DNA of 64,000 nucleotides, taken from the NCBI GenBank assembly GCA_038087875.1, contig CM075988.1, positions 10,852,001 through 10,916,000 of the forward strand. Direction: 5' to 3'. The position numbers and the translations under genes are program-made. Origin of the DNA: Malacoraja senta. Taxonomy: Eukaryota. Shown in pieces: positions 1 to 64,000 of this stretch (the stretch's first letter is position 1; every line of letters starts with the position of its first letter). The notes below the pieces were generated by a model. The model was not told the origin of the DNA, made no database searches, and saw nothing but the letters and a program-made list of their open reading frames with translations.

Positions 1-443
1 ATACCACATTAAACAAAACAGATAAAACAACACTGTGACTATTGCAACAGCACCTACTGTATGTACAGTAGTTTGCACTTCAGGATTATATATTTAAAAT
101 CAGTTCCAGCAACCAATTCACTAAATATTCTCAAACCAGCTTAGGGTGGAACAGGTCAACCAGTGCACTACTGTTGAGGAAACATACTGTATGCTCTTTC
201 ACCAGAATGTTTAGAGAAATAAAATGTACTTCAATTCAAATCATATCCTAATTGTGCTTTCCGTGGACCTTGTGATTCAACGATTGTTAAGTTGCAAAAT
301 AAAAGTGTGAAGTTTTGTTCTTGGCTGCTGTGATACTCACATCATTACATCAAACCTTTCCAGAATAGATATAGCCCTCTCACAAGCCCATGAATAATAA
401 CCATATTTACTGTGACAGAACCACAGACCATCCTTACTGATTC

Positions 444-674
444 TGTGTAGGAAGGAACTGCAGATGCTGGTTTACACTGAAGATAGACACAAAATGCTGG
501 AGTAACTCAGCGGGGCAGGCAGCATCTCTATAGAAGCAATGGGTGATGTTTTGCGTCGAGACCCTTCTTCAGTCTCGGCCTGAAGAAGGGCCTCGACCCG
601 AAACGTCACACATTTCTTCTATCCAGAGATGCTGCCTGTCCAGCTGAGATGCTCCAGCATTTTGTGTCTATCTT
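444..674. mobile_element. Penelope-derived palindromic (inverted terminal dimer) non-autonomous element
   Basis: Arms ~480-571 and ~580-674 are reverse complements (GACACAAAATGCTGGAG...CTCCAGCATTTTGTGTC); hammerhead-like CTGAAGA...GAAACGTC at the centre; the same motif family recurs throughout the window. Confidence 0.75.
580..609 (+). ncRNA. Minimal type-I hammerhead ribozyme motif (Penelope-type)
   Basis: CUGAAGA-A-GGG(CCUCGA)CCC-GAAA-CGUC: conserved CUGANGA/GAAA/UH core, stem II, and palindromic ACGU in place of stem III; stem I is not formed in this copy. Confidence 0.55.
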
Positions 675-904
675 TCTGATTCAGTATCCTTTGTCAGGAG
701 TTACCCGCCTGCTCTCTCCCCACGCCCACATGCTTGTATGTAGAGAGCCCGAGAGATCTTGGATGGGCGTAAAACAACACAACGAGGATGTTCTGCCCCC
801 AACAATCTGTCTAAAATATCAACATCCAGATTAGCCCACTGTCCAATTTTGTCAGCTGATGATCCACTCCTGCTAATCTATTCTCTACATTCTCTGGGAC
901 GCAC

Positions 905-2925
905 AGAGTCAAAGAGAGTCAGAGAGTGATACCGCGTGGAAACAGGCCATTCGGCCCAACTTGCCCACACCGGCCGACATGCTACACTAGTTCTCCTTGT
1001 GATTGGCCCAAACCTCCAAACCTGTCCTATCCATATATCTGTCTAACTGTTGATTAAATGTTGGGATAGTCCCTGCCTCAACTACGTCCTCTGGCATCTT
1101 GTTCCATACACCCTTACCCTTTGCACTCCTAGATCCCTCGCTCTACAACACTCCCCAGAGCTCTACCATTCACTGTGTAACTCCTGCCCAAATTTACCCC
1201 TCGGGTTCCTATTAAATATTTTCTCCTTCACCTTAAACCTATGTCCTCTGGTTCTCAATTCACCTCCACTAGGCAAGAGACTCTGTGCATCTACCCTATT
1301 TACTCCTCTCATGATTTTATACACCTCTATAAGATTACGCCTCATCCTCCTGTGCTCCAAGGAATAGAAACCCAGCCTACTCCATCTCTCCGTATTGCTC
1401 AGACCCTCTAGTCCTGGCAACATCCTCGTAAATCTTCTCTGTACCTTTTCCAGCTTGACAACATCTTTCCTATAACATGGTGACCAGAACTGAACACAAT
1501 ACTCTAAACGTAGCCTCACCACCTCTCAATTAACTGCAACATGACCCCTCAACTACTATACGCAATACTCTGAGTGATGATGGCCAATGTGTCAAAAGCT
1601 TTTTTGACCACCTTATCTACCTGTGACTCTACCTTCTTAGATCCCTCTGCTCTACAACACTCCCCAGAGCCCTACCATTCACTGTGTAGGTCCTGCCCAT
1701 GTTAGACTTCCCAAAATGCAACACCTGAGATTTCTCAGTATTAAATTCCATCAACCATTCCTTAGCCCACCTGGCCAAGATCCTGCTGTAATTTTTACAA
1801 TCATCTTCACTGTCTGCAAAATCAATCACTTTTGTATCATCTGCTAACCTTGCCACCAAGATTGTTCTCATCCAAATCATTGATGCAGATGACAAACAGT
1901 AACGGGCCCAGCACCGAACCCTGAGGCACACCACTAGTCACAGGCCTCCAGTCTGAGAAGCAACCTTCCACCATTACCCTCTTCTTCCTTCCATGAAGCC
2001 AATTTTCTATCTATTCAGCTATCTCTCCTTGGATCCCGCGTAATCTAACCTTCCAGAGCAGCCAACCATGCAGAACCTTTTTGAATGCTTTGCTGAAGTC
2101 CATATATAAAATGTCTACAGCTCTGTCCTCATCAACCGTTTTGGTCATGTCTTCAATCAGATTTCCCATGTCCAAAACCATGTTGACTATCCCTAATCAG
2201 CCCTTGTCCATCTAAATGCATGTATATCCTAGCCCTCAGAATATTCTCCAGTAACTTTCCAACAACAGATGTTAAGCTCACTGACCTATAGTCCCAGTAT
2301 TTTCCCTGCAGACACTTCTTGAATAGAGGCACAACATTTGCCATCCTCCAGTCTTCCGTTACCTCTCCTATATTTAAAGACGACTCGTAAATTTCAACCA
2401 GGGCTCCCGCAGTTTCCTCTGTAGTTTTCCACAATGTCCTCAGATATATCTGATCGGGCCCTGGAGATTTGTCTACCTTCATACATGATACTACCTTCAG
2501 CACCTGACTGCTCTCAAGACACTTCCATTGACTGCCCCAAGTTTCTCCGTCCTCCTGTCTTTCTACTCGGCAAATACAAAGGAGAAATACTCATTGAGGA
2601 CCTTGCCCATCTCCTGCGGCTCCACACAGAGTCAACCACTTTGATTCCAGAGGGGTTCCCACTCTCTCTGGTTACCCTTTTCCCTCTTTGGAATTTATAA
2701 ATGTTCTTGGGATTATCCTTAATGCTATCTGCCAGAGTTATCTCCTGGCCCCTTTTTCCCTTCTGATTTCTTTTTTTGGTTTGCTCCTTAGTTCCAGTAA
2801 CTCCTCCAGGAATACACATGATCCCAGCTGCCCATAGCTGTCCGATGCGGCCTTCTTATTCTTGACCAGTGCCTAAATTTCCCTCGTCAGCCAAGCTTCC
2901 TTACGTTTTCCTGCCTTGCCCATCA
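905..2925 (-). mobile_element. CR1-type LINE, 5'-truncated and decayed ORF2 (RT) with 3' tail
   Basis: Minus-strand ORF fragments KSPGPDQIY, DWRMANVVPLFKK, LADDTK, LEYCVQFWSP, LEKVQRRFTRM; frameshifts and stops. Confidence 0.93.
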
Positions 2926-3220
2926 CTCATCATGTCCTTAGTTTATCTATGTTGGTATTTTACCTCACCAATTTAGATCATCTGATATTTGCAGATGTAG
3001 AAAAACAATTTCACAAATTAAAAATCATTAATTAAAAAAGTAAGGTGAATCAAAACCACAAATACACTCATTAAATAAACTAATTAAACTGAAGTGATTT
3101 TTTCTTTGCCCAATAAAGTAGATTCTTCTTCCATTGCCACCAAATCTGCACTCCCTCACCTCCATCAGAACTAATGATACTTTGGACCTTGCGATCCAAG
3201 AGCCAATTTCCCCCACCACT

Positions 3221-3552
3221 GGTGCAGCACAGTAGCACAGCTACCTCACAACCCCAGCAACCTGGGTTCAATCCTGACCACTGGTGCTGTCCGTGTAGAG
3301 TTTGCATGTTCTCGCCATGACCACATATTCTCCCGAGTGCTCCAGTCTGCTTCCATCTCCCAAACCTGTGTGGGTTGATAGATTTCTTGGTCACTGTAAT
3401 ATGCCTCCAGTGTTCAGGTGAGTGGTAGAATCTGGGTGGAGTTGATGGGAACATGGGGAGAATTAGTTAAGAGGGAAATTTAATGGGAGAATAGGATTGC
3501 TCTGTTGGCTGACATACACTTGATGGGACCAAAATATTATTTCTATGTCATA
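3221..3552 (+). mobile_element. HE1-like V-SINE (old copy)
   Basis: tRNA-like head with B-box GGTTCAATCC; V-domain GTGTAGAGTTTGCATGTTCTC. Confidence 0.75.
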
Positions 3553-3657
3553 TGAAAGCATGGAAATGTAATACAGCAAAATCTCAGCAAGACTGGTCTC
3601 TGCTGTTGGTTTCCACTGGACTACAGGGGGCATGTTAATAGATTCAGCATTTAAATC

Positions 3658-3880
3658 AAAGGACCCAAAGTGCTGGAGTAACTCAGCATGTCAGACAGCC
3701 TCTCCAAAGATCATGGATAGGTGACGTTTTGGTTTGGAATCCCTTATTTTAAATCTGAAGAAGGGACGCACCCAGAAACATCATCTACCTGTGTTCTCCA
3801 GAGATGGCGCCTGACCTGTTGAGTTACTCCAACTCTTTTTGTCCATATTTGTAAACCAGCATCTGCAGTTCCTTATTTCT
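3658..3880. mobile_element. Penelope-derived palindromic element
   Basis: GCTGGAGTAACTCAGC ... GTTGAGTTACTCCA inverted arms; CTGAAGA (3755) ... GAAACATC (3775) degenerate hammerhead core. Confidence 0.7.
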
Positions 3881-4974
3881 GCATTTAAACCCATCAGCCA
3901 ATACAAGATGTTTGTGCTTGACAACACATGCATGGTCACCCAAACCTAATGATGTTCAGATGGCAAAACATCAATGGTTTTATCCAGGACTTGCCATATT
4001 AGCCAACATGACCTGCCCCTAGTGCTTAGAGGAGCCAATTGTTCCTGATCTCCTGGTCAGCTGTAAATGGACTTGTTTTACTTCTGATCCTGGGGAAAGT
4101 TCATGTCCATAAGTGATAGGAGCAGAATTAGGCCATTCAGCCCATCAAGTCTGCTCCACCATTGAATCATGGCTGATATATCTATTCCTCCTTGTACCAT
4201 TCTCCAGCCTTCACCCCATAACTTGTGACACTCCTGAAACAAGGATTATGTGGGAAATAAAGCATTAATTTTCTTTTCTGATAATTTGGAAGCAGGCTAA
4301 CTTTGGCAATGTATCTGTGGCATCAAGCAGACTGAATAAAAATCAAGAATTCTCAGACAAAAAGAAAATTGAGTAAGAAGAGAAATGCTGCTTGCATTTC
4401 ATTTCTTTAAACCCGCTTCAATAAATTAATGTAAACAATTATGGCGGAGTCAGTGAAAGAGTTTGATCAATGATTTTTGTGAAAAGCAGAGTTGTAAACT
4501 GGAGATGAGGAGTAATATTTATTAAAATCAGGAATATTTTTCATATGCAAGTACGTTTTTTTCAAGTTTATTTAAAAATATGCACTGAAATTTAAAAAAA
4601 AATTATGCTATGGGAATAACATTCCTCATGATAACATTAGTTCTTCAGGACTTGATAAATTGTTCAGTAGTAAGCAAAGCCTAGTGTGTAATTAACAATT
4701 CAGCTACATTGCATAAAACAAGGCTCAGCATTTTTATACAATGAAGATGGCAGATAAAAGGTAAAGTCTATGTCCTCTTTGATTTTGTCAAGATGGTTAT
4801 AAAAGACTTTCCAGAAGAGCAGAATTTCACTGACAACATCTTCTGGATTTAACAGTCGGTGTGCAGACATTGAGAGTTGTTGGCAGTTTTACAGACTAAT
4901 GGATGTTGATGGTTTTACTAGCATTGCAACTCCAGATTCTACGTCAGTGTAATAGAGTTCAAATCCCCTTAGAA

Positions 4975-5250
4975 AACTGAGAACTACTCTTCCAGTTTAA
5001 CAGACCGCACTCGCCGCTCACAATGCAGTCTCCTCTTCCCAGAAGAAACTGAACACAGATTGCAGGACTGCTTTTGCAGAACATACCAGTTCCTGTATGC
5101 AAATGTTGCCTCTCACTTTTATTGCCCGATCCATTCCGAGCTGACCTCTCTTTCTTAAACCTCCCACACGGTAACAATAAAGCACATAATACACCCAGAA
5201 AATAGCATCTCAGTCTTTCGACTCATCTTTTGGACTCAGCCTATGCCAAG
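4975..5250 (+). mobile_element. Decayed Penelope-like element, GIY-YIG endonuclease C-terminal remnant
   Basis: Broken frames resemble CSLLYIGETKRRLGDRFAEH...EQHLIFRL (TGCAGTCTCCTC...GAAACTGAACACAGATTG...TTTGCAGAACAT; CAGAAAATAGCATCTCAGTCTTTCGACTC). Confidence 0.55.
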
Positions 5251-5384
5251 TAACAACGGATGCAAAATTGGAGAGGAGAAATAGGCTAAAAAAAATCTGT
5301 AATAAATTTAGTCTAAATCTGTCATTATTATTTATTTTAGAAACTGTGTTCCTCTCCCTAGTTCCTTTAAAGATGTTCATTGTT

Positions 5385-7448
5385 AATAATTTGAGACGCC
5401 TGTTTAATATAATGTACTCACATAAAGTGGAGGAAGAAGACTTATCAATTATTTCTTTGGACGAGAGAAAGCATTTGATCAGGTAGAATGGCAGTATTTA
5501 TACAAAGTATTACAAAAATTTAATATGGGAGAGAACTTTATTGCATGGGTGAAATTATTATATGATAAACCGATGGCAAGAATATTAACTAACAGCATGT
5601 TGTCTCAAAAATTTCAATTATCAAGGGGTAATAGGCAGGGATGTGCTTTATCACCCCTGCTTTTTTGCCCTTATGATAGAACCTCTGGCTGAAAGTATAA
5701 GAAGCCATCCGAATATTCAGGGTTATAATACTAGGGACTCAAATAATAAAATTTCATTGTATGCAGACGATATTCTGTTATATATAACAAATTCACAAAC
5801 GAGCATACCAAATGTATTAAATTTAATAGAGGAATTCGGGTCCTTTTCTGGATATAGAATAAATTGGAACAAAAGTGAAATTATGACATTAAAACCTCAA
5901 GAATCTACACACTTATTGAAATTCCCCTTTAAAATAGCAACAGAAATATTTAAATATCTGGGTATTCAGATTACTAGAAAACATAAAGCTTTATTCAACG
6001 CCAATTTTATACCCTTAATAAATAAACTTAATATAACGATTAAATTTTGGAAAACACTTCCTTTATCATTAATAGGCAGAATAAATGCTATTAAAATGAG
6101 CTTTCTACCACAGTTATTATACCTATTTCAATCTATACCAGTATATGTACCAAAATATTTTTTTTCTAAATTGAATGCTAACATTACTAATTTTGTTTGG
6201 GACTATAAATCACATAGAATTAAAAAAGAACATTTATGTCAACCAAAATATGTCGGGGGACTTTCACTCCCAAATTTGTTGTATTACTATTGGGCAATAC
6301 ATATTAAGAATATAATTTACTGGTTGGATAGTTCAACCCAACAGACAGAATGGATAAAAATGGAGAAAGAGGATTGTTATCCTTGTAATATAGGAACAAT
6401 CCTCTTCTCCCTGAAAAAAATGAACAATACAATATATAAGAAAAACCCAATTATACAAGATACAATAAGAATATGGAAACAAATAAAATTATCCTTAAAA
6501 CTAAGAAATCTATCATTGTTAACACCGATAGCGAATAATCCTTTATTTAAACCATCTATGATGGATAAAATATATAATCAATGGGAACGTTTAGGAATTA
6601 AAAGGATCGGGGATATGTATGAAATGGGAGATTTACTATCATTTCAACAATTACAATTAAAATTTAAATTGAAAAACACTCATTATTTTAAATATTTTCA
6701 GATTTGCAATTTCTTGAAGACATACATACAGGGATATCAAAAAATAACTCCTGATTTACTAGAAGAAGTAATGAATATTAAAGCTGACACACAAAAAATA
6801 ATATCATATTTATATAATATTATCTTAAATATAGATTTACCTGCGACCGAGGTAATTAGAGAAGAGTGGGCACGGGAATTATTGATAAAAATTACGAAGG
6901 CTACATGGGAAAAGTATTTGACATACATTCACAAATGTTCGATTAACGCAAGACATAATCTAATTCAATTTAAAATTTTACATAGATTATATTACTCAAA
7001 AATAAGATTAAATAAATTTTATCCAAATATATCCCCCATTTGTGATAAATGTTTAACCCAAGACGCAACTATAACACACTCTTTTGTTTCTTGTATAAAA
7101 CTTCATGGATTTTGGAGTGATATTTTCAAAATATTCACAAAATTATTTAAGTCAAAAATGGAACCCAATAATGAATTGATTATATTTGGGGTAATGGAAG
7201 ATGGGAACAAATTGAACCCATCTCAAAAATTATTTTTTAATTATGGTTTAATAATAGCAAAAAAATTAATATTGAAATTTTGGCAAAATACACCAATACC
7301 AACGCTCAAAATGTGGATTGTAAGTATGTTGGATACCGCACATTTTGAGGAAATGCGATTCCTCCTAATAGATAAATTTGACCAATTCATAACGAGTTGG
7401 TCTCCATTTGTCGTCTTTTTGGAAACATATGGTGCAACACAAGTGTAA
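5385..7448 (+). pseudogene. L1 ORF2 C-terminal half (RT + CCHC zinc finger), two frameshifts
   Basis: ISLD/EKAFDQVEW (frameshift ~5464), RGNRQGCALSPLL/FALMIEPLA (frameshift ~5665), SLYADD, FKYLGI, CDKC-x7-H-x4-C; about 590 codons open to TAA at 7448. Confidence 0.92.
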
Positions 7449-7771
7449 AAGCTAATCCGTGACTGGGTGAGGAATGGTCAAGTTTATAAATACGATCTCC
7501 TTACTTCTCTTTTCTTTTTCTTCTCTTTTCTTCTTTTACTCTTTTTCGTCTATTTTCTATTTCTTAACTTTCTTCTTTCACTCTCTATTTTTCTTTTTCA
7601 CACACTATATATCTCACATTTTTCTATTCTTCATTATCTAATTTCTTTTTCTTTTTCTTCTTTATTACAAAATTTAAAAAAATAAGAAGCTGTACATAAA
7701 ATGTATTATGAAAATATGATTGTATACAATTGTACTTACTTCTAATAAAAAAATAAAAATAATAAAATAAA
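5385..7771 (+). mobile_element. L1-clade LINE, 5'-truncated, young insertion
   Basis: 16-bp TSD AAAGATGTTCATTGTT at 5369-5384 and 7772-7787; TT/AAAG target; A-rich tail with AATAAA; RT motifs and a C-terminal CCHC finger. Confidence 0.95.
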
Positions 7772-7966
7772 AAAGATGTTCATTGTTTTCTGAGCTACTG
7801 CAATTTAAGGTTTGCTACTCTGATTTTTCTCATGTAATTACATTTCTAAAGACATTTTCTGTAAGCAGACTAGGTGTCCAATAGAGAGATGTGTCCCAGA
7901 AAAAGTTGCAAAATGATTAGCTGGATGGAGTGGATCCCAGATTGAAGGATTTCCACAGCAAGAGTG

Positions 7967-8276
7967 GTTTAGAGATACAGTGCAGAAACAGGCCCTTCGG
8001 CCCACCAAGTCTGCACCGACCAACGATCCCAGTACACCAGCACTATCCTGCAGACTTGTGACAGTTTACAATTTTTACCAAAGACAAATTAACCTGCAAA
8101 CCTGTACCTCTTTGGAATGTGGGGGGAAACCAGAGCACCAGGGGAAAACCCTGCGGTCATGGGGAGAACATACAAACTCTGTACAGATAGCACCAGTCAG
8201 GTGCTATCTAGTGCTAGTGCTAGAGGAGTCAGGATTAAACCTGGATCCCTGGCGTTGTAAGGCAGCAACTCTACCA
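7967..8276 (-). mobile_element. HE1-like V-SINE
   Basis: Reverse complement matches the SINE at 11354-11676 (GTAGAGTTGCTGCCTTAC head, CR1-like tail). Confidence 0.85.
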
Positions 8277-10556
8277 CAACAACTCGACCCAGAGTAAAGA
8301 AACTTTAGACACAAGGAACTGCGGATGCTGGTTTATCAGTAAAGCAACAATGTGCTGGAGTAATGCATCGGGTGAGTCAGCATCTCTGGTGAATATGGAT
8401 ATGCAATGTTTCGGGTTAGGAAACTTGTTCCGGTTTTGATGAACATGCACATGATCATGACCAGTCTAAAAAACAAATTAAATTGAGGGATGCTGTTCCC
8501 ATTGGAAAACGGTTCCAGGAATAGAGGAGTCAGACTTAATATGTGGGGAAAAGGGAGTAGAAGATTTGCAGATGGAAACTTATTCTCTCACAGAGTTGTG
8601 AGTATCTTAAGTTCACTCTCTGTAGTCGGCATAGAATCAATCAAGCCTTCAAAACAGAACCAAATAGAACTTGAGAGAGTATAACTTTAAGTATAAGCTT
8701 GGAGTTGGTGTGCCAGGTTCAAGAGTGGGAGAATGGAACTGATGGGATTGATCAAATCGGAGACAGTAAAGACATTACAGACCAAATAGTCTCTCTCTGA
8801 GCTGTAACAATTCCGAGATTCTAATAAATAAATGTCACCACAAAGCACTCGGCCCAGTATTAGCAATTACCCTTTAAGATATAGCTCATTGAAAATTACT
8901 TGGGATATAGGCCATATTTTCCAAACTAATCTGGATGATAAAATCCACCATGCCATCAAATCAATGGAAACAGGTTAAAACTAACAGTCAGTCTGACTGA
9001 TGTCCAGCACTGTAAATGTAACACATTTGGAGAAGCCAGTTGGGGATTAACTTCAAGACAATGACTTTCCCCGAAGATATAGTAAGCTGAACATAACTCA
9101 TATAGATTTCTTCAATCTATCCCAAAAATGTGAAATAAAATACAGAAGTTGTTCTGGCAGCGGTGTAATTGGCTGCTGACATATTTACTAACCATGGCCC
9201 TATCTTTTCCAAATCCACTGATGTTGATTTCATGCCTAAAGCTGTCCTCATTCTAAATAGTGAGGACCCATGCAGTGATAGGGCCCTGGGTGTTGTATAC
9301 TATCACATAGAATCGAAGTTAAAGAGCCATACACCACAGAAACAGGCCCTTCAGCCCAAATCATCCATGCTGACCGAGACCAAGATGCGCATTTATGCTC
9401 ATTTCATGTGCCCAAGGTTGATCCATACACTTCTAAACCTGTCCTATCCATGTACCTGACCAAATGACCCTTGAGTGTTGTTATTGTACAAACTTCAAGT
9501 CACATTATAGGGAATGGGGTTATAACAAATCTTGACCATAAAACCTATACAGAATTGAACAGGCCTATTCGGCCCACCAAGTAATTGCTGGCCATCAAAC
9601 ATCCATTTACTCTTCTCATACACCCATCCCAATTTATTCACTACACATTGCCATCAACTCTTCCTGGATTCAGAGGTCAGAGGTTATGGGGAGAAGGCAG
9701 GAGACAGGGGTTAGGAGGGAGAGATAGATCAGCCATAATTGAATGGTGGAGTAGACTTGATGGGTTGATTGGCCTAATTCTACCCATATTCCTTATGTCC
9801 TTGTGACCTTATTCTACCACCTGCATTAAAAATAAACAGAGCAATTCACAGTGGCCATTAATCTACTGAATCACATGCCTTTGGGATGTGGGGCCAAACT
9901 GGAGCATCTAGAAGAAACAATGCTGTCACAGGGACAACATGTAAACTCCAGCTGCTATTGTGCCACTGTGCAACCAGGCTAACTCGCATTTCAACAATGG
10001 GTGATGCTTTATCCCCTGGAAACCTTGGACTTTGAATGTTCCTGTTTACATAGAATATACAACAGTACTGCACAGGAACAGACCCTTCAGCCGACAATGT
10101 TTGTGCCGAATATAATGCCAAGTTAAACTAATCTCATCTGCCTGTTTATGATCCATATTCCTCTATTCCCTGCACTTCCATGTGCCTGTCTAAAAGCTTC
10201 TTAAACGCCTCATATCTAACTCCACCACCACCCCTGGCAATGCATTCTAGGTCCCATCATATTCTGTCCCACACATCTCCTTTAAACTGCCCCTCTCACC
10301 TTAAAGATATGCCCTCTAGTATTTGATTGTTCCATCCTGAGAAAAAGATTCCGACTGTCTACCCTATCTATGCCTTTCCTAATTTTATATTCTTCTATCA
10401 AGCGTCCCCACAACCTTCGACATTTCAGAGAAAACGATCCAAGTCTATCCAATCTTTCCCTTTAGCTGAAACCCTCTAATCCAGGCAGCATTCTGGTAAA
10501 CCTCCTCTGCACCCTCTCCAACACCTCTCCATCTTTCCTGTAATGGAGTAACCAGA

Positions 10557-10982
10557 TTATTTTCTTCTTCTTAGGCCCCCTTCGGTCATGGCTGTCATGA
10601 CCATGGGTGTCTCCAGTGTTGGAGGATGCCAGTGCGTTACTTTGTTTAACGTGGAGAGATTGGTGCACAGACAACCACCACGCGGTCCTTGACAGATCTG
10701 GGTCAGGATCCAGTGGCATGGAGTCGAAGACGACCGGAGGCCCTTTTCTGCTGCAGCCTTCATCCGCCTTCCCAGCCGTTGTGACGCTCCACTAAGGTCA
10801 GCCATCATCCTCCGCCTGTCCCACCATTGAGGTCTTGGTTAGATTGCTTTGTCAGAGTCCTCCCCCTCGACCTTACTGCCGTGGTTGGCCCTAACAGGAC
10901 ATCGCTCCAGATGGCATCGCTCTCAGGATCTCAGGACCACACAAGCTTCTCCACCACGACAAGGTGACAATCCACAGAGAAG
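10557..10982 (-). mobile_element. Short non-autonomous RTE-derived retroelement with (AAG)n tail
   Basis: The 5' end GTCACCTTGTCGTGGTGGAGAAGCTTG resembles RTE (BovB/Rex3-type) 5' UTRs; AAGAAGAAG tail; TSD AGTAACC(A/T)GA at 10547-10556 and 10981-10990; no RT ORF. Confidence 0.8.
10841..10982 (-). ncRNA. HDV-like self-cleaving ribozyme fold (long P4) at the 5' end of the RTE-derived element
   Basis: P1 CUUCUCU/GGAGAAG, P2 GGAUUG(U)C/GCAAUCU, P3 ACC/GGU, L3 UUGUCGU, P1.1 G-C, J4/2 CAAA (putative catalytic C at 10851). Confidence 0.7.
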
Positions 10983-11353
10983 TAACCTGAACTGCACACA
11001 ATACTCCAAATATGGCCCAACCAAAGTCCTATCATGACTTCCTGACATATTCAATGCAATGAAGCCAATCTTTCCAATCTTTACACCTGTACAATCTTAT
11101 CTACTTATGCTGCCACCTTCAGTAAGCTATGAACTTGGACTTCAAGATCCCTCTGCACATCAATGCTGTTAACGATCTTACCATTAACCATATATATTTT
11201 CCCCTTACATTCAACCTCTCAGAGTGCAACACCTCACACTTGCATGGTTTAAACTCCATCTGCCATTTCTGCAGCTATTATAGAATTTTCAAATCATTAA
11301 ACATTAATGAAATGCTTAATTTAAAAAAAAAACACTTACACCATACATACTGT

Positions 11354-11676
11354 GGACGGCACAGTGGTGCAGTGGCAGAGTTGCTGCCTTACAGCGCTTT
11401 CTGCACCAGAGACCCGGGTTTGATCCCGACTACGGGTGCTGTCTGTACGGAGTTTGTACGTTCTCCCCGTGACTGCGTGGATTTTCTCCAAAATCTTCGG
11501 TTTCCTCTCACACTCAAAAGACGTACAGTTTTGTAGGTTAATTGGCTTTCTAAAATTGTAAATTATCCCTAATGCATGTAGGATCGTGTTAATATGCGGG
11601 GATCGTTGGTCGGCGTGGATTCGGTAGGCCATAGGGCCTCTTTCCACACTGTATCTCTAAACTAAACTAAACTAAT
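11354..11676 (+). mobile_element. HE1-like V-SINE, full length
   Basis: A-box TGGTGCAGTGG, B-box GGTTTGATCCC, V-domain GGAGTTTGTACGTTCTCCCCGTG, CR1-like tail ending (TAAAC)n. Confidence 0.9.
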
Positions 11677-11934
11677 ACAGGCATTGACAAACACATATAT
11701 ATATATTAATGGAAAAGTCAATTAATGCAAAACAAAGATGATACTGTGTTCATTGACTCTTTTCACATGAACTTATTTCTCTCCATTCATTATAAAGGAC
11801 TTTCTATTCCAATATCAGTGGAGCTACATCAATGGGTTCCCCAGCCAGTGGGAGTTTTAAACAGCCTGATACATGCATTGGGCAAGACTTAGAAGCAAGT
11901 GGCTCAGCATGGAATACATGGCATTTCGCAACAG

Positions 11935-12440
11935 GTTTTGCTGCATTTATAGTTGCCCACCCCTGGAATATTGTGTGCACCTCTGGTCGCTGTGCTGCAG
12001 GAATGATGTGATTTCAATAGAGAGGATGCAGAGAGAATAACTTGGGTGTTGCTGTTATATAGAGAGACTAAAGAAGATGGGTTTATTTACCGTGAAGCAA
12101 TGGAGGCAGATGGGGGACCTGATCAAATTATGAGAGGCATAGATGGATTAGATAGGGAGAATGTTCTCCATGGCTGACATAACTAAGACCAGGAGACACA
12201 GGAATGAGAGGATTTGAAGAATTACTTTCATGCCGGGGGTGGTTACAATCTGTAAGGCACGGTCTCAGAAGATAGGACTTCTATTTAACATTTAACAAGC
12301 ATCTGGGTGTCAAGGTAAAATGCGTTATGCGTTATGGACCAGATGCAGTGAAACGGCATGCGTTTGGCTAGGTATTTGAAGGTAGCATGGACTTGGGGAT
12401 TTGATGGGTCTGTGCCTCTTCTTTATGACTTTACGACTGT
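11935..12440 (+). mobile_element. Old CR1 3' fragment
   Basis: CTGGAATATTGTGTGCACCTCTGGTCG (LEYCV.W) and a degenerate CR1 3' region. Confidence 0.65.
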
Positions 12441-12589
12441 ATAATGAAAGCACTTCTCCAAGGACAAGTGGAATACACTATTAGAGGGAGCAGTTGACGC
12501 AATTAACATGGACGCATTTAAGGAAAAGCTTGCTAAGCACATGGTCAAAATGAAATGGAAGGATTTGTTGATGGTCAGAGATGATAGAA

Positions 12590-12795
12590 GTTCATATGTT
12601 TTTGGGGCAGTATTAGGGCATTCGGCCCATCAATTCTACTCCGCCATTCTGAGAATGAGAAAATCCTCCTCATCTCCTTTCTGAAGGTACCCTCTTTTAT
12701 TCTGAGGCTCTGGACTCTGATTCTAGATTTTCCCACTAGTGGAAACATCCTCTCCACATCTATCCAGGCCTTTCTCTATTTGGTAAGTTTCAATG
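12590..12795 (-). mobile_element. CR1 3' fragment
   Basis: ERMFPLVGKSRIR..SLRIK..FRKEMRR on the minus strand plus a CR1 tail. Confidence 0.75.
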
Positions 12796-14754
12796 CCCAG
12801 AAGGTGGAAAGAGGTTCCTGTTGAAAGCAAATATGTGGCCTGTTTCTGTCCTATAAATAATTTTAATGCCTTGTTAGATTCTAGATCTTGGCTTTGCAAA
12901 TTGGAAGGAGTGTTGTGCCCAGAGCTAGAAATGCAAAGTTTAAGGTTTTAAACATCTCAAAGTTTCCAAAACTATAATGTTACACTTTACTTTAATCCGA
13001 TGAGATATGAAAAGTTTGTGACTTTTCTGCAGTTGTTTCGTGCTCTCTTTCCATCATACGAAAGGCCAAATATTGATCAAGAATGCACAAGTAAAATTTG
13101 ACAGCTAAAAATGCGATGACCTAATTCTGCCAAAGAGAAGCCCGAGTACCAAATATTGTAAAACACCAAAGACATGCTCTGGGGAAGGACTGTCTTGTGC
13201 AAGGATCCCAGGCTTGGGTTGCCTATCATGTTCCAAGCCCAGGAGATTGTGTATGATGGAATAAGCATTGACACAAATGAATTTCCACAAAGGATTTCCA
13301 CCACAATCCACTATCATGGTGCAGTATGCGGAATAAATGCGTTAGAGAGTAGGTTAGTTGTGAGTGTGGAGCTTAGATGTTGATCAGAGAGAGGACCACA
13401 AGGTGTTGGGATGTGAGTGGAAGATTAGCACTGATTCTGATGTTATTCAGTTCTGGCTGCATAGATAATACGGCAGGAGAGGGGAATTCAACATGTGGCT
13501 TTAGAAATGATTGGTGGGGTAGATAAAGTAAGTTGGGGATGTGAGGGAGATGTTGCAAGAGAGATTGGAGAACTAATTGGAGGGGCATCAGTCATAGAGA
13601 GAGAAGAAGAGGTGAGACCTGAAGACATTAATGGAGACAAGAGGGAGTTATGGCAATCAGGAACTATGTAAACTGAAACAAGATATGTCCCTCTCGGGCA
13701 ATAGCCCAGGTAAACTTAGACCCTTTAAATAATGCTGAGAAGGCCTTCAACCTTTAAGTAGATTAAACTTTACACTACTGGTGTGACTATAATGGGAGGT
13801 TCAATTTAGCGCAAGAATTGACAACAAACCTATCAGACACCTTGAGAGGTCGCTGTGCATTCCCAGATGGCTCGGTGCTCATTAACGTCATAAGATTACA
13901 TCTAGGTCAAATTTCAGGAGATCACTAATGGCACCCATAAAATCCACCATATAGTGCACAGAAATCTTCCTGTACCCAACTGAATTACCAGGACACTGAG
14001 TTTTGCACTAATCGCAAGAAGCAAGCTTGTTAACGTTGACTTCCTGGACCAGCAACTCTGGTAATGCTTATCAGGCAGCTGGTATAAATTCATATCAGGC
14101 AGCTGGTATAAATTCTTTGCGCTACCTCATGATTAATAGACCACAGCATGAAAGCAGGCCCTTCAGCCTAACACATCCATTCAGACCAAGATGGCTATCT
14201 AAGCTAGTCACATTTGCCCAAATTTCTGAATAAGATAACCCACAGTTTGAACTGAGAAAAAAGATTATTTCCGTACAATCTACAACTTAACTAATAACCG
14301 ATCGACAAATTCAACATGATTAATTCACCACGGTTCATACCTTCGACATCATACACTATCTACTCAAACCAGGCTGAAAACCACAATGTCCCCACAAATA
14401 TATTCCACACAGAATTTAATACACTGTAAAAAAAAATTCCATGACCGATATTTGTATCAGTAAAGTAATGAGTCACATCTAGATTACTTTCTAAAATAAA
14501 ACATGATTAAACAAGATATCAAGTTGTGATATAAATGCATTGCTTTTTGTGTGCTAAAAATGTATCCTCTCAAGATAATATGTGTGCTTTAGCCAAATGG
14601 TGAATCATAACAACATGTTAATATATTTAAATGGTAGAAAGACTTTTAGGGTAATGTAGATGCAGTGGGTACGAGGCGAGAGGATATGGAACGTTAATTA
14701 TTTTTGGATGTATTTAACAAAGAAATATTAAATACAAAAATGGGTGGGGCAGGT

Positions 14755-14985
14755 CTTCTTCTTGTGTATGGCGTGCACAGCCTAACGTTGTAGGTCAACT
14801 TGTTCATTTGCAGGTCAACTGAGTTTCATGTCAGCCTCACTGAGGTTCAAATGACATGTAATAAATATTGTATTGTATTGTATATTGTATTGTATTGTTC
14901 TCTGATCTTTTTGTTTGTGCACGTCGGGTTGATTGCATTAGTCGAAACAGGGTGGACCACGTGCAGGTCGCAATCTCCCACCCCA
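14755..14985 (-). mobile_element. Short ribozyme-headed non-autonomous retroelement (Ingi/Vingi-like tail) carrying a nested insertion
   Basis: Perfect 10-bp TSD TGGGGCAGGT (14745-14754, 14986-14995); 3' end GCCATACACAAGAAGAAG; nested 89-bp insert 14806-14894 flanked by TTGTTC; no pol III boxes and no ORF. Confidence 0.8.
14931..14984 (-). ncRNA. Minimal 54-nt HDV/CPEB3-like self-cleaving ribozyme fold
   Basis: GGGGUGG-GA-GAUUGCG-ACC-UGCACGU-GGU-CCACCCU-GU-UUCGA-CUAA-UGCAAUC: P1 7 bp with G1.U, P2 7 bp, P3 3 bp, L3 7 nt, P1.1, J4/2 CUAA. Confidence 0.85.
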
Positions 14986-16589
14986 TGGGGCAGGTAAAAA
15001 TGACATATGATTGATATATTTCTTGCGTTGTAATGAATAAAAATAAATATTTGTGTTTAGTAGAGAAAAGTGAGATTGCAAACATCAATAAACTTAAACG
15101 GCGGTTATTTACTTTCCAAAGTTGCTGATTGAAAAATACACAAGAAACAAGGTACAAAAGCATGGGGTGGATATTCTGCCCATTGACAATGAATGGATGG
15201 TAACCATGCCATTAACCTAATTGTACAGTCCATTTGAATAAACTAGTATGACATCGGAGATGAAAATAAGTGACTTGAAATGTCACCATTTGAAGAACAT
15301 TTCTGGCACCACGATAACATAGGGATTACTGGAATACATTAAAGCAAAGTTCAATTTTGTATAGTAGCTGGACACATCAATGTTTCACAAACTTTCTTTG
15401 GTAGCAGTTATTAAACCAAGCCTCATTATTCAGTCAGGTCATGATTGACCTCTATCTCATCGTGTGCGGACGTGGCTACACATCCGGGTTCCCTATCTCA
15501 TATACATTTGCAAAGAGAACTTCATACAGCTTGATATCCTTATCAAATAAACATTGCAAGGCTGAAACTTCCAAAGATCTCTACATCCATTTGCTTTTGG
15601 AGGAGATACTTCAAAGTTTAATGTCTTCTGTGCTTCTTTAGTTTCCTTCTCGCTGGCTTGTGTCTAGTATTAACTTCAAAGCTCAGAGAATATTTTTGTT
15701 ACTATTCTGACCGTTTTTGTTCTTAATTAATTTTAATTTAATCCTACTCATCAGATTTATACCTTGATGGCAATACCAGGATTATCAATTGGTCCAAAAT
15801 GAGGAGACAATTGAAAGTCTACCAGCTTGATCATGGGGCTGGAATCACATTTTGGCCATTCCAGGTAAAGATGGAAGATTGCCTTTCCTGAAGTATATTA
15901 GTGAACCTTTAGGGTTTATAAGGAATACCCTGTTCGTTTTGTTCCATGGTTATTATTAATGAGGCTATCTTCGAAAAAAATAAGTGTATTTTCTTCAGAG
16001 GAAATGGTGGGATTTGAACTAATGTCTAATGGAATTAATGGTCTAAAACATTGGGTACTAGTCCAGTAACATGAAGATTTTTTCAACAGTCCCTTGATCA
16101 CACTTGCTTCCTTCCACTCCAGTTCACTGCACTCAATTTCTCCACTTCACATTTCCCTAAATGACAGGAAGTTTTGCAGTATTTGTACAAATATATTGGT
16201 GAAGTTCCACTCAGAGTGAAACAGGTGCAATTCACAGCCAAGGCTAATATAATTTCCCCATCATGAAAACATTAATCTACGCAGTGCACATTATTTACTT
16301 AATGGCCTGTGATATGTGTCCCAATTCAACAAAGGGACACCATGCTGGAAAACACGAAGTTTGCATTATTTAAAGTGAATCCCCAAACATCTCAGTGCTG
16401 ATTTAATTCTCAGTGCTGATTTAATGCTTTGCAGACTGTAAGCTACAGAGTTCAGCTACCACAATTTGTGACCTGGGTGCAGCCACTGATCGAGAGTCGC
16501 TGGACGACCTGGTTGTGGGGTGTAACGAACCTACTCTATGCTCAAGAGGGGGTCTCCAATAAAGCAATCACTTTAACAACTGCTGACTA

Positions 16590-16965
16590 ATTCCTTTGGG
16601 CCAGTCCGTAAATATTGTTTCAGTTGCCTCAGCTCCCAGCGAGCCATGCGGCAGAAGATCCCAGCGGGCCGGGCCTGTTGGCAGGAAGTCGCCAAGCCTG
16701 CCCCTGTTCAACCCCCGTGGCCAAACGCAAGACCAGGCGGCCCGCAGTCGGCAAGGGAGAGGCTGCCAAGCGGGCCCTGGGTCCTGAAGACCAGAGACCA
16801 GAAGGATGGAGTTGGCGATGACAAAAATGCTGCCAAACCAGTGGACTATTTCTGCACACTTTGCTATATTGGGGATTTTGTTTAGGTATGGGGATACTCC
16901 ACTGGACTGTTTGTAAGAAAGAATTTCACTGTGTACTTGCACATGTGACAACGAAGCACCTTTGA
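16590..16965 (+). mobile_element. GC-rich non-autonomous retroelement with Rex1/Babar-like 3' tail
   Basis: GC-rich body followed by GAATTTCACTGTGTACTTGCACATGTGACAA, a tail shared with other Rex-like ends in the window. Confidence 0.5.
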
Positions 16966-18278
16966 ACTAAGTCGCAAGCAGCAATGTGTGTGTGAAATGT
17001 AAAAGACATGTTTTACCACAATTTAAAGGGAATAAGGCATGATAATACTTTCTTAAAACAAGAATATCCCCATTTGACATCTTTTTAGATGGCATACAAT
17101 TTGGGATTTGCACTAACCTTCATGCATAAAAGATGAATGCAGTCAAATTTCCAGTCAAATTACTGCTAATTCATGATTCTCCCATCAGTAACATCTATCT
17201 CTTCTGCTTCTTGCTATCAAATCTATTCAACATCAAGGATTGTGCACAAAACAAAGGTGGTAGTGAAATCAATCACTGCTGATCTTTCAATGTGCCAGGG
17301 CGGGATTGGCCTGTGATTTTTCAATGACTCTTAGAAACTGCTAGATTATCACAATCAAGAGATTTAATTAGCATGCATCATGTTTACTCATGAGACCAGG
17401 CTCAATCGCATGACAATGTTTTGTCGCACTAATGTGCCTGCATAAGATAACAGATAATGCATCAAGCTTATGAAACAGGGAGTTCTTTTCATTTGCCATA
17501 TCATAATTTGTGTGTGTAATCATTCCAAAGCAACTAATTTAATAGAAAACGATAGAAGCACAATTTTGACCACAGTTGCAAATTCGTGACAAAATGCAAC
17601 CAAAATTATTTTCTGCCCACCTTTTCCCAAATGACCATAAGTGTGTTACAGTTTATCCTGTCATTTCATTACTTGTGAGGTTCATGTCACTTCCATTTAT
17701 GAAAATAGTAATGAACTTCTTGCTGTGAGATTATAGGATGTAATAAACTTGTTTGTCAGAAGGATAAATGGAAAATCCATCTGTACACAAGATCTAATTG
17801 CTTTCAGAGACAATGTTCTTTCTTATTACCATACTGTGATATTCTGATCCACGTGCTTGAAGTCACTGCACCAGGTTATGACTGGTCACAATATTTATTT
17901 AGTGCAAACCCTCAATTTTCTTTCAGAAAAGATTAATGTAATATTTAATAACATAATACCAGAGTGCAGGAAAATATAGAACAATATATAAATCCGGAAA
18001 GATTATAATAAATAATGTATGAATTTACAATTCATCCAGCTTCACCTAAGAATGTTTGTTTCATACAAAATAAATGAATAGACCAGATAGATAGATTTTC
18101 TCTGTGCAAACAATCATTTCAGAGTGAATCATGGATTTAATTCAAATTAAACACTAAACAAATTTGCGGTGTTCCCTCTCTGCAATGTCTGCTTTGTCTT
18201 TTATTTAGTATTTACTCATGTGTATTATTTCAGAAATCCACTAACTTGCACAAAACTAAAGGAACTACTAACCATTCA

Positions 18279-18574
18279 AGTGTAAGAAGGAACTACAGAT
18301 GCTGGTTTACACCGAAGATGACATTTATGACATCGTAATTTTGTTTGAAAAAAGCGAATTATTGCATATTAAAAATTAATGGTTAGTATGGTAATAGACA
18401 CAAAATGCCGCAGTAACTCGGCGGGACAGGCAGCATCTTGGATAGAAAAAATGGGTGACGTTTCGGGTTGAGTCTTCTGTCTGAAGAAGGGCTTCGACCT
18501 GAAACGTCACCCATTTCTTCTATCCAGAGTTGTCTGTCCCGCTGAGTTACTCCAGCATTTTGTGTCTATCTCGG
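18279..18574. mobile_element. Penelope-derived palindromic element with hammerhead core and a captured inverted copy of its flank
   Basis: 13-bp TSD TACTAACCATTCA (18266-18278, 18575-18587); inverted arms; CTGAAGA...GAAACGTC at 18481-18508. Confidence 0.85.
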
Positions 18575-19339
18575 TACTAACCATTCATATTTAATATGTA
18601 ATAATTTGCTTTTTTCAAACAAAATTAACATGTCATAAAGATAATTGATCTTTTCATATATTTTATGTGTCTTGGTTTCTTTATTTCCTCTTGGTAATTT
18701 TGGCAGTTGACATACAGAAAACTAAGAGTCACAAATTTGCCTCATCACAATAACTTGTTCCATCCACTTATGTATGTGCTCATTGTGGATCCTGCAAAGC
18801 CAATATATTCAAAACATGAAGACAAATACACATGAGGAGAGTTTGAAACAAGTGTGTCCTTATCATTCAAATACTCATTACAGACTGCCTGTGGGAAACT
18901 TTCCATAAACATTGTTAGCGCCCAGAGAACAATTAGTCATATGAAACAATCCTTAAAGAAGCAACAGTCTCAAAGCAACAATTATTGTTTACAATCAATA
19001 TTATGGAAAATAAACTGCCTATCTCCGACTGTAATGTTCTTTCTGTGGAGAAGACTATCTGACCTGCATGTGTTTCCAGATACACTCTGAAACAGGGATT
19101 CAGAATCAACAGAAGATCAAATTCCTTGTGACTTTACCCCAGACAATGGTCCAACGTGTTGGAGTTACCACGGAAAATGTGGAAATGGCTGAGCAGGACT
19201 AAGGCTGTGTGCCGATATCTTCACCGTTGAATCCCTCATACTAACGCTTATTGTAGACATGGTCAACATCTGTCTTTACACAAAATTCAAGGTGATCTTA
19301 TGCAGAACTCAGTAAATGAGGAAGCCATTGCTAGGTTCT

Positions 19340-19530
19340 GCCAAACTCATTGGTGTCCCTTGGACTATCTTTGATCGGACTTTACTGGCTTTACCTCGCA
19401 TTAAACATTATTCCCTTACATGTATCTATACAGTGTAAATGGCTCGATTGTATTTATGTATTGTCTTTCCACTGATTGGATAGCACACAACAAAGGCTTT
19501 TCGCTGTACCTTGGTACGTGACAATAAAAT
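19340..19530 (+). mobile_element. Rex1/Babar-like 3' UTR fragment
   Basis: Ends in TTTTCGCTGTACCTTGGTACGTGACAATAAA; similar to the sequence that follows the Rex ORF end at 21430-21800. Confidence 0.55.
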
Positions 19531-20899
19531 ATACTGAAAAATACATTTGGTAAATATATTTATTTGCAATGCTTTCATTTCACATTCACTCATTGTATAT
19601 ATAGAATTATTCCAGGATGGTTTGCTCTCTGAGGATTGAGACCAGAAACTTGTGGAAATACAGCTGCAAGCCAAGGCAGTAAGAATGAAATGTCTTCTTA
19701 TTTTATGGTACTATTCACTTGCCTTTTCACTTCTAAATTATATTTTCTACCAAATTTCTCCTCCTGGCTTATTGCTATGATTTGTTTCAATTTCTAAAAA
19801 AGTGAATCTTGACATTTGTCAGGCTGTACTTTAATAAGACCAACCCAGTTCTGTCCTCATTCAATGTTGCTCTAATGCACTTCCAGTGGAACTAACCTGG
19901 ACTGGGAATTGTTGATGTTCTATTAATTAAGGTGGTGGTAGAACAATTCTCCTTCCTTACCCGTCACCTTGCAATCTGTTGCAGGGATAATTCTAATGAG
20001 CTGATACAATCAAATATCCCTGTGAAGTGAACATTATTGATGGACATGTGGCAACATATTAAATAGTAGAATTTCAGCGGAATACCATTATAATTATAGT
20101 ATCGGAAGCACTCAGCAGGCCCCAACAGTTCCGATGAAAAGATATTGAACAGAAAACTAATTACACCTGTTGTGCACTGCTTTCACCATTTTGTTTCAGT
20201 TTTTGGTCTCAGCAGTATTTTCCCTTTTTAAAAAGAAATATAATAAGTACAACTTTCCAAACTGCAGTACAAATTAACATGCTTATTTATATTTCATTAA
20301 GTATCCCTCCTAAGTGAACATAAAGTTGCAGAAAACAAATTATTTTCTTAAGGGGAACTGACAGATACTTGCAACCAGTATTTACAAAATGTGTTTTAAA
20401 TTAGCCTGGTTCATTTACTTGCTGTGAATTAGTAGCAATTCAGATTCATTTAATAAATATCTAATGATTAAATATGAAACATTAATGAAGGATTAGTCAC
20501 TCTATAACACAAACAGATGAACATCTTTACCTTCATTAGTTGGTAATGCTCTTTACAAGCAGACTAGTTATTGACCCAAATACTGTCACAGCCACTTTCT
20601 TATCCTCATCAACTGTTCCCCACACCAATATATTTACTATGGATTCAAAGGGGAAGTTCCTCCTTTCCACCTTAAAATGGTAAATTGCTGCTACCATAAG
20701 CATTATTGTTCAAGGATAACAATTTCTGGACAGTTTGGCGAAATGTTATCCACTTAATGAGCTGCCAAGAGAACATTATCCAAATCTAATAAGGTTTTCA
20801 TTGATTTTAAAGTGCTTAAGAACACATAATATCAGCAATTTGTCCTGGAGCAGCCACAGTGAAGCTATTGCCCAGGTAGCACACCAACACATGGACTTA

Positions 20900-21186
20900 T
20901 GGCCCTGTCCCACTGTACGAGTTCATTCAAGTGCTCTCCCGAGTTTAAAAAATAATCAAACTCGTAGCAAGCACGTAGAATGAACGTAGCGGGTACGTCA
21001 GAGCTCGGGGATGTCTCTTAGCGGCTCGTAAAGCTAACGGCAGGTACTCGGGAAGACTTGCGAATGGCAGGTAAGCTTGGGAAGACTCGTGAAGATTTTC
21101 AACATGTTGAAAAATGTCCACGAGAGCCCCGAGTACTTACGAGCGGCCATACTCTTTGAATGAACTCGTACAGTGGGACAGGGCTT
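20900..21186. mobile_element. PIF/Harbinger-type MITE
   Basis: 29-bp TIR GCCCTGTCCCACTGTACGAGTTCATTCAA / TTGAATGAACTCGTACAGTGGGACAGGGC; TTA TSD at 20897-20899 and 21187-21189. Confidence 0.85.
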
Positions 21187-21429
21187 TTAGGAAGTTCGGC
21201 AGGTCCCCAACAAGCCTCACCAACTTCTACAGATCAAGTCAAGTCAAGTCAAGAGAGTTTATTGTCATGTGTCCCAGATAGGACAATGAAATTCTTGCTT
21301 GCTGCAGCACAACAGAATATTGTAGGCATAAATACAGATCAGATCAGTGTGTCCATATACCATAGAATATATACATACACACATAAATAAACAGATAAAG
21401 TGCAATAGGCAGTATGGGCGCATACAAAT

Positions 21430-21800
21430 ATTTTATCAGGACATATCACAGCATGGTTTGAGATGGCTCCATCCAAGACCACAAAAAATTGCAGAGTTGT
21501 TAACATATCCCAGACCATCATGCAAACCAACCTCCCATCCATAGAATCCATCTAAACTGCCTCAGCAATACCACCAGCATAATCAAGGACTGGTCTCGCC
21601 CTGGTCACTCCATCTTCTCCTCTCTCCCATCAAGCAAGCATTACAGAAGTTTGAAAATGCATACCTTCAGATTCTGGGACAGTTTCTTCCCAGCTGTTAT
21701 CAGGCAACTAAACCATCCTCTCACCAACTGAAGTGTGGTCCTGACCTCCATCTACCTCATTGGAGACTTGTATCTGTAACCTGTGGATGGCTTGCTTGTG
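21430..21800 (+). mobile_element. Rex1/Babar-like LINE 3' end (decayed)
   Basis: Broken frames read KKLQRV..TIMQTNLPSIESI..SIIKD...PGHSIFSSLPS..DSFFPAVIRQLN. Confidence 0.75.
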
Positions 21801-21879
21801 ATGATTTCCAATTCGTTCTTCACTTCATCTGCTGCAAAAGCAAAATATATTTTCCTTTTTCTGGCATGAATCGCAAATA

Positions 21880-22586
21880 CAATCGCAATCGCAATAATAC
21901 ATACGAGGAATCTAATTTGCCAAGTCAGTCATACAAATAAAAACCAACGGAACACACAAAATACATTTTAACATAAACATCCACCACGGTGACTCCTCCA
22001 CATTCCTCACTGTGATGGAAGGTGAAAAAAAGTTCAATCTCTTCTCTTCACTGCTCTCCCGCGGTCAGGGGCCTTGAGCCCTCCATTGACGGGACGATCT
22101 TGACACCATAGCCGGCAGCGTTTGGGCCCACTGCATTGGGGCGATCAGCTCCTGCAATGGGGGGATGTCAGCAATCGAACCCCGCTTCGGGGCTGGTTCA
22201 GCCTCTGCGTCATTGGAGCTTCCCCACTGCGATCTCGCGAGACTGCGAGCTCGCGATGGTAAAGTCCGCAGGCCACGGTTGGAGCGATCCCAGGCAAGGG
22301 ATCGGCTCTGCTGTTAAGTCCACGCCCTGCAGTGGGGCTCAAGGTCAGCCCGAGGAGACCTCCAGCTCCAATGATGTTAGGCCGCAGAGCGACCGGAGAT
22401 ACGATCCAGAAAACAATCGCAAGGAAGGAAACTGAAAAAAAAGGTTTCCCCCGACCCACTCCCAATCCCCCCACATAAAACAAACCGGAGAACATTTACA
22501 CAAACTTTTAAAACACACTAAAAATAAAAAAAGATGAAAAAACAGACAGACTGTTGACAGGGGTGCCAATCGTGCAGCACCCCTGG
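21880..22586 (-). mobile_element. Non-autonomous GC-rich retroelement (family shared with 36890-37700)
   Basis: Same architecture and blocks (AACATAAACATCC, GGTTTCCCCC...CCCCACATA, AAAACAGAC) as 36890-37700; terminal hairpin. Confidence 0.65.
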
Positions 22587-23349
22587 ATCCAAGACTTCAC
22601 CATCTAGATCCTTATTCTCTATTTTCTGACCCCAATCGTCTTCTATTTGACCTGGTCCATGTTTTTTTCCTCTCCTGAGCAACCAGTCTTCAGCAAAGAC
22701 TGCAACAGCTTTTCTTAATTACTGTTTCCATTTCCTCAGTTGTCATTACTCACTCAGCCTTGCCTTGTCTACATTTTCAATCCTGACCACGTCATTACAC
22801 TATTGTTGGTTAGCCGACTATCTCTATCTTGCAAGTGATGAATACTGATGCCCTATCCTATCTGTCCCTTTCACAATGTCCCTTTCACAATGCTTTACCA
22901 CTGAATATTAACCATCCTTTCCAAAGTGCGCCTGGCCCTGTCTCCCTGAGAGATCCCATCTTTGTCAACTACAACTTTTGCCAAGATCCACAAATGAGAC
23001 GCAACAAATGTTTTCAGTCTATTCTTTGCTAATTCCTTCCAATAAAGTCATAGAGTCATACAGCATGGTAACAGGCCTTTCAACCCAACTTGTCCATGCT
23101 GACCAAGATACCCCATCTACACCAGTTCCACCTGCCCATATTTGGCCCGTATCCCTCTCACCTGTTCCTATCCATGGACCTGTCCAAAATTATTTTAAAT
23201 GTTGTTTAATCTTGACTAACTTTCATTTTCCATTGTCCCGCCCATTATGCAGTGTTCTCTTACCTACACCCCCATTTTTTAAACTTTCCCTTTACATTAT
23301 TATTACCCTTATCCTGCTCCTGATTACTATATTTTAACGCATGACATTT

Positions 23350-24645
23350 TCAGCTCTCATTAAGATGGCACAAAGATGGTACCATCACCAAAGGACGGTA
23401 CCTTCAATTTGTTTTTTGAATATTGGACTAATAGAACAGGTCCCTATCCATCTTTATCCCAAACCATTTGCTGGACATTATTTCACTGACTGACTTTTCC
23501 TGTTATTCTTCTTACATTCTCCAAACAAGAGTTGTTGCTATGGAAATCCATGTGGGCCATAGCTATGTCTGTCTTTTGTGAAATATATGGAGCATTCCTA
23601 GTTCAAGACCTATTCAAGACTCCACCACCACCTCTTGTTTCAGCACATCAATGACTTTGTATGTTAGAGCTGTTTCCTATTCTTTCCAAAACATGTAAAT
23701 TCTCATCAATTTTGCGGCTGAATTCAAACCTTTTCCTGCTTACATGAGGTTCATCCCTGATGCTGTCCTTTGCGTTATCAGCTTCTCCCTCTCATTTATG
23801 GAGGTAGCTACTGACCTTTGGTACTAATAGTGATACTAATGTTGATTAATATAAAGCATATTTATCATTAGGCCATTGACCCCATAATTTCCCTGACGTC
23901 CTCGCAATTAGCTCTGCATAAAGACTCTGCTTTATATTTCTAGTCTCTTCAGCTCCATATGTACTATATTGCCTATTCTTCCCCTCAACTCAGAACATTG
24001 TGTCACTATGGCCGACATGATCTTCAACCATGTCTCTTCCATTTCTTGGAATACTGTTCTTATCCATTACCTTGCCAAACAGAGCAACATGCAGGCTTCC
24101 CTTGCCTTTGCCTTCCAACCCATAAGTTTTGAGGTTTAATAGATCATCCTCTACCAGTCTTGTCACTTCCAACATGATGTTACCATCAACGATATTTGCC
24201 AACCTCTTCCTTTCAACTTTTCAATATTTGTGTCTGTGATTTTCTAGTTCAATTCAATTAGCCTTGCAATACTTTTCATTTCCCACCGTCTCTTCCTGTA
24301 CATAGAATAGATACATCTCATATGTTTCATCACGTCCCTTGCTATCATCCAAGCCTGCAGACTCACCATTGAAATGAAAAGGTGGCTTGTACATTTAAAG
24401 AAGATCAGTGTTCGGCATTCACTACTCACATAGTAATCTTTCCAAAATCAGTGAGATCAACACATTTCGGGATTCCTCCCTTCAGTCTGAGAAAAACAAT
24501 CCTGCACATCTGATTACTTTCATTTATGCCCCACTTCCATTCTCATCTCTCTGCACATGGCCTCCTGGAGTTTTCTAATGAAGCTCAATCAACATTCGAA
24601 TGCTGTGTTGATTTCCGATATGACAGTGTGTTCAACAATTTCCGA
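23350..24645 (+). mobile_element. Decayed Penelope-like element (RT and GIY-YIG remnants)
   Basis: GTTGCTATGGAAATCCATGTGGGCCATAGCTATGTCTGTC (GVAMG..GPSYACL-like), CACATCAATGAC (YIDD-like), and GGCCTCCTG...AATGAAGCTCAA (GLL..NEAQ) downstream. Confidence 0.65.
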
Positions 24646-24924
24646 CCATAATCATTCTTTCCAATTTTTGCAAAACATACATTGGCAATAAAACAAACAT
24701 TAGTAATTCTCCTGAAGGTCCAACTATTATTTCTTTGCTTGTCTCATTTTAACCTTTTTGCTTTGATTGTGATGTTTTCTCATTTAAGCTTTCCTGCATT
24801 GCAACCTATTATGGACCATTCATTAAGTTTTATTCTTCTCTGATTCTATTTGTTTAGGTGCTGCTCAGTCACCATCATGTCCTTGTAAAAATCTGATGGC
24901 ATGACATTGTTCTAAAACAGTAAA

Positions 24925-25060
24925 GTAGTCTGAAGAGTCTGAGGAAGGGTCTCAACCCGAAACGTCACCTATTCTCCAGAGATGTCGTCTGACTCGCTGA
25001 GTTACTCCAGCCGTTTGTGTCTATTTTCGGTTTAAACCAGCATCTGCAGCTCCTTCTGAC
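24925..25060 (+). mobile_element. Penelope terminal fragment with hammerhead core
   Basis: GU-CUGAGGA-A-GGGUCUCAACCC-GAAA-CGUC-AC at 24937-24968; 8-bp TSD ACAGTAAA (24917-24924, 25061-25068). Confidence 0.75.
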
Positions 25061-25555
25061 ACAGTAAAATGGTTTATCATTCCTCAAACTTTGCAGATCC
25101 GCTGGATATTTTCTTCATTTTCTTCTTCCTTATTTCAAGTACACATACTTTCCAGGGGATACGATATAATTCTCTGGTGAATTGAAATTAATTGGAAATT
25201 TTTCAAATATGAGGTCAGTCATATCTTCATTTACCTGGGTAAAATAAATACCATAAGGAAACTCTGAAGTTGATCAAATGTAATGCCTTACACTCTTCCT
25301 TGATGTATTATATATCTAAAGAAATGAAATGTATGCACAATATCTGAGCTGTTTTTAAAGTATTAAAATTAAGAAATGGACTTCCAGATTATTGCAAAGA
25401 AAAACCAGTGAAGTCATGGCAGTGATAATGAATTAATACAATTCTCCAAAGCATAAAATGGATCTGATGCAAGGCATTTAATGTAACTGGAAGAAAAAAA
25501 ATAATTGGCAAAAAATTGAGGTGCATGACAAAAATATATATTTGCTATGCTGCAT

Positions 25556-25790
25556 AGTTTAGTTTATTTTAGATATACAGCATGGGAACAGGCCCTTCGG
25601 CCCATCGAGTCCACGCCGACCAGCGATAACCCATACACTAATTCTATCCTACACACTAGGGACAATTTACAGTGGCCAATGAACCTTCAAACCTGCATGT
25701 CTATGGAATGTGAGAGGAAACCAGAGCACAAGGAGAAAACCAACACACTGAAAGGCAGCAACTCAACCGCTGGGCCACTTTGCTGCGTGC
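25556..25790 (-). mobile_element. HE1-like V-SINE (internally deleted)
   Basis: Tail and V-domain match the other copies. Confidence 0.75.
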
Positions 25791-25939
25791 AAAGACAAGC
25801 AAATATTTTTAATGGAGATTGTAAACCAACAGGTTTAGACAATATTCCAAGAGACATGGAAGACAGAATTGGCATGCACTGTTGTCCGGCTCATCATTAT
25901 GAAGACAAAGCAGGAGTCACTAAACTGAACTGGTGAATT

Positions 25940-27172
25940 TTCTGGAATTTTTTGAAGATGTAACTAGGAAAATGGACAAGGGAGAGCCAGTGGATGTAGT
26001 GTACCTGGACTTTCAGAAAGCATTTGATAAGGTCCCACGTAGGAGATTAGTGGGAAAAATTAGGGCACATGGTATTGGGGGTAGAGTACTGACATGGATA
26101 GAGAAGTGGTTGGCAGACAGGAAACAAAGAGTAGGGATTAACGGGTCCCTTTCAGAATGGCAGGCAGTGACTAGTGGGGTACCGCAAGGCTTGGTGCTGG
26201 GACCGCAGCTATTTACAATATACATCAATGATTTGGATGATGGGATTCAAAGTAACATTAACAAATTTGCAGATGACACAAAGCTGGCTGGCAGTGTGAA
26301 CTGTGAGGAGGATGCTATGAGAATGCAGGGTGACTTGGACAGGTTGGGGGAGTGGGCAGATGCATGGCAGATGAAGTTTAATGCAGATAAATGTGAGGTT
26401 ATCCACTTTGGTAGCAAAAACAGGAAGGCAGATTACTATCTAAATGCCGTCAAGTTGGAAAAAGGGGAAGTACAACGGGATCTGGGGGTCCTTGTACATC
26501 AGTCTACGAAAGTAAGCATGCAGGTACAGCAGGCAGTGAAGAAAGCGAATGGCATGTTGGCCTTTATAACAAGAGGAATCGAATATAGGAGCAAAGAGGT
26601 CCTTCTGCAGTTGTACAGAGCCCTAGTGAGACCACACCTGGAATATTGTGTGCAGTTTTGGTCCCCTAATTTGAGGAAGGACATTCTTGCTATTGTGGGA
26701 GTGCAGCGTAGGTTTACAAGGTTAATTCCTGGGATGGCAGGACTGTCATATGCTGAGAGAATGGAGCAGCTGGGCTTGTACACTCTTGAGTTTAGAAGGA
26801 TGAGAGGTTATCTCATTGAAACAAATAAGATTGTTAAGGGCTTGGACACGCCAGAGGCAGGAAACATGTGCCCGATGTTGGGGGAGTCCAGAACCAGTTT
26901 AAGAATAAGGAGTAAGCCATTTAGAATGGAGATGAGGAAACACTTTTTCTCACAGAGAGTGGTGAGTCTGTGGAAATCTCTGCCTCAGAGGGCAGGTTCT
27001 CTGGATGCTTTCAAGAGAGAGCTAGATAGGGCTCTTAAAAATAGCGGAGTTAGGGGATATGGGGAGAAGGCAGGAACGGGGTACTGATTGTGGATGATCA
27101 GCCATGATCACATTGAATGGTGGTGCTGGCTCGAAGGGCCAAATGGCCTACTCCTGCACCTATTGTCTATTG
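25940..27172 (+). mobile_element. CR1 LINE, 5'-truncated, with an open RT C-terminal frame
   Basis: ORF 25933-27087: VYLDFQKAFDKVP, SGVPQG.VLGP.LF, KFADDTKL, HLEYCVQFWSP; 3' tail CTCCTGCACCTATTGTCTATTG. Confidence 0.95.
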
Positions 27173-27769
27173 TGAGTTGAAATCCTTTAACTGTACAGAA
27201 TATATACATGCAACTTTTTGTCTGCTGGTGTCAAATCTGCACAAGAGTCTCGCGGCAACTTCAGAATGAGTTTTAGTTTTACTTTAAGTTACTTTTGTTC
27301 CAATGAAGGGCTGGATCTTGCAACAACAAAAAATAGAAACGCGTTGTGTCTGCAGAAATAACAGCATCATTTGCTAATTGTTGTTGAGAAAAATTTTAAA
27401 AAACTGCAGGAGCTTTGCGTATTTCATGATGAATTGTGAAAAGAAATCATGAGAGACAATTGGAACTTGCTAATGGATGCTGATTTGTATTGTAAATGAG
27501 CTTGAAGAATGTCAATTAAAAACACAATATTTCATATGATCCAATGGCACTTACTGGGCAACAAAGTATAACCTAGAAACTGTGCGTAATATTGACATAT
27601 GTGATAGACCGTCAATTAATAAGCAGAGTACGTTTTTTGAGGAAGATCAGAAAGCAGCATCAGAGCTCCCATATATGGAGAGAAGAGCCAGTTTGCATCT
27701 GATCAGGAAGGAGTTATCTTTGGTAATGGGGATTGAGTACTTCAAATGGAACTATTCACTGCAAAGGAG

Positions 27770-28330
27770 GTTTTCAGTTGTGGAAGAGTCTTGAACCAGA
27801 GGTGGCAGCCTCAGAATAAAAAGAGGTACCATTAGAATGGAAATGAAGAGGAATTTCTTCAGCCAGAGGGTGATGAATCTGTGGAATTATTTGGGTGTTC
27901 TTGTCATTGGGTATGTTTATGAATGAATGATACTTTATTATCACATGTACCTAAGTACAGTGAAATTCTTTTGCATATGTATGTGAAGAGTCACCATGTA
28001 TAGGGCAAGTTACAAAAGTATTCATTATAGTCCCGCTGGTGCCCACTTGTTCTCTCGGCAGCCCCTTCTTTGTTCTCCTTTGTTCTCTCAATGACCCATC
28101 ATGCCAGGTTCCTAGGTGGTGCATCTTCGACCGACTGTGACCCGTCGTCGACTGTTCCTCGACTGTGATTGCAGAGATTGATAAGTTCTTGATTAATAAG
28201 GGTATCAAAGGTTATGGGGGAGAAGGCTGGAGAATGGGGTTGAGAGGGGAAAATAGATCAGCCATGATCGAATGGCAGAGCAGACTTGATGGGCTGAATG
28301 GCCTAATTCTGCTCCTATGTCTTATGGTCA
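27770..28330 (+). mobile_element. CR1 3' fragment with a nested minus-strand Rex-like tail (~27920-28165)
   Basis: CR1 motifs (SLRIK, FFSQRV, AEIDKFL..KGYG) split by a (GAAT)n-tailed insert. Confidence 0.65.
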
Positions 28331-30589
28331 CAGTTTTATGGTCTAAGAATGTACATTGGGGGATTAAGATCTTTAAATATGATATCAGCTGGACTGATCA
28401 CTCCAAAATTGGTTTGAAGTCCTCCTCCAGCTACAAAGGGCTTAAACAAATTGAGTTCAGTTTTCAGTGATGCTCAGATTGGGCAAGTCTTTATTAAATG
28501 CACAGAAATTATCTATTAGAGTTAGAATTGTAAAGGGAAACATCAAACTGATGCAGTGGAGGATCTGACAAGACTAGGTTGAGAATGTATTAAAAAAGCG
28601 TATTTACTCTTTTATTTTGCCATAATGATGCATCTTGTAATTTCTGCTCATTTTATTTTTGGAATTGCAAAGAGTTAAGGAAGTTGAAAATGAGAAGCAT
28701 AGGTGAAATTATTAAACAAAGTGTAAAATTCAGCTTACAGGAATGTACAATTCTGCAATGTCAGAGAATGGAAGCAGATGGGGCACATTAATTGTTTAAT
28801 GAATCAGTGTTGAACTCAATGAACATATGAACATACCAATTAAGAGCAGGCTTGGGCTGCTGTGGCCCTTGAGCCTGCCCTGCCATTCAATAAGCTCATG
28901 TCCAATATAACTACAACCTGAACCACGTTCCTCGGAAACCTCACCCTCTAACTCATCAAGATGTTATTCAACTCTCTCTTGAAAAGAGACCAATGCTAGC
29001 TTCTCATATTTCTCCTCATAAACAAACTTCTCGTATCAACCTTGCAAACCTCCCCAATGCTTTTTTCAGTATTTTCCAATCTTTTCCAAAAGGGACTCAA
29101 TTCATCTTCTCATGTGTAACCAGTATTTTTGTATGTCTACCCAGTCAAGATTGGGTAGTTGATTTTTTCTTGGTATCCCATTTCCATTCTTCACCATTTA
29201 ATTTACTCTGTTAGCCACCTCCCCCCCCCCCCCCTTATTATGCCCCCTCTCTTGTTTTGGTCTTAATTGATTTATATTTAGTCTCATCTAGAATGTCAAT
29301 TGATCCACATTTTGGAAGATTGGAATCATGTATATTCTGCTGTGTGTGTGTGTGTGTGGATTAATTGTGTTTAATTAATGGAACAAGGATAGTGTGACCC
29401 AGAGGACCAACTATGGGGAATAAAGTGATGGTTAATGAGCTGGCAATTTTCATTTCTAATCAAACTGCAGCTCGGCGCTGTGTATTCTCTAAATCACTGA
29501 TTTGTTCAAACCTCATCCAAGGCATACATTTACTTATCAAAAGTTGAATTGCTTGGATCCCAGGCATTATACCTGAAGAATATTTCCCCCACATTTGATC
29601 AGTTAAAACAAATCATCCAGAAAAATGTACATCTATATTTCACACAGAGTCTTTACAGTTGAATCTTCATTTTGCTGTGTCATCTGTTTTTGGTGAACTG
29701 TCACACACATCATAAAATATGGATGTGGGAATAATTCCCTCTTGTGCCTGCTCTGCTCTCCAATAAGATTTTAACTGGTATTTTACCTCATTGCCACTTC
29801 TCTATGCTAACCCCATATTCCCTTCATTGCCTTGATTTCCTTAATATCAAAGCCTCAAAAAGCTGTAGAAAACTATAAAGCTCTGAAGTAAATGAAAAAT
29901 ACCAAATCATCCCATGTGTAACCATCAATGTTGGTGTAACCCTTCACTCATTGGTCCGAAACTGAGTTTGTGTTCCTCACCAAACTCTGTGTAATCTTGT
30001 TAGCTCTGAAATAGTTATCCACCAGCTAATTGTGGACAAAACTGCATAAGAGATGGGTGAATACTACCTTTCTATATATGCATTTGAATCACCAAATTCA
30101 GAAATTCATAAGTACTAGGAGCAGAATTAGGCCATTCTATCATGGCCGATCTATATTTCCCTTTCAACCCCACTCTCCAGCCTTCTCCCTATAACCCCTG
30201 ACACCCTTACAAAAGGCATGGAATGATACTGAACAATTAGTCATACGGCGTGGAAACAGGCTCTTCAGCCCAACTTACCCACATTGGCCAACATGTCCCA
30301 TCTACACGAGTCCAACCTGCCTGCGTTTGGTCCATATATCCCTCTAAACCTGTCTTATCCATGTACCTGTCTAAATGTCTAATTGCTGTGAAATAGGATG
30401 AGCAGAGTGCTAATGGGCCAAATTATCTCTTTTGTTGCTATGACTCTAATTTAGACTCTATGATGGTGTAGAAACTTTATTCAATAAAATCCTCATCTTA
30501 TGTCCCACGGAGAATGAATACTTAATCGTGCTCCCTTGTACATTCAGTTTGCAGCAGCGATTCCTCCAACGTTGAAACGTGTGTGGATG

Positions 30590-30810
30590 GGACTGCGAGG
30601 AAGCTTACAGACGGTGTGTCTTTAAATGTTTCCACCGACCACTGCAGAGTTGCTGCTGCTGCTGCTGCCGCCGATCAGCGGAGCAAGTCCCTGGTGACTC
30701 AAGCTGTGGTGGAATAAGCCAATGACGGGAGCGGTGCGGGGACGCGCCTGACCGGAGTGGAGGAAAGCGGGAGCGCGCCGGAGCCGCGGGGACGCGCGTC
30801 TACATGCCTG
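30590..30810 (+). promoter_or_regulatory. CpG-rich promoter of the IgLON exon 1a
   Basis: Local CpG/GC enrichment outside any repeat; TGACTCA (30695), CCAAT followed by TGACG (~30719-30727), (GCT)n; lies directly upstream of the signal-peptide exon. Confidence 0.7.
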
Positions 30811-30997
30811 CCTGCCTGCCTGAGCAGTATTGTGAACTGTGTGTGTGTGTCGCTGATTCTCCCTCACTCGTCCTCCACTTTGCTCGCTCGACTGCTGGAT
30901 TTGTTTTCTGTAAACCCGCGCCGAGACCTTCGGACAAGCAAGCTACAGGAACAGGAGCATCAACAACAACAAATTAAAGCAAGAAAGGGGGGAAAAA

Positions 30998-31058
30998 ATG
31001 CACATCTCAGTTTGTGGCATCGTCCTGATTGGAATGGCTCTTCTCCTGATTTCTCAAG
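30998..31058 (+). CDS. NTM: First coding exon (signal peptide) of an IgLON-family cell adhesion molecule, most likely neurotrimin exon 1a
   Basis: AAAATGC start; MHISVCGIVLIGMALLLISQ+G then donor CAAG|GTACTG (phase 1, 61 nt); ungapped match to recalled human NTM 1a MHNSISWAIFTGLAALCLFQG (M, H, S, G, A, L, Q, G identical). Confidence 0.72.
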
Positions 31059-34000
31059 GTACTGGCACTGTGGAAACGGATGCGTTTTTATCATGCTCAG
31101 TAATTGCTGGCTTGCTTGTAGGATGGTGACCTCGTTGTAAAGGAATGTACCTTCGAGTTATAAACTTTTGCTTTGGCTCCGGGGAGCCCGGTGGTTTAAT
31201 TGAATGTTTCAGACACTTGTACTTTAAAAAAAAAAAAAATCTTGCATTGCTTGCCCAGTTGGAACCTTATTTTTGAGTATTACTTTCAGCTTGCCGTCGG
31301 ACAAGCCCCGTCGTCACTGTCACATTCCGGGAACATAGCCTGGTTTTCAAAAATAGCAAAGCTGGTCAACGTTATTTATTTATTTTTTTGAAAAAGGTTT
31401 GAAATGACTTAAGCAAAAAAAAAAAAAGTAGTGCTAGGTTTGCAATCTGCATAGTGATAAATCTGTGTAGTGATAAATGTCATTAATGTACGCTTTGTTT
31501 TGATGAAGTCTCAATGATATTGACTTGAGTGAGGATGTTTTTTGGGAGGGGGCGGTAAGAACAGCTCTGGTTAAAGGCGCAGCGTTTGCTCTCTCGGTCT
31601 CTCCCTCCCTCCCCTCTGGGGTTTAAGAAGCTTGACATCCATTTCCAGAAACTACAGTAAAAGCGTCCGTTCTGTCATCAAACGCGGAACCGTGCGTCTT
31701 TAAAAAAAAGTTTTAAGAGAATAATTCCTGACGTTCGAGGTTGGAGTGTTTCCGCTAACGCTGTTAACTTGCGAGGATGTCCTTTTATGTTTAAACATTA
31801 AACGGAGACCCCAGGCTAACTTTCACCTTTGTGCAACATTAAAGGGATAGCTGCTGCCTTTCGTTTGCCTCCCGTTAAAACAATAGTCCGCGGGTACTAG
31901 AGAAAGCCCCTTTAGTCGCGGCCCCTCGAGTTGAAGCCTTCAAATTCTCGCAACGTATGTTATCATTGACTTGCATTTCTGCGCTGCCGCACGCGTTGGC
32001 ATTTGAGAGGCAACTTAAAGGTGAACGAGCCGTCTTGATTACAGTGGTTAAAGAGAAACTACCCGAGAACCCCGGAGTTTAGAGTGGAGACTCCGTGGTT
32101 ATCGATTTAGGGGGAATATAATAATCGTGGGCTGTTTAGACAGATCATTCGAGCCGCCAGTTGTAATGCATCCGTGTGGATGGGGGTTGTGTTTGATAAT
32201 GAACTGGTGCAGATTAGTAGCTAAACGACCAGCGGAACCGCCTGGAACAGGCTGAGATGTTTGGGTTCGGTATTAATTGGGACTGAGTTGGTCTTGTATC
32301 TCTGCCGCAGCCAAAGGAGCTATTCTTTCAGCACCGCCTCCCGTGTCGCTGCCCGCTCTGTATTCAACTGATACGTTTTCCTCCCCTGCCGCGGGATCCT
32401 CGTTATATAATCAACGTGAGCTTTTTAGTGTGTAAAACAAATACCCAGTGCTAGCTAGCTGTCCTTGTTCCCAGACTCTGACCCACTGCTTGTCGTGCAG
32501 TCGTTTCAATCGCTGCTGGATTATCTCTGGGTTACACATCTCTCCAGCTGCCGGACTGAAACCATCGCTGGCAGGCAAATGATCGACCCCATCCAATACC
32601 AGGGCGTTCGTCGTAATCTCCTTCCAGATGGCAGCAGAACTTTGTCCAGATAGCTGCCCCGGATAAGCTGCTTGGAACAGCGATCTTTTTCTCCGTGTGT
32701 GATAGCTACCATTGACTTTGCGTTGATGGCAGTATTTCTCACGGTTTAAGAGATCAGTTGTATCTTCCCTGTGCCCCTCACTTGCTGAATCGATTGTTTT
32801 TTGATAAATCATTGGTTGACTATTTTAAGTGGTCTCGTCCGCCTATTTTCTGCTGGATCTCTTCTTTTTGGAAGAATATATATTTTTGAATTACACATTC
32901 CCTTTCCAGCTTCTATAACTGGTACATGTCAGTTTACAACATCGTCCCCTCTTCTCCCCGCCGTTAAATCTGCTTCGCAGTAATTGGTGGAGTTGCAACC
33001 GTGTCAAGCGAAGCATGGTATTTAGCTACTGAAATTATTTAAGAGCCGTCGTGTATCTGACTCTCAGCTGCAGTGTCATAACATACACGAGTTCAGTCAG
33101 TAGGAATCTTGGATGCTTCCAGATTTGAAATAATTAGGTTCACAAATGTCAGAAAGTCAATTTTGTTCTGTCTACCGTCAGGAAATGATATCAAATGCTG
33201 CCATAAACCAGTTATATGTCTGCATCTAACAAATTAAGACTGTTGCTGAATAGTCCCATATAAAGTTTGTAGACACTAAAATACTGTTCTCTAATGATAA
33301 TGCAGTAAGTAGGCTAAAATATTTGAACTGACTATAAACTGAATAGAATGGAAATTGATCTGCAAAATTCCCTTTCTGTAAAATGTGAATGCATACTTTG
33401 AATATTTATCCTCAACAATTATAAGTGAAAAATTTTTTTGGGCGGGGGATGTTTGAAACATTCCAATTGCAAGCTAATTGTTAAGAGTTGTAAAATTTCA
33501 AACTTCAAAATGTATTCAGGAAATTGAGGAGTTTTGAGTACAGGTAAGAACCATATTTCCACCCCTCCTAGGTGAATGCATTGTGTAGGTAGAGACCATT
33601 TACCATTTTGTCTTCACTATTATTACCTGTGGAACTTGGTAAATGGGTGGACAATATTGAACGTAGAGAGGCAAAATGACACAGAACACTTTTTAAAAAC
33701 GGGCTCTGTTATTATTAGTGGTTCTTCATTAAGAATTCAAAAATGTATCTTTTTTGGCGTAATGCTGGGACAACTGCATCACAGTAGTTTATGCCACCAG
33801 CTTTGATTTTACTGCAGCAATGGGGAAGTTGTGTTTAGGAATTTTGGAGCCCATTGGATTATGGAATGGTGAATTGAGTCCAAGCCAAGTTTAATGGGTG
33901 ATTCTCACTGCATAAAAACTAATGTTTTGGACTTCCTCCAGAATCTAGCATATCAAGAATGGAAAACTGGCCAGCAGAGGATGCAAGGGAGCAGTCCATT

Positions 34001-36889
34001 GCAAATGGTTGAAAAGCAAAAGGGTAGGTGGTGCAGGATCAGGGGAGGGCCAGGGTCAAGGAGTCCAAGGGTTTGCTGTGAAACCTAGAGTAGTCCTTCT
34101 GGTGCTCTGAAACACAAGTACAATCACAATTTGATCCCATTGACATTATACATAAGTATTTTAAAGAACAGGTCATTAGGTTTCAATTATTAAGAAATAA
34201 AATCAGATTGGCCATTTGATGCCCCTATTTTGACTTTTCTTCTGTAATAAATACTGGAATGAGATGGTGAATTTTAATTTTCTCTTGTCCCAGTCTTCAC
34301 TGTGATTCATCCTCCAGTGGGTTAATAGAACTTGGGTTCATGCCAATGTACTTAATGCTCCTCTGCCAGTCACTGCAAAGAATACAATAAAATGTGACTT
34401 ACATTTTCTCTCATTATACTCATCTGCTTGTTGGCAATCTTAAGCAAGTCTTAGAACTTCCTGCATAGACTGGTTGATTGAAACAATTGTGTTTTGGTTG
34501 GAAGCAGCTGTGTCAATTAGACCAACTGATGACCACTCATTGAGCCAATTAGATCTTCCAACAAGAATAATCAAAGCAAAGTTGAATTTAGTTACCAGCT
34601 TTTTTTATTAATTTAAATGTTAAAATTAGTCAACATACAATACATACAACATTCATTAAACAAGTAAAGTTTCCAAGCTGGATGATTCAAGGAAAATGAT
34701 TCCAATATAACCTTGTATGTGCAACTTGAGTGCCTAGTGAACATTATCCAACATTGACACATTTTTTTGAAAAGTTTTAATGCGTGAAGTGTCACTGGAT
34801 AATTGATCAGATATCGAGGTACAAAAGGTGGAATTTCTGTCTGTTGCTGATTAAAATAAAGATTATTTTGAACATAAGCAAAAAAAAATTATTCAAGCAC
34901 ATCTCAACAGTGGATGCCCCTGGCACTTGTGAAATTGCAGTTTTTAGATCTTTAAATGATTATACTTTCACAGCACTATTGAAAATACAATGGAGATTTA
35001 TTTTAAAGATTATAAGTTTCCAAAATGTTGAAGACTATAAATCGATGTGACAGTTTACAATGCTGTTTTAAGCCATTTGTTTAGTGTTCTGATGTGTGGA
35101 CTATTTTGATTATCTTAAATATCTCGCAAAAGTTTGTAAAAGTTGTTAGCATCTCCCTTGTTGGAAGAGCTCCCATTTAGCAATAAATAGTAAGACACCT
35201 ATTGGTGTAATAGTGTTATGGTTTCAATTAGCTTGTGTTTTGGTGTTTGCCAGCCATGCTTTCTGGAGGTTTAGTCCCCAGGAGCCTCCCATTTTGAATG
35301 CGAGACAGTGGGACAAGATTTATTGAGAACATTACAACATTTTTCAGCAGTTATCTATAAAATGGATGATAACCCATTTTAGTATAAACTTATTTTAAAG
35401 ATAATTATTCACTTGATAGTTGGATGTGTGCATATCTAAGGAAGAAAAATAACCCAGGAGTATAATGTTGCAAAAATGTAAAATAGATATCTCTTGATTG
35501 ATTTGCCTCCAACTGGTGGTAATCATATTGTGAAAATTGCATTCTGATAGCTTTGATTATTAAGATGCATAAATGTGGTAACATTGACACAATTGTAGCA
35601 TGAGAGAATAAATTATTTTTGAAACCAATGTTTAAACTTTAAATTACAAGATTAGAATAACATTATTTGAAGAAAAATCATATCCTTGGGATCCAGCTTA
35701 TTTAATATAATCTGACACAGTAATCTCGTTGTATGTGACGCATGCAATGACAATAAAGCATTCTGATTCTGATTCTGATTTGTTCTCGGGCAGATTTGTA
35801 TCCCAAAACCTTTTGGAAAAAGTGTGTATTATTACTTTTTAATGTTCTAGAGACTATAACTGTTCATATGTCAACATTGTGATTAAAGAATATGGAACCA
35901 TTTTTAAGAGATATTTATCCATATGGGAAAATCACAGTAGCAGAGCAGGCATAACTGCCCTATCAGTTTTCATTGTGTCACAGACATGATGGTGTGAATT
36001 TTGAGGTTCTATCATATGAACATCCAGCATAATGGGAGTAATATTGCACTTAAGTGTATCGTGGGTTGCACTTAAGATTCTCAAAGTGGATCTTGATGAA
36101 GCTGTATTATTCACTCATTACCACCTTGTTAGTGCACCACAGCCTTGAGAACTGTAAAAAATAATTAGAACTGTAAAAAAGAATTTCAATTGTCATAAAA
36201 CCAAATTAAAGGTTGTTGAATTTTTATTTGAGAAACTGAGAAGATTCATTTTGTATGACCTTGTGAAAGCCGTTCTCTATAAGCACAAGGTTCAATTTAT
36301 GCAAAAGCAGTGTGATTTCAATAGGGTAAGCATTAAAATGCTACATTATTGGAGATTTTGAGGGAGCTTGGGTGTGCTTTGCATTTTCACCATGGCGCAA
36401 AATTCGTTCAATTTCAAGAGTTGGCTACAGTCCCAGAAGAGCTGACCTCCCAAGTTAATAAAAATGGAAACATGTGTTGTGTGAATGAGAACTAGGTTAG
36501 TGGATTTGCAAATAAAAATTGATAACAGATTTGAGAGACTTTATACTGAGTTTTGGAAAAACAAAACCAAGATTTATAAATATGAAAGAAAATATCTAAA
36601 GTTGATTGAATAAATCTCTCTTCTGAGTTCCTTCTCCCAAAAGTAAGAACTTAACACACAAAGTCAATTATTGTTGTTTCAATATATACTCCCGATTGAA
36701 GACTTTCTGGTTGTAGAATCAGTTGTACATGGAAGATTTTCCTTAAGTTCATGCCTTGATTTACATTTGCGTGTTATAGTCCTGTTTTGGGCAAGAAAAT
36801 GTCACCTTCCTTTCAAACTTGTCAAGTCCACCAGCACATGTCGATGGCAGCAACCTTTGATCTTCATCCATCAGAGATGGCTCTTGCTG

Positions 36890-37700
36890 CCTTCATACAA
36901 GATACCAGTTGGTACAGTGAAATGTGTGGTCACCGTACAGCCATACAAATAAATAAAGAACACAACACACGATAGTCTCCAACATAAAACATCCCCACAC
37001 AGCAGAATCAAAGTTTCCCACTGAGGGATGGCACCAAAGTCAGTCCTCTTCCTCTGATGTTCTTGATATTCACCCATGGTCGGGGCCTCCCGAGCCCTCT
37101 GCAGTCGCCGCTATGGGCGGCCCGCTCGCCAGGATGATGGAACGGAAGGACAACCTCAGCTGCTTGGACCTCTGAATCGGCCACTTCCTACCGGAGTCCA
37201 CGGCTCCCGAAGTCCACAGGCCGTGCTGGGCCGAGATTCATGCTGGCGGCCCTAGGCAAAAGGATCCCAGGACTCCGCGATGTTGAAGTCGGCGCCACCC
37301 GCGCTGGAAGCTCTGCGAACCGCAGCTTCGCGATTTCGAAGCTGCAGGCCCAACACTCCGGAGCTTCAAACGGCGATCCAGATAGGCATCGCCCCGCTCC
37401 GCGGTGAATCCAGTGCTGCGCCACAGCTGCTGATGCTCTGGTCCGGTACCCGGTAGGAAAGGCCGTACCAATCCTTTTGGTAGGCCGCGAGGATTGGGGC
37501 GAGGACGCAACTCAGAGAATAGTCGCATCCTCGCCAGGAAGTGACTGGGAAACGGTTTCCCCATTACCCCTCCCCCCCTCCCCCACATAGAAAAACGAAA
37601 GAAACCTCCAAACATACTGTTAAGACAAATTAAAAAAATTTTAAAGATAGAAAAAACAGACAATTTTTAGGCAGAGGCTGCCATCAATGTGGCGTCTCTG
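36890..37700 (-). mobile_element. Non-autonomous GC-rich retroelement (family shared with 21880-22586)
   Basis: Shared sequence blocks and architecture; CpG-rich core; terminal hairpin CAGAG..GCCA/TGGC..CTCTG. Confidence 0.65.
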
Positions 37701-37989
37701 TGATCATGTGCATGGAAGTGCTGAAAATGCAAAGCAAATGCTGAAAATACTCACCATGTCAGACAGCAGCTCTGGAGGGAATGTTCATTTTGGGTCAAAA
37801 ACTCTTCAATAGAAGGCTTAAAGTTAAGGGTCAACTTTTTTGGGGGGGAAGTTAAGGATCAACATTCAGCAAAGATGCTTGGGAACATCTGAAGGTAGGG
37901 ATAGATTATGGGAAAGAGGATATTATTAACATATTTGTCAAATGGAGGTTTGGGATGATAAAAAAATAAAAAAACACTTAAACATTTGT

Positions 37990-39480
37990 CTCCCACTAAA
38001 CTGACCTGTTTGAGGAGGTCTCTAAGAGACTGATGAGGACAATGAATTTGGTGCAGCTACACAGACTTCAGTAAACATTTCAATACATGACATTTAAAAA
38101 AAAAAAGTTAAAACTCATTGAATTGAAGACTGAGTAATAAGTTGGATTCCACTGAGTAACAGAGTCCAATGCTAATAGTTGATGGATGAGTTTTTGCAAT
38201 TGCAATGAGAGGCCATTTGTTTTATAGATCCACAGAGCCTAGATTTAATGTAGATAAATATTTTGGATTTAACTGTGATAAAACTTGAAGATCATACAAA
38301 AATTGTGGTGACTGAAGAGGAAATCTTTACGTTGTAGGATGTTGTTGGGCTGGTGAATTGGACAAATGTCTGCATGCGCAATTCAATAAAATGCAATATG
38401 AGGTAATATGCATAGTGTGGTAGTGTAAAAAGACACAATGAATGAGAAAGTTCTGTGGGACAGGGGAGGGCTTGAGAAATGTGTAGAGACAAAGGGATCT
38501 TGGTGTGTGCATTGATGCATATTCAAAGGCTGCTGGACAAGTCAGTGAGGTGGTTTTAAAATGTGCATGGATAATGTATAGCACGTTAATTTTGATGAGA
38601 TTGTGCAAAGCCTGATTAGTAAGTTTGGAGATGACATTAAAGTAGGTGGTATCATAGACAGTAAAGATGGTTATCAAAAAATACTGCGTGATCTTGATTA
38701 TCTATCCAAGTGGGCTGAAGAATAGCCAACAGATTTTAATACAAAGGATGTTGTTGGATGTTGGGAAGTCAAACAGGGACCTTTGTAGTTGAATGATGGG
38801 GCCTTGGGGAATGTTGTAATGCCGAGGGACTTAAGAGGAGAGGTACATGGTTCCCTGAAAGTGATGTCACAGATAAATAGGGTGTTAAAGAAGGCTTTTG
38901 GTACATTGGCCTTCATCAGTCAGAGTATTGAGTATAGAAGTTGGGACATTTTGTTAGTTATATAAGATGTTGATGAGGCTGCACTTGGAGTATTGTGTTC
39001 AATTTTGGTCACCCTGCTATCGGGAGGATGTCATTGTTGGAAAGAGTGCAGAGAAGGTTTGTGAGGATTTTGCAGGAGACCAGACAGATTTTGCCAGACG
39101 GCCTGAAATGTAGGGAGAGACGGGCAATGTAGGAGTTTATGAGTGATTTTACAGAGGTGCCAAAAATCATGAGGGACATTGATAGGGTAAATGCACAGTC
39201 TTTTACCCATGGTAGCAGAATCAAGAACCAAGGTTGTAGGTTTAAGTGGGATGGAAAGGTTTAATAGGAACCCGATGGGCAACTGAGTTTATGGAATGAG
39301 GTGCCGGAGGAGGTAGTTGAGGCAGGTACCATAGCATTTCAATGATACTTCGACAGGTGCATGGATGAGAATGTTTTGGAGGGATAGTTGCCAAATGTGA
39401 GCAAATGGGTCTAGCTTAGATGGGGTTTCTTGGTCATCATGGACGATTTGGGAGGAAGGCCTGTTTCCATGCTGTATGAC
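37990..39480 (+). mobile_element. Cluster of decayed CR1 fragments
   Basis: AAGTTTGGAGATGACATTAAAGTAGGTGG (KF.DD.KVGG), CACTTGGAGTATTGTGTTCAATTTTGG (HLEYCVQFW), CR1 tail. Confidence 0.8.
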
Positions 39481-40354
39481 TCGAAGAATCTAACTCTGAG
39501 ACTGGGGTCAGTCGCCCAAGCTGACCATTAAGTACCATCTAAGCCATAGCCTGTTTTTTACATTCACCACAGCTAAAGCATGGACTATTAGTTTCAAGGT
39601 TATGCTAGAACTGCATAAGACTTGCGGATTGTGGATGATTGTAGATTGCATCAATTCCTGATCACCCCATTACAAGAAATATGCCAGGAATTTAATATTT
39701 CAGGAAAGTTGGGGTTGGTTTGTTTGGAAGAGAGGAAATATAATCATGAAGCATCGAGATGGAGCTGACATTTCTCCTTGGGAGATGGATCAAAATGGGA
39801 AGGGAAGGGAAGAGTGAAAGTAATTGGTATAATGTTAAATCATAATGGTATAATGAAGGGAGATGAGGAAAAAGTGAAATTCATCAGAAGGTGGGAGAGT
39901 GTGCAACTGCCTGAACGAGTGGTGGAAGCAGAAACATGGTTTAAAATAATATGTTCTTGGATGTGTAAATGAAGTGTCATAACCCACAAGGTTATGGCAC
40001 CATTGCCTAGATCACTTTTCCATAACAAGTACAAATCTGATGTGCTGAATGTCTCTATTGTAAATATTTTGTTTATGATCCCAAGAGGATTAATTGTGCA
40101 GGTTTTAGCTCAAACATCCTTTAAATATTTGCTTTACCAATCCTTCTGTAGAGATTGTTGACTTGATTCGTGGTGAAGAATCATGCTCAGAAAACAAATA
40201 AAATCGATCATTGGATTAGTGTTGTCAGGATGAATGGGCAATGCATTGGGGTCCCGTGGGGGCTGGTGTGAGCGGTTCTTCTTCTCCTGTCATAACTTTG
40301 GCAAATCTCAAAACATCAAAAGGAAAATAAGTCTGCAACTAAAGTAATATAAGT

Positions 40355-40730
40355 TTGTGTAGAAAGGAACTGCAGATGCTGGTTTACACCGAAGATGGTC
40401 ACAAGGCTGGAGTAACTCACTGGGTCAGGCAGCATCTCTGGAGAGAAAGAATAGGTGATGTTTTGGGCCGAGACACTTCAGATCTAATCAGTAGTTTGTC
40501 CTGGTTTAACCTACGGCTGCATTAATGTCACTGTATTGCATTGGGGAGGAACAAGCCTTTGCTAAGGTTACTGCTCATAGTTAGACACAAAGCTAGAGTA
40601 ACTATGCTGTCTCGACTCGAAATTTCACCCATTCCTTCTCTCCATAGATGCTGCCTGCCCCGCTGAGTTACTCCAGCTGTTTGTGTCTATTTTTAGTTTA
40701 AACCAGCATCTGCAGTTCCTTCCTACACAT
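40355..40730. mobile_element. Inverted pair of Penelope terminal fragments
   Basis: TGTGTAGAAAGGAACTGCAGATGCTGGTTTA at ~40357 and its reverse complement ending at ~40729. Confidence 0.7.
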
Positions 40731-41756
40731 TTACTCCTCATAGATGTCTGGTAATTAGTATTTTGGATGCGGGGGTGATTTTTGTAAAGACTGCAGATTA
40801 GGTAGCATTCGCAGAGATCGACAAATTCACATTTCAAGTCTGTGATTCTGGAAAACATCAGAAAAGAATTTATGGAACGAGAGTTGAGGACGATTGAGAT
40901 GGAATGGAGAGGAACATATGGCATGGGTACGATGGCAGTAAGAAAGGTGGTGGTGAAGGTAAAGGAGGTTAACAATGGGAAGTACGGTAATAAACAGTGT
41001 CTAAAGGAGTTATAGGTGGCAGCAGGAGAATTGTGACATCTCTGGTCAGAAAAGTGTAGACTGGGTATATTTGAAATTTTTGAATTCACCTATGATCTTA
41101 TTAAAGAATTAGATGCAATTCTGTGAGCTTTTATTGCTGTTCATTGGAATATCAAAATAAGTGGTCAGGCTTGTAACAATGCAGAAATTGCAATAAGTGA
41201 CTAAGCACAAGAGCATGGCAACCGAACTCCAATTGTGCGAATTGGCTTCTGACCTGAAGGGAAAGCCTCCTTTTCAGAGCCGGCAGCTAAATTGTCCGAA
41301 ATCAAAACAAAAATGAATAAAAGCTGTCTATCTTTGCTTTTCTTCAAGAATAATTTTGCCATGCTTATAAAATTCAAGGGAACTGAGGTGGAGGTTAGTT
41401 GGATGCTTTTTAATTTGTAGACTATCTGAGATATATTTGTCATTCGGCAAGAATTTTAATATTTAAGGAAGTGTTTTTTCTTAAAACCGTCTTTCATACT
41501 AATTTATGAATTCTTCATGCTGTGGACTAGCACCTATAACTTCATTTGACCAGGCTTCAACGTGCCCTCAACTAGAGGACCTAATAATTGCAAAAATGGT
41601 TAAGGAAAACTCCAAGGTAATAGCAAACCTTTAGATCTCATTGCTGTTCAAGCAGACAGCTTACTCTGCTCGCATGTTCTCGGTCTAACAGGTTTAGTGG
41701 CTCCTTTACTTAAAACATGATTGTAGTCAAGAGAAATGTTTAAAAAAAAACTATAG

Positions 41757-42270
41757 AGGACACAAGAAGCCATAGTTGCTTGTATCTTGAGCAAAGCACA
41801 GTGCTGAAAGAATTCTGCAGGTCAGGCAGCATCTCTGGAGGGAATGGACAGGCAATGATTTGGATCTTTCAGACTTATTGATGTAGGGGGTAGAAAGCTG
41901 GAAATGAGAGGGAATGGAACCGGGATGGGACAACGCCTGGTATGTGACAGGTGGGTCCAGGCTTGGATGGGGTTGATTGGCAGATAGGTGGAGATCGTGA
42001 TAAAGGCTAGATGTGAAAAGGAGACAAAAGGGGTGTCTGATAAGGAGAGGAGGGGTGTGGGTGGAAGGTGACTGGGGGGAGAAGGGGGAAGAGTGAGGGA
42101 GGGGGAAGGCAAAATGGGAGATTAATATATAAAGGGGGGAGCGAGTGAGATGGTGGAAGAAATAGCAGTGGGATTGGTGGCACTGGAAAGAAAGAGGGGG
42201 AGGGGGAGATATTATTTGAAATAGGAGAATTCAATGTTCATACCTTTGTGCTGCAAGCTCCCAAGCAGAC
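41757..42270 (-). mobile_element. Penelope-like element 3' end
   Basis: The minus strand encodes SLQHKGMNIEFSYF (GIY-YIG C-terminus), then a pyrimidine-rich UTR and the same terminal repeat found in the palindromic elements. Confidence 0.75.
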
Positions 42271-43717
42271 AGTGGAGATGTACCAAATAACTTTATTTCA
42301 CTGATTTGTTTTTACTAAAGCATTTTTTGTAACAAGGAATGTGTTGTTTGTGCTTATCAGAACTAATTCTTACTCAATAAATGTATCGGGAGGTTGCGTG
42401 GTGAATAAATATAGTCACTCGTGACTGAAGTGGATAACTCCTCCAACCATTTAAAGAACAGACTTCTCTCTGAAGGTGGAGAAACTAGCATGATAGTCAA
42501 CTTGCCTCCAACGTACAGTAGTTACAGGAAGGACCAGTTGAGGGCATATTGAAAGGTGAGCTTCATTAAAGGTCATTGTTTAAGTAATTCCCACATGAAT
42601 CTTATGCTATTCTGTGCAAGGGTATTGATTCGAGAACAGTTTGTGGTCATGCTGCATTGATGGCCTGCTGCCATCTGCTAAAATGATATCCTCAGTAAAT
42701 GAGTTATAGCATCCTTACAAGTTGCCATCCCATCTGCTTCAAGCTACAAAATACTTGTAATATTGCAAATTGTATTTTATGACCAGATTCTCAAAATGGC
42801 ATCTGCATTTTCAGCAGCTATGTTTTTTTTTATTACTGAGTGGGTTTTGAGAACTGTAAATTCAGAGTATAATACCCATTCCTAATTGCTCTTGAACAGA
42901 TAGTGTGTTTTATCTTTAATTGTTGTAGTCCTTTTGCAAACATGCTCCCACGGGGTGTTAGGTAAGAAATTCCTGGATTTAAACTCTGCAATGATGAAAG
43001 GACAATACTCCATTTCTAATTTGGGTTGACCTGATTTAGATGGGAATTTTCATGGCATTCCCTTGCATTTGCTGCTTTGCTGGTGTTTCCAGCTGATAGA
43101 AGTTGTGGATGAGGGAGATCCTGTCAAATAACTTGCTATATAGATTTTGAATTGGGAGCGTATAAGGATGACCAATAGAGCTTCTATTATCTTGATTCAA
43201 TTGTAAGTTTCCACTTTAATCTCTCTGTTCTCCAAATAAAAGTGTAAATAATTTGTTTAGCTTCTGGCCAACAACCAAAGGCATTTCCTAAACTTTGCAG
43301 GTTGGGAGAACAATTATTTGGTTGTTTCTGAAAGTGGTATAGTAATTCACAAAACAATACATGGTTAATCTAATTCACCAGTATTGGTAGATCATTTTAG
43401 ATTTGTTAAACTGGTTTAAAAAGGAAATACATCTCGCACTTTTTAAAAATTCATTACTTTTGAGCAGATTGATTTAACAAAAAAATGTGTGGAGATAATC
43501 TGATTTTAAATGTCATTTGTTGGTAGAAAATATATTTGTGGGGTTTGAATTTATATACTGCACAACTGCAAGTCAATGCAGTCAAAATATTAGGAAGATA
43601 ATCAATTATAATATGGTCAACATTCCTACCCATTTCCTAAATGTTCCACTCCATTGAAGTCACTAGAACTTGTGTCAGATGGGGAGTATAACTGATGAAT
43701 GATTATAGAAACTAGGA

Positions 43718-43838
43718 TCTACCGATGCTGGTTTACAAAGGAATGACACAAAGTGGTGGAGTAACTCAGTGGTTCAGGCAGCATATCTGGAGAACATGGA
43801 ATAGGTGACATTATGGGTCGGGCCCCATCTTCAGACTG
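43718..43838 (-). mobile_element. Penelope terminal fragment with degenerate hammerhead
   Basis: Minus strand AGTCTGAAGATGGGGCCCGACCCATAATGTCACC followed by the family terminal sequence. Confidence 0.65.
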
Positions 43839-44884
43839 AGTCAGCTTGACATGGCTTGACTTCTCTGCAACTAACAATTTAAACCCTGTCCAAAAATATG
43901 TTTGTTGCAGTGAGATCTTCACTCATTGTTTAAAAATGCGAAATAATATTATCACAATCTTCTCGATCTCTCCTTGTGTGACATGACACCTTCCTTGGAA
44001 CCAGTCCAATGAATCTGAATGAAACCTTGGTTAGAACTCTCAGAGTACTGTGTACAATTTCACTCACTGTTATTATGATTTGGAGGAGCAAGGATGATAG
44101 CAGAAATGTCAGAGAAGGATGAACAGACTGTCTATTTTCTCCTGAAAAGATTGGTGATGTTACCTAATATGTTTTTTTGTAATGATGAAAGATTTTAGTG
44201 CAGTGGAAACCGAATAGGTTGCGTGGAATATATACGCCTACATGAACTAGTTGGGCTACATGGCGTCAATCTGAGCTAGGTATCTTGTGTAATTCAGTCT
44301 ATGGTTGGCAATGAGCAAATGTATATGCAGAGGTGCAGTGTTACATTATAAATGACGATTCGCTCTACAGAGTCTAACCATTTATTACCTGCTCAAATTT
44401 GCATAACATGCTAGTGAAATGCCGAGTACGTTTCACTGCTTCGAGCAATAGTATTCAGGGGATCTGAGGCTGATGGATTACAATAGCTTCCAGGGATTAT
44501 ACTTGCAGTGGATCGCTGGATTTAATCCAATGAAATGTATCTTTGTCAAGTGAAAATAGATGAGTTCAGTTCACCAGTAATTCAGGCAAGTAGGTTTCTT
44601 GACAACATTTATCATCCTTGGCTTTTCTTGCAATGCAATTCCTACTTCCTGTGATCAGTCTTCCTTTGCTTTGAATCGTCGGCTTTGAAAATGTGTTCTT
44701 TCTGGGAGTTTGAACATAGCAATGACTGGTTGCTGCAGCAAGCTGACTGAGCCTGCTCTGCTTTGTGTTGGCTCCATCTTTGTGGTTTTCTTTCTCCTTG
44801 GTGTGAATACCCAATGGGAGAATTTCAACACAAACATTTTGACCTAAAAGGGGGAAGCACACATGTACACACACACAGATGAAA

Positions 44885-45290
44885 AATAAAAACAGAAAAT
44901 GCTGGAAACATTCAGCTGGTCAGGCAGCATCTGTGGAAAGAGAAACTGTGTAGGAAGGAACTGAAGATGCTGGTTTACACCGAAGAGGACACAAAATGCT
45001 GGAGTAACTCAGAGGAGCAGGCAGCATCTCTAGATAGGAGGAATGGGTGACGTTTTGGGTCAAGACCCGAGCTGTTATTCGGGTCTATTGTTTCAAGTTC
45101 GGGGTGATTCGTCAGAACTTGGAAATAGAGTAATCAGTTAGTTATAACTTGTTTCTCTCTTTCCTTGATCTGACAAAGGGCCCTGGACCTGGAATATGAA
45201 CCGTGTTTCTCTTTCCGTGGATACTACCTGACCTGCTGAATGTTCCACAATGATTTGCTCTTATTTCAAATTACTATCATCTGTAATTTT
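44885..45290. mobile_element. Nested Penelope terminal fragments
   Basis: An older copy (GAAAATGCTGGAAACA...CAGGCAGCATCTGTGG) is interrupted by a younger copy starting TGTGTAGGAAGGAACTG at ~44947. Confidence 0.6.
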
Positions 45291-45329
45291 CAGGTGGCTT
45301 ATAGACATAAATAGTCTAACTGAAGTCTG

Positions 45330-45512
45330 TGGACAAAAATGCTGGAGAAATTCAGCGGGTGAGGCAGCATCTATGGAACGAAGGAAATAGACAACGTTTC
45401 GGCCCGAAACGTTGCCTATTTCCTTTGCTCCATGGATACTGCCTCACCCGCTGTTTCTCCAGCATTTTTGTCTACCTTCGATTTTCCAGCATCCACAGTT
45501 CCTTCTTAAACA
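45330..45512. mobile_element. Penelope-derived hairpin element lacking the CUGANGA box
   Basis: Arms meet at CAACGTTTCGG-C-CCGAAACGTTG; TSD AACTGAA(G/C)TCTG at 45318-45329 and 45513-45524. Confidence 0.75.
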
Positions 45513-47042
45513 AACTGAACTCTGTTCTTATTTGACTCATGTTTATGAAGCATGGAGATGAGCCCATTTGCCCAATTCTTCTATGCTGAGCAATTGATCG
45601 CTAGTTTTAACCAAGCTAGCCTAACTTGACTGTGGCTGGCTCATATCTCTCTGAACCTTGCCTATTCATTTACCTCTTTAAATGGCTTTAAAAAAAATCA
45701 TAATTGCATTTTGTTGATACATACTAGAGCAGGACTTGCAAAGTAAATGATAATATTTTTGGAGTGTCACAGATCAGAGGGACCAAGGAATGCACTTGCG
45801 TCCTTGCATGAAATTGACGACACAGACAGGGTGGCACTTGCCTTCATCAGTCACGGTATTGAGTACAGGAGTTGGCACACACACTTTCAGCTATACAAGA
45901 CATTGATAATGCCACATTTAGAGTACTATGTACAGTTCTGATTGCCTCGCAATAGGAAGGATGTAATTAAACAGGAAAGGGTCCAATACAGATCTATAAG
46001 GATGTTACTGGGAGAGTTTGAGGTACAAGGAGAGGCTGGATGGACTAAGATTTTTTTTGCCCTCCTGGGAGGGTGAGTGGTGATCTTGGAGGTCAGCAGA
46101 ATCATGAGGAACATAGGGGCATCCCACCTCCCCACCATCCTCAGTGCAAAATGTGCCACCATGATGCTTTTTAAAACCTCTCACACTAAACCTACGTCAT
46201 AAAACCTAGTTTCATGAAACTAAGGAACTGCACCCCTGGGTTTCTCTGTTCTACAACACTTCCCAGGGCCGTACCATTTATTGTTGTACCACACTTCCAG
46301 GGCTCCTACCATTTTAGGTCCATATTTGACAAAATACAACTTATTTATCTAAATTGACCTCCATTTCCACCCATTGGTCCATTTATCAAGATTTTGTCGT
46401 AATTATGGATAACCAGCTTTATAGTCTACTCTGCTGTAATTTTAATGTCATTTGTAATCTTAACATGCCAATCCATTCTCATCCAAATCAGTGACATGAA
46501 CAATGAACAATTGTAGATCCAGCATTGATCCCAGTGGTACACCCCTTGTCAAATCCATGAACCTCTGTCTCTTGCCTTCAAGACAATTTTGAAACCAGTT
46601 GGCTAGATCACTGTTCCAATTTCAGGTAATCCTTGATTCCAATTTTCTCTACCTCTCACACCTTCAATTCACCTCTTTTCCTCGCCCTAGTTTTAAACAC
46701 CTAACTCTCACATGGGTGACTCGCCTGATCTCCTATTCTACCTGCTTACATCTGCTCTTCCTCTATCCCCAGTTGCTTCCCATAATCGCCTTCCTTATCA
46801 AATTCCATCACCTGGTATTTTTTGTATCCCCACTTATCACCCTCCTAGCTGTTTCCATCTTCATATGCTGCCTCCTTCTTCCCCCCCCCCCCCCCCCCCC
46901 ATGGCTCTATCTGCCTTTGTGTCTGCCAGCTTCCACCTGGGAAGGGAATGACCCATTCATATGCATCACCAAACTGTTTCTCCTGATTCTGAAGTCCCTT
47001 GTATTCTAAATGCATAATCGCTTCTATTTTACTGACCATATT

Positions 47043-47485
47043 TCATAAGGTCAAAAGGAATAGGAGTGGAAATGGGCCATTCGGCCCATCGTCTGCTCTG
47101 TCATTTAATCATGGCTGATCTATCTCTCCCTCCTAACCCCATTCTCCTGCCTTCTCCCCATAACCTCTAACACCTGTACTAATCAGGAATCTATCTATCT
47201 CTGCCTTAAAAATATCCATTGATGGCCTCCACAGTTTTCTGTGGCAAAGGATTCCACAGATGCACCACGCTTTGACTAAATCAATTTCTCCTCATCTCCT
47301 TCCTGAAAGAACATCCTTTAATTCTGAGGCTATGACTTCTAGTCATAGACTCTCCCACTAGTGGAAACATCCTCTCCACATCTACCCTATCCAAGCCTTT
47401 CACTATTCTGTATGTTTCAATGAGGTCCCCCCCTCATTCTTCTAAACTCCAGCGAGTACAGGTCCAGTGCCAACAAATGCTTATA
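47043..47485 (-). mobile_element. CR1 3' fragment
   Basis: Minus strand reads LYSLEFRRMRGDLIETYRIVKGLDRVDVERMFPLVGES, plus the tail. Confidence 0.85.
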
Positions 47486-47486
47486 A

Positions 47487-47960
47487 ATGAATGAATGAAT
47501 AGTTTATTTCGGTCATTCATTAAAAAGAACAAAACTTTACAATCTGTGTGAATATGAACCAACACTGTATCCATTTCACACAACGTTCACATAATCAATG
47601 ACCAAAAAAGGAATAGGCTGAAGCCACAAAGCTTATTTTTTGCCTATCCTATACAATCCATAAGATAAGATAACCCAGAATATCTGCATTACAAAGGAAA
47701 GAAAAAAATAAAATTTACTCTAAATTGTAATCCTTACTTATTTTACATTTTAATCATTTTACATTATAATCCTTAATTATTTTACATTTTAAGGCTTTTT
47801 TGAAACTCAACAGAGAGCTACAAAATTTCAACTCATCACTAAGCCGTTCCATAATTTGACTCCCAAAACTGAGACACTTCTATATTTTACATTGGTTCTC
47901 ACTTCACATATTTCAAAAATACACAACCCTCTTAAATTATAATGTCCTTCTCTTAATTTA
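47487..47960 (-). mobile_element. L2-group (Crack-like) LINE 3' end with (CATT)n tail
   Basis: Minus strand KLREGHYNLRG...RTNVKYRSVSVLGVKLWN/LSDELKFCSSLLSFKKALK; AATAAA followed by TTCATTCATTCA. Confidence 0.7.
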
Positions 47961-50900
47961 ATTTGTAGCTACAAAGTAATGTGTCTGATGACCTTCAAAC
48001 AATATGTATTTAAAAAAACAACTCTCAGATAACAGAAAGATCTGTGACCTACTGTAGAAATAGGCTAGATATGGAACTCTTAATATTTTTCTATCGAAAA
48101 TCCCAGATTGGAATATTTCCAGTTTGACAGCTGAACCTTTTGTAGTTGAAAGCTTTTTCTCATCTTTTCTTCTGGGTGTATCAAAAACCTTTTGGTGCTT
48201 TTAATAGTCCACGCCAACCATCAGAGAAATGCCTAAAGTTTTAAGGTTATTAATGCTGAATCCCTTTACAAATGCATTGCATCAATTGAGTGTTTATTTA
48301 CTGCCCTGTGAAATGCTAATAATTTATTCAATAACATAACATTTTCTTAACCTTAGTTACATCAGGGCATCAAAGCTGTGCAACCTCTTACAAAGTTTTG
48401 TGATGTATTTTGACATTCAAAAAACTGTGTAAATTGGATTGAATTTGGAGCTGCTTAGATTTTCACCAGAACAAATCAAAGTGCAGAACATTTAGGGGCA
48501 AAAAAGCCGCTTGTAAATTGTATCCATAAATAGATCTATTTGGATGGTTTACACCTATTTGGTTACTGCATTTTGTGTTTTGTGTGACATAAACATTGCA
48601 GTTATAATTTAATCAACATCTAAATTAGTATGTGAAGGTTAAGAATCTGCAGATGAAAACAAAAATAGCTGAAAACATTCAGTTGGTTGGTCAATATCTG
48701 TTGAGGCAAACCATTAATGTTTCCGAGAAAGAGTTAATTTGTTTTGAGTGAAAGGATGACCTAAAATCTGAATCCCATTTCTGTTTCTACAGATGCTGCC
48801 TGATTTGCAAAGTATTAAGTGTTTTCTGTATTAATGACTTTTTCTGTTTTTATAATCGGGTGGTACTGGACTCTGGCCTGATAACTAGAAGAAAGCTCAA
48901 CACTTGAGTTTGGAGAAGAGAGACATTATATATCCTTGTCAGTTCAGAGAGGATTTCTTGCTTGATTTAATTTTTAATTCACCTTTATCATGGATAACAG
49001 TGCTTAATTGGTGAAGTGTGAACATTTTGCTTTTCTTGGGGGTGAATTGAAGAGCCCACATTTTATCAAAATAAAACTATGTTGTCATGTACATTAATAA
49101 ATGCATTTCAGTTACATCTTCAATTCAAGAGAGTTAAATTTTGCTCTTAGGGCGAACAGAATCGAGAGATATAGGGAGAAAGCATGAACGGGGTACTGAT
49201 TTTGGATGATGAGCCATGATCATATTGAATGGGGGTGCTGGCTTGCCGAATGGCCTACTCGTGCACCTATTTCCTATGTTTCTATCTTTTTATTGTGCTA
49301 GGATATTTGAGGCTTTCTATAGAACTATTTCTGATAGTGTATATGGACTGACAATAGTGATGGGAGAAGGTATTTCAATGAGGCAGCAGAAAGGTTGCCA
49401 TTGCAACACAGGTACACTGGATAGTCTCTTGGGATAGTGGGCTTGTAATTTGAGGGCCGATTGAGTGGACAACCCTTCATGTTCCAGACTTAGAAAAGAA
49501 AGGAGGGACTTCATTGATGTTTACAACGTACACACAAGGTGCAACAGAGTGCAGCAAAGACTTTTCTTAAAGATGAATAGTGTAGAGCGAGTGGTCACAG
49601 TCTTGTAATAAGAAATGGTTTATATCGGACTGTAAATAAGAGAACTTCACTCGGCAGAAGGGGAATCTTTGAATCTATTTACCCTGGAGGATTGTTGAGT
49701 CAAAGGAATTGAGTTCATTTGGAGCAGAGACAAGATTGTTGTTGAATATTAAGGTAGTATGGGAATAGTACAGGAATGTTGACATTGGAGCAGAATATCA
49801 GCCAGAATTTGTAGAACCAGCAGAACAAGGATCAGATCACCTGCACCAGCTCCAAATGTTGGTGTTTGTATCATTTGTGAACATCCAGTTTAAACCCCTT
49901 TGATGACTCATCAAAAATTTAGCAAAGATGATATGCAGGGCTTTGAAGTATATTTATGGTATAAAGTTATTTGGCATTGAGATTAGAAGCTTTAATTCTA
50001 TTAAACCCTTCTGTTTTTGATGCATGAATTTTAAGCCCGTGAGGCTATATCATCTTAAATCAATTGGATCGCAAATTTGTTTGCCAAACGTATAGCTAGT
50101 AATCTTAGATCTGGAGATAAATGACACTGGAAACAGAATGAGTTGGGATCAAATGTCTGGTTTGAGGGCTATTCCAAGATCTGTCTCGTTGAGTGTTTGT
50201 TGATTGACAATATAAGCTTGAATTTCAAATCTTGCAGTCTTGAAATATTTGGCTTTCCATTTGATCAAAATCCATCTTTAAATGAGACGTGAACATTTGT
50301 GCTGAAGTCTTGACCGAAAACATCAACTCTGCTTCTCTCCCCTCTGATACTGCCTGAACGACAAAGCACCTCCTGTATGCTCCCTGTTTCTATCCAAGAC
50401 TGCTCAGCAGGAATCCCGAAACACTAACTTCTGAAATGCTATTTTGGCAACGTTGTGTGATAATCCTTGAGCGTACAGTGGCAACTACTTTGATGGGAAC
50501 ATTTTTTAATGTTGCACTTGGTGATAAACATTTCCACTGCGTCCTTGGGGCCTAGCCTTATAGAGAGCTGTAACTATTTGCTGTATCTGTTAAGGCACTA
50601 CAACATGAAACATTGATGCTACTAACAAAGGGCTTTTCTACATAACGTCTCAGGACCGTTTCCAATTGTCAAGTTGTAGTTGATGTGAATCTTTTTTCCC
50701 GAGCTTCTACCCAAGGACATTTGTAAAATCACTACGAATATTTTCACCAATCCAGTGAAATTGAGTAATGAAGCAGAATGCAACATTGCTTGGTCACTTG
50801 AATTGGAAATGTAATTGTGGTTCTGCTTCTGAGTGGCAGCATGGTTAAATGTTATTAATGCTAGTAAAACTAAATTGAACCATTTACGTTTCATTGATGT

Positions 50901-51651
50901 ACATAATCGGTTTGTTGCTTGGTTGTTTAATATCTCTATACCTAAAAATAAACCCTTTGTTTATGGATTGTATGCTCCCTGTGAAAGTCAATGGGATCTG
51001 ATGCACAATACGAGGATGGGCGCACTAATTCCCTTGCACCTCAAAAAATATTTAATTTCAAGATCCTTGATCTTCTGCAATCAGAATGAATTTGCCAGGT
51101 TCATTGTTTTAAACGGGACTTCTGCCAACAGCCCTGGCTTTTGGCGAATGATCTAGAAATCATAATGCATGTGTGAATGCATTTGATGGGTCTTGCTGAT
51201 GCACTAAGTACGATTTAGGTTGTGGGACTAAATATTTTACTAGTGCAGGGATCCATTGCCTTGGGTTCTTTTGAAAGCATGTTGTTCAGGAAATGTAGGG
51301 TGGCTGGGGAGATGTTGGGGAAAAAAAGATGAGTTTCTATTTCGATATGCACCTGTATCAGCCTCGTCATGACAACATCCCAGTCATGGTCCTCAGCTGA
51401 ATCCTCTGGAGTGATGAAGATGTGTGCCCCAACCACTAGATTTCTCCGCACATTATCATTCTGCAGCGGAGTAGTAGAGAGAGAAATTATCAACATTTCG
51501 GATCAATAACCATGCATCTGATCGATTTATTCCTTCGAAAATGCTGAACATTTTTTTCCTTGTGACACTGCCTGAGCTGCTGAGAGTTTTCAACATTTTT
51601 TGCTTCTGTTTAAGACTTCCAGTATCAGCAATCATTTTACAGAAATTGCAG

Positions 51652-51950
51652 CTTGGTGGCATAGTGGTAGAGTTGCTGCCTTGCAGCGCCAGAGACCCAG
51701 GTTTGATCCTGACTTCGGGTGCTGCCTGTGTGGAGTTTGTACGTTCTCCCTGTGACCTGCATGGGTTTTTGCCGGGATCTCAGGTTTCTTCCCACACTAC
51801 TAAGACGTACAGGTTTGTAGGTTATTAGCTTGGTAAAGTTGTAAATTGTCCCCAGTGTGTGTAGGATAGCATTAGTGTGTAGGGTCACCGGTCGGCACAG
51901 ACTCTGTCGGCCAAAGGGCTTGTTTCTGTGCTGTATCTCTAAAACTAAAA
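51652..51950 (+). mobile_element. HE1-like V-SINE
   Basis: GGTAGAGTTGCTGCC head, V-domain, tail TGTATCTCTAAAACTAAAA. Confidence 0.88.
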
Positions 51951-52761
51951 CCATAAAGCTCAATTGTGTCATGTGCATCCCATTCACCCAATTTGCTCAT
52001 ACTTACAGGGTTGCTATTTGAGATGATGCAATGGTGTGTCTTCATAGTGATCGCTGCCCCCTCCCCTTTCTCCTTCTGCAATGTGTCCTTTTACTCTGCC
52101 ATTCCTGACTATAAACTCTGTGTTCTCACAGACAGAGGAAGCAGGAAGTTTACCTTGAAATCTTGCAAAGACAAAACAGGAGCTACATGTGTAAATGCAG
52201 CCAAATCGCTTTTCTGGTGGTGCAGCCTTGCAGATGGTAATTGCAGTTCCTTTTTGAACAAAGCAAATGCAATGTGATCACTATGAAACTTTGTTGTTGA
52301 GCATACTTGGCAGAATGCAGATCATCCTTGTCATAGTCATAGATGGTTATAAAGTCATACAGCATGGAAAGAGGCCCTTCAGCCCACCTTGCCCATGCCA
52401 ACCAAGATGCCCTATCTACACTCGTTCCACCTGGCTGAGTTTGGATCACATCCCTTTCAATGTCTCCTATCCATGTACTTGCCCAAATGTCTTTTACATT
52501 TTGTTATAGTACCTGCCTCAACTATCTCCTCTGGCAGCTCCTTCCATATACCTACCACCCCTTGTCTTTGTGCCGGTTTGAGCCAGGGTGGATCATCTGC
52601 TCGCTAACAAGATTTTTTCAATCCAGGCAGGCCAAGTAGAAGCGATCTCATCCTTCCTGTATGGGAGACCTCACTGTCTTTGCCTCAGTGGAGGTGACAG
52701 AGGAAACTGTGTAACTTTCCGATTAGCGCCCTTTTGCACTTGTTTAGATGATGGAAGGGGT

Positions 52762-52990
52762 GGAGGGCAGCACAGTGACACAGTTGTAGAATTGCTGCCT
52801 TATAGCACCAGAGACCTGGGTTTGATCCAGACAACGGGTGCTTTTTGTTCAAAGTGTGTACATACTCCCTGTGACCGCATGTGTTTTCTCTGGGTGCTCT
52901 GGTTTCCTCCTACACTCCAAAGATGTACAGGTGATTGTTGGTTGACACATACTAAGTTCAAAGGCCTGTTTCCATGTTGTATCTCTGAAT
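52762..52990 (+). mobile_element. HE1-like V-SINE (deleted)
   Basis: Head and V-domain similar to the other copies. Confidence 0.75.
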
Positions 52991-53765
52991 CTAATATCTA
53001 AAAATCAGCAATGAGGAGAGGGTGTGTGTGTGTGTGCATGAGATAGATCGGTATTTATTTAGGCCTATAGTTCAACTTGGTGTACCACAGCGAGGTCAGG
53101 AAATTTGTAGCATGGCTCCATAATTCAGGAATTATTCCACCCTTGGATTAATTGATAAATTAATCAATTTTGTTATTTCCCTTGCACATGTGGATGGGAA
53201 TGAGGGGTGTTTAAAGAAGGATTACAACAAATGGCCAGCTCAAACCTGATAGGTAGAAGGACCTGCTTTCATGTTGAGTGACTCTATGACCATCCCATCT
53301 TCCTCTTGCAAGTTTCCTCTAATGATGACCTGGTTGTGCTCTCCCTGCACTACTGCAGAGAATATCCCTCCAGGCCTCTGCATCCTTCATTTTTATATCT
53401 CATTGGGCACTTTCTCAATCCCTCCTGTGTCTGATTTCTCCCTACAACATTCAAGTATGTATGGTCCTTCGGGAAACACCTCCAATCCTATTGTAGTAGA
53501 CACTTCTGGATGTATATCATCCAAAAGCTGCTTTAAAACATCATTAATTTAGTTTAGAGATGCAGTGCAGAAACAGGCCCTTCGGCCCATTGAGTCTGTG
53601 CTGAGTGGCAATTCCCGTACATAAGCACTATCCTACACACTAGAGACTATTTATAATTATTACCAAAGCCAATTAACCTACAAACCTGTACGTCTTTGGA
53701 GTGTGGGAGGAAATCAGAGCACCTGACGAAAATCCACGTGGTCACGAGGAGGACCATAGACAATA

Positions 53766-56436
53766 ATAATAATAATAATAATAGATTTTATTTATATAGC
53801 GCTTTTCAGGACTCAAAGTCGCTTTACAATTGAGAGTCAGGAATAAACAAAACAAAATAGAGCAGTAAGACAGAGGGGGGGGGGGGGGGGGGGGAACATG
53901 GGACTAAGGGTATGCAGAGGTGAAGAGATGGGTCTTGAGGCGGGACTGGAAGATGGTGAGGGACTCAGAATTTCGGACCGGTTGTGGGAGGGAATTCCAG
54001 AGCCTGGGAGCTGCCCTGGAGAAGGCTCTGCCTCCAAAAGTGCAGAGGTTTGATTTCGGAATGGAGAGGAGACCAGCTGATGTGGATCTGAAGGACCGTG
54101 AGGGTTGGTAGGGGGAGAGGAGGTCAATGAGATAAGGGGGGGCCAGGTTGTTGAGGGCTTTGTAGGTGAGGACCAGGATTTTGTAGGTGATCCGGTGGGA
54201 AATGGGAAGCCAGTGAAGTTCTTTGAGAACTGGGGTGATGTGGTGCCAGGATTTGGTGTGGGTAATGAGTCGAGCGGCTGCATTTTGGACCAGTTGGAGT
54301 CGTTTGATGCTGCTGGAATTGATTCCGAAAAGAAGAGAGTTACAGTAGTCCAGTCGGGAGGAGATGAAGGCATGGATGAGTCTTTCAGCAGCGGGGGGTG
54401 TGAGAGACGATCTGATTTTTGCAATGTTGCGGAGGTGAAAAAATGATGTTTTGACAACATGGCGGATGTGAGGCTCAAGGGAGAGGGTTGAGTCGAGGAT
54501 CACGCCAAGGTTGCGTGCCTGAGGAGATGGGGAGACAGTGGTGCCGTCGATAGTGAGAGTGGGGTTGTTAATTTTAGTGAGTGTTGATTTGGAGCCAATG
54601 AGGAGAAATTCTGTTTTGCTACTGTTTAATTTAAGGAAGTTGAGTTGCATCCAAGATTTGATGGCTGATAGGCAGGAGTTGATATGGGAGAGAGGGGGGT
54701 GGTGGGGGGACTTGGTGCTGAGATAGATCTGGGTGTCATCAGCATAGCAGTGGAAGTCCAGGTTGAAGTGACGGAGTATATGACCAAGGGGGAGGATGTA
54801 GATGATGAAGAGGAGGGGACCAAGAACGGAGCCTTGGGGAACGCCTTGAGTGACAGTGGCTGTGGCAGAGGTGTGGTTATGGAGAGAGATGAAGTGGGAT
54901 CGGTTGGAAAGGTAAGAACGGAACCAGCTGAGTGCAGAACCTTCAATGCCAAGGTCCCTAAGTCTGTTGAGCAGGATGTTGTGGTTGACGGTATCGAAGG
55001 CTGCACTCAGGTCGAGGAGGTTGAGGATATTGAGGGAGCCAGAGTCAGCAGAGGTAAGGAGGTCATTGAGGACTTTGAGGAGAGCAGTTTCTGTGCTATG
55101 GAGGGGGCGAAAGCCAGATTGGAGGGGTTCGAATAGGTTATACGCGAGGAGGTGGGAATGAAGTTGTGACGCGACGATGCGCTCCAGGGTTTTTGAAAGA
55201 AAGGGGAGGTTTGAGATGGGGCGGTAGTTAATGAGAGAGGAGGGATCAAGACCAGGTTTCTTTAAGATTGGCGTGACAGCAGCAGTTTTGAAAGCAGAGG
55301 GGACAATTCCTTGGGACAATGAGGAGTTGAAAAGATTAGTGAGGTAGGGGCAGAGAGCAGGGAGGCAGGACTTCAGCAGGGGAGTGGGGAGAGGGTCAAG
55401 GGAGCAGGTAGTGGGTTTGGAAGAGCTGATGAGTTTGGAGATTTCAGTAGGGGTGACCGGGTCAAACTGGGAGAGGAAACAGTGAGGGGGTGGGGTATGG
55501 AGATCAGCGGAGATGTTGAAAGGAGGGGCCTTGGTAGGTGGTGGAGTAGATGCTGGGGAGTCGGGTACAGGGGATAGGGATTGATAGATGGTGCTAATTT
55601 TATCAGCAAAAAAGTGGAGGAATGAGTTGCAGAGATCCGGAGTGGAGGTGGGGAGAGTGATGGCTCGAGGCTTGAGGAGGTTGCAGACTGTGGAGAAGAG
55701 GGTTCTGTGGTTTAGGCAGGGGTCGGTGAATATGGAGGAGAGGTATACAGATTTAGCAGCAATGAGGGCATCTTTGTAGGCAGTGAGGTGGAGTTTGTAA
55801 GCTTCATGGTGGACTGTGAGAGGTGATTTCTTTATGAGTCGTTCAAGTCGGCGACCAATCTGTTTCAGCTTACGAAGTGCAGGTGTGTACCAGGGTGAAG
55901 ATTTATTAAAAGTTACAGTTCTTGTTTTGAGGGGAGCCAGAGTGTTAAGGGAGGTAGACAAGGTGGAATTGAGATGGTTTGTGAGATCATCAGGTGAGAT
56001 GTGGGTTGAGTCCAGGGGGAGAGTGGTGGAGAGCAGGTCAGAGAGATGGTGAGGATCGATAGATTTTAGATTACGGAAGGTGATTTCTCGGAGGAAGAGG
56101 GGGCGAGGTGTCGGAGAAGGGATGGTGAACCGTATGAGCTTATGATCCGAGAGGGGGAAGAGGCATGGATGGAGGTCGAGTACCGGTTGATTTGTGGAGC
56201 AGACCAGGTCAAGGATGTGACCTTTGTCATGAGTGGGAAAGGTGACATGCTGAGTGAGAGAGAAGTTGTCGAGTAGAAAAGCGAATTCAGATGCGAACTT
56301 GCAGGTGGGGGAGTCCATATGAATGTTTAAGTCACCAAGTAGCAGCAGACGTGTGGTGAGAGATGAGACAAGTGTGAGGAATTCAGTGAAATCAGATAGG
56401 AAGGAGGGGTTTGGTTTAGGTGGCCGGTAAATGAGG
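53766..56436 (-). mobile_element. L2-clade LINE, 5'-truncated, very young
   Basis: Uninterrupted ORF2 with partial APE endonuclease (IYRPP, GDLNIH, GHILDLV, SDH) and RT ([36 protein letters not shown]); (ATT)n tail. Confidence 0.96.
53904..56435 (-). CDS. L2 ORF2 (partial endonuclease + reverse transcriptase), 843 codons, no native start
   Basis: Part of ORF 53904..56606; the residues before LIYRPP come from flanking SINE/CR1 sequence. Confidence 0.85.
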   Translation of the reverse strand, partial: LIYRPPKPNPSFLSDFTEFLTLVSSLTTRLLLLGDLNIHMDSPTCKFASEFAFLLDNFSLTQHVTFPTHDKGHILDLVCSTNQPVLDLHPCLFPLSDHKLIRFTIPSPTPRPLFLREITFRNLKSIDPHHLSDLLSTTLPLDSTHISPDDLTNHLNSTLSTSLNTLAPLKTRTVTFNKSSPWYTPALRKLKQIGRRLERLIKKSPLTVHHEAYKLHLTAYKDALIAAKSVYLSSIFTDPCLNHRTLFSTVCNLLKPRAITLPTSTPDLCNSFLHFFADKISTIYQSLSPVPDSPASTPPPTKAPPFNISADLHTPPPHCFLSQFDPVTPTEISKLISSSKPTTCSLDPLPTPLLKSCLPALCPYLTNLFNSSLSQGIVPSAFKTAAVTPILKKPGLDPSSLINYRPISNLPFLSKTLERIVASQLHSHLLAYNLFEPLQSGFRPLHSTETALLKVLNDLLTSADSGSLNILNLLDLSAAFDTVNHNILLNRLRDLGIEGSALSWFRSYLSNRSHFISLHNHTSATATVTQGVPQGSVLGPLLFIIYILPLGHILRHFNLDFHCYADDTQIYLSTKSPHHPPLSHINSCLSAIKSWMQLNFLKLNSSKTEFLLIGSKSTLTKINNPTLTIDGTTVSPSPQARNLGVILDSTLSLEPHIRHVVKTSFFHLRNIAKIRSSLTPPAAERLIHAFISSRLDYCNSLLFGINSSSIKRLQLVQNAAARLITHTKSWHHITPVLKELHWLPISHRITYKILVLTYKALNNLAPPYLIDLLSPYQPSRSFRSTSAGLLSIPKSNLCTFGGRAFSRAAPRLWNSLPQPVRNSESLTIFQSRLKTHLFTSAYP

Positions 56437-56879
56437 AATAGGTGCAGGAGTAGGCCATTCAGCCCTTTGAGCCAGCACCACCATTCCCTGTGATCATGGC
56501 TGAAATGTGAAAACACCATGCACACAGCGCCAATAATCTGGATCGAACCCGGGTCTCTGGTGCTGTATGACAGCTGTGCCCCCCCCCCCCCCCAGCATTT
56601 TGACATTTCATCTTATGACAACTTATTTTTATTTGTCTGGGATTTGTGCAATAGGAATTTAGTGGATCCAAAGAAAAGAGAGATCCAATTTCTGGCTTTT
56701 CTGCCTTCTATTAATTCACAATAAAATGTAGTGCTTGTAAATTGTGAAATTAGTTTCCTAAACAATTAGCTAGCTTGTGACGATCCGGCAATATTGGTTT
56801 GACTTGCTTGGAGTGGCCATGTGAATATTGATTCTTCAAATTCTTACATTAATCTCTCAATACAAAAAAAAAACAGACC

Positions 56880-57050
56880 CTGGAGGGACTCAGCTGGTCA
56901 GGCAACATCTGTCGAGGATAATGGACAAACAATGTTTCAGATCGGGTCCCTTCTTCAATTGAGTCTTGAAGGAAGGTCTTGGTCTGAAATGTTGTCCATC
57001 CATTTTCCTTCACAGATGTTGCCTGACCCACTGAGTTCCTCCAGCAGTTG
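56880..57050. mobile_element. Penelope-derived palindromic element (old)
   Basis: CTGGAGGGACTCAG...GGCAACATCTG / CAGATGTTGCC...CTGAGTTCCTCCAG inverted arms. Confidence 0.65.
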
Positions 57051-57889
57051 GTTTTCTCAAGCTTAAAGCATTTACTGACTTTTGTGTCACCACTGATGTT
57101 TCATTTCTGTTTTCCAGGGCATTTTAACTTCTAAATCTTTTCACTTGAAATCTACTATGACTGTCTTCCACGTTGTGTATGGTATCTTATCTCCATTATA
57201 GAATAATTAATCATGATGTTTTTGGGCAGGAGGATAACGTGGAGATGAAATCGTAAAAAAGGACATGACATCCATAGCACTGAACTACATTTTGCCAGCA
57301 GCACAGTTCACATTCACTGTAAATCACCTCGGTATAGTTTATGGCATTTTGTCAGTGTGTAGATTTATTTTTGCCAGGAATCTGAACGGGCGCTTGGCCT
57401 ATTCTGTCATTGTTGCCTTCTGCGGTAATTAGTGTATTATACTTCAGTGTCAGTAATGAAACAACAGAATATTTGCTGCCATTTCCAGTGTTAACATGTC
57501 TTGTCATTTTATAGAATTGCTTTGAAAGCCAAAGAAAAATGATGGCAAGGCAATTCAACTTGAAATATAACTAAGTTCTTCAAATTATCCTTTTAAGGCA
57601 AATATACCAGCCAGAACATAAACTACCAAATCAAACTGATAATTCTGATTTAATTAAAAAGACAACCTTCGTGCAGGGTTGGTCTCGGACCACTTCTGTG
57701 AATGAAGCTGAAGGTATCTTGCACTCCATGATGTTCTGCTGTTGCAGAGAGAGATTACAGCAGGATGAGGGTCATAGGTGATGATGGTGGTGGAGTTTAC
57801 AAGGTGTGTGTGGTGACAGGGTGAGCATCGGGTCGGGCCTTGCAGATGACCATGGAAGGGAAGGTTGGGGATGACATGGCGATGCAACG

Positions 57890-58138
57890 GTCGACCCGGA
57901 TTCCATCCTGACTATAGGTGCAGTCTGTACAGAGTTTGCGCATTCTCCCGTGATCACGTGGGTTTTCTTCAGGTGCTCCAATTTCCTCCCACACTCTGAA
58001 GACGTACAGTTTTGTAGGTTACTTGGCTTCTGTAAATTGTCCCAATTGTGTAGGATAGTGCTAGTGTACGGGGTGATCACTGGTCGGGATGGACTTGGGC
58101 CGACGGGCCTGTTTCCACACTGTGTATCTAAAGTCTAA
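57890..58138 (+). mobile_element. HE1-like V-SINE, 5'-truncated
   Basis: V-domain and tail present. Confidence 0.8.
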
Positions 58139-58364
58139 AGGTGAGGACATTGATGGTGCACGTAACGTGTAATGATGGAACGATGAGGAATACACAGGAG
58201 GGTTGTCGATGCTTTGTTCTACCCAGTGGCATTCTGAGTAAGATTGGTCTGTTAATGCTGAATCAGGTTTTGACCTTCCAGTTAAGTCTTGCTTCTGTCC
58301 TTTGCTTTGGACAAGAGTTGCCTGCCATTGTGGGTGCCAAAGAGACTCCATGACAAAGCTTTGT

Positions 58365-58660
58365 CATTTAGTCATTGAGTGATACAGTGTGGAAACAGGC
58401 CCTTCAGCCCAACATGCCGACACCGGCCAACATGTCCCAGCTACACTCGTCCCATTTGCCTGCACTTGGTCCATATCCCTCCAAACCTGTTCTATATAGG
58501 TACCTGCCTTAAACGTTGGGATAGTCCCAACCTTAACTACCTCCTCTGGCAACTTGTTCCATACACCCACCCTTTGTGTGAAAAAGTTACCCCTCAGATT
58601 CCTATCAAAGTTTTTTCTCCTTCACCTTGAACCTATGTCCTCTGGTCCTCGATTCCCCTG
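58365..58660 (-). mobile_element. CR1 3' tail fragment
   Basis: VWNKLPEEVV on the minus strand; same tail as 905-1120. Confidence 0.8.
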
Positions 58661-59221
58661 TTTAAGGAAATTATGTCAACAATTTTGCCTGCAGTTTTCT
58701 GTTTTGACCTAAAAATATCTTAATGTTTGTGCTTTGCTTTTAAATACATCTGATATGAATTAAATTCCTGGGTGCAGATTGCATAACAATTTGAATAACT
58801 ATCATATAACAAATGTAGGGAAAATTCTCTTCAGAAAGTAACTTTCATAATCTGAGGATGTGTAACATTGCAGAGCTGCCAATAAAATAACTTTTGTAAC
58901 TGTAACAACTGCTATCGCTTAGCCCGCAGTGCTGGATATAAGACATATCCCTGCCTGGAGCTTGATTCTGCAGGGCTAAAAGTAACTATCAATGGGTCAT
59001 GACTGCTATCAGAATTATCCTTCTGACTGATGCTTTGTTCCAAAGTATTCGATTAATTTGTTTTGATGTTGCTTTAATTGTTCAGAATCTTCCTGAAATC
59101 CTGTCTGATTTGCTTTGCAAAAAAGCACTCAATAAAACAAGTCTTTTAAAGACAAAGTGGTGATCCACAGCTATAACGTATCATTTCAGTGTTTCTGAGC
59201 AAGACCATGAAATGGTGAGCA

Positions 59222-59765
59222 GGACCAGCGATCACCCGGTACACTAGCACTATCCTACACAATTGGGACGATTTACAGAAGCCAAATAACCTACAAAACT
59301 GTATGTCTTCGGAGTGTGAGAGGAAATTGGACCACCTGAAGAAAATCCACGTGATCACAGGGAGAATACGCAAACTCTGTTCAGTCTATGAAGACACGTT
59401 CATGGATCTTTGGCTTTCCCTTACTGAAGTCAACAATCAGCTCCTTGGTTATGTTCAGAGCAAAATTGTTGTTCTGGCAACATTCAATTAAATTACTGAT
59501 TCCCCTTCTGTTCTTCAATTGCATCTACCTTTTGTAAGAATGCCATCCCTTTCTTGCAGTTTCTCTGTCGTCTCCTCATCTGCTCTTAAGATGAGTCTTT
59601 CCACTTCAACACATCTGAAATGTCGTCCTTCTTCAGTAAATGTGGTTCTCCCCCCCCATCCCACCTCCCCTGCTGTGATGGATGGATCCCTCACCCTGTC
59701 TCCTCTGGTATCCACAGTTCTGTTTTCACCACCCTACCCCTTCCCTCAGAAAAGAAAACCAGTAT
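59222..59765. mobile_element. Composite of HE1 SINE (-), Rex1-like RT (-) and Penelope RT (+) fragments
   Basis: 59222-59380 SINE; 59400-59515 minus strand CQNNNFALNITKELIVDF; 59520-59765 plus strand CKNAIPFLQFL..ICS..FH..SEMSSFF. Confidence 0.65.
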
Positions 59766-61537
59766 AGAGATCACCAGAATTAAAGGTTTATAAAGAGTCC
59801 TACATTCTTGTAGGTGTGCTGCTAGTGGTGGTGGTGGAAGCAGATGTTATAGAGGCATTTAGATAAAAAGAGATTTTTGGATAAAAACATGATCATGGAG
59901 GGATATGAATCTCATGAAGGCAGAAGGTGTTAATTTAATATAGTATTGGTTCGATGCAGAAATTGTTCAAAAGTTCACATGTTATAGGAGTAGAATTAGG
60001 CTATTCGGCCCATCGAGTCTACACCACCATTCAATCATGGCTGATCTCTGCCACCTAATCCCATTTTCCTGCCTTCTCCCCATAACCCTTGACAGTTCTA
60101 ACGTTCACAAGTTATAGGAGAAGAATTAGTGTTGTGAAAGTTGTTAAAATTGTGGACCAAAAGTCTTGTTCCTGTGCTGTATTGTGCTATATTCTGAAAG
60201 ACATGGGTCTTGCCAGAAAATTTAGAATTGAATATTTATTTACATAACCCTTATCAAAATGTCAGTTCCAGCATTTGCCACTAAACATAATTTATTACAT
60301 CGCAATGTTTCAAGATTTTTAACTTGAATGTAACAACTTGACTTTCCGTGAAAGTACTAGTCATGGATCAAACTATGTGCAGACTTGTATTTATAATTAT
60401 TTGACCAATGCTCAATTAAATGTGACTTGTTACATTAAGTGTGAACGTCACTATGATAAACAAATATGAAATAACCATTTCCCTGATTATGGAAAATAAT
60501 ATTATGAAGAAACGAGTTCAGGAAAATGTATTGAAGTAAAATCTGACAAAAGTCTAACTGCAGACTTGCAATTATGATATTTATATGAAGCAAGTCTTGG
60601 GGTGGAATATTAAATAGTATGTCCATTGTAATTTTTTGACAGTAGTACCAATTCTGAGAAAACTAAGGTCAATATTTATGCTATTATCCTACATTGATTA
60701 CCTTCTGTAGCATCTGCAAACCAGATATATTTGTCGTTTAATCCAAGTATTGAGGTCAGGCTTTAAATTTCGAATGGTTATGCTCTGCCATTCCAATCTG
60801 AACATTTTTTTTAGCAAATTGTTGCAATAACAGTTACTGTACAATTTGATAAATCTTAATATATACTGATTAAGCAGCTCTGCCTCTGCTAGTATGGTAA
60901 AGTATATAATAAAGAGGCATGAAATGCAATCCCAATCTTCGTATTCACCGCTACATTTTCCCAGCAGCCAAGACTCTAGAATAAAATGTAATCTTATTTG
61001 GTAACTCTCCATTTTGTTTGTCCTGAAGTTTTGTTGTCTGCATTGGATTTTTTGGATGCACCACTCAGCAGGTAAAAGTGAGAATTGTGTGTTCGAAGTA
61101 GACCATTAAATATGTCTCCTGCATGTATCACAGAATATTAGTTGCTTTGGAAGTTACAAATCTGGCAAGAAACTGATGAGAAAATATTTTGTAGCTTGAC
61201 TGGGCATTTGGATATCAAAAATTATGACTTTATTTTTTTGATCTTTGGAATAGAAATTCTGTGGAAACTAAACTGAACTGCACGAACTACCTTGGGTTCG
61301 AGGTCCATTGAGTTTTTGTATATGCAGGGAGAGCAAGGGGTTGGTCAAGATGGGGGGGGGGGGTGATGCATTCTGTACTGCAGGCAGAGTAGGGGAAATG
61401 CCCCAAAAGGTGGGAATAAAATGGAACTTGCTGTGGTTCCAGCCTGCCATGTCATGTCTTGGTTGTCCTCTGAGAGGTTAATGATCACTGCTTCTAGGTC
61501 AATTAGGTCTAACGTCTCTCCCAATGCTCTATTTACT

Positions 61538-61806
61538 TTAGTTTAGACTTACAGCGCGGAAACGGGACCTTCGGCCCACCGGGTCCACACCGACCAGCGA
61601 TCCCAGCATGTTAACATTATCCTTCCCACACGAGGGACAATTGACTTTTATACCAAGCCAATTAACCTACAAACCTGTATGCCTTTGGAGTGTGGGAGGG
61701 AACCTAAGATCTCGGTGAAACCATGCAGAGAACGTACAAACTCCGTACAGACAGCACCCGTAGTCAGGATCGAACCTGGGTCAGCAACTCTACCACTGCA
61801 CCACCC
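61538..61806 (-). mobile_element. HE1-like V-SINE
   Basis: Reverse complement of the SINE consensus seen at 11354. Confidence 0.85.
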
Positions 61807-62359
61807 TCTTCAATGAAGTTTGCATGGAACGCAACAGACCTGTACAACAAAATGTCTGGTTGTTACAATAAGTGACCCTGAAGGGATAAAATTGTATTCC
61901 ACTCTGTAGCAAGTACATACTCAATGACTTGGCACAGAAATAAACTTCACTCTTCAATCTAATGTCTACGACAGAATCTCCCACATTTTTATATTACAGA
62001 ACAAAAAAAACAGCAAGTTAAATTCAGATTGGATTAGGAAGGAACTGCAGATGCTGATTTACAAAGAGACAGTGCTGGAGTCACTCAATGGGTCAGGAAA
62101 CATCTCTGGAGCACATGGACAGGTGATGTTTTCAGGTTAGGACCTGTCATCATACTGCTTTGCATTCAGACTTGGTTACCATTCAGAGCTGTCGTAATTC
62201 CAGGTAAACATGGAGAACAAACTAGAATCCATTGTAAAGAATGTAAAGTAATGGTGCTTATCACTGGAGTTGAATGAGTCCAAGCAAAAGGGGACTGGAT
62301 AAGTGAGTTTGCTACTGAGTTTAGTGCATCAGGATTTGGAATGGTGACCAAGATCCTAA

Positions 62360-62893
62360 TGCCCCTGTCCCACTTAGGAAACCTGAACGGAAACCTCTGT
62401 AGACTTTGCGCCCCACCCAAGGTTTCCGTGCGGTTCCTGGAGTTTTTTGTCAGGCTCCCTAATGGTCGAAAGTGGTTTCAGCTTCTTCTATGTTCCGGCG
62501 ATTATTTCAAAAAATTGAAAACCGGCCACGACTGTTGAATCCGGTTGCGATGCTAGTTGAAGGTGGTTGCCAGAGGTTGCAGGTAGTGGAAGGTAAGACC
62601 TTTTTTCACCCAGTTTTATTCCACCAGGGAGGTCTTACCTTCCACTACCTGCAACCTCCGGCAACCACCTTCAACTGGCATCGCAACCGGCTTCAACTAA
62701 AAAATTACCGAATTTTAAAACGGCAACCTATTTTTAGTCGTGGCCGGTTTTATAGAAGAAGCGGGAACCACTTTCGACCATTAGGGAGACTGACAAAAAC
62801 CTCCGGGAACCTCCGGGAACTGCACGGAAACCTTGGGTGGGGCGCAAAGTCTCCAGAGGTTTCCATTCAGGTTTCCTATGTGGGACAGGGGCA
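62360..62893. mobile_element. PIF/Harbinger-type foldback MITE
   Basis: TIR TGCCCCTGTCCCAC/GTGGGACAGGGGCA extending ~130 bp; TAA TSD (62357-62359, 62894-62896); inner 68-bp inverted repeat. Confidence 0.9.
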
Positions 62894-63639
62894 TAACATA
62901 ACTATACCCCCCACCTTCTCAAATCTGGGTAGCTAATAGCAGTTTGATGCAATGTTCTTAAAAATGCTGCCATGGGGTGATTGAGATAAATGAAAGGACA
63001 CATAGAATCAAATGAGTTAAAGCCTAATATAGAGCTGTAGCCAGGATGTCAAGGTGGTCATGGTTTGGAATGGACTTCCAACCAGAGTAAAAAATGATTA
63101 GAAATTATACCAATAAATTTAGAGGCCAGGAATCCCTTTTATATATTAAAAAAAAAAAAAACATTTATGCTATTTTACCATAAACGGATTCAGTAAATTA
63201 TGCATCATGCTGCCACCAATTGTAAATGCAACACAAACACCCCAACCAAAGGATTAACTGAGTGAAATATTTGCATTGGACTAATGATTTTCTTTATTCC
63301 TCAGAAAGCACTTCAGAAATGAAAGAAAAAGTGTGCCAAGCATAATAATATCTGAGGGTTAAGGTAATCCTAATATTAATCCTGATGAAAGAGTAAAAAA
63401 ATAATAGATGATAACTGGGACATTCAACAAGGCAAAGGTTTTTGAGATCTTTTTTTAACACGTGAAAGTCTGGTCAAAGCTGGGGAAATGGGTACACAGG
63501 ATGATTTGCAAAATTCCCGTGACTTGGGATTGCTGTACCCATGAGATGTTTGAGGCCACAGTGATTTCTGAGTATTGCATATGTTTTGGGATAGGAATTA
63601 TAGGGAAATGATGCAAAATAAAATATAAGTGATTATTTT

Positions 63640-63908
63640 GGCGCAGCGATTGTGTTGCTGCCTTCCAGTGTAAGAGATCTGGGTTCGATTATGATTACAA
63701 GTCCTGTCTGTATGGAGTTTGTAGGTTATGCATGTGGGTTTTCTCCAGGAGCTCCAGTTTCTTCCCACACTCCAAAGACATACAGGTTTGTAGGTTAATT
63801 GGCTTTGATAAGGTGTAAACTTGTCCCTAGAATGTGTTGACTAGTGTACAGGGTAATTGGTGGTCGGTGGGTCGCAGGGCCAGTTTCCACACAGTATCTC
63901 AAGTCTAA
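63640..63908 (+). mobile_element. HE1-like V-SINE
   Basis: GTTGCTGCC head, GGTTCGAT B-box, V-domain, tail. Confidence 0.8.
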
Positions 63909-64000
63909 AAGTGTTTAGGATACATTTCATAAGGATGAATCATTGGGAAAACAATGAAGAAATCTTTGGGGAAAACAAGGCTATGGTTAAGAACTCTATG

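What the first reader, a model, noticed from the sequence alone, without database searches (positions are those of the whole stretch)
14755..14985. Tiny retroelement whose 5' end is a 54-nt minimal HDV/CPEB3-like ribozyme
Seen: minus strand 14984->14931 reads GGGGUGG GA GAUUGCG ACC UGCACGU GGU CCACCCU GU UUCGA CUAA UGCAAUC. It fits the nested double pseudoknot fully: P1 (G1.U wobble + 6 WC pairs), P2 (6 WC + G.U), P3 (ACC/GGU), a 7-nt L3 with U20 and G25, P1.1 (C22-G37, G21.U38) and J4/2 CUAA with the putative catalytic C. P4 is reduced to 5 nt. G1 lies one base from a perfect 10-bp TSD, so the element starts at the predicted cleavage site. Without its nested insert the element is only ~140 bp, ends in (AAG)n and has no pol III boxes. 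Established: L3 differs by one base from mammalian CPEB3 (UUCACGU), and HDV-like ribozymes define the 5' ends of R2, RTE and trypanosome L1Tc/Ingi elements. Inference: this is a promoter-less SINE-like family that cuts itself out of host read-through transcripts and is mobilised by an Ingi/Vingi-like LINE. Such families could be a source of CPEB3-like genomic ribozymes in vertebrates.
Basis: partly seen in the sequence, partly recalled or inferred. Interest (0 to 1): 0.88.

Follow-up and report, generated by a model that had tools for sequence, protein, structure and literature searches.

The report
Self-cutting ribozyme heads tiny retroelement
A 140-base jumping element found in thousands of copies in this vertebrate genome starts with a 54-base RNA fold of the hepatitis-delta/CPEB3 self-cutting type, and related elements in the same genome resemble the mammalian CPEB3 ribozyme closely enough to suggest where that ribozyme came from.

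Summary
On the minus strand, 14984->14755 is one copy of a ~140-bp family. It is flanked by a perfect 10-bp target-site duplication (TSD), ends in (AAG)3 and carries a nested piece of another repeat.

- **Copy number:** 3913 first-look candidates; the exact 54-nt head occurs 152 times.
- **5' ends:** of 34 copies with a clear TSD, 26 start exactly at G1 and 7 have one extra base.
- **Fold:** the head fits the HDV/CPEB3 nested double pseudoknot. Across related heads in this genome 13 of 27 pairs change on both sides; 93.5% of cells pair, against 74% in shuffles.
- **Rfam:** no model detects this head. The mammalian CPEB3 model does hit related heads (39 over cut-off, best 64 bits). These include the 5' end of a 3.1-kb endonuclease plus reverse-transcriptase LINE with an (AAG)n tail, whose head matches printed Vingi 5' ends.
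- **Not pol III:** there are no A/B boxes, and composite copies with T5-T8 runs still retrotransposed.

Best reading: a head-plus-tail non-autonomous LINE derivative whose 5' end is made by self-cleavage. Cleavage, expression and the exact LINE partner (Vingi-like or RTE-like) are not shown. It is a new variant of a known kind, with a possibly important link to the origin of the CPEB3 ribozyme.

The parts
14986..14995 (-). 5' target-site duplication ACCTGCCCCA
   Evidence: Identical 10-mer at 14745-14754.
14985..14985 (-). One extra T between the TSD and G1
   Evidence: A single extra base occurs in 7 of 34 copies with a TSD, and it is T in 6 of those 7.
14931..14984 (-). 54-nt HDV/CPEB3-like ribozyme head (G1 = 14984): P1 14978-14984 with 14949-14955; P2 14969-14975 with 14931-14937; P3 14966-14968 with 14956-14958; L3 14959-14965; P1.1 C22 (14963) with G37 (14948); residual P4 14942-14946; J4/2 14938-14941
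   Evidence: Read directly from the sequence. The MFE fold of the family form gives P1 plus P3.
14941..14941 (-). C44, the candidate catalytic cytosine at the start of J4/2 (C-N-A-A)
   Evidence: The column is invariant in 11 of 11 aligned heads. The same GAC context is seen in families B and C.
14903..14930 (-). Family body, 5' part (family positions 55-82)
   Evidence: BLAST against the copy in L002.
14806..14902 (-). Nested piece absent from other copies; about 14817-14895 belongs to another repeat family and starts with a (CAATA)n run
14764..14805 (-). Family body, 3' part, with a short hairpin-like GGC..GCC stretch before the tail
14755..14763 (-). (AAG)3 tail
   Evidence: (AAG)n tails are seen in the other copies.
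14745..14754 (-). 3' target-site duplication ACCTGCCCCA
10564..10983 (-). Copy of related family B (~415 bp): an HDV-like head with a long P4, an RTE-type 5' region and an (AAG)n tail. It is not part of the finding but supplies the covariation evidence.

Best explanation
The element is one dead copy of a high-copy, ~140-bp non-autonomous non-LTR retroelement built only of a head and a tail. I call the family S.

The head is a P4-less, 54-nt member of the HDV-like (CPEB3-type) self-cleaving ribozyme class. The tail is a short 3' region ending in (AAG)n.

Proposed life cycle:
1. A source copy is transcribed as part of a longer RNA, probably by RNA polymerase II reading through from host or neighbouring transcription (inferred).
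2. The head folds and cuts the RNA just 5' of G1, which sets the element's 5' end (inferred from 5'-end stacking and fold conservation).
3. The reverse transcriptase of a ribozyme-headed, (AAG)n-tailed LINE of the same genome copies the RNA at a nicked target, giving 9-15-bp TSDs. The TSDs and tail are shown; the partner is inferred.

The head belongs to a superfamily of heads in this genome. This includes Vingi-like LINE heads that score as the mammalian CPEB3 ribozyme, and RTE-derived heads.
For: **Family**
- 3913 first-look candidates, with all 40 scored places matching.
- The exact 54-mer occurs 152 times, against 0 for the reversed control.
- Copies are 93.6-98.6% identical to the L002 copy over 132-141 nt, in the 26 copies that align end to end.
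- Sequencing runs under 7 further coded organism labels hold its sampled words; 20 of the 23 listed runs hold it.

**5' ends**
- 50 distinct heads were examined: 44 have a 3' end and 34 have a TSD of 8 nt or more.
- In 26 of those 34 the TSD abuts G1; 7 have one extra base; 1 is a doubtful case.
- The flanks upstream of G1 differ from copy to copy, as listed in that call.

**Fold**
- On 11 heads of four families, 93.5% of cells pair against 74.0% in shuffles (0 of 500 reach it). Slid controls give 35-49%.
- 13 of 27 pairs change on both sides: P1 3 of 7, P2 5 of 7, P3 2 of 3, P4 3 of 8.
- Families B and C have wholly different P1 strands that still pair. Their P1.1 is G-C, where family S has C22-G37.
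- The long P4 of B and C has 6 compensatory pairs.
- The C of J4/2, U20 and G25 are invariant.

**Relatives**
- RF00622 (mammalian CPEB3 ribozyme) gives 60 matches, 39 over its cut-off, best 64.2 bits.
- 10 of 10 fetched places were confirmed by cmscan.
- 5 of 5 LINE copies start at the model's G1.
- One LINE copy is 3138 bp with its own TSD and an (AAG)4 tail. Pfam finds Exo_endo_phos and RVT_1.

**Not pol III**
- No A/B box, no tRNA-like fold.
- Three composite copies carrying a ~350-bp inverted-repeat insert with T5-T8 runs sit at three different places. Two have their own clear TSDs.
Against: - No cleavage assay exists, and no RNA data could be used. No listed sequencing run is on record as RNA and all are kept as contigs.
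- No Rfam model matches the S head itself at E<=10.
- Nested-only MFE folding is no better than shuffles (z -0.47 and +0.20). That program cannot model the pseudoknot.
- P4 is only 5 nt, so activity could be low.
- Within the family the head is no better conserved than the body (5.4% against 6.3% divergence in 30 copies). The structural support therefore rests on between-family comparison.
- Families B and C start with C1-G37, not the usual G.U.
- Two copies of the second tiny family start one G short.
- No LINE carrying an S-type head or S-type 3' region was found.
Confidence: 0.8

Rival explanations
1. The 5' fold is real and selected, but not for cutting. It could serve as a binding site for the LINE protein, as a 5' protective cap-like fold, or as a signal for completing reverse transcription. 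The 5' end would then be made some other way.
For: - Covariation shows a conserved fold, not catalysis.
- Passages in two reviews (PMC6765202, PMC13708176) ascribe protein binding, IRES-like action and 5' protection to the R2 ribozyme fold.
- The 5-nt P4 may weaken catalysis.
Against: - The residues specific to catalysis are invariant, although a mere scaffold would not need them: the C opening J4/2, the two following A's, U20 and G25.
- Copies begin at the nucleotide where this ribozyme class cuts.
- Close relatives score as the CPEB3 ribozyme.
Confidence: 0.1
2. G1 is a transcription start. The head would hold an internal promoter (pol II or pol III) and the ribozyme-like fold would be secondary, or the two would coexist as in the Pr77 element of trypanosome L1Tc.
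For: - 5'-end stacking alone cannot tell a transcription start from a cleavage site.
- L1Tc/NARTc combine an internal promoter and an HDV-like ribozyme in the same 77 nt (abstract starts of PMC3383444 and PMC8190864, seen in the listing).
Against: - No A/B boxes within 2 mismatches and no tRNA-like fold.
- Composite copies with T5-T8 runs were copied in full.
- P1, P2 and P3 sequences differ freely between families while pairing is kept. That is the signature of an RNA structure, not of a DNA promoter motif.
Confidence: 0.08
3. The ribozyme-like pairing is a chance fit drawn onto an ordinary repeat.
For: A descriptor with free loop lengths and wobble pairs can match by chance about once per window (my own rough estimate, not a tool result). 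MFE z-scores are not significant.
Against: Five or more families with different helix sequences keep the same architecture. Relatives pass Rfam's curated cut-off for CPEB3.
Confidence: 0.02

Closest known systems
HDV-like ribozymes at the 5' ends of non-LTR retrotransposons (R2, RTE, Baggins/LOA, L1Tc/Ingi; Ruminski 2011, Eickbush 2010 and Sanchez-Luque 2011, as cited in passages of PMC5786205 and PMC6765202)
   Same: - A double-pseudoknot ribozyme forms the very first nucleotides of the element.
- Its role is release from a co-transcript.
- RTE and Baggins are described as promoter-less (PMC6765202 passage).
   Different: - Here the ribozyme is cut down to 54 nt with almost no P4.
- It heads a 140-bp element with no coding capacity.
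- The host is a jawed vertebrate genome with thousands of copies.
- The primary papers were not held, so their lists of elements could not be checked.
Head-plus-tail non-autonomous LINE derivatives: NARTc/RIME/SIDER (Ingi clade), R2 SIDEs, Vingi and RTE derivatives (PMC5786205 passages; PMC3414825 and PMC4035085 abstract starts)
   Same: The element is the 5' end plus 3' end of a LINE-type element with no ORF. It keeps the ribozyme-bearing 5' terminus and is mobilised in trans.
   Different: - It is much smaller (~140 bp).
- No parent LINE sharing both termini was found.
- The head is a mosaic. P2 and P3 resemble the RTE-derived families. P1, L3 and J1/4 resemble the Vingi-like heads.
Mammalian CPEB3 ribozyme (Rfam RF00622)
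   Same: - Identical L3 (UUCACGU), G1.U36, J1/4 GU and a C-N-A-A J4/2 in the family's majority form.
- Sister heads in this genome match the whole model at 37-64 bits.
   Different: - The S head itself does not score. Its P2, P3 and P4 differ.
- It is multi-copy and sits at element termini, not single-copy in a CPEB3 intron.
- Papers state that CPEB3 ribozymes are unknown outside mammals (PMC8233481 and PMC2950038 passages).
Minimal HDV-like ribozymes (metagenomic drz-Mtgn type, phage theta ribozymes)
   Same: Very short or absent P4, and a total length of about 50-60 nt.
   Different: - Those come from microbial and phage sequences and have no link to retroelements.
- The comparison rests on recall and on an abstract start (10.1101/2023.06.13.544163, listing). 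Riccitelli 2014 was not read.
Vingi-clade LINEs (Repbase Vingi-2_Gav, Vingi-4_Crp, Vingi-1_BF, Vingi-2_SPur, as printed in the supplement of PMC5786205)
   Same: - The LINE found here is 3138 bp against 3128 bp for Vingi-2_Gav.
- It has a single endonuclease plus reverse-transcriptase ORF and no RNase H hit.
- Its first ~73 nt align by eye with the printed Vingi 5' ends, including P3, L3, the start of P4 and J4/2.
   Different: - Clade membership was not tested by reverse-transcriptase phylogeny.
- The paper lists ribozyme-bearing clades without Vingi, so a Vingi ribozyme head seems not to be stated there.

Membership tests
HDV-like self-cleaving ribozymes | Nested double pseudoknot: P1, P1.1, P2, P3 (and P4) in the canonical order | tested here: met
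   All helices can be drawn on the 54-mer. 93.5% of cells pair and 13 of 27 pairs show compensatory change across 11 heads. B and C copies keep P1, P2, P3 and P1.1. P4 is reduced to 5 nt in this family.
HDV-like self-cleaving ribozymes | Catalytic cytosine opening J4/2, followed by N-A-A | tested here: met
   C44, A46 and A47 are invariant in the 11-sequence alignment. The context is GAC in B (10 of 10 copies) and C (4 of 6; the other 2 read GAT at a CpG).
HDV-like self-cleaving ribozymes | G1.U wobble at the cleavage site, and U20/G25 in L3 | tested here: met
   G.U in 9 of 9 heads with letters at both columns. U20 and G25 are invariant. Families B and C differ: they have C1-G37.
HDV-like self-cleaving ribozymes | Site-specific self-cleavage 5' of position 1 | not testable with these tools
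   Only indirect evidence: 26 of 34 TSD-flanked copies start at G1.
Mammalian CPEB3 ribozyme family (RF00622) | Score at or above the Rfam gathering cut-off (35 bits) | tested here: not met
   The S head has no hit at E<=10. Sister heads in the genome do meet it: 39 places, and 10 of 10 were re-checked.
Mammalian CPEB3 ribozyme family (RF00622) | [quoted passage not shown] | tested here: not met
   The elements are multi-copy and sit at element termini with unrelated flanks.
SINE in the strict sense | Internal pol III promoter (a head derived from tRNA, 7SL or 5S, with A/B boxes) | tested here: not met
   No A/B box within 2 mismatches. ARAGORN finds no tRNA-like gene in the four loci scanned. 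Copies with T5-T8 runs were retrotransposed.
Head-plus-tail non-autonomous LINE derivative | 5' terminus and 3' terminus shared with an autonomous LINE of the same genome | tested here: inconclusive
   The element shares the head type and the (AAG)n tail with the 3138-bp LINE, but no further 3' or 5' UTR similarity. No LINE with an S-type head was found.
Vingi clade (for the autonomous LINE found) | Placement by reverse-transcriptase phylogeny; a single endonuclease plus reverse-transcriptase ORF without RNase H | tested here: inconclusive
   The architecture is met: Pfam finds only Exo_endo_phos and RVT_1, and the length is 3138 bp. The head matches printed Vingi 5' ends by eye. No phylogeny was done.

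The most novel reading that the evidence does not exclude
The mammalian CPEB3 ribozyme may be the exapted 5' head of a Vingi-clade LINE.

- This jawed-vertebrate genome appears not to be mammalian: it has no olfactory-receptor 7tm_4 hits. It still carries living-type relatives that score 37-64 bits on the mammalian CPEB3 model.
- The same head is printed, without comment, for Repbase Vingi elements of crocodilians, amphioxus and sea urchin.
- That would supply the outgroup that CPEB3 studies say is missing.
- It would also show that nature repeatedly trimmed this ribozyme to 53-54 nt as the sole 'promoter substitute' of ~140-bp retroelements.
Probability: 0.55. Interest if true: 0.85.

Novelty: new variant of a known kind. 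Interest (0 to 1): 0.75.

Why it matters
**Ribozyme heads on LINEs and their derivatives are already known.** Finding another is not a surprise. Three points go further.

1. **A natural minimal ribozyme.** This is a 54-nt CPEB3-type ribozyme with almost no P4. It heads thousands of 140-bp elements in a vertebrate, so it is a compact candidate for biochemical study.
2. **What stands in for the pol III head of a SINE.** A processing site plus a LINE-type tail seems to be enough for the element to spread.
[quoted passage not shown] Here Rfam's own CPEB3 model finds dozens of full-length matches at retroelement 5' ends, and the same head appears in printed Vingi sequences. That makes a retrotransposon origin of the CPEB3 ribozyme directly testable.

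Tried and rejected
- **Rfam on the S head.** Rfam cmscan on the finding region and on the whole window gave nothing. It also found no HDV-like hit on loci holding S, B and C copies.
- **Covariance model.** I built a model R1, but the genome cannot be searched with an RNA model, so R1 went unused.
- **MFE folding.** The z-scores say nothing about a pseudoknot.
- **Looking for a LINE that shares the S 3' end.** A pattern that excludes the S body upstream gave 29 hits. I fetched 3; all three are S copies carrying a MITE-like insert. The other 26 I judged to be S derivatives from their 6-base prefixes only.
- **Looking for other head variants.**
  - Of 187 pattern hits, 30 were fetched. They are S, B or C copies, one tandem repeat, and two broken copies.
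  - Nine more variant heads were all S, B or C.
- **Protein search with the short frame of family B.** It found only B copies.
- **Scan for (AAG)n tails.** In about 260 kb of held sequence I found no LINE 3' end.
- **Expression.** No RNA holder is listed and all runs are kept as contigs.
- **Within-family conservation.** Head 5.4% against body 6.3% divergence: no signal.
- **Joint alignment.** The MAFFT alignment of short and long heads (A4) misaligned P1 and was dropped. One head (L086) was left out of A5 because a 1-nt shift misplaced its P1.
- **Protein atlas.** It gave only generic reverse-transcriptase clusters and no clade.
- **Earlier scan findings.** None bore on this genome or sequence.
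- **Papers not held.** Kojima 2011, Ruminski 2011, Webb & Luptak 2011 and Webb 2009.
- **Literature searches.** One search was badly framed and useless. A search for 'CPEB3-like' plus 'ribozyme' found 1 unrelated paper.

Full report
**1. The observation**

Read on the minus strand, the window shows this order:
- a 10-bp TSD, ACCTGCCCCA (14995-14986);
- one extra T (14985);
- the 54-mer (14984-14931);
- a body, then (AAG)3 (14763-14755);
- the same 10-mer again (14754-14745).

The 54-mer occurs once in the window and in none of 100 shuffles.

The window has 36-45% G+C in most 2-kb bins (range 28-51%) and holds LINE fragments with reverse-transcriptase domains. The genome has 1.94 Gb in 6182 contigs. 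It encodes MHC class I domains: 88 matches, best E 4.9e-24, none in the 14 control genomes. It gave no match to the olfactory-receptor family 7tm_4 (0 of 54 scored). I read this as a jawed vertebrate that is probably not a mammal. The second step is inference.

**2. A real, high-copy family (S)**

- A genome search with the element gave 3913 first-look candidates. All 40 scored places match query 6-13 to 91-103, and most also match 186-243. The window copy therefore carries about 84-97 extra bases.
- That nested piece belongs to a different repeat family: 498 candidates, and the 39 other scored hits end at nearly the same base, 37 at query base 89 and 2 at base 85.
- The exact majority 54-mer occurs 152 times (72 + 80; reversed control 0).
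- The 26 copies that align end to end are 132-141 nt long and 93.6-98.6% identical to the copy in L002.
- Public sequencing runs under 7 further coded organism labels hold the family's sampled words. 20 of 23 listed runs hold it; none is on record as RNA.

The window copy differs from the majority at two head positions. A16G turns an A-U pair of P2 into G.U. U21G lies in L3. The family's L3 is UUCACGU, the same as in the Rfam CPEB3 consensus printed.

**3. 5' ends**

I examined 50 distinct S heads. They came from 30 BLAST-selected loci, 30 loci chosen by an internal head pattern, and 3 fetched composites; duplicated flanks were counted once. The counts:

| Group | Count |
|---|---|
| No recognisable 3' end | 6 of 50 |
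| With a 3' end | 44 of 50 |
| With a TSD of 8 nt or more | 34 of 44 |
| TSD abuts G1 | 26 of 34 |
| One extra base (T in 6 of the 7) | 7 of 34 |
| Doubtful 5-base gap | 1 of 34 |

The upstream flanks listed differ from copy to copy, so nothing suggests that the family extends upstream of G1. The BLAST-selected set is biased towards full-length copies. The pattern-selected set requires only positions 10-30.

**4. The fold is conserved through compensatory change**

Within the family, the head (5.4% divergence) and the body (6.3%) decay alike (30 copies). This is what dead copies should do, so the test has to come from other families. The genome has several.

- **Family B** is about 415 bp with an (AAG)n tail and 4248 candidates. 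One copy lies in the window at 10983->10564.
- **Family C** is about 310 bp with an (AAGT)n tail and TSDs.
- Both begin with the same layout but with wholly different P1 strands, CTTCTCC/GGAGAAG in B and CTCCCCG/TGGGGAG in C.
- They share P3 (ACC/GGT) with S and have a similar P2.
- Their P1.1 is G-C, where S has C-G.
- P4 is a domain of about 95 nt.
- The pairs hold in 10 B and 6 C copies. RNAalifold on 4 + 4 copies finds 6 pairs with changes on both sides inside P4.

A search with Rfam's CPEB3 model then found further heads (section 5). I aligned 11 heads: 5 S, 2 of a second tiny family (S2), 3 LINE heads and 1 other. The full pseudoknotted structure gave:
- 93.5% paired cells against 74.0% in shuffles (0 of 500 shuffles reach it);
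- 35-49% when the 3' partners are slid;
- 13 of 27 pairs with changes on both sides (P1 3 of 7, P2 5 of 7, P3 2 of 3, P4 3 of 8).

Invariant positions are U20, C22, G25, G37, and the C and two A's of J4/2. One head (L086) was left out because MAFFT shifted its P1 by one base.

**5. Relatives score as the mammalian CPEB3 ribozyme, and one is a LINE**

No Rfam family matches the S, B or C heads at E<=10.

RF00622 searched over the genome gave 60 matches from 59 scored candidates. 39 are over the 35-bit cut-off, and the best reaches 64.2 bits (E 2.7e-14). Most cover the full model; 58 of the 60 do. All 10 places I fetched were confirmed by cmscan at 37.4-64.2 bits.

Five of the ten places are copies of one element (L080-83, L085). 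Its ribozyme is followed about 35 nt later by an ATG and an endonuclease-like frame. One of these copies (L082) is interrupted after about 250 nt. All five have unrelated sequence directly upstream of the model's G1.

One copy was followed to its end:
- 3138 bp long;
- frames of 940 and 88 aa separated by one stop;
- an (AAG)4 tail and a 12-bp TSD;
- Pfam finds only Exo_endo_phos and RVT_1.

Two further hits are copies of a second tiny family, S2. It is about 130 bp with a 53-nt head whose P4 is again about 5 nt, a tail ...GATAAGAAG, and TSDs. One old, 5'-truncated copy (L087) matches the printed CPEB3 consensus at 52 of 61 aligned positions by my own count.

An exact pattern for the CPEB3-type core finds only 30 places, with six different P1 3' strands. 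That core holds four CpGs, so decay is expected.

**6. Which LINE clade?**

Passages of Kojima 2018 (PMC5786205) say three things:
- head-plus-tail non-autonomous LINEs are known from RTE, Ingi, Vingi and R2;
- Vingi-2_Gav is 3128 bp.

Its supplement prints the 5' ends of Vingi-2_Gav, Vingi-4_Crp, Vingi-1_BF and Vingi-2_SPur. By eye these carry the same head as the LINE found here. They share the stretch AGCGTTCACGTCGCG, then ..CCCTGTCAG, the start of P4 and CTGCGAAT.CT.C. I did not type them into any tool.

The same supplement prints an RTE 5' region (RTE-7_PM 152-343). It matches family B directly after its ribozyme. So B is RTE-derived and the LINE is Vingi-like.

The S head is a mosaic. 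P2, P3 and the bases after P2 resemble B and C. The G-rich P1 with G.U, the L3 and the J1/4 GU resemble the Vingi-like heads. Apart from the (AAG)n tail, S shares nothing with the LINE's 5' or 3' regions. No LINE with an S-type head or S-type 3' end turned up. The partner is therefore open between the two clades.

**7. Not a pol III SINE**

- The head has no A or B box within 2 mismatches, and ARAGORN sees no tRNA-like gene.
- Three copies share a ~350-bp insert with terminal inverted repeats at the same internal TA. That insert holds runs of T5 and T7-T8 on the sense strand. The copies sit at three different places, and two have their own clear TSDs. A source copy carrying the insert was therefore transcribed and copied in full, which pol III would not be expected to do (established knowledge of pol III termination).
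- The same type of head sits on a 3.1-kb protein-coding LINE.
- A review passage says RTE and Baggins elements with HDV-like ribozymes lack promoters and rely on surrounding transcription (PMC6765202).

Read-through transcription of S is thus plausible, but it is inferred.

**8. Novelty**

The kind is known. [quoted passage not shown] NARTc/SIDER and R2 SIDEs are named examples (listing).

What appears new:
- a P4-less 54-nt CPEB3-type ribozyme as the head of a 140-bp vertebrate element;
- a ribozyme head in Vingi-like LINEs;
- the strength of the match to CPEB3.

What the papers I read say about CPEB3:
[quoted passage not shown] - PMC10919898: it is treated as mammalian.
- PMC7761336: the idea that small ribozymes were co-opted from mobile elements is raised in general terms only.

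My literature searches:
- "Vingi" with "ribozyme" found 3 papers holding both words, and none links them.
- "CPEB3-like" with "ribozyme" found 1 unrelated paper.
- CPEB3 with exaptation or domestication terms found 31 papers, of which 15 were listed. I read passages in two, and neither names a source element.

Limits of this claim:
- The library lacks the primary HDV-like ribozyme papers and Kojima 2011.
- I did not open the supplementary sequence file of PMC8233481.
- So "not in print" holds only for what was searched.

**9. Verdict**

The element is best explained as a ribozyme-headed, (AAG)n-tailed non-autonomous LINE derivative. Cleavage, expression and the partner LINE remain to be shown.

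Noticed in passing
window 10564-10983 (minus strand): A copy of family B: ~415 bp, an HDV-like head with a ~95-nt P4 that starts with C1-G37, an RTE-type 5' region and an (AAG)n tail. The family has 4248 first-look candidates.
   Followed up: partly
L042, L043, L049, L052, L057, L062 (copy near position 1500 of each): Family C: ~310 bp, a head like that of B but with another P1, an (AAGT)n tail and TSDs. Several copies hold internal inserts.
   Followed up: partly
L077, L078, L079: S copies carrying the same ~350-bp insert with terminal inverted repeats at a TA. They sit at three different places, and two have their own clear TSDs, so a source copy with a DNA-transposon-like passenger kept retrotransposing.
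   Followed up: partly
L032:1678-1908 and 149 other places: Family B holds a 75-77-aa frame (it starts MMADLSG) that runs into the (AAG)n tail. 130 of 150 scored copies show no stop. This could be chance in G+C-rich sequence or a remnant of LINE coding ends.
   Followed up: no
L053-L055: A tandem repeat with a period of about 123 bp that contains a fragment of the S head (P1 to P3 only).
   Followed up: no
L088, L089: The second tiny ribozyme-headed family (S2, ~130 bp). Both copies start one G short of the CPEB3-type G1, with a T of the TSD in that place.
   Followed up: no
L087:127-190: An old, 5'-truncated head that matches the printed Rfam CPEB3 consensus at 52 of 61 aligned positions, including the P4 stem CAGATTCTG. 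The element it belongs to was not worked out.
   Followed up: no
window 5589-7448 (+), 25924-27087 (+), 53904-56612 (-): Three LINE fragments with RVT_1 domains. The last also has an endonuclease domain, and an (AAT)7 run lies just beyond its 3' side. They are unrelated to the finding as far as I checked.
   Followed up: no
S copies with one extra base before G1 (window, L004, L009, L050, L051, L077; G in L045): The single untemplated base at the 5' junction is T in 6 of 7 cases.
   Followed up: no
L027 and L028: Two contigs hold the same S copy with identical flanks. In L027 the flank plus the first 50 nt of the head is repeated about 1150 bp upstream. This is either a local duplication or an assembly duplicate.
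   Followed up: no
window 10984-11078 and L034: Two B copies lie at nearly the same point of the same host repeat. This means either a preferred target or an insertion that was later copied along with its host repeat.
   Followed up: no
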